From a virus: 64,000 nucleotides of DNA. The position numbers and the translations under genes were made by a program. Under the pieces are notes generated by a model. That model searched no databases. It was given only the letters and a program-made list of their open reading frames with translations, and was not told the origin of the DNA. Shown here one piece after another: positions 1-64,000 of this stretch (position 1 is the stretch's first letter; each line of letters starts with the position of its first letter). The stretch covers positions 32,001 to 96,000 of IMG/VR virus record IMGVR_UViG_3300042451_001197. One strand, 5' to 3'.

Positions 1-780
1 GAAGGTTCTTGGGATGAAAATCCTAGACCAAGGTATCTTGATGGAGCTCCAGCACATACTAAATTCATATCACAAGTATTTGAAGAATATGATATCTCAA
101 AAGACGAATTTCCAATACCTACTTTAAGAGATACTGCAATTAAGACTGGTATAAAAGAGATATTTTGGATATACCAAGAACAATCATCGTCACTTGATGT
201 CGCCCATAAAATGGGGATTAAATGGTGGGACGAATGGGATATTGGTGACGGTACAATTGGTCAAAGATATGGAAGAACGATTGCTAAATATCAATTGATG
301 GATAAGTTATTGAGTGGTTTAATGAAAGATCCGTTTAGTCGTAGACATATTATTAATATGTACCAGTATTCAGATTTGGAGGAAACAAAAGGACTTCACC
401 CTTGTGCCTACGAGATTATGTTTTCAGTTAGGAAAGAACAAGACGAATTAATACTTGATATGACACTAATCCAAAGGTCTAACGATTACTTAGTCGCGGG
501 TTTTATAAATAAAATACAATATACAGCACTTTTAATGATGGTTGCAGGACATTGTAACTATAAAGTCGGCAAGTTTTGTCATTTAGTTCAAAATCTTCAC
601 ATTTATGATAGACATTTTGACGCAGTTTTCGAACTCTTAAATAAAGAACCTTTGAATATTCAACCAAAATTAATTTTAAAAGAAAATAAAAATTTTTATC
701 AATATACAATTGATGATTTTGAAATAATCGGAACAGAAGGTGTTACTAAATTAAATTTAAAATTGGAGTTGGCAATATAG
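1..780 (+). CDS. thyA: Thymidylate synthase (5' partial; frame open from base 1)
   Basis: Frame 1 reads EGSWDENPRPRY...PIPTLR...KEIFWIY upstream of the tracked ATG; motifs WDEW, GQRYG, PFSRRHI, LHPCAY (catalytic Cys), QRSND, NLHIYDRH. Confidence 0.95.
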   Translation, partial: EGSWDENPRPRYLDGAPAHTKFISQVFEEYDISKDEFPIPTLRDTAIKTGIKEIFWIYQEQSSSLDVAHKMGIKWWDEWDIGDGTIGQRYGRTIAKYQLMDKLLSGLMKDPFSRRHIINMYQYSDLEETKGLHPCAYEIMFSVRKEQDELILDMTLIQRSNDYLVAGFINKIQYTALLMMVAGHCNYKVGKFCHLVQNLHIYDRHFDAVFELLNKEPLNIQPKLILKENKNFYQYTIDDFEIIGTEGVTKLNLKLELAI

Positions 781-819
781 TTTATCAAATTAATTCATAT
801 TTACAATAAAAGGAAAACC

Positions 820-2445
820 GTGAAAAAAATAATTTTCATACTATCATTCTTAATAAGTTGTGTCATTAATTCACAAGTTTCTTCCGTTTATACGTTTAGT
901 GAAACTACAGGCACATATACACCAATAACAGGTGGGGTTCAGTTGGTAACAACTACTGGTGGTGTCACATCATACGATACTGATGGTAGTAGTGTTACAT
1001 TATCAAGTGGTTCACAATTTGTATTTAATGGTTCAACCATAACATCTGTTAATATGACCGCGGATGGTTCATTGTGGTTAAATCCAACAACTACAACAAC
1101 AGGAAATGGGGTTACTGGCCCAATCTCTTCAAATAGTGGTGCGGCGGGTGTAATTTCCGCTTTGGGTATGGATTTAAGAAGTACCGCAATAAGTTCACAA
1201 CTCTATGAAAGAAGGTGGGAAGATTTAGGTTCAGAGGTAGTATTTCAATGGCAAAATTGTGCAAGGTATCTTCAAAGTAGTACGGAACGTTTTTCATTTC
1301 AAATTAGAATTGAAAAATCAACTGGTAATATTAGAGTAGTTTATGGTAATATGACAACTATCGCCAATAGTACAACATATCAACCACAAGTTGGTTTAAG
1401 GGGTACAACCAATGCGGACTACAACACAAGGAGATTGACAAACTCAGTTCCAGACGCTTCTCCAAATTGGGGAGCCCCTAATGGAACCACGGCCGGAACA
1501 TCAAATGCACATACTTGTAGATTCACCAGTAATGGTACTTGTTACCCAACATCAGGGTTAATTTTTATTTGGACATATACCGGTGCGCCTAACAATAACG
1601 ATTTTTGTTCAAATGCAACGACAATAACTACACCATATTCGAGCGGTATTGTTTCCACCATAGGTTCAACTTCTGATGTACCTAATAGTACGTCAAGTTG
1701 TGCCACTCAATCGAATAATGTTTGGTATAAAATAACGGGTACAGATAAGAATTTAATTGCTTCCACTTGTAATAATTCAACCAATTTTGATACGGAAATA
1801 AGAGTTTATACAGGTACTTGCGGGTCTTTGAATACTATGGTTGAGGTTGATTGTAATGATGATGAAGCGACTTGCGCTTATAGTACCGTTCAATCCGTTG
1901 TAACTTGGTGCGCAACTAGTGGTGTTAATTATTACATTTCAGTTGGTTACTTCTCATCTACAGGTGGTACTGGTAATTTTATATTGTCAGTCACCGAAAA
2001 TGGTGTTTGTGGTGCGGCATTACCAATTGAGTTATTAGATTTTAGTGGTAAATTTATTGAAAATTATAACTTATTAAATTGGGTTACGACATTAGAAATT
2101 AATAACGATTTTTTCACAATCGAAAGAAGTATTAATGGCTCTGATTGGGAATTTACCGATAATATTGATGGTTCCGGTAATAGTTCTATAAAAAAAGAAT
2201 ATAATTATAAAGATTATAAATTTGTCGATAAACAAATAAATTACTACAGATTAAAACAAACCGATTATAACGGAAATTTTAAATACTTTAATGTCATCAG
2301 TATCGATAATACTAATTTAAAAAAACGTCAATTAATTAAAATGACTGATATTTTAGGTAGACCTGTTTCATCCGAATATGTGGGAATTATTTTCCTAATA
2401 TATGACGATGGTAGTTATGAAAAAATAATTAAATTTATGAACTAA
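820..2445 (+). CDS. Secreted Bacteroidota-type surface protein with signal peptide, T/S/G-rich beta domains and T9SS-cargo-like C terminus
   Basis: MKKIIFILSFLISCVINS-Q signal peptide; LPIELLDF...W.T..EINNDFF.IERS...YYRLKQTD.NG domain; terminal TDILGR...YDDGS.EK. Confidence 0.75.
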   Translation: MKKIIFILSFLISCVINSQVSSVYTFSETTGTYTPITGGVQLVTTTGGVTSYDTDGSSVTLSSGSQFVFNGSTITSVNMTADGSLWLNPTTTTTGNGVTGPISSNSGAAGVISALGMDLRSTAISSQLYERRWEDLGSEVVFQWQNCARYLQSSTERFSFQIRIEKSTGNIRVVYGNMTTIANSTTYQPQVGLRGTTNADYNTRRLTNSVPDASPNWGAPNGTTAGTSNAHTCRFTSNGTCYPTSGLIFIWTYTGAPNNNDFCSNATTITTPYSSGIVSTIGSTSDVPNSTSSCATQSNNVWYKITGTDKNLIASTCNNSTNFDTEIRVYTGTCGSLNTMVEVDCNDDEATCAYSTVQSVVTWCATSGVNYYISVGYFSSTGGTGNFILSVTENGVCGAALPIELLDFSGKFIENYNLLNWVTTLEINNDFFTIERSINGSDWEFTDNIDGSGNSSIKKEYNYKDYKFVDKQINYYRLKQTDYNGNFKYFNVISIDNTNLKKRQLIKMTDILGRPVSSEYVGIIFLIYDDGSYEKIIKFMN

Positions 2446-2448
2446 TAT

Positions 2449-2772
2449 ATGTCAAAAAAAACCACAAAATATCAAAAAATAATTAAAGAGTGGAAAGATG
2501 CCACCACAAAAGAAATATGGGAAGGTATTAGAGATAATTTTATATTTGGTTTTATTGGAGCAACTCTAGTTGTTTTTATTTCAACAAAATCTGATTTAGC
2601 GGTCTTAATTGGGTATTTGACTTATTATTCATTTATGGGTAAAATAGTTAACCGACCTAAATATGTTACAGATTTGGGTAAATTAATAGTATTTCCATTA
2701 CCATCGGCTTTAGGGGCTTTCACAGGATATAAAGTTTCCTATATGTTAATAAAATACATTATGTATTTATAA
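2449..2772 (+). CDS. Small membrane protein
   Basis: ORF with 2-3 hydrophobic segments. Confidence 0.6.
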   Translation: MSKKTTKYQKIIKEWKDATTKEIWEGIRDNFIFGFIGATLVVFISTKSDLAVLIGYLTYYSFMGKIVNRPKYVTDLGKLIVFPLPSALGAFTGYKVSYMLIKYIMYL

Positions 2773-2779
2773 TTTTTAA

Positions 2780-3382
2780 ATGAAATTAAACACAAATATA
2801 CCTTATTTTAAATGTTTAGTTAAACAATCTTATTTTACTAAAAATAAAGAACACGAAAACATATATAATAATTGTTACGCTTTCGGAATTCAATCAGTAC
2901 CTTCTAAAATTTTAACATTTCACGTTATTACTGATTATGGTATGGTAAGATCAAGAGTCCCAATATCTGAAATATATTTAAAAGAACCTAAAAATGACGT
3001 TCCTTTTTATTTTAAACAACTTTGGGATTGTTTTGGTTATGATGTATCAATAACAACTTATGATTTTTTAAAGGAGAATAGATGTGAAGTTTTATTAAGG
3101 GATAAAACAAAGGTTTGGGCGACGTATATATTCACCGTTGATTGGTATGATAATCCTTTTAGTGATGAACCGTCAGATTATAAATGCGGTCATATTTTAG
3201 TGTCTGACGATGGTTATTTATTATGTATGCCAAATAACAGAATTTATTGGAGAGACTCTAATTGGGTAACTAAAGAATTTCCCGTATTACCGCAAGAAAT
3301 AAAAGTAGATACTGATTTACCTAGTGTTGAAAGTATTTCAGATAGATGGGTTTCAGACGACACAGATTCATTTTACTATTAA
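2780..3382 (+). CDS. Hypothetical phage protein
   Basis: 200 aa ORF in co-directional run; LWDCF, DWY, KCGH, PNNR motifs. Confidence 0.65.
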   Translation: MKLNTNIPYFKCLVKQSYFTKNKEHENIYNNCYAFGIQSVPSKILTFHVITDYGMVRSRVPISEIYLKEPKNDVPFYFKQLWDCFGYDVSITTYDFLKENRCEVLLRDKTKVWATYIFTVDWYDNPFSDEPSDYKCGHILVSDDGYLLCMPNNRIYWRDSNWVTKEFPVLPQEIKVDTDLPSVESISDRWVSDDTDSFYY

Positions 3383-3412
3383 AAAATTATTTATTATCTT
3401 TATAAAAAAACT

Positions 3413-3598
3413 ATGGAAAATTTGTATAACTACGTATTTTGGTACAATTCTTATCAAGAATTATGGTACGCAATCGAAACAACTAAGTACACCGAATTTA
3501 TGTCGGGACATCTCAGAGATGAAAATACTCTAACCTCAAATAAAATTGAGACTTTAATTGAGTTAATTAATAATCCGGCTCGTATACCTGAAGAATGA
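3413..3598 (+). CDS. Hypothetical protein
   Basis: Short ORF with A-rich leader. Confidence 0.55.
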   Translation: MENLYNYVFWYNSYQELWYAIETTKYTEFMSGHLRDENTLTSNKIETLIELINNPARIPEE

Positions 3599-3721
3599 TT
3601 TGGGATATTACAATATTAAAAAAAGTGGATGACCATTTCATTGTTATGAATGTTAATGGTGATACTCATCTAATAAACCGAGACTCTTTGAATGTCTTTT
3701 TAAGAAACGGAAGAGTTTCAA

Positions 3722-4402
3722 ATGCAAAAGAATTTGGTTTCGATGATAAAAAATAGAACACCTTATGTTGGTAAGATAAAACTATTATTTGAGAAACATC
3801 CTCATTATAGGTCGTCAGATAGTTTATTAAATAAAGTTCATTTTGATTTTGGTTTTACAAAATTAGTTAGTCGCATGTTTCCAAATAAAACTAAAGAGTT
3901 AGGTTGGGAAATAGATAAACGTAAAATAAACTTAATTAATAAAAACACAGGAGGATATATACGAAATTATATTCATAATGATTTTGTTTTAGAGAATTCT
4001 TTTTTGGGTGATAATGGATTATATATTGGAGACATCGAAACAGGATGGTGGTATTACAACAATAACTTTAAAGTTTGTGACGATTATCCAAAAGGAGTTG
4101 CCGAGGTTTGGAGGTTTGGTAAATTAGAAGGTTATTACGGATATACTCACAGGGGTGGTCAGACCTTTACTATTGGTGATAAATTATTTGACGAGAATTG
4201 GATTCCTACTTTTGATGAGTTAGATGAATATTGGATCGAATCATATGAACAATCAACAGGAATTGAGGTTAAAAATATTAACGATGAATTTTTAAGTGAG
4301 ATAGTTTCTTATATACCATTTAAGAAAAGAGGTTCTGTCACAATATCCAATTTTGAGGAATGTAAGCAATCCGCAATAAATATGTCAAAATATCTTTCTT
4401 AG
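3722..4402 (+). CDS. Hypothetical protein (start may be 3743)
   Basis: 226 aa ORF; YGYTHRGG..F.IGD.LF motif. Confidence 0.6.
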   Translation: MQKNLVSMIKNRTPYVGKIKLLFEKHPHYRSSDSLLNKVHFDFGFTKLVSRMFPNKTKELGWEIDKRKINLINKNTGGYIRNYIHNDFVLENSFLGDNGLYIGDIETGWWYYNNNFKVCDDYPKGVAEVWRFGKLEGYYGYTHRGGQTFTIGDKLFDENWIPTFDELDEYWIESYEQSTGIEVKNINDEFLSEIVSYIPFKKRGSVTISNFEECKQSAINMSKYLS

Positions 4403-4415
4403 ATATTTATTATTT

Positions 4416-4805
4416 ATGAAGGTAACCATAATTCATAAACAATCCGGAATTCCTGAAAAACAATATAAATTTTACGATAAGTTTATTGAGTTTTTACAGG
4501 AAGAAATTCCATTACGAGAAGATTTAACAATTTTATTTATCTCTGAAAGATTTGGTAGTATGACAACAGGAAGTAGAGATGAAAAGGGTAGATTACGTAT
4601 TCTAACTAAAAATAGAATAAATAGAGATATATTTAGAACTATCGCTCACGAATGGGTTCACGAAAATCAAATGAAGGTTTTAAAAAGAAAAAAAGGACCT
4701 GATATTGGTGGTCAAAATGAAGATGAGGCGAATGCCAAAGCCGGAAGTTTAATCAAGAAATTTGAAAAAAGACACCCAAATTTAGAAAAATTAATGTACG
4801 CCTAA
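4416..4805 (+). CDS. Putative zincin-like metallopeptidase
   Basis: TIAHEWVH plus downstream EDEANA glutamate; TATTTAT motif upstream. Confidence 0.6.
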   Translation: MKVTIIHKQSGIPEKQYKFYDKFIEFLQEEIPLREDLTILFISERFGSMTTGSRDEKGRLRILTKNRINRDIFRTIAHEWVHENQMKVLKRKKGPDIGGQNEDEANAKAGSLIKKFEKRHPNLEKLMYA

Positions 4806-4827
4806 ATCAATAGACGTACAATTTAAT

Positions 4828-5259
4828 TTAAGCAATTCCGACCACTTCTAAATCAAAGATTAGTTTTTTACCCGCCAAAGGATGGTTAGCATCTACGATA
4901 ACACTTTCATCTTTTACCTCAATTATTTTAACCATAATCGGTCCTTGAGGACCATTGCCTTGTAAGGTATCACCAACTTTTGGATTTTCAGGTATTTGAT
5001 TCTTAGGGACTTCAGCAGTCATCTCAATCAAATACTCTCCATAAGCGTCAGAAGGATTAATTTCGATGGTCTTCTTCTCACCTTCAGTCATTTCCAAAAG
5101 ACCATTTTCAAAACCAGGAATTAATTGCCCTTCACCGATTTTTGATTCCAAAGGATCCCTACCTTCAATCATAGAAGTATCGAAAATTGTTCCGTCTTCT
5201 AATCTACCTGTGTAATTCACCTTTACGGTGTCTCCATTTTTTATTTTTTTCATTTCCAT
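4828..5259 (-). CDS. FKBP-type peptidyl-prolyl isomerase (SlyD/FkpB-like, no His tail)
   Basis: V.VNYTGRLEDGTIFDTS, GQLIPGFE, DAYGE, VDANHPLAGKKLIFD. Confidence 0.93.
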   Translation of the reverse strand: MEMKKIKNGDTVKVNYTGRLEDGTIFDTSMIEGRDPLESKIGEGQLIPGFENGLLEMTEGEKKTIEINPSDAYGEYLIEMTAEVPKNQIPENPKVGDTLQGNGPQGPIMVKIIEVKDESVIVDANHPLAGKKLIFDLEVVGIA

Positions 5260-5348
5260 CTTTTTAGATAATTATAATAATAAAAAAAAGATAAATCAAA
5301 TTATTTTTTTAAAATAAAATTTTTATTTTTGTAACAAATATTAAAGAT

Positions 5349-5519
5349 ATGTCTAACGAAAAACATTTAGAAGAAATTTTACACGAATTACACATTAGAG
5401 GTTTAATAAACATTTTTAATGAAAAGATAAAAGATTTAAATTTTAAAGATGGTAGAGATAGATACTATACTGAGGTATTTAAAATTTATGAAGAAATCAT
5501 ATTAATTCAAAAGAATTAA
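5349..5519 (+). CDS. Small hypothetical protein (56 aa, below ORF-track cutoff)
   Basis: Manual translation MSNEKHLEEILHELHIRG...IQKN*. Confidence 0.4.
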   Translation: MSNEKHLEEILHELHIRGLINIFNEKIKDLNFKDGRDRYYTEVFKIYEEIILIQKN

Positions 5520-5769
5520 CTAACATAAATTTTTCCCCATAAAGACCTGTATATTTCCAAGATTCTTCCATAATATAATTAATACCATCATTCTGTATTA
5601 AATTAAAAGAATCTACGTCCTTAACGTGTAATGTACAATCTATGGAGTAATAATGCCCGTTTGTTGAGTATCTAACTTCATTTATGGTGACATACGAACC
5701 AGGTCCATATAATAGTTCAATATCTTCTTTATGAATATTATTTACCATTATCATCAAACACTTCTTCAT
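5497..5769 (-). CDS. Hypothetical protein
   Basis: ORF track. Confidence 0.55.
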   Translation of the reverse strand: MKKCLMIMVNNIHKEDIELLYGPGSYVTINEVRYSTNGHYYSIDCTLHVKDVDSFNLIQNDGINYIMEESWKYTGLYGEKFMLVNSFELI

Positions 5770-5825
5770 ATCTATAATTATAATGAAAAATGTTTATTAT
5801 TTAAATGAATAGATATTTATAAATT

Positions 5826-6155
5826 ATGAGATTTATTATAACAGAATCCCAAAATAATTTTCTATGGTTACTTAGAAGATTACACGACCCTGAAATTAAA
5901 GACCATTTAACTGAAATAGTTGTTGAGGGTCTTGATATCTATAACCCTTGTGATTATACTCTTGATGAGTATGTGAATATAATTGTAGAAGGTTCGGCAG
6001 AAACATTCATTCTATCTTATGAAGATAAATTTACAGGTAAAGAAAATATAGATTCATTACGTCAATTTATAAAAGAATTCATAATTGATAATTATGACAC
6101 TATCATATCTAAACATTACGATTTTATAATAAACGAATTCGATGATTGCGTTTAA
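5826..6155 (+). CDS. ITE-leader protein (paralogue of 16463 and 17318 ORFs)
   Basis: MRFIITESQ..WLLRR; ATATTTAT upstream. Confidence 0.65.
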   Translation: MRFIITESQNNFLWLLRRLHDPEIKDHLTEIVVEGLDIYNPCDYTLDEYVNIIVEGSAETFILSYEDKFTGKENIDSLRQFIKEFIIDNYDTIISKHYDFIINEFDDCV

Positions 6156-6264
6156 TTTACCATTATCCCCATATTTATAGATGGTAATATTAATATGATT
6201 TGATTTTTTTTAAAAATTAAATTAATATTTGTTTATAATAAACCTACGATATATATAAAAACAT

Positions 6265-6978
6265 ATGGGAAAGGATATGAGAGACCTACTTGATGGGTAT
6301 GGTAAAATATTAAACGAGTCCGACTACACTAGTCTTAAACGTAGATTATCGGGGGAATTATTTGCGGAAATTAAATCTCATCAAAAATCACAAATACAAG
6401 AAAGTTCACTTAATAGAATTTTACATCACGTTAGTGAACACGATTGTGCGGTCATCACCGCTTTTAGAAAAAAATTAATTAATTGTGTGAATGGTGAAGA
6501 AAGTGAAAATGTTTTAAACATTAAAACAAATAAAGGAAGAAATATCACTCTAAAATCCACATTATTGTATTTGGGTTATCAAGTTACTGAAGTTAAAGGT
6601 ACTTATATCGAAAATTATATGCAAGAAAATGAAGTTGAGGTTAAAGAAGATAGTTTTTTTGTGGTTAACTCTGATGACAATCCTAAATTTTCTCAAGATA
6701 TGTTTGATTTAGGTGAGTTATTTTGTCAAGATAGTGTGTTAATGTTCACAAATGGGGGTGGTAATAATTACTTGATAGGTACTAACAATTCCGATTTTCC
6801 TGGTTACGAACAAAAATCTCAATTAGGTAAGATTAAACCGGGAATGGAGGGTGAATTTATGACTAAAGTTGGTGGAAGACCTTTTATGACTGAAGATTTT
6901 AAAACTCTACAAATCAACACAAAAAAATTAGTTACCGAAATCGGTAGACCAATTGCTCAACACATAAGAAAAAAATAA
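6265..6978 (+). CDS. Hypothetical phage protein with xxE leader
   Basis: 237 aa; ILNE and QIQE then SSLNRI..H...HDCAVITAFR. Confidence 0.65.
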   Translation: MGKDMRDLLDGYGKILNESDYTSLKRRLSGELFAEIKSHQKSQIQESSLNRILHHVSEHDCAVITAFRKKLINCVNGEESENVLNIKTNKGRNITLKSTLLYLGYQVTEVKGTYIENYMQENEVEVKEDSFFVVNSDDNPKFSQDMFDLGELFCQDSVLMFTNGGGNNYLIGTNNSDFPGYEQKSQLGKIKPGMEGEFMTKVGGRPFMTEDFKTLQINTKKLVTEIGRPIAQHIRKK

Positions 6979-7032
6979 TTTTTTTATCATTTAAAATTTT
7001 GATTTTTCTAATTTATTTACTAAATTTGTTTT

Positions 7033-7251
7033 ATGGAATTTATAGAAATCAAAAACGAATTTAATTGGGTTATTAAAATCTTAAACTCAAGTAAGACTAA
7101 AGAACATATTTCGGCATCCGAAAAATTATTTGAAAATTTTATAAAAAAATGGGATTTTGAAATATCGGACATTATGAAATTAAAATATCAAAACGAGTTT
7201 AATTTACTAAAAAACGATAAAATTTCAGATTTATTTTTACAAAAAGTTTAA
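7033..7251 (+). CDS. Hypothetical protein
   Basis: TAAATTTG promoter element directly upstream. Confidence 0.55.
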   Translation: MEFIEIKNEFNWVIKILNSSKTKEHISASEKLFENFIKKWDFEISDIMKLKYQNEFNLLKNDKISDLFLQKV

Positions 7252-7287
7252 TTTTTTTATTTCAGAAATAATTTGTATCTTTGTATT

Positions 7288-7839
7288 ATGAAAAAAGTAA
7301 TTGAAAACATTGGACTTTGGTGGAAATTTGAGGGTAGATATTACCACAAAGATTTTGTCAATGGTATTAAAAATCTAATCAGATGGTTTCCAACTATTTG
7401 GAAAGATAGAGATTGGGACGACCATTTCATTTGGGAAATAATGATGAAGAAAATTACCTTTCAAGCCGATTACATTGGTAAAAGAGATTTTCATACTCGA
7501 GCTAAACGTGATGCTGAAATAATGATGACCTGTGTTAGGTTGATGGGTAAAGTTCGTGAAGAGTATTACCATATGGAATATATGGATTATCACGAGTCTA
7601 CATATGATTTTGTTGATTGTGATACACCAGGACATAAGGAATTGAAAATCACTGAAGTATCTGAAAACTTTGATGACTACTTCAAAAAATATCCAAGAAC
7701 TTATAAAAATATTTTGAGTGAAAATCCCAATGAGTCAAAAAGTAGAATTGCGTCATTAATTTCTATGGAAAATCATAGAAAAGCAAAAAGAGTACTGTTC
7801 AAATTAATGGAGAATAATATAGAGGCTTGGTGGGATTAA
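7288..7839 (+). CDS. Hypothetical phage protein (start corrected from 7273)
   Basis: TATCTTTG-TATT-ATG; WFP.IWKDRDWD and terminal WWD motifs. Confidence 0.7.
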   Translation: MKKVIENIGLWWKFEGRYYHKDFVNGIKNLIRWFPTIWKDRDWDDHFIWEIMMKKITFQADYIGKRDFHTRAKRDAEIMMTCVRLMGKVREEYYHMEYMDYHESTYDFVDCDTPGHKELKITEVSENFDDYFKKYPRTYKNILSENPNESKSRIASLISMENHRKAKRVLFKLMENNIEAWWD

Positions 7840-7875
7840 TTTGGTAAATTAAAATAAATTTTGTATCTTCGTACT

Positions 7876-8082
7876 ATGATAATAAACATAACAACCTTGG
7901 ATTTTTTTACAATTAAACGTACTGTAGAATTTATTAAATCTCAACCTGATTATGATAATCAAGGGGTTAGAAAATACGTTTTCGATAGAGCTAAAGAATT
8001 AGGTATTTCTATTAGGGAGTGTATTGATGACTTACAAATATCTGCAATTGATTTATATGTTGACAAAAATTTTGTAAATTAA
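7876..8082 (+). CDS. Hypothetical protein (start corrected)
   Basis: TATCTTCG-TACT-ATG. Confidence 0.5.
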   Translation: MIINITTLDFFTIKRTVEFIKSQPDYDNQGVRKYVFDRAKELGISIRECIDDLQISAIDLYVDKNFVN

Positions 8083-8105
8083 AATAAATTACGTATCTTT
8101 GTATT
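8072..8105 (+). promoter_or_regulatory. Representative Bacteroidota sigma-A-type promoter (one of about 30 copies)
   Basis: TTTG-N~19-TATCTTTG-TATT-ATG; also at about 7277, 18702, 24542 (+) and 34624, 45708, 57805, 59820, 60401, 61152, 62410, 63482 (-). Confidence 0.8.
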
Positions 8106-8795
8106 ATGAAAATCACATTTATATCCGACACTCACAATAAACACAATCAGATAACCAAAGATTTACCAGGTGGTGATTTGTTGATTCATGCTGGTGATAT
8201 ATCTTCGATGGGATATAAACACGAAATTCAACAATTTTGTAAGTGGTTTAATGGTTTAGATAATTACACTAATAAAATCTTTATCGCTGGTAATCACGAT
8301 TGGGGATTTCAAGACAACCCAGAACAAACCAAAGAAATTTTAGATTTCTATAAGAATATTACTTACCTACAAGACCAAATCGATATGATTGGTGAAAATA
8401 CTGAAGATATGATTAAGGTATGGGGTAGTCCTTGGCAACCTGAATTTTATAATTGGGCTTTCAATCTACCTCGTAATGGTGAGGAACTAAAAGGTAAATG
8501 GGATTTGATTCCTAATGATATTGATATTCTAATAACACACGGACCTGCTTGGGGTTATGTTGATAAAATTTTTGGTAGTCAAACTCCGTTAGGTTGTGAA
8601 CTACTGACCACAAAAATAAAGGAAATAAAACCAAAAATTCACGTTTGCGGACATATCCATAGCGCTCGTAATGTAGTTTTTGATGGAAACACTCATTTTA
8701 TTAACGCATCTGTATTAAATGAGAGTTATTTTTACGATTACAAACCATTCACGGTAGAATGGAATCCAAAAACAAATGAAATTGAGTTCCTGTAA
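8106..8795 (+). CDS. Calcineurin-like metallophosphoesterase (MPPED/239FB-like)
   Basis: SDTH, HAGD, AGNHD, ITHGP, GHIH motifs. Confidence 0.92.
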   Translation: MKITFISDTHNKHNQITKDLPGGDLLIHAGDISSMGYKHEIQQFCKWFNGLDNYTNKIFIAGNHDWGFQDNPEQTKEILDFYKNITYLQDQIDMIGENTEDMIKVWGSPWQPEFYNWAFNLPRNGEELKGKWDLIPNDIDILITHGPAWGYVDKIFGSQTPLGCELLTTKIKEIKPKIHVCGHIHSARNVVFDGNTHFINASVLNESYFYDYKPFTVEWNPKTNEIEFL

Positions 8796-8797
8796 AG

Positions 8798-8825
8798 AAA
8801 AAACCCCTCAATAGAGGGGTTTTTT
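8798..8825. terminator. Bidirectional intrinsic terminator
   Basis: AAAAAACCCCTC-AATA-GAGGGGTTTTTT between convergent genes. Confidence 0.85.
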
Positions 8826-8826
8826 A

Positions 8827-9423
8827 TTAAGACAATAATTTATAATATTCTTTAAAGTGTTTTATCCTGTCGGCAAGACCTATATTACCACCATTAACTC
8901 TTTTTGTTACTTGAGTTACCACATCATCAGTTGCTCCTTTATCGCAAATCGTCCATAACTTATTACTATCAAAGAAAAAGGCTGCGGATGATAACGGATA
9001 TTTGGTTGCAACTAAATCAGGATTAGATGTACAATCTTCACCAATAAATTTTGTAAATTTTTCATAATTCACCTTTCCGGTTAATTGTATAAAACCTCTA
9101 CCTCTAAATTTAAAGCCTTCCTTAGTTGTTTCATCACCATTACCCATTCTACTACCATACACTCTTGATGCAATTTTTTCGGGGTTTCTTGCGTAAGATT
9201 CCGCTAAATTACCAGGAAAGTATTTTGGAAAAATTTTCATAAGACCATCTTTAGAGTAATTTAGATTCTCAGACACCGCCTTAAAATTTCCTGATTCGTG
9301 AGCACATTGCGATAAGAAGTGCGCTAATCTAAGATTAGAGTTTATATTAAATTTACTAATTGCATCGGGTAATTCCTTCATAACTGATTCAGGAATGTGA
9401 CCTCTTAATTTTTCAATATTCAT
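8827..9423 (-). CDS. Glycoside hydrolase family 19 endolysin/lysozyme
   Basis: LAHFLSQCAHESG, ENLNYS, FRGRGFIQLTGK.NY, VTKRVNGG..GL.DR. Confidence 0.92.
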   Translation of the reverse strand: MNIEKLRGHIPESVMKELPDAISKFNINSNLRLAHFLSQCAHESGNFKAVSENLNYSKDGLMKIFPKYFPGNLAESYARNPEKIASRVYGSRMGNGDETTKEGFKFRGRGFIQLTGKVNYEKFTKFIGEDCTSNPDLVATKYPLSSAAFFFDSNKLWTICDKGATDDVVTQVTKRVNGGNIGLADRIKHFKEYYKLLS

Positions 9424-9424
9424 T

Positions 9425-9799
9425 TTATAAATTTTTTAAATATTCACTTAATAAATTAATATCCCAAGATATTTCGTTTAATATTTCTACCACATTACTA
9501 TCATCTCTATTGTAATAAAATTTTTCAGGGTCTTTAATTTCTTTAATTAAATTAAAGAAATAATCCTGTTGTTTAACAGGTATATAATTTTTTAAAGTGT
9601 TATATAGATTCTCGGTTAATATTATTAATAAAGTACCAATACTATAGGGGTATTCATTTTTTTGAATTTTCTCCGTAACCTCAATATACAATAGAGAAAT
9701 TATTCTAAACAAATTAGATATTCTCTCCTTTAATTCAGTATTTTGACTTAAAAGACCTGTAAATAATTCTTTTATAAAATTTATAATATCGGTCCACAT
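9425..9799 (-). CDS. Hypothetical protein
   Basis: ORF abutting the lysin. Confidence 0.55.
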   Translation of the reverse strand: MWTDIINFIKELFTGLLSQNTELKERISNLFRIISLLYIEVTEKIQKNEYPYSIGTLLIILTENLYNTLKNYIPVKQQDYFFNLIKEIKDPEKFYYNRDDSNVVEILNEISWDINLLSEYLKNL

Positions 9800-10768
9800 T
9801 TATTCTTCGTTTAATATATCAATAATAAAACCATCCTCATACGGTCTTTTTTGGTTATCTCCCTCATCCTTTGTATATTGAAATATGTCATCTAACATTT
9901 TTTGAATATTGTTTCTACCTATTTGAGATGTTAGAGCACTATCAAAGAAAATATCCTTATCAACATCAAAAGACCTTCTTCTTCTTTCATCTCCATACTT
10001 ATCAAGAACAAATTCTGCCAAATATTTAATTTTTTCTTCTTTACTTAAATTTTTATCAAATACAATTACACCATATTTAGTTATCGCACAACTTAAATCT
10101 GAAGATTGTATTAATTGTCTCCACATATTTTGAGCGGATTCAGATGCGTCAGATCCGGATTGTATAAATCCTTTATCATCCAACATTTTTCTATATACTT
10201 TAACACCTAAATTAAGACCTAAAAACGAGTAGGGTAACCCTCCAGGAAAATGGGTTCTATTTAATGTACCACTATCTAAATATAACTCAATGCCTGATAC
10301 TCCTTTAGGTAAATTCGAATAGTCTGACATATATCCATTTATGGCGACGTACATACTTTCAAGTTCATTACTAAATCTAAATGTTTTTAAAAAATGACCT
10401 TTATAGTGATAAATGTCTTGTATTTTATCATATAATTTATTAAATGCGGTACACATTGACATTATTTTTCTTGGAAAAATTACATAATAATGTCTATTGT
10501 ACTGGTATAATTTTAACTCCCTCCAATCAAGGTTTTTTATTGATTCTCTTATGTTATTGTACATTTCAGATAAAGATTCGACTAAACTATCAAACTTCAT
10601 CTGTTTTAGTTGAATCTTTTCACTTTCTTTTTTATTCTTCTCTTTAGCCTTCATTGATTTGACTAAATAATTTCCGGGTTGTCTGGACACTAGTTTGTTA
10701 ATCTTAATACCCATCTCCTTAACTTCGGATTCCTCTCTTAATATATTTTTAATAATATTATCAATCAT
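9800..10768 (-). CDS. xxE-leader protein, unknown function
   Basis: MIDNIIKNILREE; ATATTTATA upstream; possible GNAT-like segment GLNLGVKVY...QSGSDASESAQNMW. Confidence 0.65.
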   Translation of the reverse strand: MIDNIIKNILREESEVKEMGIKINKLVSRQPGNYLVKSMKAKEKNKKESEKIQLKQMKFDSLVESLSEMYNNIRESIKNLDWRELKLYQYNRHYYVIFPRKIMSMCTAFNKLYDKIQDIYHYKGHFLKTFRFSNELESMYVAINGYMSDYSNLPKGVSGIELYLDSGTLNRTHFPGGLPYSFLGLNLGVKVYRKMLDDKGFIQSGSDASESAQNMWRQLIQSSDLSCAITKYGVIVFDKNLSKEEKIKYLAEFVLDKYGDERRRRSFDVDKDIFFDSALTSQIGRNNIQKMLDDIFQYTKDEGDNQKRPYEDGFIIDILNEE

Positions 10769-11172
10769 AACTTATAAATATCTGTCTTATAGACATTCTT
10801 CACCATTTTATATAAGTTATTTTGAGTATGTTGGGAATATTCCCTAACATATATCTCAAGCTTATCTACTATTATCGGTATAAAGTAATCAAAATACTGA
10901 TATAAACTATCCATATTTGAGGTATCAAAACAAGTATTAAATTTACCGTAAGAATCGATATCACCGAAAAAAGCGGTCGAATTTCCTGATGGATAATGAA
11001 ATATCATCGCGGGTTCTTTAAAAAAAATCTCATAGTTATTGTTAACTACTAAAGTATAATTTAATGGATGGTAGTGGAGTTCTAAAATTTGTTTAACTGA
11101 CTTTAATAATTTCTCATTATAAAAGTTATTATTTTGTGGTAAAACTTTTATATTGTTTGTCAGTTCAAACAT
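10765..11172 (-). CDS. Hypothetical protein
   Basis: ORF track. Confidence 0.55.
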   Translation of the reverse strand: MFELTNNIKVLPQNNNFYNEKLLKSVKQILELHYHPLNYTLVVNNNYEIFFKEPAMIFHYPSGNSTAFFGDIDSYGKFNTCFDTSNMDSLYQYFDYFIPIIVDKLEIYVREYSQHTQNNLYKMVKNVYKTDIYKL

Positions 11173-11178
11173 ATTTTT

Positions 11179-11514
11179 TTAAATTTTAATTAAAGTAACT
11201 CCATAAACTTCTAATTCCCACTCCGACCCATATTCTGTAAGACCTAAACCAAACATACTATCAAGAGAATTAAATAAATTCCTTCTAATATCATAAGGAA
11301 ATCTATTGTGTATATCTTCTAAATTACCATTAGATCTATTAAATGGGTCGACTACCACACAAATAACATTTCTTGTAATTGACTTGTCGTCTGATGCTAA
11401 ATATACACCTTGTTCTTTAAACGACACACTAATAACATTTAAGTCTGAAAATTCATTTAATATAAAATTTTCAATAATTTTCTCTAATTTAGATTCTGTT
11501 AAAAGGTATTTCAT
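11179..11514 (-). CDS. ITE-leader protein
   Basis: MKYLLTESKLEKII. Confidence 0.65.
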   Translation of the reverse strand: MKYLLTESKLEKIIENFILNEFSDLNVISVSFKEQGVYLASDDKSITRNVICVVVDPFNRSNGNLEDIHNRFPYDIRRNLFNSLDSMFGLGLTEYGSEWELEVYGVTLIKI

Positions 11515-12333
11515 TTAAGATAAATATTGTGAAATTCTGTTTTGGGCAAATTCCACATAACTTTCCTGTATTTCAAAACCTATAAAATTTCTCTTTATCT
11601 CTTTACAAGCGACCCCTGTTGTTCCAGCACCCATAAACGGGTCTAAAACCAAATCACCTTCCTTTGTAGATCCTTTAATGAAATATTTTACAAACTCTAC
11701 AGGATATACCGCCACGTGATTATCCACAATTTTTTTTGATTCTGAAGATATGTTAACAAGTGTTGTTGGTAATGCCCCTAACGGATTTGGTGCCCAATCT
11801 TTATATTCTTTTAAATCATCATCACCTTCATTTCTAGAATATCTTTTTTTGAGTGGTTTTTTCATTCTATTTATTGAAACTTCAGAATAAGGTGTTCTCA
11901 TAGAATCAATATCAAAATAAAATCCTTTTTGTTTTGCAAACCAAAATATATACTCAACCCTATCACCAAATCTACTTCTATTTGGTAGACCTTTCATTTT
12001 ATTCCAAAACAATCTCTCAAATAATTTAAGATTTGATTCTTTATGTAATCTTGAGATTAAATCGAATACATATGGATGTCTAAACCCATCTTCTACTTTA
12101 TCGTTAATGTTAAGAATGAAAGAGCCCGTTGGTTTTAAAACTCTACATATCTCAACACAATAAGGAATAAACCAATCAACATAATCATCTGCTAATATAC
12201 CTTTAAAATCGATATATGTTTTCATATCGGCATAAGGTGGTGATGTTATGACAAGATCAATAGAATTGTCAGGTAATTCTTTTAATAAATTTAATGAATC
12301 TCCTTGGTATATTTTATTTAAATCAAACTTCAT
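11515..12333 (-). CDS. DNA methyltransferase, beta class (likely N4-cytosine)
   Basis: IDLVITSPPY precedes VLDPFMGAGTT and FIGFEI; H.A.YP; start corrected to MKFDLNK. Confidence 0.92.
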   Translation of the reverse strand: MKFDLNKIYQGDSLNLLKELPDNSIDLVITSPPYADMKTYIDFKGILADDYVDWFIPYCVEICRVLKPTGSFILNINDKVEDGFRHPYVFDLISRLHKESNLKLFERLFWNKMKGLPNRSRFGDRVEYIFWFAKQKGFYFDIDSMRTPYSEVSINRMKKPLKKRYSRNEGDDDLKEYKDWAPNPLGALPTTLVNISSESKKIVDNHVAVYPVEFVKYFIKGSTKEGDLVLDPFMGAGTTGVACKEIKRNFIGFEIQESYVEFAQNRISQYLS

Positions 12334-12375
12334 TAGATAAAATATAACTAAGATATATTTAAATGTCAAAAGTTA

Positions 12376-12870
12376 TTATTCTTCTATAGAACCAACACTA
12401 ATTCTTATACCTATTTTGGTTCTAATCTCTTCATCAAAATACTCATTAATACAATCAACAACTTCACCTTCAACTTCCCAACCGTAATCCTCATTACTTA
12501 AAGCGTCATCTAGTGACATTTGGTCATCTCCCTGAATATTCACCATACCATTTTTAGTATCAACTTTACAATCAACCAAGAAATCATTTTCGTTATGAAC
12601 ACTTTTTATTTTTGTTGTAAAAGTAAAATCATATGAACTATGATTACTTGGTTTTATATGATGTTCTTTACTAAGAAATTCACGAACCTCTTTTATTGCT
12701 TTATCCTTTCCAATATATTCAAATAACATATATTCTATATCAGATTCACTAATACCATTTTTCGCAGTATCAAAAAAATTTTTAAAACTTCTATCATAAC
12801 CAGGTCCTGCGGTATCCCAATACTTAAAGAAAAGTTTTTTATAAAAAGGTTTAACTTTGTTCTCTTCCAT
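12376..12870 (-). CDS. Hypothetical acidic protein
   Basis: TATTTATA upstream. Confidence 0.6.
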   Translation of the reverse strand: MEENKVKPFYKKLFFKYWDTAGPGYDRSFKNFFDTAKNGISESDIEYMLFEYIGKDKAIKEVREFLSKEHHIKPSNHSSYDFTFTTKIKSVHNENDFLVDCKVDTKNGMVNIQGDDQMSLDDALSNEDYGWEVEGEVVDCINEYFDEEIRTKIGIRISVGSIEE

Positions 12871-12880
12871 AATTTATAAA

Positions 12881-12932
12881 TATAAATAAATTAACTATTT
12901 ATTTATATTTATAAATAAATTAACTATTTATT
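12881..12932. repeat. 23-bp direct repeat in divergent intergenic region
   Basis: TATAAATAAATTAACTATTTATT at 12881 and 12910. Confidence 0.7.
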
Positions 12933-12936
12933 ACAT

Positions 12937-13290
12937 ATGAAATACTTAATATCAGAAAATAAATTGGACAATCTAATATATGATTATGTTGTTGATATGT
13001 TTATGAACAATGAAGAGGGTGAGTTAAATTTTACTTACGATTATGATGAAGATGGTAATGAGACTGACGACGCAATTCAATTTTATTTTAGTGATTATGG
13101 TGAAGACTATGAAGCGTTTCGTTGGTATTCGGAAGAATATTTTGATGATGGTTGTGAAAGGTGTCCCATTGTAGAGTTAAGTCGTGAATTAAAGGATAAT
13201 TTGGATTCAATGTTTTCCGATAAATGGGAAAGTCAGTTTAAAAAATGGATGAATAATGAATTTAACATTTACGTTAAAACTATTCAGTAA
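12937..13290 (+). CDS. ITE-leader acidic protein (distant member of the 21-27 kb family)
   Basis: MKYLISENKLDNLIYDY...SMFS..W...FKKW. Confidence 0.65.
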   Translation: MKYLISENKLDNLIYDYVVDMFMNNEEGELNFTYDYDEDGNETDDAIQFYFSDYGEDYEAFRWYSEEYFDDGCERCPIVELSRELKDNLDSMFSDKWESQFKKWMNNEFNIYVKTIQ

Positions 13291-13292
13291 AA

Positions 13293-13610
13293 TTATCTTC
13301 TTTTAAAATACAATGAAGGTTCATAACCCGTAAGTTTATAATATTCTCTAGGGTCATATAATTTGGCGGAACAAAATTGTTGTTCAAGAGCGTTAAGATA
13401 ATCGTCAATATAATAATTTATTGCGTCCTGAACCGTCTCGTCTTCAGATTCACTTAAATAATCTTCAATATCTTCATCGGTAATTAAAAATTCTTCAACC
13501 TTTTCTACAGGATTTTTACGATTAGGACATTTAATTACAGCAATAAATTTATGACCAGATAATTCTTCCATTATTAATTTATGTTGTGATTCAGTTATTA
13601 TTATTTTCAT
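13293..13610 (-). CDS. ITE-leader protein
   Basis: MKIIITESQHKLIMEE. Confidence 0.65.
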   Translation of the reverse strand: MKIIITESQHKLIMEELSGHKFIAVIKCPNRKNPVEKVEEFLITDEDIEDYLSESEDETVQDAINYYIDDYLNALEQQFCSAKLYDPREYYKLTGYEPSLYFKRR

Positions 13611-13611
13611 A

Positions 13612-13971
13612 CTATTTCAAATTCATAAGCTTAACACCAACCGTATTCCCAAAAGACCTTGTATCTACGCCAATATTGGATAACATATCTTTAATTTCAT
13701 TTGATAATATGCTATGATGGAATCCATCAAGTTTCTTTTTTATTTTATATTCATCATTATAGTTAAATGTTCGAGGTAAAGGAATGTCAGTATAAACCTC
13801 AACAATCCAATTATAATATTCATCGTCATTAGCGTGTCTTGATTTTATTTCAAACTCATAATCAAAATCTATGTCGGTTACTTTTTTAAGATAAGAATTA
13901 ATTACGTTATTAATTGTTTTTCCAAATACAACGTCAAATGACTTATTTCCAAAATACGAATGTAATCCCAT
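13612..13971 (-). CDS. Hypothetical protein
   Basis: TATTTAT upstream. Confidence 0.55.
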   Translation of the reverse strand: MGLHSYFGNKSFDVVFGKTINNVINSYLKKVTDIDFDYEFEIKSRHANDDEYYNWIVEVYTDIPLPRTFNYNDEYKIKKKLDGFHHSILSNEIKDMLSNIGVDTRSFGNTVGVKLMNLK

Positions 13972-13983
13972 AACAATAAATAT

Positions 13984-14307
13984 TTACACGGCTTTAATAA
14001 AATCGATATCAATCTCGAATTTATATTCTACAAATTTTTTAAAAATTGGAATCCAATGTTCGCTAAATAAACCATTCATAGTATCAATAAAATTGGTATC
14101 ATAAATCTCAAGTACGTTATCACCTGAATTATTATAATCTCTCGAATAATAAAAAACATCGGTATAATCACCACTTGTATCTATAACAAATAAATTATCT
14201 TCAAATTCCTCATCCTCCTCGGTATAAAGTTCATCCCAGTTATAATACTCCTCAATATATTTTAAAATAGAATCGTTTAATCTGTTTTCGGTTATAATGT
14301 ACTTCAT
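13984..14307 (-). CDS. ITE-leader acidic protein (start corrected)
   Basis: MKYIITENRLNDSILKYI; similar to 12937 ORF. Confidence 0.65.
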   Translation of the reverse strand: MKYIITENRLNDSILKYIEEYYNWDELYTEEDEEFEDNLFVIDTSGDYTDVFYYSRDYNNSGDNVLEIYDTNFIDTMNGLFSEHWIPIFKKFVEYKFEIDIDFIKAV

Positions 14308-14320
14308 AATAATAAATATT

Positions 14321-15826
14321 TTAGATTCCGGCAATTTTATCATAAACTACCGAGCCAATGTATTCCATTTGGTCTTTGAAATTGTCGGAACTACAACCTC
14401 CTTCAAAAATTTCATAATATAACCTTTCATACAAAGTATTAATAACATTATATTTGTCTACTTTTTTTCCTGTGAAATGTCTAATTTCGTTATTTATTAA
14501 ATCTTTATTAAAAAAATTATTATTAACTTCATTAAAAAAACATTTTTTAAATCCTTCAATCATTTCTTTTTGTTTTTTTCCAAGTTCGTCTTCAAGTGTT
14601 TTTATATGTTCATTAAATTTTTCGTCATAATCATCTTCATCACCATCCAAAAGTTGTTGAATGCTATAAGTAATTTCACGCATCATATCAGATTCCGCCA
14701 TATTATAAAAATCCTTAGAAATTTTATCAATATTTTCCACAAAAACTTTTTTAATTCCTTCGGTTACCTCATTAAGAAAGTCGTCATTAAAAATACCAAT
14801 TCTTTCAGGACTATCGGCGTATAGTTTTTCATTTAAACAATAAAACCCTTCTTTACCAACACCATTAATTTCACTTAAAATATTATCAACCGTTTGTTTA
14901 AATTCAGGTCTTCCTTGACCATACATTTGTTCATCAGATACCAAAATAAAATCATTTTTATTTTGTTCATTAATATATGGTTTAATGTTTAAAACTGAAA
15001 TGGGGTTTTTAATGTCCTTATCATTTTTATTAATTAAATATGAAACCAATGAACCTTCCTTAACATCTTCAATAATGTATTTAACGTTTTGACCTCTTTC
15101 TTTTCTACTTTCAATCTCTCTTTCTAATTTATCGATTTTTTTTGATACGGCCGCGGCATCGTCAAATTTTTTCTTCATTCCATCAAAATCAATATCTTCA
15201 CCACGACTTAATTTTTCATAATTTTGTTTTCTTAAAATATCTTCGGTATCTGGATTATTTTTAATTAAATCCTCATATTCTTTTTTTAACTTTTGAACTC
15301 TCTGTGATGATTCGTGACCCATTGTCATACAATTTGTCCAATTTCTATCTGTGTCCGAACCAGCAATATCATAAGGGTGTCTTGAAATAACAACCAATAA
15401 ACCTCCAGAGTCAGATGTTAAAGCTTTCCTTGATTCATCCGAAACAAATTTTTTCATTAAGTTATCGGCTTTCATTCTTGTTAAAGCTTTACCAATTGTT
15501 GTCGTATTTTTTGATTCACCAAATTTTACAATACCCTTAATATAATCCAATACCTGATATCCATTTTGTTTTAAAAAATCCTCAACCTCTTTTTGTATTG
15601 GTGATACAGGACCTTCTTTTTTTCCTTCAACCAAAGGAATATAAATTCTATAATAATTTTTATCGTGGTCGTATTTATCTCCCAAGGTTTTAAATATCTC
15701 AGAATATCTTTCTCTATTAAATTCTTTAACGTAAGGTCTATATTGTGATGGGGTTAATGCCTCATCAATATTATATAACGATAAAATATGTTTTTTTTCT
15801 TCTTCTGTAATTAGAAATTTTCCCAT
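14321..15826 (-). CDS. Large ITE-leader protein, unknown function
   Basis: MGKFLITEEEKKHILSLYNIDE; ISRHPYDIAG..T.R.W..CM motif. Confidence 0.7.
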   Translation of the reverse strand: MGKFLITEEEKKHILSLYNIDEALTPSQYRPYVKEFNRERYSEIFKTLGDKYDHDKNYYRIYIPLVEGKKEGPVSPIQKEVEDFLKQNGYQVLDYIKGIVKFGESKNTTTIGKALTRMKADNLMKKFVSDESRKALTSDSGGLLVVISRHPYDIAGSDTDRNWTNCMTMGHESSQRVQKLKKEYEDLIKNNPDTEDILRKQNYEKLSRGEDIDFDGMKKKFDDAAAVSKKIDKLEREIESRKERGQNVKYIIEDVKEGSLVSYLINKNDKDIKNPISVLNIKPYINEQNKNDFILVSDEQMYGQGRPEFKQTVDNILSEINGVGKEGFYCLNEKLYADSPERIGIFNDDFLNEVTEGIKKVFVENIDKISKDFYNMAESDMMREITYSIQQLLDGDEDDYDEKFNEHIKTLEDELGKKQKEMIEGFKKCFFNEVNNNFFNKDLINNEIRHFTGKKVDKYNVINTLYERLYYEIFEGGCSSDNFKDQMEYIGSVVYDKIAGI

Positions 15827-15848
15827 AATAATAAATATAATAAAAAAT

Positions 15849-15878
15849 AAAAAACCCCACCTGTATATGAAGGTGGGG
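15849..15878 (-). terminator. Intrinsic terminator, copy 1 of 3
   Basis: Minus strand CCCCACCT...AGGTGGGG-TTTTTT. Confidence 0.8.
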
Positions 15879-15900
15879 ACATATTAAATTATTTTTTTAT

Positions 15901-16362
15901 TTAAACATCATTAAAACTTGATAATATACTATTTGTAATTTTAAGAGCCTGAGATTCATTTCCTGATATATCTAATTGTCCTCTTTTACCATATTTGTCT
16001 TTATAAAAGAAAAATATCCCACTTTGTGTTTTAGTAAATCTAATGGAGGCAAATTCATCAGGAGTACCATTTACAAATACTGACCATTGTAATGGTTTAT
16101 TATAATCCCAACATCTTGTATCTCTAGTAACATCACCAACTTCCTTTACATTAACTTTTATTGACGACGCATAAAATTCGTTATTTGGATTTGGTTTCCA
16201 ATGAGGAAATTTATTAGATATATTACCGCAATCAAAACCCTTTAAAAAATTGGATAATGATTTTACTGAAGATGGTAAAGTGGAAGATTGTTCTTCATTT
16301 ATAACTCTTTTAATGAGTTTTACTAAATCAGATTCAGTTAATCTTATAACTCTTTTTTTCAT
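15901..16362 (-). CDS. RLTESDL-leader protein
   Basis: MKKRVIRLTESDLVKLIKRVINEEQ. Confidence 0.7.
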   Translation of the reverse strand: MKKRVIRLTESDLVKLIKRVINEEQSSTLPSSVKSLSNFLKGFDCGNISNKFPHWKPNPNNEFYASSIKVNVKEVGDVTRDTRCWDYNKPLQWSVFVNGTPDEFASIRFTKTQSGIFFFYKDKYGKRGQLDISGNESQALKITNSILSSFNDV

Positions 16363-16462
16363 AATATTATTTTTATATATAAATATATCGTAATCTCAAA
16401 AAAAAAGGGGGCGGGGGGATTGAGATCGAACGAAGTGAGTTCGGTCGGTTCGGGGTTACGAA

Positions 16463-16741
16463 TTAACATCGTCTATCAAAATACAACTCAGTTATCTCAA
16501 CATAAAACATATCTTGCAGTTCCTTCATTGTTCCCTTATAATCAAATCCTTCAATGTCATAAAAATGGGGATGAAGGTCATCCATCATATAATATAAAAA
16601 TCTTCTTTCATAGTCATTAAAAGAATTAAATTTACAACGGTTAACATATTTGGCCGATTCCTTAAAAGCCTCCTCAACCAAATCATACCTTCTCAATAAC
16701 CACATTCGATTACTTTGTGATTCTGTTATAATGAATTTCAT
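16463..16741 (-). CDS. ITE-leader protein
   Basis: MKFIITESQSNRMWLLRRY. Confidence 0.65.
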   Translation of the reverse strand: MKFIITESQSNRMWLLRRYDLVEEAFKESAKYVNRCKFNSFNDYERRFLYYMMDDLHPHFYDIEGFDYKGTMKELQDMFYVEITELYFDRRC

Positions 16742-16764
16742 ATAGATAAATATATTAACAAATA

Positions 16765-16792
16765 AAAAACCCCACCTATATAAGATGGGGGG
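16765..16792 (-). terminator. Intrinsic terminator, copy 2 of 3
   Basis: Plus strand AAAAACCCCACCTATATAAGATGGGG. Confidence 0.75.
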
Positions 16793-16813
16793 ATTTAATT
16801 AATATCTAATTTA

Positions 16814-17236
16814 TTATTTTTGGTATTCAGTTGCCGAAAATACGGAAAAAAATTCAGTTAAATCGTCTTTAACTTTTTGAGCGTTATCAAATGATATTGG
16901 TATACTTGTTAAACTATTAAAGTTATATCCTCTATTTTTCCACCATATTTTAATTTCAGGTGTTTTAATTTGAGCTTCTATTGAAATCTCAGGTTTAACA
17001 TTATTAATTGATACCGAATATAAATAATTTGGTGATGTAAACCAATTTAACGCTTGAGCATTTTTCTGTTCTGGATAATTATATTTAAAGTCACGTAATG
17101 TTGGTTTTGGTTTTACGGTCATCATAACTTTAACAAAATTTTCCCATAAAAGATTGTTATCTGTAGATTGTTCTTTAATCACCCTTTTAACCAGTTTTAT
17201 CAAATCGGACTCAGTTAATCTTATAGTTTTTTTCAT
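16814..17236 (-). CDS. RLTESDL-leader protein
   Basis: MKKTIRLTESDLIKLVKRVIKEQ; body unlike 15901 ORF. Confidence 0.7.
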   Translation of the reverse strand: MKKTIRLTESDLIKLVKRVIKEQSTDNNLLWENFVKVMMTVKPKPTLRDFKYNYPEQKNAQALNWFTSPNYLYSVSINNVKPEISIEAQIKTPEIKIWWKNRGYNFNSLTSIPISFDNAQKVKDDLTEFFSVFSATEYQK

Positions 17237-17270
17237 AATAATATTTTTATATATAAATATATTAAAAAAT

Positions 17271-17300
17271 AAAAAACCCCACCTGTATAAGAGAGTGGGG
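17271..17300 (-). terminator. Intrinsic terminator, copy 3 of 3
   Basis: Plus strand AAAAAACCCCACCTGTATAAGAGAGTGGGG. Confidence 0.75.
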
Positions 17301-17317
17301 ATTTAATAATAAATACA

Positions 17318-17596
17318 TTATTGATTATCCCTATATATGTTTCTAATATACTCTTGAAAATGGTCATCAATAAAAGACATTAAATCATCCCTATCAATCT
17401 CATTCCAATGTAATCCTTCCTTATCTCCCAAAAATACATTCTTATAAACCAAATCTTTAATATCATTATAGAATTCATCCTCATCGTAATACATATCAGG
17501 ATTACTTGATAAATTATCAATTAGTTTTTTAATCTGACCATATCTTCTTTTATATATAAGGTCATTAAATTGTCTTTCGTTAATAATAATTTTCAT
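17318..17596 (-). CDS. INE-leader protein
   Basis: MKIIINERQFNDLIYKRRY. Confidence 0.65.
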   Translation of the reverse strand: MKIIINERQFNDLIYKRRYGQIKKLIDNLSSNPDMYYDEDEFYNDIKDLVYKNVFLGDKEGLHWNEIDRDDLMSFIDDHFQEYIRNIYRDNQ

Positions 17597-18034
17597 ATTC
17601 TTATTTTAATCATAAATACAAATATAAGAATTTCCTTAAAATTTTTCCAGAATTTTTTTTTCAGTTTTACACGCCTTTAGAAATATGGGGGATTTTTCTT
17701 AAAAATTTTTTCCAGATTTTTTTTACATATACTTTGCAAAAGGGATTAAGGCGGGTTTTTACAAGTCAAAATGTCATATATAGGGGGGGATACGGGGGAG
17801 GGAGGGGGTATACCCCCATATACCCCCACTCAGAGGGGAGGTATGTCATACTATTTGGTCTTTTAACCCCCCTACCAATTAGGTCTTCTTATAAGTAAGA
17901 TATGGGGGTGATGTAATTACAATGACATAACCAAATAAACTTATCAACATATAATCCACCATGCCAAATATTGTTAATAAGTTATAATGTTAATAACTAT
18001 TAATACATTTTTATTTGGTGGGGGAGAATAAAGT
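17597..18034. other. Non-coding divergence region, candidate replication origin or packaging site
   Basis: Two AAAATTTTTCCAGA(A)TTTTTTT repeats, G7-G5-G3-G5 tract, GGGGGTATACCCCC palindrome, DnaA-box-like TTATCAACA/TGTTAATAA copies. Confidence 0.45.
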
Positions 18035-18049
18035 TTGTATCTTTGTTAT

Positions 18050-18454
18050 ATGAAAAGTTCTACTAAACTAAACACCTTAACTAATAAACAATTAACGAAG
18101 GTACTGAAAAGTTCCCTTCAGTATTGTATGGTTACATTTGGGGTTAATAAAAGAAAGAGAACTACTCTTGGTATTAAGATATATGGTAACATGCTTGGGG
18201 ATAAGAGATGTGCTGGTTGTTATGACCCCATTGATAATAGTATATCATTATTTCTTAATGCTAATAAAACCGTTGGGGAGTTACTAAGAACATTTGTTCA
18301 CGAGTATACACATTATCTTCAACCTTGTAGAACTAAGTATATGGAACTGCTTAATACTCACGGGTATGATAATCATCCATTTGAGATTGAGGCATATTCT
18401 GTTGAGAAGAAGTATGGGAGAAAGTTATTAAACGTTATTAAAAAAGAAGTGTAA
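18050..18454 (+). CDS. Zincin-like metallopeptidase, paralogue 1 (start corrected)
   Basis: FVHEYTHYLQ...YDNHPFEIEA. Confidence 0.7.
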   Translation: MKSSTKLNTLTNKQLTKVLKSSLQYCMVTFGVNKRKRTTLGIKIYGNMLGDKRCAGCYDPIDNSISLFLNANKTVGELLRTFVHEYTHYLQPCRTKYMELLNTHGYDNHPFEIEAYSVEKKYGRKLLNVIKKEV

Positions 18455-18467
18455 TATTATCTTTAAT

Positions 18468-18680
18468 AAATTTGTTTATGTCAAAATAATTTAGTATCTT
18501 TGTATTGTCGGTGGTGATAACCGAGACGGGTTCGATGGGGGTTCTTATCGCAGAGGGTATACTCCTTCACGCCCCAACTTTTATTTTACATATATAAGCA
18601 GGGTGGAGTATACTCGGTCCCCATCTTTAACAAATGATTACAATACAAAGGTATGAAAAAAAAATGACATAAACAAATTT
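18468..18680. ncRNA. Putative structured small RNA flanked by convergent host-type promoters
   Basis: 16-bp terminal inverted repeat AAATTTGTTTATGTCA; TA(T/C)CTTTGTATTGT on both strands; inner stems GATGGGG/CCCCATC and GGGTATACTCC/GGAGTATACTC; no ORF. Confidence 0.55.
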
Positions 18681-18713
18681 TTTTATTTACAAATTATTTC
18701 GTATCTTTGTATT

Positions 18714-19043
18714 ATGGAAGATGTTGTAATCAGAATGGGAGTTAAATATCTTAAATCAAAAAGATTTAATGTTAATCAGCAATATGGATTTTACAAATTC
18801 TATGAATCTATAAACCATAATGAAATTGAGTTAAGTAAGAGTTGTTCATTCATTGATATCTATTCTTCCATATATAATGAACTTAAATATATATTATCTA
18901 CGGATGATGATACTATTAAGGTTATTGTAAAATCATTTCTTTCAGATAGTCTTTCAATACCGATGGATGAATTAACTGATACAATAGTTTGTTTTCCATT
19001 CAACATATCACTTTCAGGAACATCCTTTACAATTAATGGATAA
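18714..19043 (+). CDS. Hypothetical protein
   Basis: TATCTTTG-TATT-ATG. Confidence 0.6.
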   Translation: MEDVVIRMGVKYLKSKRFNVNQQYGFYKFYESINHNEIELSKSCSFIDIYSSIYNELKYILSTDDDTIKVIVKSFLSDSLSIPMDELTDTIVCFPFNISLSGTSFTING

Positions 19044-19449
19044 GAAAAAGAAAATAATATTTGATTGGCTTGATGATCAGTTTAGGGACTGCACCATTCA
19101 TTCACATTGTGATTATCCCCAATCTTACTTTTATAAAAAAGGTATTACTATAATCGGGGAACAGGATGTTAAGAACAATTACTTTTGGGTTCATAATGAT
19201 GAGGTGTGGGGATTTATTGAAAAGGTATTCACTATGGGGAAAGAAGAAGTAAGGGATGTATTAATGGAATGGTTTGAGCATATTGGAAACAAGAAACTTG
19301 GAGTTGGTCACATCCCCCTTTATGTTGTAGAGTTAGATAAATTATTAAACCCACCTATAACTGAATTAAAATATTATACTCCTCTCATTATTACAGATAA
19401 CGATTTAAGACCAGTATTAAAAGACGGAAAACTAAAACAAATAAGATGA
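19036..19449 (+). CDS. Hypothetical protein related to the 21-27 kb family
   Basis: KKIIFDWLD...VFTM....V..VL.EWFE. Confidence 0.6.
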   Translation: MDKKKKIIFDWLDDQFRDCTIHSHCDYPQSYFYKKGITIIGEQDVKNNYFWVHNDEVWGFIEKVFTMGKEEVRDVLMEWFEHIGNKKLGVGHIPLYVVELDKLLNPPITELKYYTPLIITDNDLRPVLKDGKLKQIR

Positions 19450-19868
19450 AACTAAAAAAGAAAATGAAATTAAAAGATATCCCCAAAGAAGATATGTGGT
19501 ATATTGTGGACCTTCTCTCAGTTTTCTGTGGGAAAGAGATGGGGATTAATAAAAGAAGAAAAAAAGAATTGGTTTATGTCTTGGGGAAAAAAGAAGTTGA
19601 TGGTGTTCACGGGTATTACGACTCGGATGATAATGAGATTCACTTTATGAGAAAAAAAATTAAGACCTTGGATATGTTTATTAAAACTTTCATTCACGAA
19701 TATACTCATTACTTACAACCTTGTAAGACCCACTACTCAAGATTGTTAGATCTTCACGGATATGAGAATCACCCCTATGAAGTTGAAGCTTTTTCTAATG
19801 AGAATGTTTACTTTAAAAAAGCGTATAGAGAAATTAAGTATTGTTTTTCTTTAAGAGAAAATCCATAA
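19446..19868 (+). CDS. Zincin-like metallopeptidase, paralogue 2
   Basis: FIHEYTHYLQ...YENHPYEVEA. Confidence 0.7.
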   Translation: MKLKKKMKLKDIPKEDMWYIVDLLSVFCGKEMGINKRRKKELVYVLGKKEVDGVHGYYDSDDNEIHFMRKKIKTLDMFIKTFIHEYTHYLQPCKTHYSRLLDLHGYENHPYEVEAFSNENVYFKKAYREIKYCFSLRENP

Positions 19869-20145
19869 CCCTATCATATGAATGATTTCTGATATCCATT
19901 GATACATCGTGAAAATCTTCTGATGATAATTTTTGGTTGTTGTGAATATCCTCTATAATGTCCCCCATCTCACAATGTGTTAATAATAGACACCTCTGAG
20001 AGATGGGTTTTTTATTTCCATTAAGATTCAGTTCCCTATACTCACAAGTCCCCTTATAATCATTTTTCTCATAATATACTTTGTATATGTTCTCGTTTTT
20101 TTCTATTGAGGTTTTGTAGTCCTCTAAAATACCTGTTTTGTACAT
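19834..20145 (-). CDS. Hypothetical protein
   Basis: ORF track. Confidence 0.5.
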   Translation of the reverse strand: MYKTGILEDYKTSIEKNENIYKVYYEKNDYKGTCEYRELNLNGNKKPISQRCLLLTHCEMGDIIEDIHNNQKLSSEDFHDVSMDIRNHSYDRVMDFLLKKNNT

Positions 20146-20965
20146 ACTTTTTATATAAAAATAATTGAGATATTGGTATTAATAAAGGGGATTGTTAATA
20201 AAAATATATGTTAAATTTCTTGATTTTGTCAAAATGTCAGTTGAGTGTCAGATAGGGGATAATCCCCTTCACTAACATTTCTTACCACTTATTCCCACTC
20301 CACCATTATTATTTACCCCCATTATTGTCGTTCTCAGTATCAAAAACGTAAAAAATCCCTTCTCCTGATATCGTAGGAACCATTTTTTTTACTATATACG
20401 TTTCCCAGAGAAAAATTAGAGTTATTGTCCATAAACGCGGGAAACACTTTAGTGTGTTAGAAGAGTCATTCATATACCTTCAACGGGGAACTTTAGTGAC
20501 AACTAAAGTGGTCAATTTACACCACTTTAAAGTCCCCTTCATTATGGGGAATATACTATTCTGATACCATATAAGTTATTAGTATTATCTTCTTATGAGA
20601 TGAAATCTCCCCATATAGATATTAAATTAACTTACCATAAATTATCATACTAAACAATTCCCCATTTTGGTTATTTTAAAATTTAGCTTGGACACTTTGT
20701 CCAAGTATATGTCCAAGTTCGATGATTTTTTTACTCAAATAATATCTTAATAACCGAATTTATCTACAACACAATAATAGAATTACCATATCATACTTAT
20801 AATTCCCTTCGTAAATGGGGACACCATAAATGGGGGAAAATAAAGGAACACAATTACGAATGAAAGTTTTTTAGTGACCCACATCGTAGATGGGGGGAAC
20901 GATTACGAAGTAAAAAAAACGTGAGTGAGTGATTGGGTTAATTTATTTTCGTATATTTATACTAT

Positions 20966-21244
20966 ATGGATATTTCTAAATCAAAATTAAAAGGTATTAA
21001 ATTAGTTTTAATTAAACATAGTAATGAATTGATTACTGATGTTGACTTCTTTGTTAACTACTTGGGTTATAGACCTGAGTTAGTTTTAATGGTTGATATT
21101 GATTGGGATAAATTACCCGATGATGTAAAGAACAAACCCGTTTATTATTTAAAGGAAAAGTATGGTGAATCTGTCCACAATATTTTAAAGATGTTGGAGA
21201 TTCCTTTTAATGGTGACATTAATTTTGAGGTGATGAACAAATAA
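20966..21244 (+). CDS. Hypothetical protein
   Basis: TATATTTATACTATATG upstream, identical to 21620 upstream. Confidence 0.6.
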   Translation: MDISKSKLKGIKLVLIKHSNELITDVDFFVNYLGYRPELVLMVDIDWDKLPDDVKNKPVYYLKEKYGESVHNILKMLEIPFNGDINFEVMNK

Positions 21245-21253
21245 TTATACTAT

Positions 21254-21586
21254 ATGAAATTTGAGATAGGTGACGATAAATTGGAACAGGTAATCTTTAA
21301 GTATTTAGATAGAAAAGATTTCATTATTGAGGAGACTGATGATGACTATTATTTTTTAGAAGATAAGAGTGATATAATTTCTAGGATTAGGGTTAAAAAA
21401 GATAATATGTATTGTCTTGTTCATTATAAATTATCAAAAGAACTTAAAACATTTTTTTCACTAAACGATGATTACTTAATTAAGGTATTAACAAATTATG
21501 TTAATAAAACTTTGGATATTAAATTATCAAAAATTGAAATAAAAAATGTTATTGGTTTATTCGTCGTTAACTATTGGTCTGAGTAA
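21254..21586 (+). CDS. MKFEI family paralogue
   Basis: KLEQVIFKYLD.K.F.I.ET...YYFLE...TFFS...YVNKTLDIK. Confidence 0.75.
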   Translation: MKFEIGDDKLEQVIFKYLDRKDFIIEETDDDYYFLEDKSDIISRIRVKKDNMYCLVHYKLSKELKTFFSLNDDYLIKVLTNYVNKTLDIKLSKIEIKNVIGLFVVNYWSE

Positions 21587-21605
21587 TTATGTTAATTTAT
21601 TTTCG

Positions 21606-21619
21606 TATATTTATACTAT
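21606..21619 (+). promoter_or_regulatory. Representative TATTTAT motif (putative phage late promoter; about 35 copies)
   Basis: TATATTTATACTAT-ATG; recurs shortly upstream of leader-class genes on both strands. Confidence 0.6.
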
Positions 21620-21913
21620 ATGAAATTTGAAATTAATGAAAATAAGTTGGAGAAGGTTATCTTTAAGTACTTGGATAATAAGAATTTTGTTATTAGGGAA
21701 ACTCCTTTGGAGTATATCTTTTTGACTTTGGATGATAAATATCCTCCGATTAAGATTAGAAAAAACAATATGATTTGTCTTATTTATTTTAAATTAGTAA
21801 AGGAAATTAGTTCCTTTTTTTCTATTAGTGAAATTGATTCTAAAAACTTTATAAGTAGGTATGTTAAAAACAAATTTAATCTTAAAATTTCTGTCTCCTA
21901 TATTGACGGATAA
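21620..21913 (+). CDS. MKFEI family paralogue
   Basis: MKFEINENKLEKVIFKYLDNKNF. Confidence 0.75.
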   Translation: MKFEINENKLEKVIFKYLDNKNFVIRETPLEYIFLTLDDKYPPIKIRKNNMICLIYFKLVKEISSFFSISEIDSKNFISRYVKNKFNLKISVSYIDG

Positions 21914-21944
21914 TTAATCTTACCTCCCTTATATTTATTACTAT

Positions 21945-22250
21945 ATGAAATTTGAAATTAATGAGAATAAGTTAGATAAGATTATCTTTCGGTATTTAGA
22001 TGGTAAAAACTTTATCATTAAGGAGACTGATAATTTTTATTATTTTTTTGAAAATGAGTCCGATGAATATGTTGAGATTAAGGTTAGAAAACGTGATATG
22101 AGTTGTTTTATTAGATACGAATTATCTGATGAAATTAAATCGTTTTTTACAATTGATAATCTTAAAGTAAAAGATGTTTTAAAAAAATATATTAATAATA
22201 TTTTAAATGTTAAAATAACTAATTCTTACGATAGTATTAATTGGAGGTGA
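21945..22250 (+). CDS. MKFEI family paralogue
   Basis: MKFEINENKLDKIIFRYLDGKNF. Confidence 0.75.
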   Translation: MKFEINENKLDKIIFRYLDGKNFIIKETDNFYYFFENESDEYVEIKVRKRDMSCFIRYELSDEIKSFFTIDNLKVKDVLKKYINNILNVKITNSYDSINWR

Positions 22251-22271
22251 ATTATATATATTTATTACTAT

Positions 22272-22697
22272 ATGAAACTACAAGAACAAATACATAGAAT
22301 ACAAGAGATGATGGGTTTGAATGAGGATTATAAACCTATGGGAAAGAAACATAAACCAAGTAAATTTGTTTATCATAAATCCCCGCCTTTGGTTAGAGAT
22401 AGTATTCTTAAATCAGGTTTATTGGTATCTGTTGGTGATTGTTATAAAACATACTCTGAAAACTTTTCTAAAGAAGAATGTGTTCCCGCTGTGTTTGCAA
22501 CTGATTCTGAAAATGAAAATTATTGGTATGAATCAACTTGGGATGATGATGTTTGGATGATTGATACAGAATGTGCTGGTGTTACTTGGTATAAAGATAA
22601 TCATTATGAAGATTATGATTACCATATTGTCACCTTTGAAGATATATCTCCCGATTGTATAAAATTAATCTATAAAGGAACGGGGGAAGATAATTAA
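22272..22697 (+). CDS. Leader protein with putative ADP-ribosyltransferase-like fold
   Basis: MKLQEQIHRIQEMMGLNE leader; VYHKS....RDSILKSGL, PAVFAT, WMID pattern typical of small ART/Tpt1-like domains. Confidence 0.5.
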   Translation: MKLQEQIHRIQEMMGLNEDYKPMGKKHKPSKFVYHKSPPLVRDSILKSGLLVSVGDCYKTYSENFSKEECVPAVFATDSENENYWYESTWDDDVWMIDTECAGVTWYKDNHYEDYDYHIVTFEDISPDCIKLIYKGTGEDN

Positions 22698-22698
22698 T

Positions 22699-23010
22699 AT
22701 GAAATTCGAGATAAGTGATAATAAGTTGGAGAAGGTTGTCTTTAAGTATTTGGAAGGTAAGAACTTTATCATTAGGGAAACCCCTTATGATTATTACTTT
22801 TTGGAAAACGAGGGCGATAAATATGTTCAAATTAGAATCAGAAAAAATGATATGGTTTGTTTTATTTATTACAAATTAAGTGAAGAAATTGAATCGTTTT
22901 TTTCAATTGAATTTCCTATGGTTAAAGATGTTTTAAAAAAATATGTTGAGAATATCCTAAATATTAAAGTATCTAAAACATTTTTATCTCCAACTATTTT
23001 AATTGCGTAG
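22699..23010 (+). CDS. MKFEI family paralogue ending in repeat-spacer unit
   Basis: Family motifs; ends YVENILNIKVSKT plus 9 unique aa. Confidence 0.75.
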   Translation: MKFEISDNKLEKVVFKYLEGKNFIIRETPYDYYFLENEGDKYVQIRIRKNDMVCFIYYKLSEEIESFFSIEFPMVKDVLKKYVENILNIKVSKTFLSPTILIA

Positions 23011-23028
23011 TTGAGAATACCTTAAATT
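22945..23028 (+). repeat. CRISPR-like mini-unit A (35-nt repeat, 30-nt spacer, half repeat)
   Basis: GTTGAGAATATCCTAAATATTAAAGTATCTAAAAC / 22980-23009 / GTTGAGAATACCTTAAATT. Confidence 0.7.
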
Positions 23029-23046
23029 AATCTATTTATGTAATAA

Positions 23047-23373
23047 ATGAAATTTTTAATAACAGAAAATAAATTGGATAATATAATCTTTCAGTATTTG
23101 GATAATAAGAACTTTATCATTAAAGAAACTCCTTATGATTATTACTTTTTAGAAAACGAAGATGATGAATATCTTCAGATTAGAGTTAGAAAAAGTGATA
23201 TGGAGTGTTCTTTATTCTATGATTTAACCGAAGAAATTAAATCATTTTTTTCAATTAATAAACTTAAAATCAAAGATGTTTTAACAAGATATGTTGAGGA
23301 GACCTTAAACATTAAAGTTTCTCACGTATGGATGGATGGGTCGTTACACATCTCGATGTTAAAAAAGGGTTAA
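23047..23373 (+). CDS. MKF family paralogue
   Basis: MKFLITENKLDNIIFQYLDNKNF. Confidence 0.75.
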   Translation: MKFLITENKLDNIIFQYLDNKNFIIKETPYDYYFLENEDDEYLQIRVRKSDMECSLFYDLTEEIKSFFSINKLKIKDVLTRYVEETLNIKVSHVWMDGSLHISMLKKG

Positions 23374-23376
23374 AAT
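23293..23376 (+). repeat. CRISPR-like mini-unit B (degenerate)
   Basis: GTTGAGGAGACCTTAAACATTAAAGTTTCTCACGT / 30 nt (23328-23357) / GTTAAAAAAGGGTTAAAAT. Confidence 0.5.
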
Positions 23377-23392
23377 ATTATATTTATGTTAT

Positions 23393-23749
23393 ATGAAATT
23401 CTTAATCACCGAAAATAAATTGGATAGGATTATTGATTCTTTTATCACCAAACAATTTGAAAATTTGGAACATATTAAAGAAGGTAATTTGGTTGTTTGG
23501 GTTGACCCTGATAAAAAACCATATGTACTTATTAGACACGATGATAATGGTGATTACGATATTAATATTTTGGAAAGTATTTATTTTTTGATTAGTGATA
23601 TGTTTTCTATTAAAGAACTTGAAGATGTGGAGAAATACTTATTAAAATGGTTTGAAAAACACACGGGGATGATTGCCGATGTTGTTTTCGCATTTGATAA
23701 CGATATAACCTATGAAGAAATTATTAGTATATATATTAAAGGTGCCTAA
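23393..23749 (+). CDS. ITE-leader protein, divergent family member
   Basis: MKFLITENKLDRIIDSFI...DMFSI...LLKWFE. Confidence 0.7.
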   Translation: MKFLITENKLDRIIDSFITKQFENLEHIKEGNLVVWVDPDKKPYVLIRHDDNGDYDINILESIYFLISDMFSIKELEDVEKYLLKWFEKHTGMIADVVFAFDNDITYEEIISIYIKGA

Positions 23750-23801
23750 CACCAATAAAGAATTTTACCGGTTTTTCAATTTATTGATAATACCTTAAAT
23801 T
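23733..23801 (+). repeat. CRISPR-like mini-unit C (3' half repeat, 30-nt spacer, 5' half repeat)
   Basis: ATATTAAAGGTGCCTAACAC / 23753-23782 / ATTGATAATACCTTAAATT; spacer lies outside the ORF. Confidence 0.6.
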
Positions 23802-23819
23802 AATGTATTTATGTAATAT

Positions 23820-24167
23820 ATGAAATTCTTAATCACCGAAAATAAACTTACCAAAGTTATTCAAAAATATATTAATTTTAAAACTAATGACCCTGAATTT
23901 AATTGGGTGGATAAAATTGTTATTGAACGTGGAACAACTGAAGGAATTGGTTCTGATATATTCCCCCTGTATACTTACAAAGTTTATTTTAAAGAAGATA
24001 ATCCCGATTACGAATCACAATTAAAATTATGGCATGTTATATCTTCCGCCCATAAGTTATTATTTCAATCGGATAATGAGGGAAATCCTGTGGCTTATTT
24101 TACCACATCTTCCATTAAACCTGATGGTTCAACTGATTCATTACCAAGCTATCAAAGTAAAAGTTAA
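23820..24167 (+). CDS. ITE-leader protein
   Basis: MKFLITENKLTKVIQKYI. Confidence 0.7.
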   Translation: MKFLITENKLTKVIQKYINFKTNDPEFNWVDKIVIERGTTEGIGSDIFPLYTYKVYFKEDNPDYESQLKLWHVISSAHKLLFQSDNEGNPVAYFTTSSIKPDGSTDSLPSYQSKS

Positions 24168-24183
24168 TGCATATTTATACCAT

Positions 24184-24504
24184 ATGAAATTCGAGATAAA
24201 TAGTGATAAATTGGGGCAGGTAATTTTTAAGTATTTGACTATTAAATTATCTATTAAAGAAACTCCCGACGGTTATTATTTTTCAGAAGATGGAAATAAT
24301 GCACATATTGTGGTTAGAAAAGACAATATGATTTGTTATGTTAGTATTGATTTTTTGGATGAAATTGAATCATTTTTTTCTATTGAATATCCTTACTCTA
24401 TAGATTTTGTTAGTGAATACGTTGAAAATATTTTAGGTGTTAACTTGCTCAGGACTGTACCATATCTTAAAAGTTGGATTGTTCCTCCCCCTGATAATAA
24501 TTAA
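24184..24504 (+). CDS. MKFEI family paralogue (start corrected from 24034)
   Basis: ATATTTATACCAT-ATG; MKFEINSDKLGQVIFKYL. Confidence 0.75.
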   Translation: MKFEINSDKLGQVIFKYLTIKLSIKETPDGYYFSEDGNNAHIVVRKDNMICYVSIDFLDEIESFFSIEYPYSIDFVSEYVENILGVNLLRTVPYLKSWIVPPPDNN

Positions 24505-24553
24505 TTAAAATTTTGTATTTGTTTATTTGATAATTTATCATTATCTTTGTATT

Positions 24554-25276
24554 ATGATTTCAGATAAAATTAAAAAAATTATATTTGATAAATTATATAA
24601 GGATTTATCTAATGTTGAGATTATTCCCCACGAAAATAGTATTTGGTTTATAGATAGGGAAGAGAAGTATTGGTATTTTGAATTTACCAAGTCAGGTGAA
24701 TTGTGGTGGAGATATTCTTTCTTTGTTGATTTTTTTCAGTTTTTTTCTATGGAATATAAGGAGTTTGTACCGATTATTAGTGAATGGGTGGAAGAGGTTT
24801 TGAATTCTAAGGTGTTTGAAACAGGGAAATTATTTTACGACTATGCACCTGAAGTGGAAGAGATATTAAATTCTAAGGTATCTACAACTGAAAGTTTATC
24901 CTTTAAGTCAGTAGGGTTGGTGGAAGAGGTATTAAATTTTAAGGTGTCTACAACTACTTCTAAATTTTCAAAAAAAAGCATTATGGTGGAAGAGGTATTA
25001 AATTCTAAGGTGTCTACAACTACGAAAAGACATTCCCCACATATCAGACAGGTGGAAAAAGTGTTAAATTCTAAGGTGTCTACAACAATTCAGGCACAAT
25101 TTCTTCTTCAGTCTCGGGTGGAAGAGATATTAAATTCTAAGGTATCGACAACTTGGTTAAATGGTTGTAATAGGGATGAAAAGGTTGGGGAAGTATTGGA
25201 TTGTAAGGTGACTGAAACCAAATTAGGTCCTACAAGTAAATTTTATGAAATAAATAAGGTTTTATCTCAAACATAA
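24554..25276 (+). CDS. Family-domain protein whose C-terminal two thirds is a translated repeat-spacer array (start corrected)
   Basis: TATCTTTG-TATT-ATG; 7 x VEEVLNSKVSTT-like block separated by unrelated 10-aa segments. Confidence 0.75.
   Translation: MISDKIKKIIFDKLYKDLSNVEIIPHENSIWFIDREEKYWYFEFTKSGELWWRYSFFVDFFQFFSMEYKEFVPIISEWVEEVLNSKVFETGKLFYDYAPEVEEILNSKVSTTESLSFKSVGLVEEVLNFKVSTTTSKFSKKSIMVEEVLNSKVSTTTKRHSPHIRQVEKVLNSKVSTTIQAQFLLQSRVEEILNSKVSTTWLNGCNRDEKVGEVLDCKVTETKLGPTSKFYEINKVLSQT
24787..25218 (+). CRISPR. CRISPR-like array inside a CDS: 7 repeats, 6 unique spacers, 66-nt period; no cas genes in window
   Basis: Repeat (G)GTGGAAGAGGTATTAAATTCTAAGGTGTCTACAAC starting 24788, 24854, 24920, 24986, 25052, 25118, 25184 (degenerate); remnant at 25250. 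Confidence 0.55.
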
Positions 25277-25307
25277 CTTAATTCAACATCTCATATATTT
25301 ATATGAT

Positions 25308-25616
25308 ATGAAATTCGAGATTAGTGGTGGTAAATTGGAACAAGTAATATTTAAATACTTGGACGGTAAAAACTTTACCATTAGGGAAACTCCAACCAAT
25401 TATTATTTTTTTGGTGAGCCTCCACACCATTACGCAACAATAAATGTTAGAAAAAGTGATGAGAAGTGTTTTATATATCCAAACCTAATTGAACATCTAT
25501 CTTCTTTTTTTTCTATTAGTGATATAATGTCAACTGACATTATATTAAAATATACCGAAAGTAAACTGAATAATGAATCAACTTCATTATCTCTAAAACT
25601 ATATGGTGATAATTAG
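25308..25616 (+). CDS. MKFEI family paralogue
   Basis: MKFEISGGKLEQVIFKYLDGKNF. Confidence 0.75.
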   Translation: MKFEISGGKLEQVIFKYLDGKNFTIRETPTNYYFFGEPPHHYATINVRKSDEKCFIYPNLIEHLSSFFSISDIMSTDIILKYTESKLNNESTSLSLKLYGDN

Positions 25617-25993
25617 TCGTTCACCCTCTCTATATTAACCATTTTACCATCAGTAAACTTAGCTGAGAACTCAAACCAAGTTTCATTAACATTTGTGTAG
25701 AATCTAACATATCCGTGGTGATTAATTGTCTCAAGTCTTTCGTTAACTCTTCTTAAACAACCAAAAAGATTAGATATTCCAACCTCATTCATATATGGTC
25801 TTTCTTCATTTGGAACTTCTTCCATTTCAAACCTGTTAACTTTAATCTCACCTTCATTGGTTATGTAAATTTCAGTTAATTCTCTGTCAAAATCCTTTGT
25901 CTGAAATTCGTGATTTTCACCAATTAGTTCCTTTTCTTCTTTTGTTATTGGAAGTAAATTTGTATCAATAAATAAGTAATCGAACATTCCCAT
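25613..25993 (-). CDS. Hypothetical phage protein
   Basis: MGMFD...FQTKD...HG.VRFY...W.EF.AKFTDG; TACCTTTG promoter upstream. Confidence 0.7.
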   Translation of the reverse strand: MGMFDYLFIDTNLLPITKEEKELIGENHEFQTKDFDRELTEIYITNEGEIKVNRFEMEEVPNEERPYMNEVGISNLFGCLRRVNERLETINHHGYVRFYTNVNETWFEFSAKFTDGKMVNIERVND

Positions 25994-26052
25994 ATCTTTT
26001 TCTTTTTTACAAAGGTAATAAAATATTATGGGAAAAACAAATATTTATTAAT

Positions 26053-26379
26053 ATGAATTTTGAGATTAACGAAAACAAATTACAAAATATTGTCTTCAAG
26101 TATGTGGACAATAAAAACTATGTCATTAAAGAAACTGATAATGATTATTACTTTATAGAAAACGAAGAAGATGAGTATGCTCAGATTAGAATTAGAAAAA
26201 GTGATAAAGTTTGTGTTATTTATCACAAATTAACTGAAGAAATTGAATCGTTTTTTTCAATTGAATACCCTATGGTTGAAGATGTTTTAACGAGATATGT
26301 TGAGAATACCATAAATATTGAGGTGTCTAAAACCCTATTAGGTATAAATCTTAAAGCAGAAGCGTTGAGAATACCTTAA
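26053..26379 (+). CDS. MKFEI family paralogue ending in repeat-spacer unit
   Basis: Ends YVENTINIEVSKT plus 10 unique aa plus LRIP. Confidence 0.75.
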   Translation: MNFEINENKLQNIVFKYVDNKNYVIKETDNDYYFIENEEDEYAQIRIRKSDKVCVIYHKLTEEIESFFSIEYPMVEDVLTRYVENTINIEVSKTLLGINLKAEALRIP

Positions 26380-26382
26380 ATT
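26299..26382 (+). repeat. CRISPR-like mini-unit D (35-nt repeat, 30-nt spacer, half repeat)
   Basis: GTTGAGAATACCATAAATATTGAGGTGTCTAAAAC / 26334-26363 / GTTGAGAATACCTTAAATT. Confidence 0.7.
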
Positions 26383-26397
26383 AAACTATTTATCATT

Positions 26398-26766
26398 ATG
26401 AAATACCTAATCACAGAAAATAAATTAGAAAAGGTTGTCTTTAAATTTTTGGATGGTAAAGATTTAAAAATGATTAAGAAAAAAATTAAACATTATAGTA
26501 ATATCACAAGTACTAGAATATTTTTTGTTTTAAATGAGTCTGATAAAACTTCTGAAATAACTTATGACGGTTGGAGTGGTAAACTTTTTATTAGTTCCGT
26601 TTTATGTGATGAGGTTTTTAATTTCTTTTCTCTTGAGGATGAGGATGATTCTGAATTAATAATTCAAGATTGGGTTGAATCGAAAATTAATAAGGAAATT
26701 GATATTTTTAAAGTACAATCATATCATCCCAATAGTTTTTCAGGAAGTATTTTTGAGATTGATTAA
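26398..26766 (+). CDS. ITE-leader family paralogue
   Basis: MKYLITENKLEKVVFKFLDGK...NFFSL...IQDWVE. Confidence 0.7.
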   Translation: MKYLITENKLEKVVFKFLDGKDLKMIKKKIKHYSNITSTRIFFVLNESDKTSEITYDGWSGKLFISSVLCDEVFNFFSLEDEDDSELIIQDWVESKINKEIDIFKVQSYHPNSFSGSIFEID

Positions 26767-27155
26767 AAGGTTTCTAATTCGCCATCAAATTCATCACAGG
26801 ATTTAACTTTTTTGTGATAAACATCCACAGGAATATTTGTAAAGTTATGAGTATAATCCCAAGCGTCGTCCATTAGTTTGTAATACATATCTTGGACTTT
26901 CATTGTTTGAGGCCAAAACTTGGTTCCGTAACCACCAATTACATAAAGAGTGACACTATAATGTTTGTATTTTGGTTGTCCTTCTAAAACTTCTCTATTG
27001 TCGGGATGTGTGACCTCAATCTTACATACAGCATCTTTATTTGGTTCAAGAATGGTTTGATTTAATAATGTCTCAATTAGTCCTGACAAATCTTTTTTGG
27101 ATTCGTTTAAAGACATCATTGATTGTATTCTTGATATTTGTTCTTGTAGTTTCAT
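26763..27155 (-). CDS. MKLQEQI-leader protein
   Basis: MKLQEQISRIQSMMSLNE, same leader as 22272 ORF with an unrelated body. Confidence 0.7.
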   Translation of the reverse strand: MKLQEQISRIQSMMSLNESKKDLSGLIETLLNQTILEPNKDAVCKIEVTHPDNREVLEGQPKYKHYSVTLYVIGGYGTKFWPQTMKVQDMYYKLMDDAWDYTHNFTNIPVDVYHKKVKSCDEFDGELETF

Positions 27156-27166
27156 TCCTTTTCAGA

Positions 27167-27775
27167 TTATTTTAAATTATTACTATCAGGTAAGTTTAAA
27201 AGAACACCCTCATTTCTCGAAAGATAATTATCTATTATTCTAATTATTTCAGGGGTCATATTTGGTATATCAGATATTTCAAAATTAAAACCCCATAATG
27301 GATTATCTTCCATATCGTATATACCATTTTCTGGTGAGTAATATACAATATTGGTTGCGAAGTTATTTATGTCATTTGATATTGTGACATAATAGTCACC
27401 CATCTCTTGTTCGTTTTTAAATTGATAACCTAATATTTCACAAACATCCGCAAAACGATATCCACCTTCATCCCATCTTGACATAATTAAAATCTCTGAT
27501 GGTATTGGTTGTCCTGTGATACCTATCTTTTCTTTCTTTGGTTTTCTTTGAATGATAACCGCGTGTTTACCTTTATGGTAATCTTCCCACTCACCAACAT
27601 CACTATTAATACACCATTGACAGAAACTTGCGTATTTCTGTAAAGCCTTATGTGTTAATGGAACAACCACAATAACATTATCGTCTTTGTAAAGTTCAAC
27701 TTTTTCTTTTTTTGGAACTCTTACTTCATTAAGTTCTTCCTTTAATATTCTTCTTATGGTTTGTTGTAAGTTCAT
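27167..27775 (-). CDS. Leader protein, unknown function
   Basis: MNLQQTIRRILKEELNE; VPLTH.A..KY....QWCI. Confidence 0.7.
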   Translation of the reverse strand: MNLQQTIRRILKEELNEVRVPKKEKVELYKDDNVIVVVPLTHKALQKYASFCQWCINSDVGEWEDYHKGKHAVIIQRKPKKEKIGITGQPIPSEILIMSRWDEGGYRFADVCEILGYQFKNEQEMGDYYVTISNDINNFATNIVYYSPENGIYDMEDNPLWGFNFEISDIPNMTPEIIRIIDNYLSRNEGVLLNLPDSNNLK

Positions 27776-27836
27776 TACAATATAAATATCGTTATGGTAA
27801 CTATTATACCGTAACGAATTGAGAAATTAATTTGTG

Positions 27837-28043
27837 TTATTTCTCTATAATGAATGGTACTGATGGGTTTGGTTGTAACATCGGATACATAACTTTAATT
27901 TTATCCAGTAACCCATTTTTTTCCAAATAATTTAATTTGAATATACATTCTTTTATTAATGGTATTCTTTTAGACTTTCGTAAATTCTTAATATTAACAT
28001 CACTTAGATATTTTTTAATTATTTGTTTTACTCTTGGTGTCAT
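27837..28043 (-). CDS. Hypothetical protein
   Basis: Overlapping stop/start chain. Confidence 0.5.
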   Translation of the reverse strand: MTPRVKQIIKKYLSDVNIKNLRKSKRIPLIKECIFKLNYLEKNGLLDKIKVMYPMLQPNPSVPFIIEK

Positions 28044-28252
28044 AGTTTTTCTATTTCGGTTTTAAGTTCAATTAACTCATCAATAAAAATCTTTCTTATT
28101 GTGTAGTCTATTCCTATCATTTCATTTTCAATGTAATTAATTTGATTATTAACCGCTATCAAAGCACATTGTTTTGATGTATCCGGGTCAATATCCCATC
28201 TCACATCTCTAAATTTGTTCCTTAACTCTATCGCTTTTTCTTTTAACATCAT
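28040..28252 (-). CDS. Hypothetical phage protein
   Basis: KEKA.EL...SKQCALIAV...EIEKL. Confidence 0.6.
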   Translation of the reverse strand: MMLKEKAIELRNKFRDVRWDIDPDTSKQCALIAVNNQINYIENEMIGIDYTIRKIFIDELIELKTEIEKL

Positions 28253-28548
28253 ATATTAGTTTTACTCATTACTCTCCACTCACCCATTATTGTATCAGCT
28301 ATTATGTAACAAACCTCTTCGTTTGTTTCCTTTCTTTTAAATGGTATTCTGTAACTACCATATTCACCCGATGTAAATAAACCCATTTCTATAGAGAATA
28401 TGAGACCCATTCCATATTTGGGTATAATCACTTCGTTTATTAGTTTGGATAATGTTTTACAGAACTCCTCTCTATGTTTTTTGGTGTAGTCTGATTCACC
28501 CGTTTGTATAAAACAGGAATAGGTTGGATTGTTTCCATATATGTTCAT
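28249..28548 (-). CDS. Hypothetical protein
   Basis: ORF track. Confidence 0.55.
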   Translation of the reverse strand: MNIYGNNPTYSCFIQTGESDYTKKHREEFCKTLSKLINEVIIPKYGMGLIFSIEMGLFTSGEYGSYRIPFKRKETNEEVCYIIADTIMGEWRVMSKTNI

Positions 28549-28554
28549 ATTGTA

Positions 28555-29166
28555 TTAATTTAAAGAGTTGGGTAAGAATAATAATGAGGGATTCTTTTTT
28601 TGTACATCAGGTACATCACCTTGTAATAACATATATTTATTAAACTCAAGAACGTCAAATCTTTTAGTTATTAAGTGGTATCCGTTTTTGGTTGGAATGG
28701 TTGCAATCACTTTATCTCCTTCAGGTCTGATAGAATTAATTAACTTACTAATTTTTAATAAAGCCTTTTCATCCTTACTATCAATATCGCAAATCCACCT
28801 TTTTTCGTATGTCTTAATCTGACCAACAACGGAATCAAATAAACCTTTTTGATTATGACTTCCATTCTTAATTCTCTCCGCTAATGACATCATCATTTCC
28901 AAGGAAACATCCTTATGATTTTGTTTCTGAACGTGAATGTATGCTCTCGCTTTAAACATCTCACAGAGTTGTTTAATTTCATCGTATCGTTTATGTAGAT
29001 ATTCAATACTTTCAACACAATAGGTCTTGATGGTTCTTACCGACTGATGATTATCTCTTTCTCCTTCGGGTTGGTCCTTCTTTCTTTTAAGAACGTAGAC
29101 CATATAGAAATCACCTTTTTCTTCAAAGTTCAGTAATGGTTTAATAAGTTCAATGTTGTCTATCAT
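28555..29166 (-). CDS. Putative AEP/prim-pol-like nucleotidyltransferase domain protein
   Basis: WICDIDSK (DxD) and IPTKNGYHLIT (TxxGxH) resemble AEP motifs I and II. Confidence 0.45.
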   Translation of the reverse strand: MIDNIELIKPLLNFEEKGDFYMVYVLKRKKDQPEGERDNHQSVRTIKTYCVESIEYLHKRYDEIKQLCEMFKARAYIHVQKQNHKDVSLEMMMSLAERIKNGSHNQKGLFDSVVGQIKTYEKRWICDIDSKDEKALLKISKLINSIRPEGDKVIATIPTKNGYHLITKRFDVLEFNKYMLLQGDVPDVQKKNPSLLFLPNSLN

Positions 29167-29218
29167 AAGTTTATTTTCTACATCACAAAGATAGTAAATT
29201 ATATTAACATTTACAAAT

Positions 29219-29249
29219 AAAAAACCCCGAGGATTATCTCAGGGTTCTT
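29219..29249 (-). terminator. Intrinsic terminator
   Basis: Plus strand AAAAAACCCCGAG-GATTAT-CTCAGGGTT. Confidence 0.65.
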
Positions 29250-29279
29250 AATTGTTTTGAATTTAACAAAAATAACTTA

Positions 29280-29570
29280 TTAAAATTCTGGTACTTCTAT
29301 CTCAGGACCGATTTTTTCAACCTCATCAATATAAATACCCATTGATGACGAGTCACCCACTCCACCAGGAAGGAAACACTCATCCCCCTCTTCATACGAA
29401 TAAAATGAATCAGGTCCCATATACCAACAAGGTTTTGGTTTTTTATAACCCTTAATTAAAACCCAATACCATCCACTTTTTTCAGGTAATTGTTTATTAC
29501 CTTCAGTATTACTATCTTCCTTTAATAAGTTCTTAAACTTATCCATTTGTTCTCTCATTTCTTTGCTCAT
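29280..29570 (-). CDS. Leader protein
   Basis: MSKEMREQMDKFKNLLKE; similar leader to 44736 ORF. Confidence 0.65.
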   Translation of the reverse strand: MSKEMREQMDKFKNLLKEDSNTEGNKQLPEKSGWYWVLIKGYKKPKPCWYMGPDSFYSYEEGDECFLPGGVGDSSSMGIYIDEVEKIGPEIEVPEF

Positions 29571-29622
29571 AATTTCTTTTTATTATAAATACTCCACAAA
29601 ATAAAAAATACTATCTATCATC

Positions 29623-29805
29623 TTAGTAACTCCAATATTCGTTTTGTATTTTTCTTACTTCTTCAATTCCTTCCATTATTTTTTTAAATGCCGGTTCCAA
29701 CTCTGAGTTATCACCATAAAAGATATGACCATATTCTTCTATATGATGATAGAAGTCAATTATCTCTTCCATTTCCACTTTTCTAATGTCTTTAATGTTC
29801 GGCAT
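29623..29805 (-). CDS. Hypothetical protein
   Basis: ORF track. Confidence 0.5.
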   Translation of the reverse strand: MPNIKDIRKVEMEEIIDFYHHIEEYGHIFYGDNSELEPAFKKIMEGIEEVRKIQNEYWSY

Positions 29806-30550
29806 CCTGATTTACTTCTATGTTATCAATATTTTGTTCCAAGTTGTTTAATATCTTAAATTCATTTGTTTCTTCAGTATAAACAATATAACTATTATTT
29901 TCAATCCAATCACCACAATTTAGATAATGTATTCCGTTAATAGTTTTATTTTCAGGTTTATGAATATGTCCACAAATTACCCCAATACAATTTCTTTTTT
30001 TAGCCTCATCAGCTAATTGATTTTCATAATTAGTAATAAACTTAACCGCGTTCTTTACTTTGTCTTTTGCCCACTTACTTAATGATTTTCTATATCCAAT
30101 AGATTTCAAAAACATATCAATTGTAATTGCTAATTCATAACCAAATGAACCTAACTTACCTAACCACTTTAATTTAACAATACCATCGTATAAATCTCCG
30201 TGTGTTATGTAATAGTTGTTCCATACATACTCATCACAAATTTTAATGTTATTTCCAAATTTTATTGGGGTGTATTCTCTTAAAAAGTCATCGTGATTTC
30301 CTGTAATGTAAACTACCTCACAACCTTTCTTAGACATTGATAATATTCTCTTAATAACTGAAGTGTAGTTATCAGTCCAAAAATGTCTTTTCTTTAATAA
30401 CCAACCATCAATAAAGTCACCGACAATGAATAGTTTTTTAGGTTTATATTTCTTCAGTATTGTTAGTAGTTCTTTTGATTTAGAACCTTTACTACCTAAA
30501 TGTACATCTGAAATGAAAAGTGCATCTATTTTAATCTTTTTTGGTTTCAT
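29792..30550 (-). CDS. LpxH/YbbF-like metallophosphoesterase
   Basis: FISDVHLG, VGDFIDGW, ITGNHDD, THGDLYD, ICGHIH, YLNCGDWIE. Confidence 0.88.
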   Translation of the reverse strand: MKPKKIKIDALFISDVHLGSKGSKSKELLTILKKYKPKKLFIVGDFIDGWLLKKRHFWTDNYTSVIKRILSMSKKGCEVVYITGNHDDFLREYTPIKFGNNIKICDEYVWNNYYITHGDLYDGIVKLKWLGKLGSFGYELAITIDMFLKSIGYRKSLSKWAKDKVKNAVKFITNYENQLADEAKKRNCIGVICGHIHKPENKTINGIHYLNCGDWIENNSYIVYTEETNEFKILNNLEQNIDNIEVNQDAEH

Positions 30551-30854
30551 TATCTTGAACTTTAAAATTATTGATTGGATAATCTAATTCTATTTCCCAC
30601 CCCTTATGTTTTTTATGTACAAAGTATAGTAAGTTTTGAACCTTGTCTGCATGATTCATATTCGTTAGCTTAAAGGTCATTTCCTTGACATACTTTCCAT
30701 TGTCGATTGAGTATTCAATTGCACTTAATGTTGCCACTGTATCCTTTTCATATAGGATTGTATTGTCTATGGAATGAAATCCTGTCGTGTCAATCTTTTT
30801 GATTGATGTACACCCAATTAAGAGTGTTGATAGTAGTATTGTTAGTTTTTTCAT
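30531..30854 (-). CDS. Putative lipoprotein
   Basis: MKKLTILLSTLLIG-C lipobox. Confidence 0.7.
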   Translation of the reverse strand: MKKLTILLSTLLIGCTSIKKIDTTGFHSIDNTILYEKDTVATLSAIEYSIDNGKYVKEMTFKLTNMNHADKVQNLLYFVHKKHKGWEIELDYPINNFKVQDNETKKD

Positions 30855-31009
30855 ATTGTGTTGTTTAATAAATGTATTCTCCTACTAATTGAGTAAGACC
30901 TTGTGAGTTAGTTGTTGTTTTAGGTATTGATTGACCAAAGAAATTGACCATATGCGCAAAATTCTGTTTCCATAACACAAAGATACAATTATTTTAATTG
31001 AAAAACAAA

Positions 31010-31585
31010 TTAATATTTGTCATAATATTCCCAAACTTCATCCAATTGAGATGGGTCAACAATAAAAGATTCCCAATCATCTTTTGCTACTTCAACATCC
31101 CTAACATCAATATAAAATGTTTTGGGTGTGAATGGGAATGATTTAACATATCCTCGTTTGTCAATCATTAAATTTCTATCTCCGTTCAACCAATCTTCTT
31201 CATTTAACCAACATCTTCCACTCCAAGTAATTCCTCTTTGGTCACGTTTGATGATAGCATCAATGTAGTAAGGTTTTCCATCTTTACCATCTTTGAATAA
31301 ACCCGAACAACGTTTGTTTTGATACCAGGGTTTGCCATCACCTAAATCTCTAACATCACTCCATTCTTCGTCTTTACCTGTAATAGGTTGTAGTGATTCG
31401 TACTTAGCCAATTTATGAAATAAACTAGCAACCATCGGTGCTGACATTCCCGAATGTCCTTGTTTGGAAAATAATTCAATTAATTCCATTACGGATTTAC
31501 CAGTGGCTCCTTCATAGAAGTCTCCTTTTTTATCAAATAGTCCCGCTATTTCGAGTTCCATTTTCGCGTGTTCAATTAGTCCCAT
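31010..31585 (-). CDS. Hypothetical phage protein
   Basis: HAK.EL, FSKQGHSGMSA, PITG.DEEW, QNKRCS. Confidence 0.7.
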   Translation of the reverse strand: MGLIEHAKMELEIAGLFDKKGDFYEGATGKSVMELIELFSKQGHSGMSAPMVASLFHKLAKYESLQPITGKDEEWSDVRDLGDGKPWYQNKRCSGLFKDGKDGKPYYIDAIIKRDQRGITWSGRCWLNEEDWLNGDRNLMIDKRGYVKSFPFTPKTFYIDVRDVEVAKDDWESFIVDPSQLDEVWEYYDKY

Positions 31586-31658
31586 ATTTTTATTTTACTT
31601 GTTTTTTCATATTTTTTATTTAAGTTAAAAATACTAAATTTTAATCACATAAACAAGT

Positions 31659-31925
31659 CTATTTTTCTCTATATAATATCGCATCCTTCCAGAAATATCC
31701 TGAGTGTACTTTACCTATATCAAGTCGTGATACCCAATAATACACTTGAGTATCTCTATTGATAGAAGTTATGGTTACATATTCAATTCCATATTGTTCT
31801 TTATCAAAGTCGGATGCTTTTAGTTTGTCTCCTACGTTATATAGGTACTTGTTACTGATTGGTGTGTCTTTGGGTTTTGGTCTTCCTCTATCTCCTCCTA
31901 TTCTATTGTCTGTAAATTGTCCCAT
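31659..31925 (-). CDS. Hypothetical protein
   Basis: ORF track. Confidence 0.55.
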   Translation of the reverse strand: MGQFTDNRIGGDRGRPKPKDTPISNKYLYNVGDKLKASDFDKEQYGIEYVTITSINRDTQVYYWVSRLDIGKVHSGYFWKDAILYREK

Positions 31926-32329
31926 TATCTTATTTGAAATTTAGTTACAACCCAATCAAAATCATTGTAATCTGTTACCTTGAAGTAATAATGTCCACCT
32001 GTTCGTTCGCATCTAAATTTTAATAACCACAAATCTGTATGTTTCAATTCTTCAATTATTTCTTCATTACCTGACCAACCATAAGTGTGGATTTCCAATA
32101 GTCCATTTTCATATTCAATCGCGTCCTTATAAGTCCAAATGGTTTTAATGTATTCAATTAGTTCATCAAACTTTCCTTTTCCAAAAAACTTTCCTGTTTT
32201 CACTTCTATAATAGAACTATTAGCTGACCAATTTTTAATATAGTCTAACGCTTCTGGAGTCGGATATCCTTCCTTATCTATTAATGTTTTTGGGTATTCC
32301 CAATGTACTATTGAACTCATATTATTCAT
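31925..32329 (-). CDS. Hypothetical phage protein
   Basis: GYPT, HT.GWSGNEEII, GGHY.F. Confidence 0.65.
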   Translation of the reverse strand: MNNMSSIVHWEYPKTLIDKEGYPTPEALDYIKNWSANSSIIEVKTGKFFGKGKFDELIEYIKTIWTYKDAIEYENGLLEIHTYGWSGNEEIIEELKHTDLWLLKFRCERTGGHYYFKVTDYNDFDWVVTKFQIR

Positions 32330-32502
32330 CTTTATCTGTTAATCTATATTCCAAATGACAATAACCATTGTAAAGAATTAATGTTATAAAAAACCACCAA
32401 TTACCAACTGATGGGTCAACCTTTTTAATCATAATATCAAGTGCCACGATAACCATAAACCCAAACATTATTTTGAAAAAGTATTTGAAGTAATGTCCCA
32501 TA

Positions 32503-32721
32503 TTAGTTTTGTTTTTTTATTCTATCTTTTTTACATCCCAATTTATAACATTCATCAGTCATATGAAAAGCCATACAAGTACAGGTAGTATCAAGTTTTT
32601 TAATCAAATTATTCAATACACTATATGAGAAATGTTCAAATGTAGTTTCATCGTGATTTAAAAAATAATCTCTAATTGACTTAATGTCTTTATATTCTTG
32701 TTCTGATAAATGTAATTGCAT
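32503..32721 (-). CDS. Hypothetical protein
   Basis: ORF track. Confidence 0.5.
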   Translation of the reverse strand: MQLHLSEQEYKDIKSIRDYFLNHDETTFEHFSYSVLNNLIKKLDTTCTCMAFHMTDECYKLGCKKDRIKKQN

Positions 32722-32722
32722 A

Positions 32723-33181
32723 TTAATCTTGTTTGTTTAATGAGTCGATAATGTATTTAAAAAATTCACTCATATCCATTTTATACTCAACATCTCCTTC
32801 TTTAAAAGTATCCCATTTTGTAGCCATAAACATAAGATTGATAACATCCTCCTCTGTGTATTTATACTTGGACATTTCCATAGCTTGTTGATGCCAATGG
32901 TCAGATTCAGATTGCCAATACTCCACATCTTTAACCATCTCTTCCTGACATTTAGTATAACCTTTGATATAACCCATAGGTGCTGCCGTAAAAAATGGAT
33001 TATGTAGATTATCTTTATATTCCTCGTTGGCTAGTTTTTCTATTTCTCCCCTAGTTTTCATATTAGGATTTTGTTTCACACTAATATCTATTAAATTAAA
33101 ATGTTTACATACTGCAGATGTTCTTTGATATTGACCACATTCGCTACAAGTATAACCACCACCTAGTATTGGATTTTCCAT
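32723..33181 (-). CDS. LNKQD-family paralogue with N-terminal CxxC extension
   Basis: MKT..EIE.LA, GY..CQE, KYTEED, LNKQD. Confidence 0.65.
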   Translation of the reverse strand: MENPILGGGYTCSECGQYQRTSAVCKHFNLIDISVKQNPNMKTRGEIEKLANEEYKDNLHNPFFTAAPMGYIKGYTKCQEEMVKDVEYWQSESDHWHQQAMEMSKYKYTEEDVINLMFMATKWDTFKEGDVEYKMDMSEFFKYIIDSLNKQD

Positions 33182-33182
33182 A

Positions 33183-33482
33183 TTAATCTTGTTTGTTTAG
33201 TAATTGGATTATTTGATAATCATTATATTCAAATTCTTTTTCGGTTTCCCATTCAGATATTCTCGTTACCCTTATTCCTTCCCTTGCCATTTCTATTGCC
33301 TTTATAATATCTTCCTCTGTATATTTCTTATCTTTACCATCTTCCTGACATTTTTGATAACCAATAATAAATCCATCACAAAATATATGTTCTTCTTCTT
33401 TTGTGGAAGTTATTAGGACAAACTTTTCAAGAGAACCCAAAGTATTCTTGGCAAGTATTTCAATTTCTTCTTGTGTTTTCAT
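33183..33482 (-). CDS. LNKQD-family paralogue
   Basis: Shared motifs. Confidence 0.65.
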   Translation of the reverse strand: MKTQEEIEILAKNTLGSLEKFVLITSTKEEEHIFCDGFIIGYQKCQEDGKDKKYTEEDIIKAIEMAREGIRVTRISEWETEKEFEYNDYQIIQLLNKQD

Positions 33483-33483
33483 A

Positions 33484-33753
33484 TTAGTCTTGTTTGTTTA
33501 ATTCATTAAACCATTCATCAAATTTAACTCTTGGTAATCTTTCATTACCACTATGGGTTCTGCCTTCTGAGTGAAAAGTATCTAACACCAATTTACCAAA
33601 CTCATATAGTTCTTTAGTCATATCTTTCTGACATTGGATATACCCATCTTGAAAACAAGCATTAACCAGATACTTACCTAATTTATCAGAGACATCCTCA
33701 TGCGTAGTTGCAAAATTTTCTCCCATCTGTTTTATTTCTTGTTTAGTCTTCAT
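33484..33753 (-). CDS. LNKQD-family paralogue
   Basis: Shared motifs, lacks KYTEED. Confidence 0.65.
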   Translation of the reverse strand: MKTKQEIKQMGENFATTHEDVSDKLGKYLVNACFQDGYIQCQKDMTKELYEFGKLVLDTFHSEGRTHSGNERLPRVKFDEWFNELNKQD

Positions 33754-34039
33754 TGTCTTTTTTGTTTAGTGAGTTAATATATGCTTGAAATATCTCTTGT
33801 TTTGTCTTATTGTTACAGAGCATTTCCACCACTTCCATACCTAATGACCAATCTAAAAAGCCAACCATATCTTCCTCTGTGTATTTCCTATTGATATTAT
33901 CCTGTTTACATCTTTTATAACCAATAATGAATCCATCATAAAATAAAGTTTCTTCTTCATTTGTTGATGTTATACAAACTTCTTTCTCAATAGTTTTTAA
34001 TGTTTCTTTAGCCAAAATTTCAATTTTATTTTCATCCAT
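33743..34039 (-). CDS. LNKQD-family paralogue
   Basis: IEILAK.TL...ITST.EEE..F.DGFIIGY shared with 33183 ORF. Confidence 0.65.
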   Translation of the reverse strand: MDENKIEILAKETLKTIEKEVCITSTNEEETLFYDGFIIGYKRCKQDNINRKYTEEDMVGFLDWSLGMEVVEMLCNNKTKQEIFQAYINSLNKKDNED

Positions 34040-34043
34040 TTTG

Positions 34044-34286
34044 TTACTTGTTTAGTTTAATAAAATCCCTCACAACATTTTTATCGGTATGTGAGTACCA
34101 CTCCCTTCTTAATTTTAAAATAGTATGTAAATCTTCCTCAGTATATTTCTTATCAGCCATATCTTCTTGGCATTGAGTGTAACCTAAAACACAACCTTCA
34201 TAAACAGATTGTTTATGTTGGTCATTAATAGATTCTGTGTCAACAATGTTACTACAAATATTTTCTATTTCTTTTTTAGTTTTCAT
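34044..34286 (-). CDS. LNKQD-family paralogue (start corrected)
   Basis: MKTKKEIE...GYTQCQEDMADKKYTEED. Confidence 0.65.
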   Translation of the reverse strand: MKTKKEIENICSNIVDTESINDQHKQSVYEGCVLGYTQCQEDMADKKYTEEDLHTILKLRREWYSHTDKNVVRDFIKLNK

Positions 34287-34623
34287 TCTCCAATAATTTT
34301 TTAATTTCAGGCTTAAAATCCAAATAATCCAAATCTGGGTCACAAACATTATCTACCAAAACTTCATAACCCATCAAAATTCTCATATGAATATGTGAGA
34401 TATTTGAACGATAATAATCAAAATAATATTCATAAACAAACCCTCTTTCATCATCCTCACAATGTTTGATTATAGGTCCGAAATCTTCATCTTCCAACCA
34501 ATCTTCTTTGAGTCTTTCCCATTCGTGGGAATTTTCGGGGTCAATCCGTGATAATTCATCAGTAAATTGTAACCAAGTTCTTAGTTTATTCCTATGTTCT
34601 ATCGGTGCCTTCGCCATTCTCAT
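34276..34623 (-). CDS. Hypothetical protein (start corrected)
   Basis: TATCTTTG-TATT-ATG. Confidence 0.6.
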   Translation of the reverse strand: MRMAKAPIEHRNKLRTWLQFTDELSRIDPENSHEWERLKEDWLEDEDFGPIIKHCEDDERGFVYEYYFDYYRSNISHIHMRILMGYEVLVDNVCDPDLDYLDFKPEIKKLLENEN

Positions 34624-34665
34624 AATACAAAGATACAAAATTGTTTTGAATTAAACAAATTTTTT

Positions 34666-35379
34666 TTAAAATTCCCTTTCCTTTTCCATTCGTTTTAAAC
34701 AATCTAATGGAGTTTCGTTTGGTAATAATTCATAACCACATCCAAGTGTGCCGCCCTTCCAACTACTTTTTCTCTTACCACATTCTTTTGAAAAATGTAC
34801 ATCAATTGTTCTTCTTGTTTTGGCGAATAAACTTGTCCATTTTAACCATTTTGGTCGCCACTCTCTTTCATCAACATAAATGGTTGTAGGTATAATTTCT
34901 CCATCATAAGAATCTGTATAGTCATATGCCCAAGATTTCTGTTTTTGTTTCCATTCATCATTATAGAAATCTTTCTTATTTCCTTTGGTTTCATGTTCCC
35001 AAGTATCATCATTTAATAAAATTGATGTTCTAACCCAATCCATAGTAAGGAATGGTATATTCCAAGTCCACCATTTATTCCCACCTTTCATATTTCCTTC
35101 CCCTCCTCGATGAACCCAAAGTGTATTGTCAAATATGGTAATTCCATATTTGGGTGGAACACATTCATCAGTCCATTCGTTTCTAAATGGTAGAACTAAA
35201 CTTAAACTAAAGAATATAAGGTCTAAATTAATCCTGGGTCGATTATCGAAATAACCACATTTTTCATAACTGATGTCAAAATTCCATCCCCAGTAAAAAA
35301 TTACCCAATCATTATAATCATAATCATTTTTACTTGTTGTTGAGATGTAATAACATTTGTCTCTTTTTCTAAATTTCAT
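34666..35379 (-). CDS. Trp-rich hypothetical phage protein
   Basis: EREWRP.W...I.V.FS.ECG....WKGGTLGC. Confidence 0.7.
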   Translation of the reverse strand: MKFRKRDKCYYISTTSKNDYDYNDWVIFYWGWNFDISYEKCGYFDNRPRINLDLIFFSLSLVLPFRNEWTDECVPPKYGITIFDNTLWVHRGGEGNMKGGNKWWTWNIPFLTMDWVRTSILLNDDTWEHETKGNKKDFYNDEWKQKQKSWAYDYTDSYDGEIIPTTIYVDEREWRPKWLKWTSLFAKTRRTIDVHFSKECGKRKSSWKGGTLGCGYELLPNETPLDCLKRMEKEREF

Positions 35380-35382
35380 AAT

Positions 35383-35583
35383 TCATTTAATTTTATTTGT
35401 TTTTAAACCTTCCATTCCCGCTTTTATTATTGCCGCAATTGCCCACCATCCAAGTAAAATTACTATAAAGTCAAATCTAAGTTCTTTCCCCCACAAACCA
35501 GGGTTCAATTGCCATTTGAAAAAACTGATGATTAGATAAAATAGTATCGTACCTACTCCGGCTATGATTGTATATGTTTTCAT
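35383..35583 (-). CDS. Small membrane protein
   Basis: Two hydrophobic segments. Confidence 0.55.
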   Translation of the reverse strand: MKTYTIIAGVGTILFYLIISFFKWQLNPGLWGKELRFDFIVILLGWWAIAAIIKAGMEGLKTNKIK

Positions 35584-35588
35584 ATTTT

Positions 35589-35783
35589 TTATTTTAATTT
35601 TTTCAGTTCATCACTTAGTTTTAATAGTTCCTCCGCCAATTTAGTTTTACCGTAAAAACAATTATCACAAGAACAATTAGGTTTCCTTTTTTTTCTGTCT
35701 ATTATTTCATCATCATCCAAAGTACAATCTGGATTTCTTTTATCGTAATAACAGAGTGATTCTAAGATTTCTGAATATTCCAT
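35589..35783 (-). CDS. Small Cys-rich protein
   Basis: LC.YD.RNPD...CSCDNCFYG. Confidence 0.6.
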   Translation of the reverse strand: MEYSEILESLCYYDKRNPDCTLDDDEIIDRKKRKPNCSCDNCFYGKTKLAEELLKLSDELKKLK

Positions 35784-35854
35784 ATTTTTAGTTTATATAA
35801 TACAAAGATATGAAATTAATTTTAAATTACAAAATTTAATTTTCAGAATTCATT

Positions 35855-36274
35855 CTAATTTTGTAACTCTAGATTTTCATAGATATTATCTATAACAATA
35901 AGATCGTAACCATCTATCGTAATATTTTTATGTGTTTGGTGTATCCCAACCATATCACCATATTCTTCTTTGGAATAAATGAATCTAAGATTGAATTTTG
36001 ATTCTCTTCCACTCCATTCTACCACATATGTTCTTGACCAATCTTTAACGACATCGCCTTCATATATTTCTTTACCATTTTTGTCTTTTAGTCCAATATA
36101 TTCTCTTCGAATTAAATTATCCACACTCATAACACCTTTATTCCACTTAGTCATGGCATTGGAGTTAAATTCTGTTACAGACCATTCCCATTCCCCATAA
36201 TGATTAATTCGTTCATAACCAAAATGTTTATTGTCGCGTAAAACTTCAAATTTAATTTCTTTCATTCTAGTCAT
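35855..36274 (-). CDS. YopX-family protein
   Basis: MKEIKF...YIGLKDKNGKEIYEGDVV...VI.NIYEN.EL. Confidence 0.85.
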   Translation of the reverse strand: MTRMKEIKFEVLRDNKHFGYERINHYGEWEWSVTEFNSNAMTKWNKGVMSVDNLIRREYIGLKDKNGKEIYEGDVVKDWSRTYVVEWSGRESKFNLRFIYSKEEYGDMVGIHQTHKNITIDGYDLIVIDNIYENLELQN

Positions 36275-36575
36275 TTTTTAATATTTTTGACAATTCTTCT
36301 GGTGTGGGATTTCTTCTTTCATTACACATAAGACACTCCATCTTAGTAAATTCCTTAGGGTATGTATGAGTTCTTTCCCACCTATGTTCACCCCCATTTA
36401 AACAATCCGCTTTATATGATTCATAGTAATAGACTATTGATGTGGTATAAGTGAAATTTTTGCCACAATCATCACATTCTTGTTGATAGGTTTCACCCTC
36501 TTCATAACCATAACCATCATCGTGGTTGATTTCTTGTCCTTTTTCACAATATGGGCATTCTACATCATAACTCAT
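36267..36575 (-). CDS. Zinc-finger protein
   Basis: CPYC, CDDC, C....H...CLMC. Confidence 0.65.
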   Translation of the reverse strand: MSYDVECPYCEKGQEINHDDGYGYEEGETYQQECDDCGKNFTYTTSIVYYYESYKADCLNGGEHRWERTHTYPKEFTKMECLMCNERRNPTPEELSKILKND

Positions 36576-36624
36576 AATATTTATTTTTTTACGAAAATAC
36601 GAAATTAATTTTAAATTACAAAAT

Positions 36625-36861
36625 TTAAATCACTTCTTCAAGAAATTGTTTATATAATTTCAAGGCTAATTGACTATTTTGTAACTGACTTCTATAATGA
36701 GTTATAGTGACACTAAAATCTGTTTCGGGACAAATTAATTTAACCCCCTGATGTAGTGGTACTCCAACAGATTGTCCTCCACTTGAAAGTCTATCTGGTG
36801 GATATCTTTCAACCTTAATTTGATTGAGTAATCTTTCGATTATTTCTTCTTTAGTTACCAT
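36625..36861 (-). CDS. Hypothetical protein with release-factor-like GGQ segment
   Basis: SGGQSVG...RSQLQN..LA resembles the class I RF/ArfB GGQ...RSQ..N domain; start taken at MVTKEE. Confidence 0.45.
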   Translation of the reverse strand: MVTKEEIIERLLNQIKVERYPPDRLSSGGQSVGVPLHQGVKLICPETDFSVTITHYRSQLQNSQLALKLYKQFLEEVI

Positions 36862-36863
36862 AA

Positions 36864-37529
36864 TTAATATCCGTAATAAAACATTACATTTTTCTCCCAA
36901 TCAAATGATTTATAAATTCTAACGAGTTCGAAGATACCATATTCGTATTTCCAACTAGTTGTTATTTGATCTCCTTTTTCTAAATTAAATGGGGTTAAAT
37001 AATTCCATTCTGATCTCATACTTCTAATATGTTCTATAATTTCAAAAAGAGCCGTTTGTTGGTCATCTGTTATTTTAGTAAAATCAAACTTATACTTGTT
37101 TTTAATACCATAATCAACTTTAATACTATTTAGAAAATCATTATCTCTTTTATCAAATTTACCATCCCCAAAAAAAGGGGTTATCATTTCGTTATAATAA
37201 TCAGTAATATTTGATTTATAAGTCCCTATAAGGTATTTTAAAAATTCGGGCGTAACCACCCAAAAGTCATATTCTTCATATCTGTCTTTCATTTCTTTTT
37301 TCTTAAAGAATGGTTTCATACATCCTTTAGGTGGGTTGAAGTCGGTATATTTTCCGAAATTATATAACTCTTTACCGTATTCATAAACTCCTTTGTACCA
37401 ATAGTCTGTACCATCATATTCTTTTTCAAGTTCAATCCCGTAAAACTCTCTAACTTGTTCAGAGGTCATTGATTTAATCTTGTTATATTCTTTTTTAGGT
37501 ATTTCCGCTATGTATGTTCTATATCCCAT
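36864..37529 (-). CDS. Hypothetical protein
   Basis: 221 aa ORF. Confidence 0.65.
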   Translation of the reverse strand: MGYRTYIAEIPKKEYNKIKSMTSEQVREFYGIELEKEYDGTDYWYKGVYEYGKELYNFGKYTDFNPPKGCMKPFFKKKEMKDRYEEYDFWVVTPEFLKYLIGTYKSNITDYYNEMITPFFGDGKFDKRDNDFLNSIKVDYGIKNKYKFDFTKITDDQQTALFEIIEHIRSMRSEWNYLTPFNLEKGDQITTSWKYEYGIFELVRIYKSFDWEKNVMFYYGY

Positions 37530-37530
37530 C

Positions 37531-37737
37531 TTATTTGTTAATTCTGTAAATGAATAATGTATCTACCTTTTTACCATCGGTTGTGAGTTTAATCTCTGGT
37601 GTAATTCTTTTTGGTGATTCAATAGATTTTTCTTTGAAGTAGTCATAACTTATATACCCACCAAAACCTATTGTACCTATAATTCCGATGATTGTTAATG
37701 TAACTAAACAACCTATCGCTTTTCCTAATCCTTCCAT
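37531..37737 (-). CDS. Small membrane protein
   Basis: One TM helix; DTLFIY tail. Confidence 0.55.
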   Translation of the reverse strand: MEGLGKAIGCLVTLTIIGIIGTIGFGGYISYDYFKEKSIESPKRITPEIKLTTDGKKVDTLFIYRINK

Positions 37738-37738
37738 T

Positions 37739-38146
37739 TTAGTTATGTTTTATTATTTCAAATTGTTTCCCACTCATTACTTTGAGAGAGTTTACCCAAT
37801 CACAAGCCTCTTCGTAGGTCACAAAGGATTGGTAAGCGTGTTGTTTGTGTTCAAGATTAATCGTAACTTTTGGTCTATTCCAAACATTTGTATCGTTATC
37901 GATTAAGTAACCTGACTTAATCAAATCTTCTCTTGTACTTGGAGTTTGGTCCCATTCATAATCAAAACTACCATTTTTATAGGACCCATACATATAAAAC
38001 CCTTCTTCGTGGTACCTATCCAATTTAATTAAACCAAAGAAAGTTGTTTTTTGTTTTCTTGGTAACCATTTGTAGTAGGAAGGGGATTTATCAAATATCT
38101 CAATTCCAACTATTCTACTTACATCAAAGTGTATTTCTCTTTTCAT
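37739..38146 (-). CDS. Hypothetical protein
   Basis: ORF track. Confidence 0.6.
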   Translation of the reverse strand: MKREIHFDVSRIVGIEIFDKSPSYYKWLPRKQKTTFFGLIKLDRYHEEGFYMYGSYKNGSFDYEWDQTPSTREDLIKSGYLIDNDTNVWNRPKVTINLEHKQHAYQSFVTYEEACDWVNSLKVMSGKQFEIIKHN

Positions 38147-38147
38147 A

Positions 38148-38498
38148 TTATTTTCTTTTAGGTGTTTCGTAATTTTCTTTTAACCAATTCCAAATATCAT
38201 TTAGGTTTGTTAAATCTTGGTCACAAATGTTTTTAAATATATCGTCCCAAGTTTCTTCATCCGGTATGATGAATATATCTTCAGTAATATCCATTCTAGG
38301 TAAAAAATTCTTAATAAAATTAACCTCTCTACCCTCAACCCAATATGTTGATAAATCTGGATTGATTAAACTTATTTTAGATACTTCAGTTTCAAAAACA
38401 ATTTGTTTTACATCCCCAGGACTACCTTTATAATGGGGGTCATTATCCCAATACTTAACAACCCATCCCTTTTCTGTTTTATGTAATGTTCCTGTCAT
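38148..38498 (-). CDS. Mosaic small protein
   Basis: M.GTLHKTE..W.VK shared with 39298 ORF; ETWD...WNWLKEN...PK.K shared with 39691 ORF. Confidence 0.6.
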   Translation of the reverse strand: MTGTLHKTEKGWVVKYWDNDPHYKGSPGDVKQIVFETEVSKISLINPDLSTYWVEGREVNFIKNFLPRMDITEDIFIIPDEETWDDIFKNICDQDLTNLNDIWNWLKENYETPKRK

Positions 38499-38499
38499 A

Positions 38500-38985
38500 T
38501 TAAAAACTTACGAGATTTAATTGTTTTTTTCCACTTTCCACATTTTCAATATCTTTCTTTAACCATTCAATTTTGTTGGTATTATATCTAATGTCATTCT
38601 CAAGTTCAACTATTTTATTTTTTAAACCTTGGATAACAACATCTTTCGACATTTCAGTTCCTTTCTTAATTAGATATTTTGCACGATATCCTTTATGAAT
38701 TCCCAAAAACACCACATCTTCTTTGTTATAGTATTTTGATTTCCACTCATTAATTTCCTCCATTTCACCCAGATTACATAAAAACTTTATATCACCTTTA
38801 GTTTTAATTTCATCCATAGAATTAAAAGTTTTATTATCAGAGGACCAATATGTGTCCTCATAATAGGTAACACCATTTCTTTCCTTTTCAATTAATATAC
38901 CGTCAAAACAATGGTATAAATCTCTATTTGGATTTTGTTTTATAAATTCCTCCGAATAACGGAATCGGTAAACATCGTTTTTCAT
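38500..38985 (-). CDS. Hypothetical phage protein
   Basis: YHCFDG, DTYW motifs and C-terminal coiled coil. Confidence 0.6.
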   Translation of the reverse strand: MKNDVYRFRYSEEFIKQNPNRDLYHCFDGILIEKERNGVTYYEDTYWSSDNKTFNSMDEIKTKGDIKFLCNLGEMEEINEWKSKYYNKEDVVFLGIHKGYRAKYLIKKGTEMSKDVVIQGLKNKIVELENDIRYNTNKIEWLKKDIENVESGKKQLNLVSF

Positions 38986-38986
38986 A

Positions 38987-39301
38987 TCACTTTCTACAGA
39001 TTATTAAACTATCATTTTCCATTACAACATCACTTACCTCAATTGTCTTATTGGTTTGTTTGTTGACTAATATTACTGACTCCATACGCTTACCTACTTG
39101 ATATGTAACTGAGTTTAAATTACTATTAAGTACCGCAACATTAATTGAATGTCCTCGACCAGTTGAAACATTATATATTTTTAAACCTTTCAATTCTGTT
39201 GGAAGATTTTTATGGTCATCCAAAAGGATTTCTGACGTTCCTGGGTCTGAACAACTTGATATTAATAATAAAGTTGTTATTGTTAAAATTATTTTTTTCA
39301 T
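38987..39301 (-). CDS. Putative lipoprotein
   Basis: MKKIILTITTLLLISS-C. Confidence 0.7.
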   Translation of the reverse strand: MKKIILTITTLLLISSCSDPGTSEILLDDHKNLPTELKGLKIYNVSTGRGHSINVAVLNSNLNSVTYQVGKRMESVILVNKQTNKTIEVSDVVMENDSLIICRK

Positions 39302-39687
39302 TTTTTCTTCTTAGATTTTGATTTGGTTTCAAATTCTTCGGTATGTTCGTATGCTCCGTCAGGACCTATTTGAAAGTCGTCAGATACAAAAGGCGGCTCA
39401 TCTTCTAATCCATCCATTAATGTTACATCCCATATAGTTAAATCTTCACGTAATGATATTCTAGCGTATTTAATCGCTTCAAACGATAATGTCTCTCCAC
39501 GAGTAGGTTCTAAGTCTTTTGGTATATAAGGAATTATTTCAAAGTCTACTTCATCACCATCTTTATAAAATCCTTGTTTACCTGATTGTTCACCTAACCA
39601 CCAGTTTTGATTTGGTTCTATTGGTGTTGGTTTTCCATCGTGTTTAACAAACCAACTATCTTCTGTTTTATGTAGAGTGCCTTTCAT
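39298..39687 (-). CDS. Mosaic small protein
   Basis: WDVTLMDGLEDEPP..SDDFQIGPDGAYEHTEEF block. Confidence 0.6.
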   Translation of the reverse strand: MKGTLHKTEDSWFVKHDGKPTPIEPNQNWWLGEQSGKQGFYKDGDEVDFEIIPYIPKDLEPTRGETLSFEAIKYARISLREDLTIWDVTLMDGLEDEPPFVSDDFQIGPDGAYEHTEEFETKSKSKKKK

Positions 39688-39909
39688 ATGTTATTTTGTT
39701 TTAGGTGATTCTAAATTTTCCTTCAGCCAATTCCAAACCATTTTTCTATATTCCTCGTCCCAAGTTTCAAACTCTTCGGTGTGTTCACATACTCCGTCAG
39801 CTCCGTCAAATTCTTCGGTATGTTCGTATGCTCCGTCAGGACCTATTTGAAAGTCATCAGATATATATGGTGGTTCATCTTCCAATCCATCCATTAATGT
39901 TACATCCCA
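39329..39909. repeat. About 100-bp direct repeat (39329-39432 and 39806-39909) plus a short internal duplication
   Basis: TCAAATTCTTCGGTATGTTCGTATGCTCCGTCAGGACCTATTTGAAAGTC...AATCCATCCATTAATGTTACATCCCA twice. Confidence 0.9.
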
Positions 39910-40143
39910 ATCAGATAGGTCATCAGAATAAGTTTCGTTGTAGTATTCTTCACCCTTTTTAAGTACTTCTTTTAGGTGATGTGTTTTTAATCCACTTCCG
40001 TGAACAACAGAATATATTACCTGTTCTTTCTCCATTTCTTTAGCTTGTTCAAAAGCCTTTGAACCTTCCTGAATTGTTGCTTCTTGGTTATCATTGAACC
40101 ATCTAAATAACCACTCAACCGCGGTTTGTTTTTTATTTTCCAT
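39691..40143 (-). CDS. QTAVEWL-family mosaic protein (start corrected)
   Basis: MENKKQTAVEWL...AKEMEKEQ...YYNETY plus shared block. Confidence 0.65.
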   Translation of the reverse strand: MENKKQTAVEWLFRWFNDNQEATIQEGSKAFEQAKEMEKEQVIYSVVHGSGLKTHHLKEVLKKGEEYYNETYSDDLSDWDVTLMDGLEDEPPYISDDFQIGPDGAYEHTEEFDGADGVCEHTEEFETWDEEYRKMVWNWLKENLESPKTK

Positions 40144-40360
40144 AAATTTCATTATAATAATTTTCAGCGTCTTTAGCTCCACCCCAATCTGAACATCCGT
40201 ATTTTACCGCACTACATATTTGTTCCTTTTCCTCTTCTAATAACTCAACCGCCTTGTCGATTGCTTCTCCAAAGCTAAGTGTTTTTTGTGGGTGTTTGAG
40301 TAACATTTCATCACCCCAAGATATTAGTTCTTGTAATGCTGTTCGTTTTTTATTTTCCAT
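40133..40360 (-). CDS. QTAVEWL-family paralogue (start corrected)
   Basis: MENKKRTALQEL...EKEQI...YYNEIYGK. Confidence 0.65.
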   Translation of the reverse strand: MENKKRTALQELISWGDEMLLKHPQKTLSFGEAIDKAVELLEEEKEQICSAVKYGCSDWGGAKDAENYYNEIYGK

Positions 40361-40586
40361 AAATTTTGTTATAATCTTCTTCAAAATCATTATCTGTTGG
40401 TGAATCATAACAACCGCATGAGTAGTCATCACCTCTATAAAAAAAATCTTTCATTTGTTTTTTTTCCATTTCTTTGGCTTTGATGGCGATATCTTCAGGT
40501 ATTCCAAAATCCAAATCATAGTTTTCGTCATTTAAACGACTAACTTCTCCGAGTAACCACTCAACTGCAGTTTGTTTCTTTTCCAT
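40350..40586 (-). CDS. QTAVEWL-family paralogue
   Basis: MEKKQTAVEWL...AKEMEKKQ...YNKIYGK. Confidence 0.65.
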   Translation of the reverse strand: MEKKQTAVEWLLGEVSRLNDENYDLDFGIPEDIAIKAKEMEKKQMKDFFYRGDDYSCGCYDSPTDNDFEEDYNKIYGK

Positions 40587-41086
40587 TACTTTAAAAACTT
40601 TAAAATCTTTTCTTTAATTCCACATTGTTTGATACCTTCTTTACTCCGAGGTGTTTGAACGAAGTTACTTAAATAACTTAAATCCATATCATCAACCGCA
40701 ACCCAATGTGTAACTTCGGGATGTTCTTTTAACCAATCCTGTATCTCAAAACAACGAGTCATTTCCAACTCATTACCAGGATGAACATCTTTGAATAATT
40801 TCCAATCCAAGTCATTACGAGTATAATCAATTGGTGACTTTTTAATTCCACGAATCTTATATAGTTCCTTCATCTGTTCCAAGGTACAATGAAATCTCCA
40901 ATCAGAACTAACCACGATTTCACAATCTGTTTCTTCTATAATTTGGTTTAATGTTTTGATTGCTTTGTCATTGAATCGGTCGAATAAAGAATCAAACCCT
41001 TCTTTGTTTTTAAAACGTGAACCCCATTCTGTGGACAAACAAATTACCGAATCGTGGTCCAAGAAAATTATCTTATTTGTTTTCAT
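40586..41086 (-). CDS. HAD-superfamily protein (Swiss-army-knife RNA-repair-type HAD)
   Basis: IIFLDHDSV, IVVSSDWR, R..EI..WL, WVAVDD. Confidence 0.8.
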   Translation of the reverse strand: MKTNKIIFLDHDSVICLSTEWGSRFKNKEGFDSLFDRFNDKAIKTLNQIIEETDCEIVVSSDWRFHCTLEQMKELYKIRGIKKSPIDYTRNDLDWKLFKDVHPGNELEMTRCFEIQDWLKEHPEVTHWVAVDDMDLSYLSNFVQTPRSKEGIKQCGIKEKILKFLK

Positions 41087-41136
41087 ATCACAAAGATACG
41101 AAATTAATTTGAAATAAACAAATAATTTAAAAAAAA

Positions 41137-41397
41137 TTAATCAAAATTATTACCTTTGAACCTGTCATTATCCAAATCATCGACATATGATTTTAGGTTG
41201 GAGAGTTCAATTGATATTCTTCTATTCTCATCTTCAAGGATTCTATTATCTTCCAATTTTTCTGAGAATATTGTGTAACCATATTCGATAATGGACATCT
41301 CATTATCCGTTAAATCTTCGACGCTAACGGATATTCTGTTTGACATCATCTCAACATATCTTTCCTTTAAGGTTTTAATTTTAAATGGTTTTTCCAT
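41137..41397 (-). CDS. Hypothetical protein
   Basis: Likely start MEKPFK. Confidence 0.5.
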   Translation of the reverse strand: MEKPFKIKTLKERYVEMMSNRISVSVEDLTDNEMSIIEYGYTIFSEKLEDNRILEDENRRISIELSNLKSYVDDLDNDRFKGNNFD

Positions 41398-41553
41398 AAT
41401 CAGAATTCTTTTTCCAACATTCAAACATTTTTTCAAGCCATTCAGGTCCGTCATCATAGGTTAGACCATCAATCTCTGCGTGAGTATTCCTGATAACCCA
41501 AGATGTCCAATTTAATAACCAATTTTCCATATTACAAAGATACGAAATTATTT

Positions 41554-42411
41554 TTATTTGGTTTTATATTTCCCCAAAAAATTTTCAATTTCTTCTCTTG
41601 TTACGTTTACCGACTTATCACCTAATTCTTCCATAAATTTTTCTTTAAGTTCAATTGGGATATTAATCTTTGAAAGTTTCAAATTAATTTTACCTTCTTT
41701 TGAATTGTCTAAATCCTTTTCAAAGAAAAAAATCGAAGCGTGTGTAATCTTTTCTGTATTTAACCCAAAAAGTTCATTTTTTTCAAAACCCGATTCACTT
41801 TCAACAATTTCAAACATACCTCTAACCATAACACCTTTTTCGCCTTTAATTTGATAAGTTTCAGGATTATCTAAAATTTTATCTAAAGTTTCGTGAAGTT
41901 GTTTTCTTAATTGTTGCTCGTGAGTATCTTCTATGTCATTAATCATACTCGGACTTCCATAGGCATAAATTGTTTTGTCTTGTGATATTTCGGGTGAGAA
42001 TTCCAAAACAATTTTCTTTTTTGGTCCAAACGTTTCAGGGTTATAAATTGTTGGAGTAATGCAAGCACCATCTAAAACGGGTTCGTGAATTTTTTTTGGG
42101 TCATACATTTCGGGAGTTAATGCCAATGATAATAAATAACATTTTCCCTTAAATTTTTGATTTGGTCCGACTTTATAAGTTAGACTTTGTATTGTTTTTT
42201 TATTTTCATCAAGTGTAACAGGATGTTTCATAATGACAATTTCATCACACTCCGAAAACTCTTCACATTGTTTAATCCTATCAATATATGGTTCAAGTTC
42301 TTCCCCATAAATCGTAATATCAGTAAGACCCTGAATATTCAATAAATAACCTTTTTTATTTTCCAGTTCTCCCGAACTTAAAATTTCTTCCACTAATTCT
42401 TTTAATTTCAT
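41554..42411 (-). CDS. Hypothetical protein
   Basis: 285 aa ORF. Confidence 0.65.
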   Translation of the reverse strand: MKLKELVEEILSSGELENKKGYLLNIQGLTDITIYGEELEPYIDRIKQCEEFSECDEIVIMKHPVTLDENKKTIQSLTYKVGPNQKFKGKCYLLSLALTPEMYDPKKIHEPVLDGACITPTIYNPETFGPKKKIVLEFSPEISQDKTIYAYGSPSMINDIEDTHEQQLRKQLHETLDKILDNPETYQIKGEKGVMVRGMFEIVESESGFEKNELFGLNTEKITHASIFFFEKDLDNSKEGKINLKLSKINIPIELKEKFMEELGDKSVNVTREEIENFLGKYKTK

Positions 42412-42414
42412 AAT

Positions 42415-42624
42415 TTAATTTGTATTATATAGTTTATTGTTAATCCAATTTTCCCTAAACTGATTTGTTTTCTCAGTTAGTTCTTGACTTTCTTCGGGTG
42501 TAAGAATTTTAATAACTCTTCTTGGTGTTCCATCTGGTCGTTCCAATAATTGTGGTGCAATAATTCCTTGGTTATACAACCAACTTGCTAACTTAAATTG
42601 TAATTTTACTAGTAGTGTTTCCAT
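42415..42624 (-). CDS. Hypothetical protein
   Basis: ORF track. Confidence 0.5.
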   Translation of the reverse strand: METLLVKLQFKLASWLYNQGIIAPQLLERPDGTPRRVIKILTPEESQELTEKTNQFRENWINNKLYNTN

Positions 42625-42742
42625 AATTTTTCATTTTGTTAATCTATATCCGACAAACCATAGGTCAACTCTGAAAAACCATAAACCATTATGTTTTCCT
42701 AGTCCAACCCTTAACATTCGGTTATCCTTGTCTAATTGGATT

Positions 42743-43093
42743 TTAGTTATTTTCATTTTTGAATAATTCAGTCCAATTTGTATTCTCATCCATTATTTCA
42801 ATCTCAGAATCATATTCTTTTGATTTATCCATTAATGAATCGAGGACTCCTTTTGTGTAATATGTTCGAACACCATAATAGTCTTTTCTACATTTATAAC
42901 AACTTCCCGAATTACCATAAAAGTAATAATAATCACCTTCTTCTTCAAGTTTTGTTATTCCACTATTAATTTTCCAAGCATCACCATTAAGATAACCACC
43001 AACCCAGGTTGCAAATACTTTGTGGTGAATTTGTTCTTTGTTTGTTATTTTTAATATAACCCAACCATCAGGTATTTCAGATACATTTCTCAT
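42743..43093 (-). CDS. Hypothetical phage protein
   Basis: PD.WV.LKI...W.GGYL.GD.W..NSGI...F.G.SGS.Y.C. Confidence 0.7.
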   Translation of the reverse strand: MRNVSEIPDGWVILKITNKEQIHHKVFATWVGGYLNGDAWKINSGITKLEEEGDYYYFYGNSGSCYKCRKDYYGVRTYYTKGVLDSLMDKSKEYDSEIEIMDENTNWTELFKNENN

Positions 43094-43142
43094 ATTATTT
43101 TATAATACAAAGATACAAAATTTATTTGAATTAAACAAATTT

Positions 43143-43943
43143 TTAGATGGGTAAATTTACCTTTGATAGTAGTTGGTTTGAAACGTGAGTGTAAATTTCG
43201 GTAGTTTTTACATTTGAGTGACCTAATATTTTCTGAATTACTCTTATATCAGTACCATTCTCTAAAAGATTTGTTGCAAAACTATGTCTTAATTGATGTA
43301 TGTGATATTTTTCACCCAAATATTTTTTAACAATTTGATTACAACTACCAGAACTATATTGTAAACTATTTTGACCATTGAAAAGGTATTCTTTTGGTTG
43401 ACACTCTTTGAAGTATATTCTTAATAAGAATAAGATGTTCTGGGAAAGTGGAACTACTCTATCTTTTCTACCTTTAGCGTTTTTAATATGAATAATCATT
43501 CTTTTGGAATCGATATCTTCAATTTTAAGGTTAATTACTTCCGATACTCTTAATCCGACCGAATAAGTTAAAGATAATATCGTTTTATGTTTAAGATTGG
43601 TAATTTTAGATAATTGTTCTTTAATATACTCTCCATCAATAACCTGTGGTAACTTCTTCTCAGATTTAGGTCGTTTGAATGAAACTTTATCATACTTCTT
43701 ATTTAACCCAAATTTGTAAAGAAAACGGATTGCGTTTATTACTTGGTTTTGTTGAGATACTGAGGTGAATTTATAATTATCCAGATACGTTTGAAAATCT
43801 TTGGAATTGCAGTGTGTTATTTGTTTAGCGCCTAACGTATTTAAGAAATTTCGTATATGCGAAAGATAATTATCGCGAGTTCTTGGTGAATAGTTTAAAT
43901 ATATAAACTTTTCTTCACAAATCTTTATAATTTTAGTGTTCAA
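43143..43943 (-). CDS. Tyrosine recombinase, IntI-like N-terminal SAM domain, no IntI-specific insertion
   Basis: YS.RT...Y, S.SQQNQ.INAI.F, KKLP.V, YSVGLRVSE, KGRKDR, HQLRHSFAT, LGH....TTEIYTHV. Confidence 0.93.
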   Translation of the reverse strand: MNTKIIKICEEKFIYLNYSPRTRDNYLSHIRNFLNTLGAKQITHCNSKDFQTYLDNYKFTSVSQQNQVINAIRFLYKFGLNKKYDKVSFKRPKSEKKLPQVIDGEYIKEQLSKITNLKHKTILSLTYSVGLRVSEVINLKIEDIDSKRMIIHIKNAKGRKDRVVPLSQNILFLLRIYFKECQPKEYLFNGQNSLQYSSGSCNQIVKKYLGEKYHIHQLRHSFATNLLENGTDIRVIQKILGHSNVKTTEIYTHVSNQLLSKVNLPI

Positions 43944-44087
43944 GTTATTTATTTTTAATCAGTTAGACTATACTTGTTTATATATAATAGTTATAAGTAA
44001 TTTTTGAAACCGAAGACCCGAACTTCTTTAGTACTCCCTAATCACACCCGAAAAGAGTAGTGATTCCCATAAGTTTCAAAAACATAC

Positions 44088-44141
44088 TTATAACAAATGA
44101 TAAACAACATTAAAACGATTGTTTATCATCAGTCGTTAGGT
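44088..44141. repeat. attC-like site 1
   Basis: TTATAAC-AA-ATGATAAACAA..TTGTTTATCAT-CAGTC-GTTAGGT. Confidence 0.8.
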
Positions 44142-44150
44142 TCAATTAAA

Positions 44151-44372
44151 TTATTGTTTTGAGTTTAATATATTTTTCTCAACCCATTCAGAAGAAAAAT
44201 ATGGTAGTCCTTCTTCATTGATAACTCTATTCAAATCTTCAACAAGTTCCTTTCTTTGTGTCATTTGTTTCAATTTTTCTTCTTCATTAAATTTCATACA
44301 CTCTCTATCAAACTTAATACGTTCTTTCATATCAAGATTTTTATACATTTCAAATAATTCTTTCATTTTCAT
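44151..44372 (-). CDS. Cassette-borne hypothetical protein (frame open to 44453 inside attC-like site 2)
   Basis: MKMKELFEMY; lies within cassette body 2. Confidence 0.6.
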   Translation of the reverse strand: MKMKELFEMYKNLDMKERIKFDRECMKFNEEEKLKQMTQRKELVEDLNRVINEEGLPYFSSEWVEKNILNSKQ

Positions 44373-44411
44373 ATTTATATTTTTTAATTTGTAAAACAAT
44401 AATTTAACTAA

Positions 44412-44465
44412 ACCTAACAAATGATAAACAACATTAAAACGATTGTTTATCATCGGACGTTAGTG
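44412..44465. repeat. attC-like site 2 (near-identical to site 1)
   Basis: ACCTAAC-AA-ATGATAAACAA..TTGTTTATCAT-CGGAC-GTTAGTG. Confidence 0.8.
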
Positions 44466-44672
44466 GCAATTTGAGCCAAATAAATAATTATATTCGTTCA
44501 TATACCATTTTTCATCTATTGAATGTTGTATAAATCTAAGAGGATGTGTGCTTTTTAAGCATTTATTGCGTATTTTAGCTAATGCCTCTGAATGAGATAA
44601 ACTGCCACTAACAACAGATATAATCAATGGTGAGAATATCTTTTCATCTAACCTTTGTTCTTTATTCATCAT
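44460..44672 (-). CDS. Cassette ORF starting in attC-like site 3 loop, stop codon within TAAC core
   Basis: LIISVVSGS is the translated arm and core; ends CAC-TAA-C. Confidence 0.6.
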   Translation of the reverse strand: MMNKEQRLDEKIFSPLIISVVSGSLSHSEALAKIRNKCLKSTHPLRFIQHSIDEKWYMNEYNYLFGSNCH

Positions 44673-44730
44673 TTTTTGTTTTTAAATTTGTTCCTTTTAC
44701 ACCACTGATTATATCTGCAAACCGTTAGTG
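44606..44730. repeat. attC-like site 3 (long loop)
   Basis: CACTAAC-AA-CAGATATAATCA.TGGTG ... CACCA.TGATTATATCTG-CAAACC-GTTAGTG. Confidence 0.75.
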
Positions 44731-44735
44731 ATAAT

Positions 44736-44978
44736 TTATTTCTTAACAATCTTATATCCAAATTTGTCCAAAAGTTCTCTTATTTCCTTAGGTATTTCTC
44801 TTTCCATACCACCACAACTCATTCTGGTTCCAAGTGGTATTCTTTCCCAAATTTTCATAAGTAGTGTTAAAGTTTCCTTCGGAGATAAACTATCACTAAC
44901 ATCAGATATATTCAAGTTTTCTGATTCAGTTAGTTTCTGTTTGAAAGTGTCTATGTATTTTCTCATTTCGTGTTTCAT
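44736..44978 (-). CDS. Cassette ORF with LTE leader encoded in attC-like site 4 loop
   Basis: MKHEMRKYIDTFKQKLTE-SENLNISDVSDS; TATTTATA motif inside the loop. Confidence 0.65.
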   Translation of the reverse strand: MKHEMRKYIDTFKQKLTESENLNISDVSDSLSPKETLTLLMKIWERIPLGTRMSCGGMEREIPKEIRELLDKFGYKIVKK

Positions 44979-45035
44979 AATTTTGTTTTATATATAAATA
45001 TCAGAAAACCTAAATATATCTGAGTACCGTTATAT
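44894..45035. repeat. attC-like site 4 (long loop)
   Basis: CACTAAC-AT-CAGATATATT...GTTTTCTGAT ... ATCAGAAAAC...AATATATCTG-AGTACC-GTTATAT. Confidence 0.75.
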
Positions 45036-45707
45036 ATCAAAAACATTTCCATTACTACATAATTTACCAAACTTACCATCTGTTACCACACTACCATTAC
45101 TGAATATGGTATCGATATTCGGTATCTTTCTAACACCAGAGTTTATAATGTCCTCACAATTGTGTATGTGTCCGAATAAAGATAACTTTGGTTTAATCTC
45201 AAAGATACGTTTTCTTAAAGATGTGTCACCACAAAACTCCAATTCGTTTTCTCTATTATAAGATAAATCTAAGATTGTGCTTGGTGGTCCGTGAGTGATA
45301 ACAATATCGGTATCAGTTGGAATCTGTTTCCAAACTTCGTGGGTTTTCATTCTGTTTTTATTGAATGCCCATCCTATACCAAATGTTGGTGTTATCGGAG
45401 AACCCCATATCTTAATTCCTTCAATCTCAACGGACTCGTTCTCCAAGTAAATTATTCCACCATCATTGAAATTATCTTTTGTGATATATTTTCTTTCTAT
45501 TGATGTGTCGTGATTTCCCGAAACAAAAATCTTATACTTTATAGGTAAAGATTTATACCACTCAATAAAGTTTTCCATCTCAATCTTGTTTGGTAAAGGT
45601 TCTCTTGGGTTGGTTGCGTCTCCACTATGGATGACCATATCAATATTCTCGGGTATTGTTAATAACCCGTGAAAGGTGTGAGTGTCAGATATGTGCCAGA
45701 TTTTCAT
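45030..45707 (-). CDS. Calcineurin-like metallophosphoesterase (paralogue of 8106; start corrected)
   Basis: ISDTH, HSGD, SGNHD, ITHGPP, FGHIH; stop codon lies in the TAAC core of attC-like site 4. Confidence 0.92.
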   Translation of the reverse strand: MKIWHISDTHTFHGLLTIPENIDMVIHSGDATNPREPLPNKIEMENFIEWYKSLPIKYKIFVSGNHDTSIERKYITKDNFNDGGIIYLENESVEIEGIKIWGSPITPTFGIGWAFNKNRMKTHEVWKQIPTDTDIVITHGPPSTILDLSYNRENELEFCGDTSLRKRIFEIKPKLSLFGHIHNCEDIINSGVRKIPNIDTIFSNGSVVTDGKFGKLCSNGNVFDI

Positions 45708-45763
45708 AATACAAAGATACGAAATTATTCTCAAATAACCAAAAAAAATGTATATTTATTAAT

Positions 45764-46420
45764 ATGAGGAAATTAATAAGAAAATTATTAAGGGAGGAAA
45801 TGTTGTCAAAAATTAAAAATTATAAAGAAAATACGTCCATATTAAAAGAAGATGATACGATATCCGTAGTAACATTAATAAGTACTGACGAATCTAGTAA
45901 TGATAAATTGTGGTTATTCGTATCGTTTAAAAATTTCGGTAATTATAGCGAATATTCATATTCATTCATAGTTACCGACAAAAATAACTCCCCCCTCACA
46001 AATTATATTACTAAAAGAGAAGATGTTAGTTATTTCATACCGATAGAATTAAAACATAAAAAACAAATATTTCCGATAATTATGGATTCAACTAGAAAAT
46101 TAATGGACGAAGAATTACCTCAAAATATATACAGGAAAACCGTAGAACCAATAGAAGGTAATTCATTAAAAAGATATGAAGAAATAACCAATATTATGGT
46201 TAATGAATATGGTTATAAATTAATTGAATATTCGAAAGATAAATGGGGTTATACATATTGGAAATTAAGTAGGGAAAATGTGACAGATGATAATAAAAAT
46301 ATGAATGAATCTTACGAGATAACTCATTCATATACATTAGAAGAGACTTTAAGACAAACAAATGATTGTTTATTACCTAAATTATCATTCTTAAATCTCG
46401 AACCTATTTTCAAGAATTAA
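45764..46420 (+). CDS. xxE-leader protein
   Basis: MRKLIRKLLREE; TATATTTAT upstream. Confidence 0.65.
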   Translation: MRKLIRKLLREEMLSKIKNYKENTSILKEDDTISVVTLISTDESSNDKLWLFVSFKNFGNYSEYSYSFIVTDKNNSPLTNYITKREDVSYFIPIELKHKKQIFPIIMDSTRKLMDEELPQNIYRKTVEPIEGNSLKRYEEITNIMVNEYGYKLIEYSKDKWGYTYWKLSRENVTDDNKNMNESYEITHSYTLEETLRQTNDCLLPKLSFLNLEPIFKN

Positions 46421-46484
46421 CGTCTAAACCGATAACTTTTGATTGGATTTTACCAAAATTACCAAAAATTAAATAATTATTAAT

Positions 46485-47078
46485 ATGAGATTTATCGTTA
46501 CTGAAACACAATATAGGAAATTTGCAAAAAGTTCTGTAAACTTACAAAATGTAATATACAAATACCTAAATAACTACATATCAAGTGGTGAAAGAAAAAT
46601 AGGCAAAAAATCTCGTAATTACGGTAATCTTCGTGAGGATTGGTGTATTAATGGTAAAGAAGAAATCACATCCGTTTATTACTTTGAGAATGGTGAAATA
46701 TATGAAGGTATGTTATTTGTTAATGAAGAATTAGTTAAAACAATATCATCAGTTTTTAGTGTTAGAAAATCATTTGTCCTTACTTGTATTGAAGAGTGGT
46801 ATGATGATATTATGGTTCCGAAATTTGAACAACTTATTGGTGAATCGGGTTTATTCATTAGTGAAATTGGTACTCTTGATAAAATACATCAATGTATTCC
46901 AGAACCTGTAAAACCCGAAGGAATTACTGATGATGAAATGATTGATTTTATTGCTAACAATACATTATATAGGAAAAATGAAGTTATTAAAATGATTGAG
47001 TCGGGTGAAAGGGAACTTGAAGATTTCTATTTGGATATTGTCGATACGGTAAATAGAAAAAAACAACTAGGGTATTAA
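46485..47078 (+). CDS. VTE-leader protein, distant family member
   Basis: MRFIVTETQY...VIYKYL...SVFSV...IEEWY. Confidence 0.65.
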   Translation: MRFIVTETQYRKFAKSSVNLQNVIYKYLNNYISSGERKIGKKSRNYGNLREDWCINGKEEITSVYYFENGEIYEGMLFVNEELVKTISSVFSVRKSFVLTCIEEWYDDIMVPKFEQLIGESGLFISEIGTLDKIHQCIPEPVKPEGITDDEMIDFIANNTLYRKNEVIKMIESGERELEDFYLDIVDTVNRKKQLGY

Positions 47079-47081
47079 ACT

Positions 47082-47495
47082 CTACTTTAATATCTTAGTC
47101 AATTTTTTAATCAACTTAACACTTTCATCTATTTGTTCTTCTTCTACTAATCGAACATTCATACCTGAAAAAGTTAAATACATTGTGTTAACAAAACCAT
47201 ATATACTTTTGAAAGTATCAATAAATATTTCTCTTAATTCTTCAGCCAGTGAACCTCCAATAATATCACCAAAATCTTCTCCATTTTCAAAGTCAGGTGG
47301 ATCGCCATAATGATATTCTTTCCATTGTTTATAACCCCAGTCTTCATAAACAAATATTTCACCTTCCATAGTTATATAATGACCATTAAACCCTGCGGAA
47401 CTAACATCAATTCTAACAAACCAATCGTATTGTTGTTTAAGTACTTTGTTTAATATTAAATTAAACATTCTTAATTCGTGTCCGTCTAATTTCAT
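47082..47495 (-). CDS. Hypothetical protein
   Basis: ORF track. Confidence 0.6.
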   Translation of the reverse strand: MKLDGHELRMFNLILNKVLKQQYDWFVRIDVSSAGFNGHYITMEGEIFVYEDWGYKQWKEYHYGDPPDFENGEDFGDIIGGSLAEELREIFIDTFKSIYGFVNTMYLTFSGMNVRLVEEEQIDESVKLIKKLTKILK

Positions 47496-47496
47496 A

Positions 47497-47886
47497 TTAC
47501 CATTGTCTTTTTTCTTCAGGGAATGTATTTATACTATCTTCCGATTCTATTTTTATCACAGGTACAAATTTTTTAACCTCATTTCTAAGCTCAATAAGTA
47601 AAAAATCCGTATCGATAAAACTATAATTATTATATTTAATTACAACAACAATTATAAAACTTTCATTATGTTTTTTAACGTCAGTAACTTCAACATTTAA
47701 ACCTGAATCTATTAACTCACAAGTACTATAACTAACATATTCATCATCTTCAGTATTAAGATTTTCACACATATATTTTAAAGTATCGATAGCTTCATCA
47801 ACTACGTGTTGAATCATTTCTATTTTACGACCCCTATTAGTTATTTCTTCTTTTATTATTTTCTTTATAGTTTGTCTTAAATTCAT
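47497..47886 (-). CDS. xxE-leader protein (body similar to 59843 ORF)
   Basis: MNLRQTIKKIIKEE; KI...Q.V.D..ID. Confidence 0.65.
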   Translation of the reverse strand: MNLRQTIKKIIKEEITNRGRKIEMIQHVVDEAIDTLKYMCENLNTEDDEYVSYSTCELIDSGLNVEVTDVKKHNESFIIVVVIKYNNYSFIDTDFLLIELRNEVKKFVPVIKIESEDSINTFPEEKRQW

Positions 47887-47936
47887 TAATGATAAATATT
47901 TATTGATTATGAAATATTCTAAAACAAAAACAATTT

Positions 47937-48323
47937 ATGGATATTAATGTAGTTTCATTATTAATTCTCGATAGAAAAAATAAGTTTTTATTACTTAAAA
48001 AAACTGATGACGGTAAATGGGGTTTGCCAGGTGGTCACTTAACCACGGGTGAAACTCCAAAACAAGGTTTGGTTAGAGAAATAAAAGAAGAATTGGGTAT
48101 TAACATAAAATCCAAAAATTATCATTTTTTAAAAAAATATATGAAAGGTAAAAAAGAACTTAATGTTTTTTATTTGAAGGACGATATTGATTCTAACGAT
48201 ATTAAATTATCTGAAGAACATTCTGAATTTGATTTTTTCTCATATAAACAAATTATGGATTTAAGAGGCAAGTCAATTTCTTCAAATTTGGATTTCATTT
48301 TGGATTATTTAAATAATAATTAA
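47937..48323 (+). CDS. Nudix hydrolase
   Basis: WGLPGGHLTTGETPKQGLVREIKEELGI Nudix box; LSEEH. Confidence 0.92.
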   Translation: MDINVVSLLILDRKNKFLLLKKTDDGKWGLPGGHLTTGETPKQGLVREIKEELGINIKSKNYHFLKKYMKGKKELNVFYLKDDIDSNDIKLSEEHSEFDFFSYKQIMDLRGKSISSNLDFILDYLNNN

Positions 48324-48336
48324 TATATTTATAGGT

Positions 48337-48846
48337 ATGGAAGACAGATCAGAATTAGAAAATTACTCAGATAAAGTAATTCACATTTTACTTAAAAAAA
48401 CTATGGACGAATTTGGTTCAGAGTTTGATTTTAACCATAATAATCCTCCAATGGAAGATAGTGATTTTATTTCAGCATTAGATTCATCATTAAAATTATT
48501 AGGTAATCACAATGGAAATATTGAAGATATTAATTACATTTCATCGTTAATTTTATTAAATGATGGTTATGATTTTTCATCGGATAAACCAACCTCAAAA
48601 TTAAAAAGACCTCAAGGTTTTTTATATACTTTTGATGTTGATGAACACAGAACCGAATATGTTAGAAGAACTCATAAAGTGGATGTATTTTCGTATGATG
48701 AAAAATTGGTTTTTGATACTTTCCGTTACGCAGAAGGTGAAGGTGTGGTATCATATTATGATTATCCTGAAACTGATACCGACTATTACGATGGTGAAAC
48801 TACTGATGTAAATTATGATAGAGCCTCTTTAAGAAAAATTAAATAA
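48337..48846 (+). CDS. Hypothetical acidic protein
   Basis: ATATTTATA upstream. Confidence 0.6.
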   Translation: MEDRSELENYSDKVIHILLKKTMDEFGSEFDFNHNNPPMEDSDFISALDSSLKLLGNHNGNIEDINYISSLILLNDGYDFSSDKPTSKLKRPQGFLYTFDVDEHRTEYVRRTHKVDVFSYDEKLVFDTFRYAEGEGVVSYYDYPETDTDYYDGETTDVNYDRASLRKIK

Positions 48847-49169
48847 TGCTTGAGAAAGTTTTAGAAATTATCTACAATAGAATTAATCAACTTGAAAATG
48901 AAATTAATTCTTTTTTGGTACTTTCAAACGAAATTGATTTAAAAAATATTAATAGTCGTATTGAAGAATTAGAGGATTTAGTTAATTTTTTAATTGAGAT
49001 GAATGGTAACGAATCTTTAGATATTAGATTGTTAAAATTAAGAATTGTTCTTCTAATTAAATTAGAGGAATATGAAATCGCTAATAGAATTAAAAATTGG
49101 ATTATCGAATTAGGTGGTGATCCTGATATATCGGAATACATAAATTCCGATAAAACAAAAAAAATTTAA
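48846..49169 (+). CDS. Hypothetical protein with UVR-like motif
   Basis: EEYEIANRIKN. Confidence 0.5.
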   Translation: MLEKVLEIIYNRINQLENEINSFLVLSNEIDLKNINSRIEELEDLVNFLIEMNGNESLDIRLLKLRIVLLIKLEEYEIANRIKNWIIELGGDPDISEYINSDKTKKI

Positions 49170-49171
49170 AT

Positions 49172-49585
49172 ATGGAATTAAATGTAAAAAAAATTGATGG
49201 TAAAAATGTATCCCCAGTTTTACCTGAAAATGTTAAAAACTATCTTATCGATATTGATGGGACTATATGTGAGGATATCCCCAACGAGGAACCTCATAGG
49301 ATGGTCGATGCTGAGTTATTTCCTGACGCATTAATTATTTTAAATAAATGGTACGATGAGGGTCATATTATCACTTTCTTTACGTCAAGAACGGAATTAC
49401 ATCGAGAAGTTACTGAAACTTGGTTAAAAAAACACGGGTTTAAATATCACGGATTATTGATGGGTAAACCTAGAGGAGGTAATTACCATTGGATAGATAA
49501 TCATATTGTTAGAGCAACTAGATATGAAGGTAAATTTACTGATTTAGTTGAGAGAACATCAAAAATACAGGTATTTGAAAAATGA
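49172..49585 (+). CDS. HAD-like phosphatase (LNS2-like)
   Basis: LIDIDGTI, FFTSR, TETWL, MGKPRGG..HWIDN. Confidence 0.85.
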   Translation: MELNVKKIDGKNVSPVLPENVKNYLIDIDGTICEDIPNEEPHRMVDAELFPDALIILNKWYDEGHIITFFTSRTELHREVTETWLKKHGFKYHGLLMGKPRGGNYHWIDNHIVRATRYEGKFTDLVERTSKIQVFEK

Positions 49586-49800
49586 AAAAAGAATTAGAGT
49601 TTAACAAGGTTATTAAGGAGTTAGGTGAAAATTTAACTAAAATCGAATATAATAATGGTGATGTTTCTGATATTGGAAATGAGGTAGGTTATATTTTAGG
49701 TAATTTACTTAAAAATATGTCAGAAAAAGAAATAAATGAGTTCATTTTCGGTTTTAGACACGGAGTAAGTTTAACTAATGGAACTCATTCTTTTAGTTGA
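49582..49800 (+). CDS. Hypothetical protein
   Basis: ORF track. Confidence 0.5.
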   Translation: MKKELEFNKVIKELGENLTKIEYNNGDVSDIGNEVGYILGNLLKNMSEKEINEFIFGFRHGVSLTNGTHSFS

Positions 49801-51064
49801 GTAATTTCTTACTTTGTTTTTGTCTGTGAAAATTAATCACAAATCTGTGAACTTCTTCTTGAACTTTACCCAATATAGTAAATGTAGTATTACTTAATAT
49901 TGAATGAGTTTTACCATCAATAGTATGGACTATAGATGATTTATGATTACTATCTTTAGATACGGATATCAAGTCAACTTTGTTTAGAATACCTAATCGT
50001 TCAAATACTTTTATTGCAACATTCAATTGTCCTTTACCTCCATCAATCAAAACAAGATTAGGTAGTTGTTGTTTTTCTTTTATTAGTTTACCAAATCTTC
50101 TGTTAAGAATCTCATCAAAAGACGCATAGTCATCAATACCCTGAAAAGATTTTATATTATATTTTCTATAATCATTCTTGTTCGGTATTTCATTTATAAA
50201 CCTAACTGATGCGGCAACATTAGAATCTCCCTGATTATGTGAATTATCAAAACCTTCAATGATTAATGGTACGTTGTTAAGGTTAAGTAACTTTTTAAGT
50301 TCAAAAGCATTTTTATTTGATTTTCTGATTCTAATTGTTTCAACTTTACTTTCAAGTTCTTTAATCATTTCTACCTTTGAGTGTAGGTTTCCCGCAATTT
50401 CAAACTCCAATTTGTCTGAATGATACTTAACAAGTTTTTTTAATTTGTTCTCAACATATTTCAAATCCAATTCAAATATTTTTTTAACCAATTGGATTTT
50501 TGATTGATATATTATCTCGGTAATTTTGTTTACGCAAGGACCTGAACATCTCATCATTTGATACTCTAAACAAATTTTGAATTTACCTTTATCAATGTTT
50601 TCTTGGGTAAGGTCATACGAACAACTTCTCAGGTCTATAATGTCGTGTATTAGGTTATAAACCTCTCTACAAAGAAGTCCACTTGTGAAATCTAAACTAT
50701 CTCTATTATCTGTATTGTTTCTAACAATTTCAAGTTTTGGAAATCTTTCATCTGTTATACAGATTGACCACTTTCTTGTTTTATCATCTTTACCTTTTAT
50801 GTTAAACTTTGGTTTGTAAACTTTAATAAGTTCTTCTTCCATTAGAATCGCTTCCTGTTCTGAAGAAGTTATAACAAAATCAACATCTTTAATTTGTTCA
50901 ACAAGGTATTTTGTTTTTTGATTATCGTGATTTTTTTGGAAATAGGATGTAACTCTTTTTGGTAAGAATTTTGACATACCAACATAGATTATTTGGTCTT
51001 TGTCATCTTTGAATAAATAACACCCAGGAAATTGTGGTATATTTTTTAGTTTCTCTGTTATCAC
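49793..51064 (-). CDS. uvrC: UvrC-like excinuclease, shortened, no C-terminal HhH (GTG start)
   Basis: GIY-YIG PGCYLFKD...IIYVG, Cys cluster, UVR LEFEIA, RNase H-like IEGFDNSH, DDYAS, LIDGGKGQL, EEVHRF. Confidence 0.88.
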   Translation of the reverse strand: MITEKLKNIPQFPGCYLFKDDKDQIIYVGMSKFLPKRVTSYFQKNHDNQKTKYLVEQIKDVDFVITSSEQEAILMEEELIKVYKPKFNIKGKDDKTRKWSICITDERFPKLEIVRNNTDNRDSLDFTSGLLCREVYNLIHDIIDLRSCSYDLTQENIDKGKFKICLEYQMMRCSGPCVNKITEIIYQSKIQLVKKIFELDLKYVENKLKKLVKYHSDKLEFEIAGNLHSKVEMIKELESKVETIRIRKSNKNAFELKKLLNLNNVPLIIEGFDNSHNQGDSNVAASVRFINEIPNKNDYRKYNIKSFQGIDDYASFDEILNRRFGKLIKEKQQLPNLVLIDGGKGQLNVAIKVFERLGILNKVDLISVSKDSNHKSSIVHTIDGKTHSILSNTTFTILGKVQEEVHRFVINFHRQKQSKKLLN

Positions 51065-51086
51065 ATTACAAAGATACAAAAAAAAA

Positions 51087-51605
51087 TTAAATAACCTTAT
51101 TTAAAAGATTAAAAGCTTCAGAATCTTTAATTACGTCAAAATTTTCGGCGTAATGTCTTTGTTGTTGTGTTGGTTTGATACCATTAAAACTATCAATGTA
51201 TATCATTTTAGGCATTTTGACCATTTCATAGTCGGCTCTGTTAAGATAGATATCACCCGTTAAATCTAAAGCAAGAGCCATTAACCAAGTCTCTAACTGG
51301 AGTTTATCTCCTTTTGAGATTCTATCTAAATTTAATTTAATATCAACAATTAACGTTAGATTACCATCATCCACAATGGCATGTATTATTTTAAAAGGAA
51401 TATGGAAAGTACCTCTTCTACCGGTAGCAATTGTCCATTCACCTGTAATACCCTCATTAAAAATTTTCTTTAATTCGGGATGTTTGTTTAAATTACTATC
51501 AATAAACTTTTCAAGTTCTTCTATACCTCCAAACAACTTCGCGGTGTCAATTACTCCGTTTTCTTCGAAATTATCTAATAGTCTATTCGCTAATTTGATG
51601 CTCAT
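51087..51605 (-). CDS. Hypothetical protein
   Basis: ORF track. Confidence 0.6.
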   Translation of the reverse strand: MSIKLANRLLDNFEENGVIDTAKLFGGIEELEKFIDSNLNKHPELKKIFNEGITGEWTIATGRRGTFHIPFKIIHAIVDDGNLTLIVDIKLNLDRISKGDKLQLETWLMALALDLTGDIYLNRADYEMVKMPKMIYIDSFNGIKPTQQQRHYAENFDVIKDSEAFNLLNKVI

Positions 51606-51704
51606 AAGTGTAAATATTTTCTTCAGGTAATTTATCTTTTTCGGTTACAAAAAACCAAATGTGTTCAAATTCATCATTATTAATTGTGATGGTGTTGTCT
51701 TCTT

Positions 51705-52094
51705 TCATCTTAAAATTTTATTATAAAATAAACTAAATGTTATGTTCCAAATAGTACCATATAATCCAACATATATGATATAATAATATGGTTTCAAAAT
51801 TAACTCACTATTAAATGTAACAACAGAAATGGTTAAAAATATAATCATTAATGTTTTAAACAAATGCCAACAATCTGTTAATTGTACCGGATAGTTAATA
51901 TTTTTCCATATTTTTCTAAACCCTAATGAAGGATCACCATTAACATATTTGTTCTTCCAAGATATTTCGGCGTTCCACCACATTGGATTTAGTTTTTTAA
52001 ATATTGACGTACTAAAATGGTGTGCGGAAGTATCCATAATAGAATTACAAACGGACGCTAAAATAAAAAAACTAAGGCTTACGATTAAGTCCAT
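51705..52094 (-). CDS. Membrane protein
   Basis: Hydrophobic segments; SWKNKY, TDCWHLFK. Confidence 0.65.
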   Translation of the reverse strand: MDLIVSLSFFILASVCNSIMDTSAHHFSTSIFKKLNPMWWNAEISWKNKYVNGDPSLGFRKIWKNINYPVQLTDCWHLFKTLMIIFLTISVVTFNSELILKPYYYIIYVGLYGTIWNITFSLFYNKILR

Positions 52095-52305
52095 CTTTCC
52101 ATTCTTTATAAGGTTGATAATTTCCTAAAATAAATGTTAAAATTGTTAATATTGTTAAAACAAAAAACACAAATTCTGAACTTTCATCAACCACATATTC
52201 GTAATTTGAAAAAAGAAAAATTAAAAGTGGTAATGTGAATAAATTAACAAATAACACAAACAATAACCTAGTTTTATTTTTTAAAAGATACTTTATATAT
52301 TCCAT
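52072..52305 (-). CDS. Small membrane protein
   Basis: Two TM segments; likely start MEYIKY. Confidence 0.5.
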   Translation of the reverse strand: MEYIKYLLKNKTRLLFVLFVNLFTLPLLIFLFSNYEYVVDESSEFVFFVLTILTILTFILGNYQPYKEWKDGLNRKP

Positions 52306-52456
52306 AATTCTTGTGATAGATATAAATTTATTAATAATAGTTTCGCCCATTTAAAATCATCAACTCTGTTTAATTTTAAATCATATTGTTTTGCGATTAA
52401 TTTTAATTGGGGAATTACTTCGCTCATTCTTAATTCTCCTAAATTAGTTGTCATAT

Positions 52457-52957
52457 TTAATTGTAAATAAATTTTTCGTTAGTTTCTAATCCTTTAACTT
52501 CGTGGGTATAAAAATTTCCAGTTCCTTTTGGGGTTTTAACCATAAATTGTTCGTAAAACACTCCATCCATAGTTGTTGATTTAATTTTCTGTATTACTTC
52601 ACCTTCAATTAAATTACCTTTATCGTCCCATCTATTCGGTACCAAAACTTTACCAATTAATACGAAAACATTCTCATACAAATGTTCATTTTCTTTAACG
52701 TAAAGATACGCCGTTTCTAAATCCATTCCAACCCACTTTGGGTTACGATATTCTTTGTTTGTATCAATCCAATTATCCTCTCCTGAAAATGTTGTCCAAC
52801 CTTTTGATTTTAAATAATTCTCTTTTTTAATTTTCTCCTCCAACTTCATAATATTAAATTTAATTCTTTTTCCAAACCAATTCTTCCAATCCTTAGCACT
52901 TATTTTAGTGTTAGGATTTTGTTTTAAGTAATCTTTATAGTGTTTTTTTAACTTCAT
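52457..52957 (-). CDS. Hypothetical protein
   Basis: TACCTTTG promoter upstream. Confidence 0.6.
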   Translation of the reverse strand: MKLKKHYKDYLKQNPNTKISAKDWKNWFGKRIKFNIMKLEEKIKKENYLKSKGWTTFSGEDNWIDTNKEYRNPKWVGMDLETAYLYVKENEHLYENVFVLIGKVLVPNRWDDKGNLIEGEVIQKIKSTTMDGVFYEQFMVKTPKGTGNFYTHEVKGLETNEKFIYN

Positions 52958-53000
52958 TTCGAATTACAAAGGTAGGAAAAAAATTTAATTTTACCAAATT

Positions 53001-54020
53001 TTATAGATAGTCTCCGAAATATTCGTTTACCATTTTATCGACTTCCCTTGAGTCTGGATAGTCAGGAACTCTAAAAGTTAAAAGTCCGTCACCTTCTTTA
53101 AGGTAAGTTTTAAATAAACTTTCAAAATTTCCGTGATAACCTAAATTCTCACTATAACCAATATTGTTATATAAATAATCTATAATCACATTTTCAAGTG
53201 TTTTAGGTCTTACTTCAATTTTAAACCTATATTTATCTCCGTATTTATATTCATCTTGATTTTCCCAAACAAAATAACCTTTTAGTTCATTAATAACGTT
53301 TTTATATATTTCATCGGAATATGCCGTTTCATAAGCATTACGATGAAGACTATATAATTCAATTCCCATATCTTCCAAATTATTTTTAAATAACCAAATC
53401 ATCGTGTCTTCATCTTTTAATACATTATCAATATTTGAATTGTCTATTATAATATATTCTTCGTGTCCTTGTCTTTGAGCTTCCTCTTCCATCCAATCAG
53501 AACTTCTACCATCCAATTCTACTTGTGTTCCATTCAATTCTTTTAAAATCAATCCTTTTAAATAATTTAAATTTTCAGGATTTAATTCGTCAACAACATC
53601 TCTATATACATTATCGGTTGTGTCCCAAAAATCATAATCACCATAATCACCATCAATTCGTTTTTTAACTATTGCCTCATAGTCATAATCTCTACTTCTA
53701 CCAGAATCAAAAAATTCAGATAAATCGGACATACTTCTAAAATCACACATTATCTTACCATTCTCAATTGAGATATCGGATAAATATTTTTCAATAATCT
53801 TATTTAATATTTCCTGTTTTTTTGGTGTTTGTAATAAATTATATAAAATCTCGTTTTGAACATCCTCTAAGTCATATGAAAATGGGTCAATCATTTCCGT
53901 TAACCCGGCTTTATCAATAATATTAAGAAAATTTTCAATTGTTTCAAAATGAGGTTGTAAAGTTTCATCCCACTCACCATCATTAAACATTTGAACTACT
54001 TTTTTAAATTTTTCACTCAT
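53001..54020 (-). CDS. Large acidic hypothetical protein (start corrected)
   Basis: ATATTTATTTGTT-ATG. Confidence 0.7.
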   Translation of the reverse strand: MSEKFKKVVQMFNDGEWDETLQPHFETIENFLNIIDKAGLTEMIDPFSYDLEDVQNEILYNLLQTPKKQEILNKIIEKYLSDISIENGKIMCDFRSMSDLSEFFDSGRSRDYDYEAIVKKRIDGDYGDYDFWDTTDNVYRDVVDELNPENLNYLKGLILKELNGTQVELDGRSSDWMEEEAQRQGHEEYIIIDNSNIDNVLKDEDTMIWLFKNNLEDMGIELYSLHRNAYETAYSDEIYKNVINELKGYFVWENQDEYKYGDKYRFKIEVRPKTLENVIIDYLYNNIGYSENLGYHGNFESLFKTYLKEGDGLLTFRVPDYPDSREVDKMVNEYFGDYL

Positions 54021-54045
54021 AACAAATAAATATCTTACAAGGGTA

Positions 54046-54231
54046 TTATTTAGCAAAAATTTGTGTTATTAGGTTATTTGGAGGTAATGGACTATAATAA
54101 CTAATAAGAAAACTATGTTCGGTTTCTGAAACTATTATTCCATAAGTTCTAATTTCTCTCGGACCTATTAAGGTGTCATTATCTAAGTTAATTTTAACTA
54201 CCACGTAGTTATTACCAATATATTCTATCAT
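54046..54231 (-). CDS. Hypothetical protein
   Basis: ORF track. Confidence 0.45.
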   Translation of the reverse strand: MIEYIGNNYVVVKINLDNDTLIGPREIRTYGIIVSETEHSFLISYYSPLPPNNLITQIFAK

Positions 54232-54236
54232 AATTT

Positions 54237-54464
54237 TTAATTAACAATTCTCATTATTGTATTAGCGATTGGTAGTCTCAATACGGGGACTCTGACCGTA
54301 CTTTCACCATTAGAATGGGGAACATCTTGTAATACCAAGTAATAACCTTCGGGACTTGATTGTACTGTCGGTACGTTTTCATAAAAAACCAATTTTACCG
54401 TTGTTGTTAAATCCGGATAAATTGCCAGATTTTTTAGTTTTGTGTTAAATGTTACAACTATCAT
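54237..54464 (-). CDS. Hypothetical protein
   Basis: TATCTTTG promoter upstream. Confidence 0.55.
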   Translation of the reverse strand: MIVVTFNTKLKNLAIYPDLTTTVKLVFYENVPTVQSSPEGYYLVLQDVPHSNGESTVRVPVLRLPIANTIMRIVN

Positions 54465-54528
54465 ACTTACTTTATTTATAATACAAAGATACTAAATTTA
54501 TTTTGATTTACAAAATATTTATAATGAT

Positions 54529-55221
54529 ATGAGTTTTAGAAGTGGTGTACTGAATAACAAAATGCTTAAAATATATATTGACAAATATATAGATGGTGAG
54601 TTGGATTTTTATGGTATAAAACTAATCCCAACTATTACCGATAATCAAGGTATGGTGTGGAATGTTGAAAATCCTAAAAATTTATCTTTCACTAATTATG
54701 CTGCAACAATGTTCATATATGATTCTTTATTAGAATACCACGCTTTATTAGGTGACGCAAACCTTAATTACACCGAATCAATTAGAAAAATTTCAAGTTA
54801 TTGTTATTTTAATTTTGGAGATGAAATTACAGGTGAGTTTTTTGAAAAATTGTATAGAGAGGCTTCTAAAATAAAAAATATTGAGTTTCCCGCCATTAAT
54901 AAATCACCAGGGTTTTATTCTGATTGTAAGGTTAAAGTAATTGATTTATTTTCGGATGATAATGAATTAGAATTATCATTAGATGTTTTTTTAAAAAATG
55001 CTACCGATAATTTAACAGGTGAAATTATAGATGATGAAGAAAAAATCTCTGACATAATCAGTAAACTGATAGATGATGGTTATATTTTTGATTTAGAAAA
55101 TGATTTTTCTGAAAATATTTTAAGTTTAATTAGAAGTGACAAACGTGTATTTGATATGGATACATCATACACTAGAATTAGTCCGATATACTTTTTTAAA
55201 GGTAGTAGATTGACTTATTAA
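54529..55221 (+). CDS. Hypothetical protein
   Basis: ATATTTATA upstream. Confidence 0.65.
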   Translation: MSFRSGVLNNKMLKIYIDKYIDGELDFYGIKLIPTITDNQGMVWNVENPKNLSFTNYAATMFIYDSLLEYHALLGDANLNYTESIRKISSYCYFNFGDEITGEFFEKLYREASKIKNIEFPAINKSPGFYSDCKVKVIDLFSDDNELELSLDVFLKNATDNLTGEIIDDEEKISDIISKLIDDGYIFDLENDFSENILSLIRSDKRVFDMDTSYTRISPIYFFKGSRLTY

Positions 55222-55224
55222 AGT

Positions 55225-55596
55225 TTAAAAACTAGCCCTTATATTAACACAAACATCAGGTATATGTTTGAAAAGTTCATTTTCAATATACTCGTAAAGT
55301 TCATCCCAACCGGTTTCGGTTAAGTCATCTTTATAATAGAAATCTTCCCATTCATCATTAAAATTCATAGATAATTTATTTATTTTTAAATGAATAGTCC
55401 CTTCATATATACAAGGGATTAGGTCAATTCTTGATTCTAAACTAGTTTCTTTTAACGATACTTTAACAGGTGAGAAATTTATTTTAACATAAATACTATC
55501 ATCATCGTAAGTATTATAAACCCAACCCTCATACGGTTCTTTGGATATTAACTCAATGAATTTAAATACAACTTTTTCAACATTCTCAACATTCAT
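55225..55596 (-). CDS. Hypothetical protein
   Basis: ATATTTAT upstream. Confidence 0.6.
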   Translation of the reverse strand: MNVENVEKVVFKFIELISKEPYEGWVYNTYDDDSIYVKINFSPVKVSLKETSLESRIDLIPCIYEGTIHLKINKLSMNFNDEWEDFYYKDDLTETGWDELYEYIENELFKHIPDVCVNIRASF

Positions 55597-55654
55597 ACAA
55601 TGATAAATATAATTGATAATGTCTTTTTTTATAATTAAATTTGTAAAAAAAATT

Positions 55655-56002
55655 ATGCACCCGATTATACACGCAAAATCATCAGCAAAAAAATTCGGTG
55701 GAAAATGGGAAGATTATATCCATATCCACGAATGGTTTGACCAAACAAAGGCATGGATACCTAATACTGACCATAGAGTATTTTTACATCATTCTGAAGG
55801 TATATTCTTATGTGAAAAGTTTTTCGGCCCTAGTTTTGAAAATAGTGATGGTAAAATAGTATACACTAGATATATTGGAGAACAACACGTAAGAGAAGAT
55901 CTCTATAACCATATTCCAACATCAAAAGAATTTTTTGATACGTTACGGGCAAATCAAAGACCTATGTGGATTATAAGAACAATGGATATTGGAATTGATT
56001 AA
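55655..56002 (+). CDS. His-rich DUF6915-like protein (start corrected)
   Basis: MHP..HA.SSA.KFGG..EDY..IH.WFD..K...HR...HH.EGIF...GEQHV.ED. Confidence 0.7.
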   Translation: MHPIIHAKSSAKKFGGKWEDYIHIHEWFDQTKAWIPNTDHRVFLHHSEGIFLCEKFFGPSFENSDGKIVYTRYIGEQHVREDLYNHIPTSKEFFDTLRANQRPMWIIRTMDIGID

Positions 56003-56031
56003 TTTTTTTATGTTTGTAATATTTATTAGTT

Positions 56032-56694
56032 ATGGAACTAAGTAAAGAAGATTTAAAAACGTTAAAATTATTCGCATATATGTGTAAATCATATGGTATT
56101 GATGAGGCTGTGGTTGAAGTTCAATTTTACGGTGGAGGTGATTCAGATATTGATGTTTACGCTTATGAAGTAGACGGACCTAGTAAGGTTGAATTGTATG
56201 ACGCAATTTCTAATTTAATTCAAAGAATTATTGATGAAAATGATTTATCAGATTATGCTTATGACGATTCAACAGAAAGAGGATATTTAAGTTTTAATTT
56301 TGATTGTAACGAAAAAAACTTAAAAGTTGTTGGATATAGTTATGTTATGTCGTCTAAACCTATGGGTGATAGATTTGAAGAAGAACAATTATCTGAAAAT
56401 TATCCTTCAGTTATTGAATTTTTAAACGGACTTAAAGATTCAGGTGAGATTAAAAAAGAAGTTTATTTTAATGGTGGTGGAGATAGTGGTGAAGTCGAAT
56501 CTTATGGAATACCTAAAGATGTTGAGGATTTCCTTTACTATTGGTTAAGTGTATTTTACGGGGGTTGGGAAATTAATGAGGGTTCTTATGGTGAATTTGT
56601 TTTTGATACCAATGATATGTCCGTAACATTAAATTTTAATGAGAATGTAGAAATGGCCGAAAGTAATGGTCAAGTATTTTACGTTGAATTTTAA
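56032..56694 (+). CDS. DUF6878-like acidic protein with internal duplication
   Basis: F.GGGDS twice; GWEINEGS.G.F. Confidence 0.6.
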   Translation: MELSKEDLKTLKLFAYMCKSYGIDEAVVEVQFYGGGDSDIDVYAYEVDGPSKVELYDAISNLIQRIIDENDLSDYAYDDSTERGYLSFNFDCNEKNLKVVGYSYVMSSKPMGDRFEEEQLSENYPSVIEFLNGLKDSGEIKKEVYFNGGGDSGEVESYGIPKDVEDFLYYWLSVFYGGWEINEGSYGEFVFDTNDMSVTLNFNENVEMAESNGQVFYVEF

Positions 56695-57131
56695 TTCAAA
56701 AATCTTAATTTATATAATGTCGAATTAATTAACTGACACACATTATCAATTTGATTTTGTATGTAGGAATCATCACAACATTTTCTTAAAGATTCTACTT
56801 TTGAACATAAATCCTGTAAGTATTTAATGGTCATCTCAGGTGTCTTATAGTTCATAATATCATATGACTTATAACCTTTTAACAATTCATATTTACCCTG
56901 ATATGATTCAACAAGACCATCAACAAGGTCTCCAATCTCATCGTAATATTCGTTAAGTGCCTTATGCTCCGCAAATGATTTTGTTTGTAGGTGTAATATA
57001 TGTATTTGAGTTCTTGAATGTAATATCAAAGATATCATCTCTGTAAAATCAGAGGTTCCGCTTTTTTGTTCGACAACTAATCCTCTTTTTTTAACTTCTT
57101 CAAATAGTTTCTTTTTAATATTCTCGTTCAT
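56691..57131 (-). CDS. Ferritin/Dps-like four-helix protein (DUF5856-like) with leader
   Basis: H..HLQT.SFAEHKAL.EYYD...D.LVE.YQG...QN.ID...YKL.FL. Confidence 0.8.
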   Translation of the reverse strand: MNENIKKKLFEEVKKRGLVVEQKSGTSDFTEMISLILHSRTQIHILHLQTKSFAEHKALNEYYDEIGDLVDGLVESYQGKYELLKGYKSYDIMNYKTPEMTIKYLQDLCSKVESLRKCCDDSYIQNQIDNVCQLINSTLYKLRFLN

Positions 57132-57155
57132 ATGACGTATTTTAATCTATAAATA

Positions 57156-57419
57156 TCACTCATACTGAAAACGGACAAAAATTTTACCTTCAATATAGAA
57201 ACTTCTTATATAGTATTTAAAATAATCATATACCTCATCCTCCATCATTTTTTTAGATGTCTTATTGTTATAACCTTTAATTATTAAAGCGAAGTAATAT
57301 TCGTTATTATAATCATCCAAAACGTTTTTATCAGTAAGATATACTGAAACACTCTTATTATCGGAAAGAGTTATTACCATCGGTATTTCTTTGTGTTTTT
57401 TAATTATTTCTTCTATCAT
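57156..57419 (-). CDS. Hypothetical protein
   Basis: TATTTAT upstream. Confidence 0.55.
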   Translation of the reverse strand: MIEEIIKKHKEIPMVITLSDNKSVSVYLTDKNVLDDYNNEYYFALIIKGYNNKTSKKMMEDEVYDYFKYYIRSFYIEGKIFVRFQYE

Positions 57420-57436
57420 AATAATAAATATAACAA

Positions 57437-57462
57437 AATAAGGAGGTTTTCACCTCCTTATT
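57437..57462. terminator. Hairpin, likely terminator
   Basis: AATAAGGAGGT-TTTC-ACCTCCTTATT. Confidence 0.7.
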
Positions 57463-57528
57463 GGACCCATCAGGGTTTAGTCCACCACCTTATTTAACGA
57501 ACAAGGAAACGTTTACTTTAAAAGGTGA

Positions 57529-57804
57529 TTACTTTGTTACTAACGCCTCGATTTTACTTTTCATATGATCTGACAATTCATAGTTTTCGGTATTTGTAAG
57601 AACTACTGAATCCGCCAAATATTTGTATGGAAGATGAACCAAAAAATCCAAACCATTAAAGAACGTTAAATCGTTTTTAAGTTCCAAACATCCGTGAATC
57701 ATTTTTAAAAATAATTTGAATTGTTTTTGGTCTACGAATGTTTCATTAAGAACTTTACCAAATTTTTCATTCTCAATCGTTACGTTGTATTTCATTGTTA
57801 TCAT
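57529..57804 (-). CDS. Hypothetical protein
   Basis: TATCTTTG-TATT-ATG. Confidence 0.6.
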   Translation of the reverse strand: MITMKYNVTIENEKFGKVLNETFVDQKQFKLFLKMIHGCLELKNDLTFFNGLDFLVHLPYKYLADSVVLTNTENYELSDHMKSKIEALVTK

Positions 57805-57827
57805 AATACAAAGATACGAAAATTATT

Positions 57828-58589
57828 TCAATTTGCCAAATTTATTTTTGAATGTTTTAAATAAAAGTCGGGGAAACTTTCATCAGTATACCACTCATAT
57901 TTTATTCTTCTGTCATTTTCATCGTAGAATTCATAGTCATCATTGTCGTACGCTTTATTAATAACCAACATATCTTTAAGATGATACTTTTCTTCACCTA
58001 TTTGACACCACATATCATCCCTATTGTATGAACTCCAAATATCACACTTAATTAGATTTTTTTCAGATTTAACAATTTTATCCAATAACAACATAAAAGC
58101 ACCATCTTTAATTGATTCTAATCTTTTTCTCCACCCTCCCCTTCTTTGGTCATCTAACATTTCTTCAAATAGTGATTGAATTTTGTTATGAAGAATTAAT
58201 TCATCAAAAGTACATATTAAACCATATCCCCAATAACTATTCTCAACTAAAAAGTTAAGTGTGACATCCTTTTCCTCAAATTCATCGGTTTCTGAACAAT
58301 AACCACTTCTTTTAATAGTTATTGTTCCTATTGAAAACTCCACTTTTTTATGTCCATACTCAATTATAAGGTCTTCATAATTGTCTTTAACATTATGGTC
58401 GGGGATTTTTAATATTTCTTCATCCCTTTCTTTTACTTTCAACCATTTCTCAGAACCAGGTTTATATTCATTAAGTTTTGATGAATAGGTTTTTTTTTGA
58501 TAAAATTCTGAAATCTTATCCCTAACATAACCACAATTAATGAAGTCTTTTAATGAATATATATTTTTTAAATCAACTACCTTGTCCAT
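57828..58589 (-). CDS. Hypothetical protein
   Basis: 253 aa ORF. Confidence 0.65.
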   Translation of the reverse strand: MDKVVDLKNIYSLKDFINCGYVRDKISEFYQKKTYSSKLNEYKPGSEKWLKVKERDEEILKIPDHNVKDNYEDLIIEYGHKKVEFSIGTITIKRSGYCSETDEFEEKDVTLNFLVENSYWGYGLICTFDELILHNKIQSLFEEMLDDQRRGGWRKRLESIKDGAFMLLLDKIVKSEKNLIKCDIWSSYNRDDMWCQIGEEKYHLKDMLVINKAYDNDDYEFYDENDRRIKYEWYTDESFPDFYLKHSKINLAN

Positions 58590-58758
58590 CTTCTTGTTTA
58601 TTAATTCGTTCTTTGATTGTTACAAATCTTCTAACTTCTCTACCTAAATCTTGGTCATTTGTATAATTTTTAACCAACATTTCTATCATTTCCATTCTAA
58701 GAGATTCGTGTTTTAACGACAACTCATCTTTCTTTTTTTCTTCAGAATTCATATGCAA
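58573..58758 (-). CDS. Hypothetical protein
   Basis: Y.ND..LG..VR motif. Confidence 0.5.
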   Translation of the reverse strand: MHMNSEEKKKDELSLKHESLRMEMIEMLVKNYTNDQDLGREVRRFVTIKERINKQEDGQGS

Positions 58759-59233
58759 ATTTTAAGTATTTTTCTTTTAAAATTAATTCGTAATAATTAA
58801 TCGTTTTTGTTTCACTTTTGGATGACACCGTATATACCATAGGAAATTCCTTAATACATTTTTTAATTCTATCTTCCTTTGATAAGAGTTTACTTGTACT
58901 CTTTTCATAGTATAACCAAGCCTCCCAATAATGATGATACTCTGGTGGTTCAAAAGTTACAGCGATTTGATAACCAAAGAACACGAATGAAAAAACTGGA
59001 GACCACTCAAATCTGTAATCAGTTTCAGTCCATTTTGTTTTCCACCCCAACCCAACAAAATCGAACCCAATTCTTTTTGGTACAGGTTTCTGATATCTAG
59101 GATTTTGAGGGTCTTTAACCCATCTTCTTGGATAGAAGAATGGTGTTCCTACCGCAGTTTTTCCAAAATACCAATTAAGTTTTGGTCTTTTAAATGGTGA
59201 ATTAAATGCTTTCAAAAAATCTAACGTTCTCAT
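58742..59233 (-). CDS. Hypothetical phage protein
   Basis: GTPFFYPR, LGWKTKW...RFEW.P, YWEAWL. Confidence 0.65.
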   Translation of the reverse strand: MRTLDFLKAFNSPFKRPKLNWYFGKTAVGTPFFYPRRWVKDPQNPRYQKPVPKRIGFDFVGLGWKTKWTETDYRFEWSPVFSFVFFGYQIAVTFEPPEYHHYWEAWLYYEKSTSKLLSKEDRIKKCIKEFPMVYTVSSKSETKTINYYELILKEKYLKFAYEF

Positions 59234-59616
59234 TTACTTATATACTTTTCAGCGTTTTTTAAATATTCTCTAATGTTACGATTTCCTACCGGGTTAGCGG
59301 AATGTACAAACCATTTAGGGATTTTTTTATCATTATTAATACAATATTCCACTAACCATTTAGCCGCGTCATATCCGGTCTTTTCTTTAAAATCTCCATC
59401 GATAGGATCTGGTGGATTTTCGTGTCCTCCATTATTAAAGAAGAACCTTGTATGTTCAAAACCCAAATCGTGGTCAAAACTAACAAATTCGGGAATTCCG
59501 TATTTGTTAATATAATTAACAAACTGATGAAAGTCACGAACAATTACCCACTCATTTGAATCAAATTCGGGATAAACCATATCAATTGTTCTTACATCGT
59601 CAAGAAATACTTTCAT
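59230..59616 (-). CDS. Cyclic-phosphate-processing receiver-domain protein
   Basis: VFLDDVR, VSFDHDLG, TGYD, VHSANPVG. Confidence 0.8.
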   Translation of the reverse strand: MKVFLDDVRTIDMVYPEFDSNEWVIVRDFHQFVNYINKYGIPEFVSFDHDLGFEHTRFFFNNGGHENPPDPIDGDFKEKTGYDAAKWLVEYCINNDKKIPKWFVHSANPVGNRNIREYLKNAEKYISK

Positions 59617-59618
59617 TT

Positions 59619-59819
59619 TTAAACCATTTTAGATATCATAACTATTTTACTTTGAATTTCTCCTGTAAGGTCATTATAGTCCATATCAGAATACTTCTCA
59701 GAATGTCCCATCTCATTTAAAAGTTTCTTACGAGAATTTGAAGTACTATGTTCCCAAATTGTTTTTAAATACTTGTTAGTTTTCTCATCGGTAATATCCG
59801 CAACAAATTTTATTTTCAT
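59619..59819 (-). CDS. Hypothetical protein (start corrected)
   Basis: TATCTTTG-TATT-ATG. Confidence 0.5.
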   Translation of the reverse strand: MKIKFVADITDEKTNKYLKTIWEHSTSNSRKKLLNEMGHSEKYSDMDYNDLTGEIQSKIVMISKMV

Positions 59820-59842
59820 AATACAAAGATAATAAATTTTTT

Positions 59843-60157
59843 TTAATCTACAAAAAAAATACTTTCTAATTGAATAAACGAATTTGGTATCCATTTTGTC
59901 TCGATTCTATATCTTAATTCTGACATAAAATCATCGTATTCTATCTCATCTTCTTCTTTTGAGTTAGAATATATGTCAACATATATCGTTACTCTTGTTT
60001 GAGATGTGACTCTATCAACCACAATTTTATCTATTGAGTTAATAATTCTTAACTCTTCCATTTCACCCAAACCCCATTCTTCGGATTCTTTAACGATTGA
60101 ATCCAATTCTGAATCAATCACATTTTGGCAAACTATTTTTATTTTTTCATCTTTCAT
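59843..60157 (-). CDS. Hypothetical acidic protein
   Basis: Similar to body of 47497 ORF. Confidence 0.55.
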   Translation of the reverse strand: MKDEKIKIVCQNVIDSELDSIVKESEEWGLGEMEELRIINSIDKIVVDRVTSQTRVTIYVDIYSNSKEEDEIEYDDFMSELRYRIETKWIPNSFIQLESIFFVD

Positions 60158-60160
60158 ATT

Positions 60161-60400
60161 CTATTGATCTAATAAACTGGCGATAGCCGAAATTATATAG
60201 ATAAATACAAAATATAATAGGATAGTAATAAAAAGATTTATTGTGAATGTAAATAACCACAATAATAATCTAATCAAAGGAAACCATTCAGATGCTGAAA
60301 CCGGAAATAAACTCATTATTGAGTTAACAACCGTACTACCAACAAGGTAGAAGAAGAAAATAAATGTTCCAAAGAATAATATTTTACCTATTGTTTTCAT
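60161..60400 (-). CDS. Small membrane protein (start corrected)
   Basis: Two TM segments. Confidence 0.55.
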   Translation of the reverse strand: MKTIGKILFFGTFIFFFYLVGSTVVNSIMSLFPVSASEWFPLIRLLLWLFTFTINLFITILLYFVFIYIISAIASLLDQ

Positions 60401-60623
60401 AATACAAAGATACAAAATTTAGTTTAATCCGCCAAATTTATTTTAAATTTTTACCTTTAAATAATTTGAAAAACCCGTGAAAAATTAATATTATAAAGAA
60501 TACTCCTAAAATTATTAAAATAGTTATAGGGTATTTCAAACACAATTGAAAATACCCATAAAGTAGAAATAATGTTCCTATTGTAGCTAATGTCGATTTT
60601 AAAATTAGTTTTGTCATATTTTT

Positions 60624-61151
60624 TTATTTAACTAGATATCTGTAATGAGGTTTTTGAATTTCTCCTTCCGCTATTATGGTGAACGCTCTAACACTTTTTT
60701 CACCATCACTTAAAGTCATCTCGATATTAACACCAACGTGTCCTGTTACAACGGACATATTATCAATATTCAATTTTTTAACTTCGATTCTGTGAGCAAG
60801 TTTAATTAAAGAACTTTCATAATGGTCTTCAGCCTTTTTAATTTCTTTTTGAATGAACTTATCTTTACCCATATTTAAAGTTTTCCTAATTTCGTCTTGT
60901 ATTCTTCTATAAGTTACAGAATTTTTTGTATTATAAAAACCTGATGGAAAAGAATAAAAACTACTTGTCGGTAAATGTTTGTTTTTTAATTCAGGTTCTA
61001 AACCAAAATACTTACACCAATCGATATCACTCCACTTACTTTTTTTAACCAGGTCTTCATATTTTTTTTCAGACCATTTTTGAGTCATTTCGATAAATTG
61101 TTCTTTTAATGTTGTTGTTTCGGTTCGTAGTATGTTTATTAATTTTTCCAT
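60624..61151 (-). CDS. Hypothetical phage protein
   Basis: TI.A.G.IQ.PHYR.LVK C terminus; leaderless promoter. Confidence 0.65.
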   Translation of the reverse strand: MEKLINILRTETTTLKEQFIEMTQKWSEKKYEDLVKKSKWSDIDWCKYFGLEPELKNKHLPTSSFYSFPSGFYNTKNSVTYRRIQDEIRKTLNMGKDKFIQKEIKKAEDHYESSLIKLAHRIEVKKLNIDNMSVVTGHVGVNIEMTLSDGEKSVRAFTIIAEGEIQKPHYRYLVK

Positions 61152-61198
61152 AATACAAAGATACGAACTTTATTTCAATCTGCCAAATTTATTTTTTG

Positions 61199-61306
61199 TA
61201 GTCAGGTCAGGGATCGAACCTGCATTTATACCACTACATAACTCTCTTTATGGGTGAGCCGCACGAACTCTTGTTATGTATGTGTTACCAATTCCGCCAC
61301 CTGACT
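61199..61306 (-). ncRNA. tRNA-like RNA (Leu-type D arm) with expanded anticodon arm
   Basis: AGTCAGG/CCTGACT acceptor stem, TGGCGGAATTGGTA D region, CAGG-TTCGATC-CCTG T arm; 8-bp stem with 30-nt loop instead of an anticodon arm. Confidence 0.65.
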
Positions 61307-61324
61307 ATTAAGTGGCAATAACCA

Positions 61325-61657
61325 CTAATAACTACTACTAGATCTTAATTGATTTTCTTCAAATGTCGCACTTTCCCACTCATCGTCTTCGTGATTTGTT
61401 ACGTTATGAAAATACCTTGACAAACTATCCGCAATTTCAATTAGTTTTGGGTCGTTTCTCCAACCTCTAATCGTACAATCATTGTTGATTCTACCTAACA
61501 TTCCTCCACCTAAATAATTTTGGTAGGCAGTCATTTTTTCACCAGGATAACCCCATTGAGTTAGGTCGATTTCAACTCCACCACCTCTATATGATGCTTC
61601 GATACGTAATGTTGTTTCTTTAATTTTGTCGATTGTTTCTTGTGTTAGTTTACTCAT
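61325..61657 (-). CDS. Hypothetical protein (start corrected)
   Basis: MSKLTQE; AYQNYLGGG. Confidence 0.6.
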   Translation of the reverse strand: MSKLTQETIDKIKETTLRIEASYRGGGVEIDLTQWGYPGEKMTAYQNYLGGGMLGRINNDCTIRGWRNDPKLIEIADSLSRYFHNVTNHEDDEWESATFEENQLRSSSSY

Positions 61658-61715
61658 ATTGTTATTGTTTTTATTTATAATACAAAGATACAAAATTTAC
61701 TTTAATCTGCCAAAT

Positions 61716-61922
61716 TTATTTTGACTTTTCTAAAAAATACTCAATATTATCTTTTTTAAACGTCCATTTTATGAATTTTTCAGACATTCCGTTGAAGTAG
61801 TGGGAGTCTAATGCGTCATTAATAAACTCAATTATCATCTCTTCTTGGATATTTTCGTCAGTAATTTCGAGTTCTTTCATTCTATTTAAAACTCCATCGG
61901 GTATATTAATCATTATTTTCAT
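61716..61922 (-). CDS. Hypothetical protein
   Basis: TATCTTTG-TGTT-ATG. Confidence 0.55.
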   Translation of the reverse strand: MKIMINIPDGVLNRMKELEITDENIQEEMIIEFINDALDSHYFNGMSEKFIKWTFKKDNIEYFLEKSK

Positions 61923-61959
61923 AACACAAAGATACTAATTATTTTCTAATCCACCAAAT

Positions 61960-62409
61960 TTATTTTGTTCTGTCAATTACAACGTAAATAGTGTCAATAA
62001 CTCTACCTGTCACTTTCGGTTCTTGGTTATTAAAAACATTACCAAAGTTTTTTTCCAATACCTCAACTTTTGTTATAAAGTGATTTGTAAGACCTCTGTT
62101 TGAAAACCAATTCCATCCTTTTGTTTGATGATATACTAATTTAACTTTCCATCCGTGTTGTGCCGCGGAATCCAATTTGTTGATAACCTCTTGATTTGGG
62201 TTATCGTTGTCTATTGAGAAGTCAAAAGGTATTGAACTATTCATACCTGTTTGAGTTACGTTTAAGTGTCCCTCCCAACTTTTCCAAATTAAACCTGTCT
62301 CTGAGAATTGTGTTATCACTCCGATTCGTTCTCCATTTGAATAGTTTTCTGAACAACTTGATAGGGTTAATAAACCCAACAATGATAGTGATAAGATTAT
62401 TTTTTTCAT
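61960..62409 (-). CDS. Putative lipoprotein
   Basis: LLTLSS-C lipobox; YS.G.R.G....FS..G..WK.WEG. Confidence 0.75.
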   Translation of the reverse strand: MKKIILSLSLLGLLTLSSCSENYSNGERIGVITQFSETGLIWKSWEGHLNVTQTGMNSSIPFDFSIDNDNPNQEVINKLDSAAQHGWKVKLVYHQTKGWNWFSNRGLTNHFITKVEVLEKNFGNVFNNQEPKVTGRVIDTIYVVIDRTK

Positions 62410-62454
62410 AATACAAAGATATAAATTTTATTTGAGGTAACCAAATTTATTTTT

Positions 62455-62528
62455 AAGTTCGGATAGAATTACGATATCTCATACCACGTTTTGAGACCGC
62501 AATTCTAGTCTTTAGAGTATCCGAACTT
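62455..62528. other. Intergenic nested inverted repeat
   Basis: AAGTTCGGATA/TATCCGAACTT enclosing AGAATT/AATTCT and TCTCA/TGAGA. Confidence 0.6.
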
Positions 62529-62726
62529 TTATTCTTCTATTGAAATATCATACGTTTCTTCATCCTCAATGGAATCCCATTCCAAATCTTGATTAGAACG
62601 ATAATCAACTTCATCCAGAAATTTTTGTTCATCCTGATAAAATAATTCCGCATCTTCATCACTTATTTCTGCTGAGTATTTACATATTGTTGTAAATTTT
62701 TCAAACCAAACTAATTTTTTTACCAT
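62529..62726 (-). CDS. Small acidic protein
   Basis: ORF track. Confidence 0.5.
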   Translation of the reverse strand: MVKKLVWFEKFTTICKYSAEISDEDAELFYQDEQKFLDEVDYRSNQDLEWDSIEDEETYDISIEE

Positions 62727-62759
62727 AATATTTTTTTTAATAAAGATACGAAATTTATT

Positions 62760-63008
62760 CTAATAATCCAAACTTAAACCATTTTCATATACAATGTCTC
62801 TTAACATCTGTCTATATTTCTCAGCAATTTGATACTCCATTTCTGACGCTTCTTCTCCTTCAGTTATTACACTATTTCCATACTTTGTGGTGGCTCTAAG
62901 TTTATTATCTAATTCATCCACAACGTGTCTCCACTTCCAACCATTTAACGCCGCTGACGCTGATTCAAATTCTGTTTCACTATCAAATTCTAAAATTATT
63001 TTACTCAT
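62760..63008 (-). CDS. Hypothetical phage protein
   Basis: ILEF...A..G..W......LD..LR...KY. Confidence 0.6.
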   Translation of the reverse strand: MSKIILEFDSETEFESASAALNGWKWRHVVDELDNKLRATTKYGNSVITEGEEASEMEYQIAEKYRQMLRDIVYENGLSLDY

Positions 63009-63025
63009 AAGTTTTATTTTTTAAA

Positions 63026-63128
63026 TGGAACTAAGATGGGACTCGAACCCACAATGTGAACCTGTCTCAGGTACCATAACCGTTTCGGCTTTGATGTCTA
63101 GAACATCGGACTATTCACTACTTAATTC
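63026..63128 (-). ncRNA. tRNA-like RNA with three internal hairpins
   Basis: AATTAAG/CTTAGTT acceptor, GTGGG-TTCGAGT-CCCAT T arm, 3' CCA, TATCTTTG promoter immediately upstream. Confidence 0.55.
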
Positions 63129-63154
63129 TCTAACACAAAGATACTAATTATTTC

Positions 63155-63481
63155 TTAATCCTGATAAATTTTAGAAACAACCTCATCAACTAATTTAACC
63201 GCATTTAGAATATCCCTTTCCTTATCTTTCTCATACCCCACATAACTTACGGTATGTGTGTGACCAATATCTAACTTATTTAGAATATACTTAAATTCAC
63301 CATTAGAATCCATAACATAGACATCAACATTACTAACTCCGTTTCTCAAGTCATAAACTAACTTGAATTTTTTACCGTTAAGTTCAAAAAATCTTGACAA
63401 TCTTCCTACCTCACGATTAACTATTTTAGATTCGTGTATGACTTTAATTTTACTTGTTGTGGTTGTTTTTTTAGTTCTCAT
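63155..63481 (-). CDS. Hypothetical protein (start corrected)
   Basis: TATCTTTG-TATT-ATG. Confidence 0.6.
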   Translation of the reverse strand: MRTKKTTTTSKIKVIHESKIVNREVGRLSRFFELNGKKFKLVYDLRNGVSNVDVYVMDSNGEFKYILNKLDIGHTHTVSYVGYEKDKERDILNAVKLVDEVVSKIYQD

Positions 63482-63527
63482 AATACAAAGATACAAAATT
63501 TAATTTAATCTGCCAAATTTATTTTAA

Positions 63528-63821
63528 TTAACTCCAAGCCAATTGAAATGTTAAACTCATTCCCCAAGGTAATTTGTAAGCCATAAACCCACCTGTACCA
63601 ACATTAATAACTTCATTACTATACGCCGCTCGTGTCAGTAAACTCCTTGCGGTATTTCTTAGGTCTTGAATATCAGGAACTTTCATACCCGATGAACTAC
63701 CCATATACCATTGGTGGTTGGTTTCTACCATATGTTGATGAACCTTCTCAAAATTAAAGGTTGACATTATTTTTGAGTTTTGTTCTTCTAATTCCGATTC
63801 TGTAAATTTTTTCTGTGTCAT
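63528..63821 (-). CDS. Hypothetical phage protein
   Basis: F.FEKV...M....W...VP....L...A..LL...TGGF. Confidence 0.65.
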   Translation of the reverse strand: MTQKKFTESELEEQNSKIMSTFNFEKVHQHMVETNHQWYMGSSSGMKVPDIQDLRNTARSLLTRAAYSNEVINVGTGGFMAYKLPWGMSLTFQLAWS

Positions 63822-64000
63822 TGTTGTTGTTTTAATTGTTTTACAAATATACAAAATTTGTTTTAATCTACCAAATTTATTTTGTTTAAAATTACCCCCA
63901 AAACTATACTATTAGTATTGAAAATCGAATAAAAATAAACAAACCTTAATCAATCATATTAACCCAATCGTTTTTAAAGTCAGGATAGTATAATTTAAAC

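Follow-up and report, generated by a model that had tools for sequence, protein, structure and literature searches.

A 64,000-nt stretch of a viral contig (the window; positions 32,001 to 96,000 of IMG/VR record IMGVR_UViG_3300042451_001197) probably holds an integron-like cassette array of a Bacteroidota-type (flavobacterial-type) phage, with a short Xer/IntI-like recombinase, hairpins at the 5′ ends of the cassette genes and, on top of this, re-assortment of leaders and bodies. This arrangement would reverse the polarity of classical integrons, the attC-like hairpin lying at the 5′ rather than the 3′ end of each gene, and the coding strand would be both the recombinase sense strand and the strand that folds. 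Exchange would occur at the outer box, TAA↓C on the coding strand (G↓TT on the plus strand), and the mobile unit would read C-spacer-arm-loop-arm-GTTA-body-...TAA, with all cassettes oriented towards the recombinase gene. In long hairpins (~105–140 nt), a variable loop carries an A-rich start region, an ATG, and 10–20 codons; translation would continue through the 3′ arm, the GTT box, and a conserved extension, i.e., the hairpin would supply the first 20–30 codons, and the recurrent [LI]x[IV]SxVSxS or LLxAV peptide would be a by-product of DNA constraints. For short hairpins (48 nt), the gene start lies just downstream of the hairpin. Leaders and bodies are repeatedly re-assorted at or beside the inner GTT box, probably through homologous exchange where arms and boxes are shared or through rarer opposite-strand crossovers. 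The anatomy of the array, the counts across the family, the border positions, and the re-assortment are shown by the sequences; we infer single-strand folding, the position and chemistry of cleavage, transcription starts, promoter activity, and translation of the loop starts from sequence comparison.

A hairpin array beside a phage recombinase gene

The array ends distally at a metallophosphoesterase gene (Table 1) and lies in a region of small accessory genes. In a related podovirus record, the metallophosphoesterase homologue is directly followed by thyX and the array is absent. Across the whole 106.8-kb contig, a scan for strong TAAC..GTTA hairpins returned the four sites of the array only, which have the form CTAAC...GTTAG and lie upstream of the recombinase gene, all ≤950 bp from it, which is more than chance would give. 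The lone box of the attI-like site sits ~47 nt upstream of the recombinase start. An inverted repeat of 16 nt, of which the boxes are part, bounds the cassette 0 body on both sides, and the hairpin of this cassette (site 1) has arms of 11 bp and a loop of 11 nt. Stop codons overlap the boxes twice: the TAA of cassette 2 (44460–44462) is the TTA of the site 2 GTTA box, and the TAA of the metallophosphoesterase gene (45030–45032) falls inside the outer box of site 4.

Table 1 Features of the array and of one gene outside it (window coordinates).
Feature	Position	Strand	Description
Tyrosine recombinase, 266 aa, Xer/IntI-like	43143..43943	−	Pfam Phage_int_SAM_4 and Phage_integrase; HxxR and Y motifs present
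attI-like site, lone box	43966..43993	−	Plus-strand GTTA 43990–43993, i.e., coding-strand TAAC, then conserved TATTATATATAAAC...
Cassette 0, no ORF	43991..44135	−	~100-nt body and hairpin site 1 (44091–44138)
Cassette 1	44136..44459	−	ORF 44151–44372, 73 aa, and short hairpin site 2 (44415–44462)
Cassette 2	44460..44724	−	ORF 44460–44672, 70 aa, start in loop of hairpin site 3 (44609–44727)
Cassette 3	44725..45029	−	ORF 44736–44978, 80 aa, start in loop of hairpin site 4 (44897–45032)
Metallophosphoesterase, conserved flanking phage gene	45030..45734	−	Pfam Metallophos; 67% nucleotide identity to Flavobacterium phage genes
Ordinary gene outside the array	29280..29591	−	Same gene-start motif and MSKEMRE... 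leader, without hairpin arms

The recombinase scored 199 bits against NCBIfam XerA_Arch (cut-off 220) and 169 bits, in two stretches, against integrase_gron TIGR02249 (cut-off 265); its best match was archaeal XerA (4A8E). In an alignment to VchIntIA (2A3V), the two aligned stretches are separated by 43 residues in the phage protein and by 91 in IntI. Judged from these scores and this alignment, the recombinase lacks the IntI-specific insert and would be placed outside the IntI clade. The insert is thought to be necessary for the recognition of folded attC sites. Among the 80 nearest cellular homologues of the recombinase (≤54% identity), none was accompanied by an array of ≥2 hairpins of the TAAC/GTTA box type covered by this search.

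Relatives of the array were taken from 80 viral contigs encoding recombinases 50–85% identical to that of the window. These contigs contained 293 TAAC...GTTA hairpins of 48–140 nt, all but one upstream of the recombinase gene among full-length loci, in arrays of up to 11 sites. The TAAC/GTTA boxes were invariant, and 271 sites displayed 175 distinct 12-nt arms. Pairing reached 11.4 of 12 positions between the two arms of a site, compared to 5.4 of 12 between arms taken from different sites, which indicates that the hairpin structure is kept by compensation despite the diversity of the arms. No conserved bulged bases were seen; the asymmetry of the sites lies in a 5-nt versus a 1–2-nt spacer and in a bias of arm mismatches on the coding strand towards G:T (352, versus 43 A:C). 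In 200 of 242 sites, the upstream reading frame ended at the box or no more than 30 nt short of it; in 47, the stop codon was the TAA of the box. The 48-nt sites were followed by a conserved ~65-nt downstream extension. Nearly all of 28 related loci examined had a lone attI-like box, [A/C]TAAC followed by TAT(A/T)(A/T)TATATA, 45–60 nt upstream of the recombinase start.

Crossover point and leader–body re-assortment

The initial annotation had offered two alternatives for the crossover point: in the first, a leader becomes joined to any body that recombination brings in behind it; in the second, with crossover at the GTT of the plus strand, each cassette expresses itself through its own hairpin. 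For routine cassette movement, comparative mapping between related contigs supports the second. In two such comparisons (L020 with L022, and L043 with L044), homology ended at the TAAC of the first differing hairpin and resumed at the lone attI-like TAAC, and in a further pair, the match between positions 1548–1913 of L004 and 2724–3091 of L008 spanned the interval between two successive TAAC boxes. Of the six replacement borders mapped, all were at TAAC and none at GTTA, and the box of the attI-like site is itself of the TAAC type. Matches between loci that started at the 5′ box and extended ≥60 nt into the downstream body numbered 47, versus 2 linking an upstream body to its hairpin, although such DNA-level counts are weakened by a site detector that misses degenerate sites. 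Finally, the G:T bias favors folding of the coding strand, on which the 5′ box would be the expected cut of a tyrosine recombinase given the known polarity of the family. Routine crossover would thus be at TAA↓C of the coding strand, so that a cassette consists of a hairpin and its downstream body and forms a self-contained expression unit. A first DNA-level test of whether bodies and hairpins travel together was compromised by hairpins missed inside long “bodies”, and the linkage conclusion therefore rests on endpoint statistics, mapped borders, and protein-level data.

The first alternative is not the main pathway, but the signature it called for is real: leaders and bodies have been re-joined, with the break at the GTT box. 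Of the 77 matches in a protein search with cassette 3, ~60 had in common with it only the leader of 27–30 aa (80–100% identity), and the sequences inspected carried unrelated bodies behind it. In all, this leader was seen on >25 unrelated bodies, and the loop is thus not always tied to one body. The converse pattern, swapped N- and C-terminal halves in proteins, was found as well, with the cassette 3 body joined to at least four leaders and the cassette 2 body to three different leaders in public proteins. Two alleles of one body each occurred with two leader types (MKHEMR in P0001 and MKETRIK in P0003 for allele 1; MSKEMR in P0002 and MKENRIK in P0007 for allele 2), which passes the four-gamete test. 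Swapping is not rare, since among body homologues a different leader was about as common as the same leader (five of eight for cassette 3). As a control, the 44 homologues of cassette 1, whose gene starts outside the hairpin, were mostly full-length and displayed no N-terminal swapping. Searches of viral and metagenome contigs with a 50-aa cassette body, and of metagenome contigs with a degenerate DNA pattern for RIPLGTRM..GGMERE, returned no matches.

A further 647 matches between loci were limited to the hairpin and ended exactly at GTTA, with both flanks unrelated. Evolutionary breaks are thus sharp at the inner GTT box as well, and crossover confined to the outer box would not account for these matches. 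Two readings place site-specific crossover at the inner box. In one, the recombinase also cuts there, on an opposite-strand hairpin, and by fusing leaders in frame to any body makes the array a genuine device for assembling proteins, with the leaders as functional signals. We consider this unlikely; if true, the leaders could serve the packaging or injection of anti-restriction proteins, or could couple transcription from the loop to exposure of the folding strand, and phages would be mixing targeting and effector modules by site-specific recombination. In the other, crossover is routinely at G↓TT of the coding strand, a cassette is a body with the next hairpin, and leaders are combinatorially fused to inserted bodies. 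This would account for a single leader on >25 bodies, for single bodies with 3–5 leaders in which the residues after the box (VSGS, VSDS) stay with the body, for the four-gamete pattern, for the hairpin-only matches, and for the 74% of loop ORFs that cross the box in one frame. Yet the remaining 26% cross in other frames, homologous bodies were found without a common downstream hairpin (in the test affected by missed hairpins), and the mapped borders, the attI-like box, the direction of linkage, and the G:T bias all point to the outer box, which makes routine crossover at the inner box less likely still.

General homologous recombination between repeated promoter and stem-loop modules, as in PeSL cassettes, with the recombinase as an ordinary phage integrase or resolvase, could also shuffle genes in this way. 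The site 4 loop does carry the recurrent gene-start motif of the phage, the array is placed among small accessory genes, and the leader types swapped on the cassette 3 body have ~20–27 nt of box-proximal arm and the boxes in common. However, the 175 distinct arms and the unrelated arms of the cassette 2 leaders are too diverse for homology-driven exchange, the borders coincide with a 4-nt box, a lone box is conserved beside the recombinase gene, and terminator tails are absent. As an account of the whole array, homology is thus very unlikely.

Predicted folding and translation of the hairpin DNA

The claim that gene starts lie inside hairpin loops held for two of the window's cassettes. In site 4, 24-nt arms (44902–44925 and 45000–45023, 92% complementary) enclose a loop (44926–44999) that includes the ATG of the cassette 3 ORF (44978–44976). 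The motif noted with this loop, TATTTATA, is on the minus strand at 45000–44993, 22 nt before the ATG, and the translation, MKHEMRKYIDTFKQKLTESENLNISDVSDS, runs through the arm and the GTTAG box as described. Similarly, the arms of site 3 (44615–44632 and 44700–44717) enclose a loop (44633–44699) containing the ATG of cassette 2 at 44672, and its frame, in the same register as that of cassette 3, gives ...PLIISVVSGS, GTT coding for Val. A third frame (44151–44453) does run open from an ATG within the site 2 arm, but this ATG is probably spurious, since most of the 44 homologues are 73 aa long and start at 44372, outside the hairpin. At each of the four sites, folding was better for the minus strand than for the plus strand, with a clear difference at sites 2–4, and minus-strand folding z-scores of sites 3 and 4 ranged from −3.9 to −4.4.

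The reported likeness of the cassette 3 leader to that of the ORF starting at 29570 was also recovered: 10 of 21 residues agree, and both have TATTTATA 21–23 nt before the ATG. This motif, the usual gene-start motif of the phage, was found among hairpins only in site 4 and related loops. The leader of the 29570 ORF is 65% identical over 20 residues to loop leaders of other phages, and there is no hairpin at 29570. The idea that this ORF marks a second, decayed array was unsupported, the metallophosphoesterase genes at 45030–45734 and 29792–30550 not being close paralogues.

The loop-start arrangement is a trait of the family. Among 138 long hairpins of the related contigs, 92 had a loop ATG whose frame runs ≥25 codons past the box, and the antisense strand yielded seven. 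Starts in loops had an A-rich stretch at −15 to −10 and an A at −3. Matches to sigma-70-type promoters were not enriched (22, versus 16.4 ± 4.1 in shuffled sequences).

A start codon displayed in a loop would also be expected if the hairpins were mainly RNA elements of the cassette mRNAs, acting in translation control, processing, or stability, with the neighboring recombinase secondary. The strand compatible with G:U pairing is indeed the transcribed sense strand, on which RNA selection would give the same G:T bias, and stems of 18–24 bp could be targets of double-strand-specific RNases. On the other hand, it is boxes of 4–5 nt that are invariant while arms vary freely, and replacement borders fall exactly on boxes, as well as on the lone, hairpin-less box beside the recombinase gene. 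Further, arrays were found only upstream of this recombinase family, and the hairpin sites had neither a relevant Rfam match nor terminator-like tails. We regard a mainly RNA-based function as highly improbable; the hairpins may have a dual role, as DNA and as RNA.

That the in-loop ATGs go unused, with the real starts downstream of the box and the “leaders” untranslated, is hardly credible, even if some leader types have pN/pS near 1 and the in-arm ATG of site 2 is itself doubtful: the excess of sense over antisense frames is large, only ~11% of such frames are estimated to be open by chance from base composition, the cassette 2 frame offers no second ATG short of the C-terminus, cassette 3 homologues conserve residues upstream of the next Met, and pN/pS of the loop-coded leader was 0.40 when pooled and ~0.1–0.2 for the MKDL and MSKEMR types. 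For cassette 3, an AlphaFold model from the single sequence (mean pLDDT 69) predicted a leader helix (residues 2–20), a linker coded by the arm and box, and a two-helix body, and gave no functional lead.

Relation to known systems

The closest parallel is with integrons, in which the attC site is regarded as a 3′ appendage of a promoterless gene that is read from Pc, away from intI. As in integrons, a tyrosine recombinase gene lies beside an attI-like site with a lone box and a cassette array. The sites resemble attC, especially the homogeneous attC sites of sedentary chromosomal integrons, as imperfect palindromes with AAC/GTT boxes, an unpaired spacer, paired arms, and a variable loop, at 48–140 nt. 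The folding strand is likewise the sense strand of the recombinase, cassette borders are at G↓TT of the outer box (here on comparative evidence), and near-identical sites are joined to unrelated genes, as with the VCRs of Vibrio. In contrast to integrons, the phage recombinase has no IntI insert and scores below the IntI and XerA cut-offs, and the cassette genes are on the opposite strand, where the 5′ hairpin would give start signals and N-terminal codons. These cassettes are read in the direction of the recombinase gene and lack a Pc-type arrangement. The strand asymmetry of the sites would stem from the spacer and G:T pairs instead of the classical extrahelical bases. The host of the array is a phage, and the same gene is often found with different sites.

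If the integron-like reading holds, a widespread phage system departs from two integron tenets, the 3′ site on a promoterless gene and the essential IntI insert. Its recombination site would double as start region and coding sequence, the same DNA being read as a hairpin and as a peptide. The arrays would make it possible to study, in a tractable natural setting, how structural and coding constraints overlap, how phages trade small accessory genes, and how N-terminal modules are swapped at a defined joint in the DNA. Programs that look for integrons by the IntI insert and by attC sites 3′ of genes will miss such arrays.

In the literature, we found no paper describing this phage integron-like system. 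Temperate as well as virulent phages have been described as carrying attC-like sites and cassettes, including methyltransferase cassettes (Qi et al. 2023, PMC9892861). Those elements, found with IntegronFinder, are either parts of integrons of the bacterial type or groups of attC sites with no integrase; gene starts encoded in loops, a reversed gene polarity, and a dedicated recombinase that lacks the insert are not described there. PeSL cassettes of T4-type phages, which combine a sigma-70 promoter with a terminator stem-loop and are shuffled through homology (PMC2839356, PMC4122927), are similar in that short modules flank small accessory genes in hyperplastic regions and are shuffled modularly. 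The phage array differs from them in having neither terminator tails nor promoter enrichment, in the diversity of its hairpins and their fixed 4-nt box borders, and in its dedicated recombinase and attI-like site. It also differs from Xer/dif sites, including pdif (two ~11-bp arms around a 6–8 bp spacer), in that its arms are variable in sequence and lie 11 to 74 nt or more apart.

The T4 capsid-targeting sequence is a short, conserved N-terminal peptide of unrelated small internal proteins, some of them anti-restriction proteins, and is removed by the prohead protease. The initial annotation had proposed such a role for the loop leaders, and the likeness extends to a short N-terminal peptide common to otherwise unrelated small phage proteins. 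The proposal found no support: the loop ORFs of this phage have no common leader, its two loop leaders being alike only in residues dictated by the arm and box DNA of the hairpin, and many unrelated leader types were found across phages and loci. The few cassette genes that could be identified include methyltransferases and a Lar-like anti-restriction protein.

Organization of the hairpin array and its relatives

The window belongs to a single contig of 106,819 bp (28% G+C), and the minus strand carries nearly all genes between ~27 kb and 45.7 kb. Upstream of a recombinase gene in this region lie four imperfect palindromes, each of which reads CTAAC...GTTAG on the plus strand; the contig, scanned from end to end, contained no further hairpins of the same kind and strength. 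The 14-26 nt lying right of each GTTAG are complementary to those left of the next CTAAC, and each of the four sites folds better as the minus than as the plus strand, with a clear margin at sites 2-4.

Features of the array and related genes in the window
Feature	Position	Strand	Description
Gene with leader-like start	29280-29591	-	far from the array; no hairpin arms
Recombinase gene	43143-43943	-	266 aa
Lone GTTA box	43990		no hairpin; 47 nt from recombinase start
Cassette nearest recombinase	43991-44090		no ORF; ~100-nt body, G+C above surroundings, short internal hairpins
Site 1	44091-44138		11-bp arms, 11-nt loop; arms identical to those of site 2
Cassette 1 ORF	44151-44372	-	associated with site 2
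Site 2	44415-44462		11-bp arms, 11-nt loop; arms identical to those of site 1
Cassette 2 ORF	44460-44672	-	starts in loop of site 3
Site 3	44609-44727		18-bp arms, 67-nt loop
Cassette 3 ORF	44736-44978	-	starts in loop of site 4
Site 4	44897-45032		24-bp arms, 74-nt loop
Metallophosphoesterase gene	45030-45734		conserved, bounds the array; 67% DNA identity to Flavobacterium phages' genes

The recombinase, with a SAM-like N-terminal and a catalytic domain, shares ~40% of its residues with the integrases encoded by phages of Cellulophaga and Polaribacter. It scored under the curated cut-offs of both the XerA profile (199 bits, cut-off 220) and the integron integrase profile (169 bits in two stretches, cut-off 265), and the solved structures that match it best are those of archaeal XerA (4A8E), then Vibrio IntI (2A3V). 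Since 43 of its residues cover the stretch where IntI has 91, the recombinase is without the IntI-specific insert.

We searched 80 viral contigs (L001-L080) with recombinases 50-85% identical to this one for TAAC, a spacer, two arms with ≥10 matches, a spacer and GTTA. This yielded 293 sites in arrays of up to 11; in full-length loci, all sites but one precede the recombinase gene, on the gene's own sense strand. The surroundings of the recombinase's 80 nearest cellular homologues yielded no such arrays. Site lengths cluster at ~48, ~87 and ~125 nt, and the consensus in recombinase sense is [A/C]TAAC-G-K-T-T-..arm..loop..arm-N-T-GTTA-[T/G], i.e., with a spacer of 5 nt on the 5′ side vs 1-2 nt on the 3′ side, and with the boxes extended to a conserved ACT-N4-[A/C]TAAC paired with GTTA-[T/G]-N4-AGT. 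The arms are diverse (175 distinct 12-nt arms among 271 non-redundant sites), matching their own partner at 11.4 of 12 positions vs 5.4 for the arm of another site, and each arm position shows every one of the four Watson-Crick pair types. Mismatches on the sense strand are G:T in 352 cases vs A:C in 43, therefore the sense strand is the one selected to fold.

In nearly all of 28 loci examined, a lone [A/C]TAAC followed by a conserved TAT(A/T)(A/T)TATATA precedes the recombinase start by 45-60 nt, and looks like an attI site. L064 has no such region: there (3767-4489), an ORF from the last hairpin loop continues in frame into a recombinase gene without its first ~100 codons, and the array looks like a decayed platform. 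A ubiquitous 48-nt hairpin with ATGATAAACAA arms is followed across L001-L080 by a conserved ~65-nt extension (44350-44414 in the window) and then a gene start, the total about equalling one long site.

Gene starts inside hairpin loops

The initial annotation had noted that the ORFs of cassettes 2 and 3 begin inside hairpin loops and read across arm and box, giving LIISVVSGS and LNISDVSDS, respectively. Our reading of the ORFs agrees, and the observation is confirmed and holds generally across the family. Among long sites (≥105 nt), 92 of 138 hold an ATG whose sense-strand frame extends ≥25 codons past the GTTA box, compared to 7 of 138 on the antisense strand, while 7 of 77 sites of ~87 nt and 12 of 56 of ~48 nt satisfied the same criterion. 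From base composition, we estimate the chance of such frames staying open at only ~11%. For cassette 1, whose frame is also open from an ATG inside site 2, the start is most likely at 44372, outside that site, as judged from 44 homologues of mostly 73 aa.

The sequence ahead of the in-loop ATGs is rich in A from -15 to -10 and has A at -3. In the window's phage, the motif TATTTATA(W)(W) is present at about chance level; ten copies, among them that of the site 4 loop, sit 21-24 nt before an ORF's ATG. Loop-coded leaders had a pooled pN/pS of 0.40, and those of the MKDL and MSKEMR types one of ~0.1-0.2, although the compared pairs are not independent. Loop ORFs read the box mostly with GTT as a codon (68, with 20 in the +2 and 4 in the +1 frame). 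V-x-x-S and L-L-x-A-V, the peptides that recur, both come from one conserved DNA, GTTA-N5-AGT, read in two ways, and are a by-product of the recombination site.

Probable position of the crossover

Two alternatives had been proposed: crossover at the minus-strand GTT, fusing a leader to any body (the protein beyond the inner GTTA box), or crossover on the other strand, leaving each cassette self-expressing. The second is backed by three lines of comparative sequence evidence, by which routine crossover probably takes place at TAA|C, the 5′ box of the sense strand (G|TT when the window's plus strand is read). First, borders can be mapped between related phages: in L020 and L022, 96% identical in the recombinase region, the arrays are identical until a hairpin differs, the break lying at the TAAC of that hairpin, and they agree again from the lone attI-like TAAC on; L043 and L044 differ between the same two borders. 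Likewise, L004 1548-1913 matches L008 2724-3091 (83%) between two successive TAACs, the sequences around being otherwise unrelated. Second, 47 hairpin-spanning inter-locus matches start at the 5′ box and extend ≥60 nt into the downstream body vs only 2 that extend ≥60 nt upstream and end at the 3′ box. Third, the attI-like box has the polarity of the 5′ box. Crossover there would make the mobile unit a hairpin plus its downstream body, i.e., a gene that brings its start signals along. At 200 of 242 sites (L001-L080), the upstream frame stops where it meets the following 5′ box or shortly ahead of it; at 47 of the 242, the outer box supplies the stop codon, as the TAA of TAAC, and it does so in the window for cassette 2 (44460-44462) and the metallophosphoesterase gene (45030-45032). 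Overall, the initial interpretation is partly supported: cassettes would be self-expressing, cut at the other box.

A role of the hairpins in RNA only, compatible with the strand bias, is at odds with the invariant boxes, the lone box and the replacement borders, but could still contribute. Homologous shuffling of the PeSL type (PMC2839356) could also contribute, yet conflicts with the arm diversity and fixed 4-nt borders, and terminator tails are absent. Clusters of attC and integron pieces have been reported in phages (PMC9892861), in a paper that gives no account of a dedicated recombinase without the insert, of reversed polarity or of starts encoded in loops, and full-text literature searches returned nothing closer. 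The array represents a new variation on the integron principle.

Re-assortment of leaders and bodies

A prediction of the initial annotation, that one loop would be found joined to different bodies, was borne out. Loop and leader of site 4 are found again in L036 and L066/L067, where the DNA is 90-94% identical, and diverged copies are present in L010 and L040/L041; the bodies of L036, L066 and L010 are mutually related and unlike the window's, while L040 has yet another. A second leader type, MKDLKHIKRFNESEENLNISDV, is found on >10 different bodies. When the cassette 3 protein was searched against 5.8 billion proteins, ~60 of 77 matches shared only the 27-30 residue leader (80-100% identity), and the fetched sequences carried unrelated bodies behind it. 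By comparison, the control, cassette 1, whose start lies outside a hairpin, gave mostly full-length matches and no leader-only match among its 44 homologues.

N- and C-terminal halves exchanged at the box junction, also anticipated, were found for the bodies of both cassettes 2 and 3. At least four other N-termini precede the cassette 3 body (P0003/P0007, P0004, P0008, P0009 among its homologues). Body allele 1 carries MKHEMR (P0001) or MKETRIK (P0003) and allele 2 MSKEMR (P0002) or MKENRIK (P0007); with two leader types on each of two alleles, the four-gamete test for leader/body recombination is passed. The cassette 2 body has three leaders with unrelated arm-coded parts, the post-box VSGS remaining constant with the body. 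Judged from these sequences, leader/body re-assortment is real and recurrent. A further 647 inter-locus matches comprise the hairpin alone, TAAC to GTTA, with unrelated flanks on both sides; together with the leader/body swaps, these make the inner GTT box a second, sharper-than-expected evolutionary joint. This joint may stem from homologous recombination where arms and boxes are shared, plausible for cassette 3 leaders because 20-27 nt are common on either side of the loop, from site-specific crossover that is rarer and uses the hairpin of the opposite strand, or from whatever process creates cassettes.

The suggestion that leaders carry a single signal targeting proteins to the capsid is unsupported: the window's two loop leaders have only arm- and box-coded residues in common, and leader types across phages are many and unrelated to each other. 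The 59 loop-started cassette proteins include three DNA methyltransferases, one Lar-like and one PAPS-reductase-type protein; the others, and the window's three, had no family match. Genes can also have leader-like starts without a hairpin, as do the ORF at 29570 and a body after a hairpin in L039. In the former (gene 29280-29591), TATTTATA lies 21 nt ahead of the ATG, which opens an MSKEMRE... leader resembling those in other phages' hairpin loops; the motif is also that of the site 4 loop, whose leader had been noted to resemble this gene's, and the gene could be a source or relic of loop modules.
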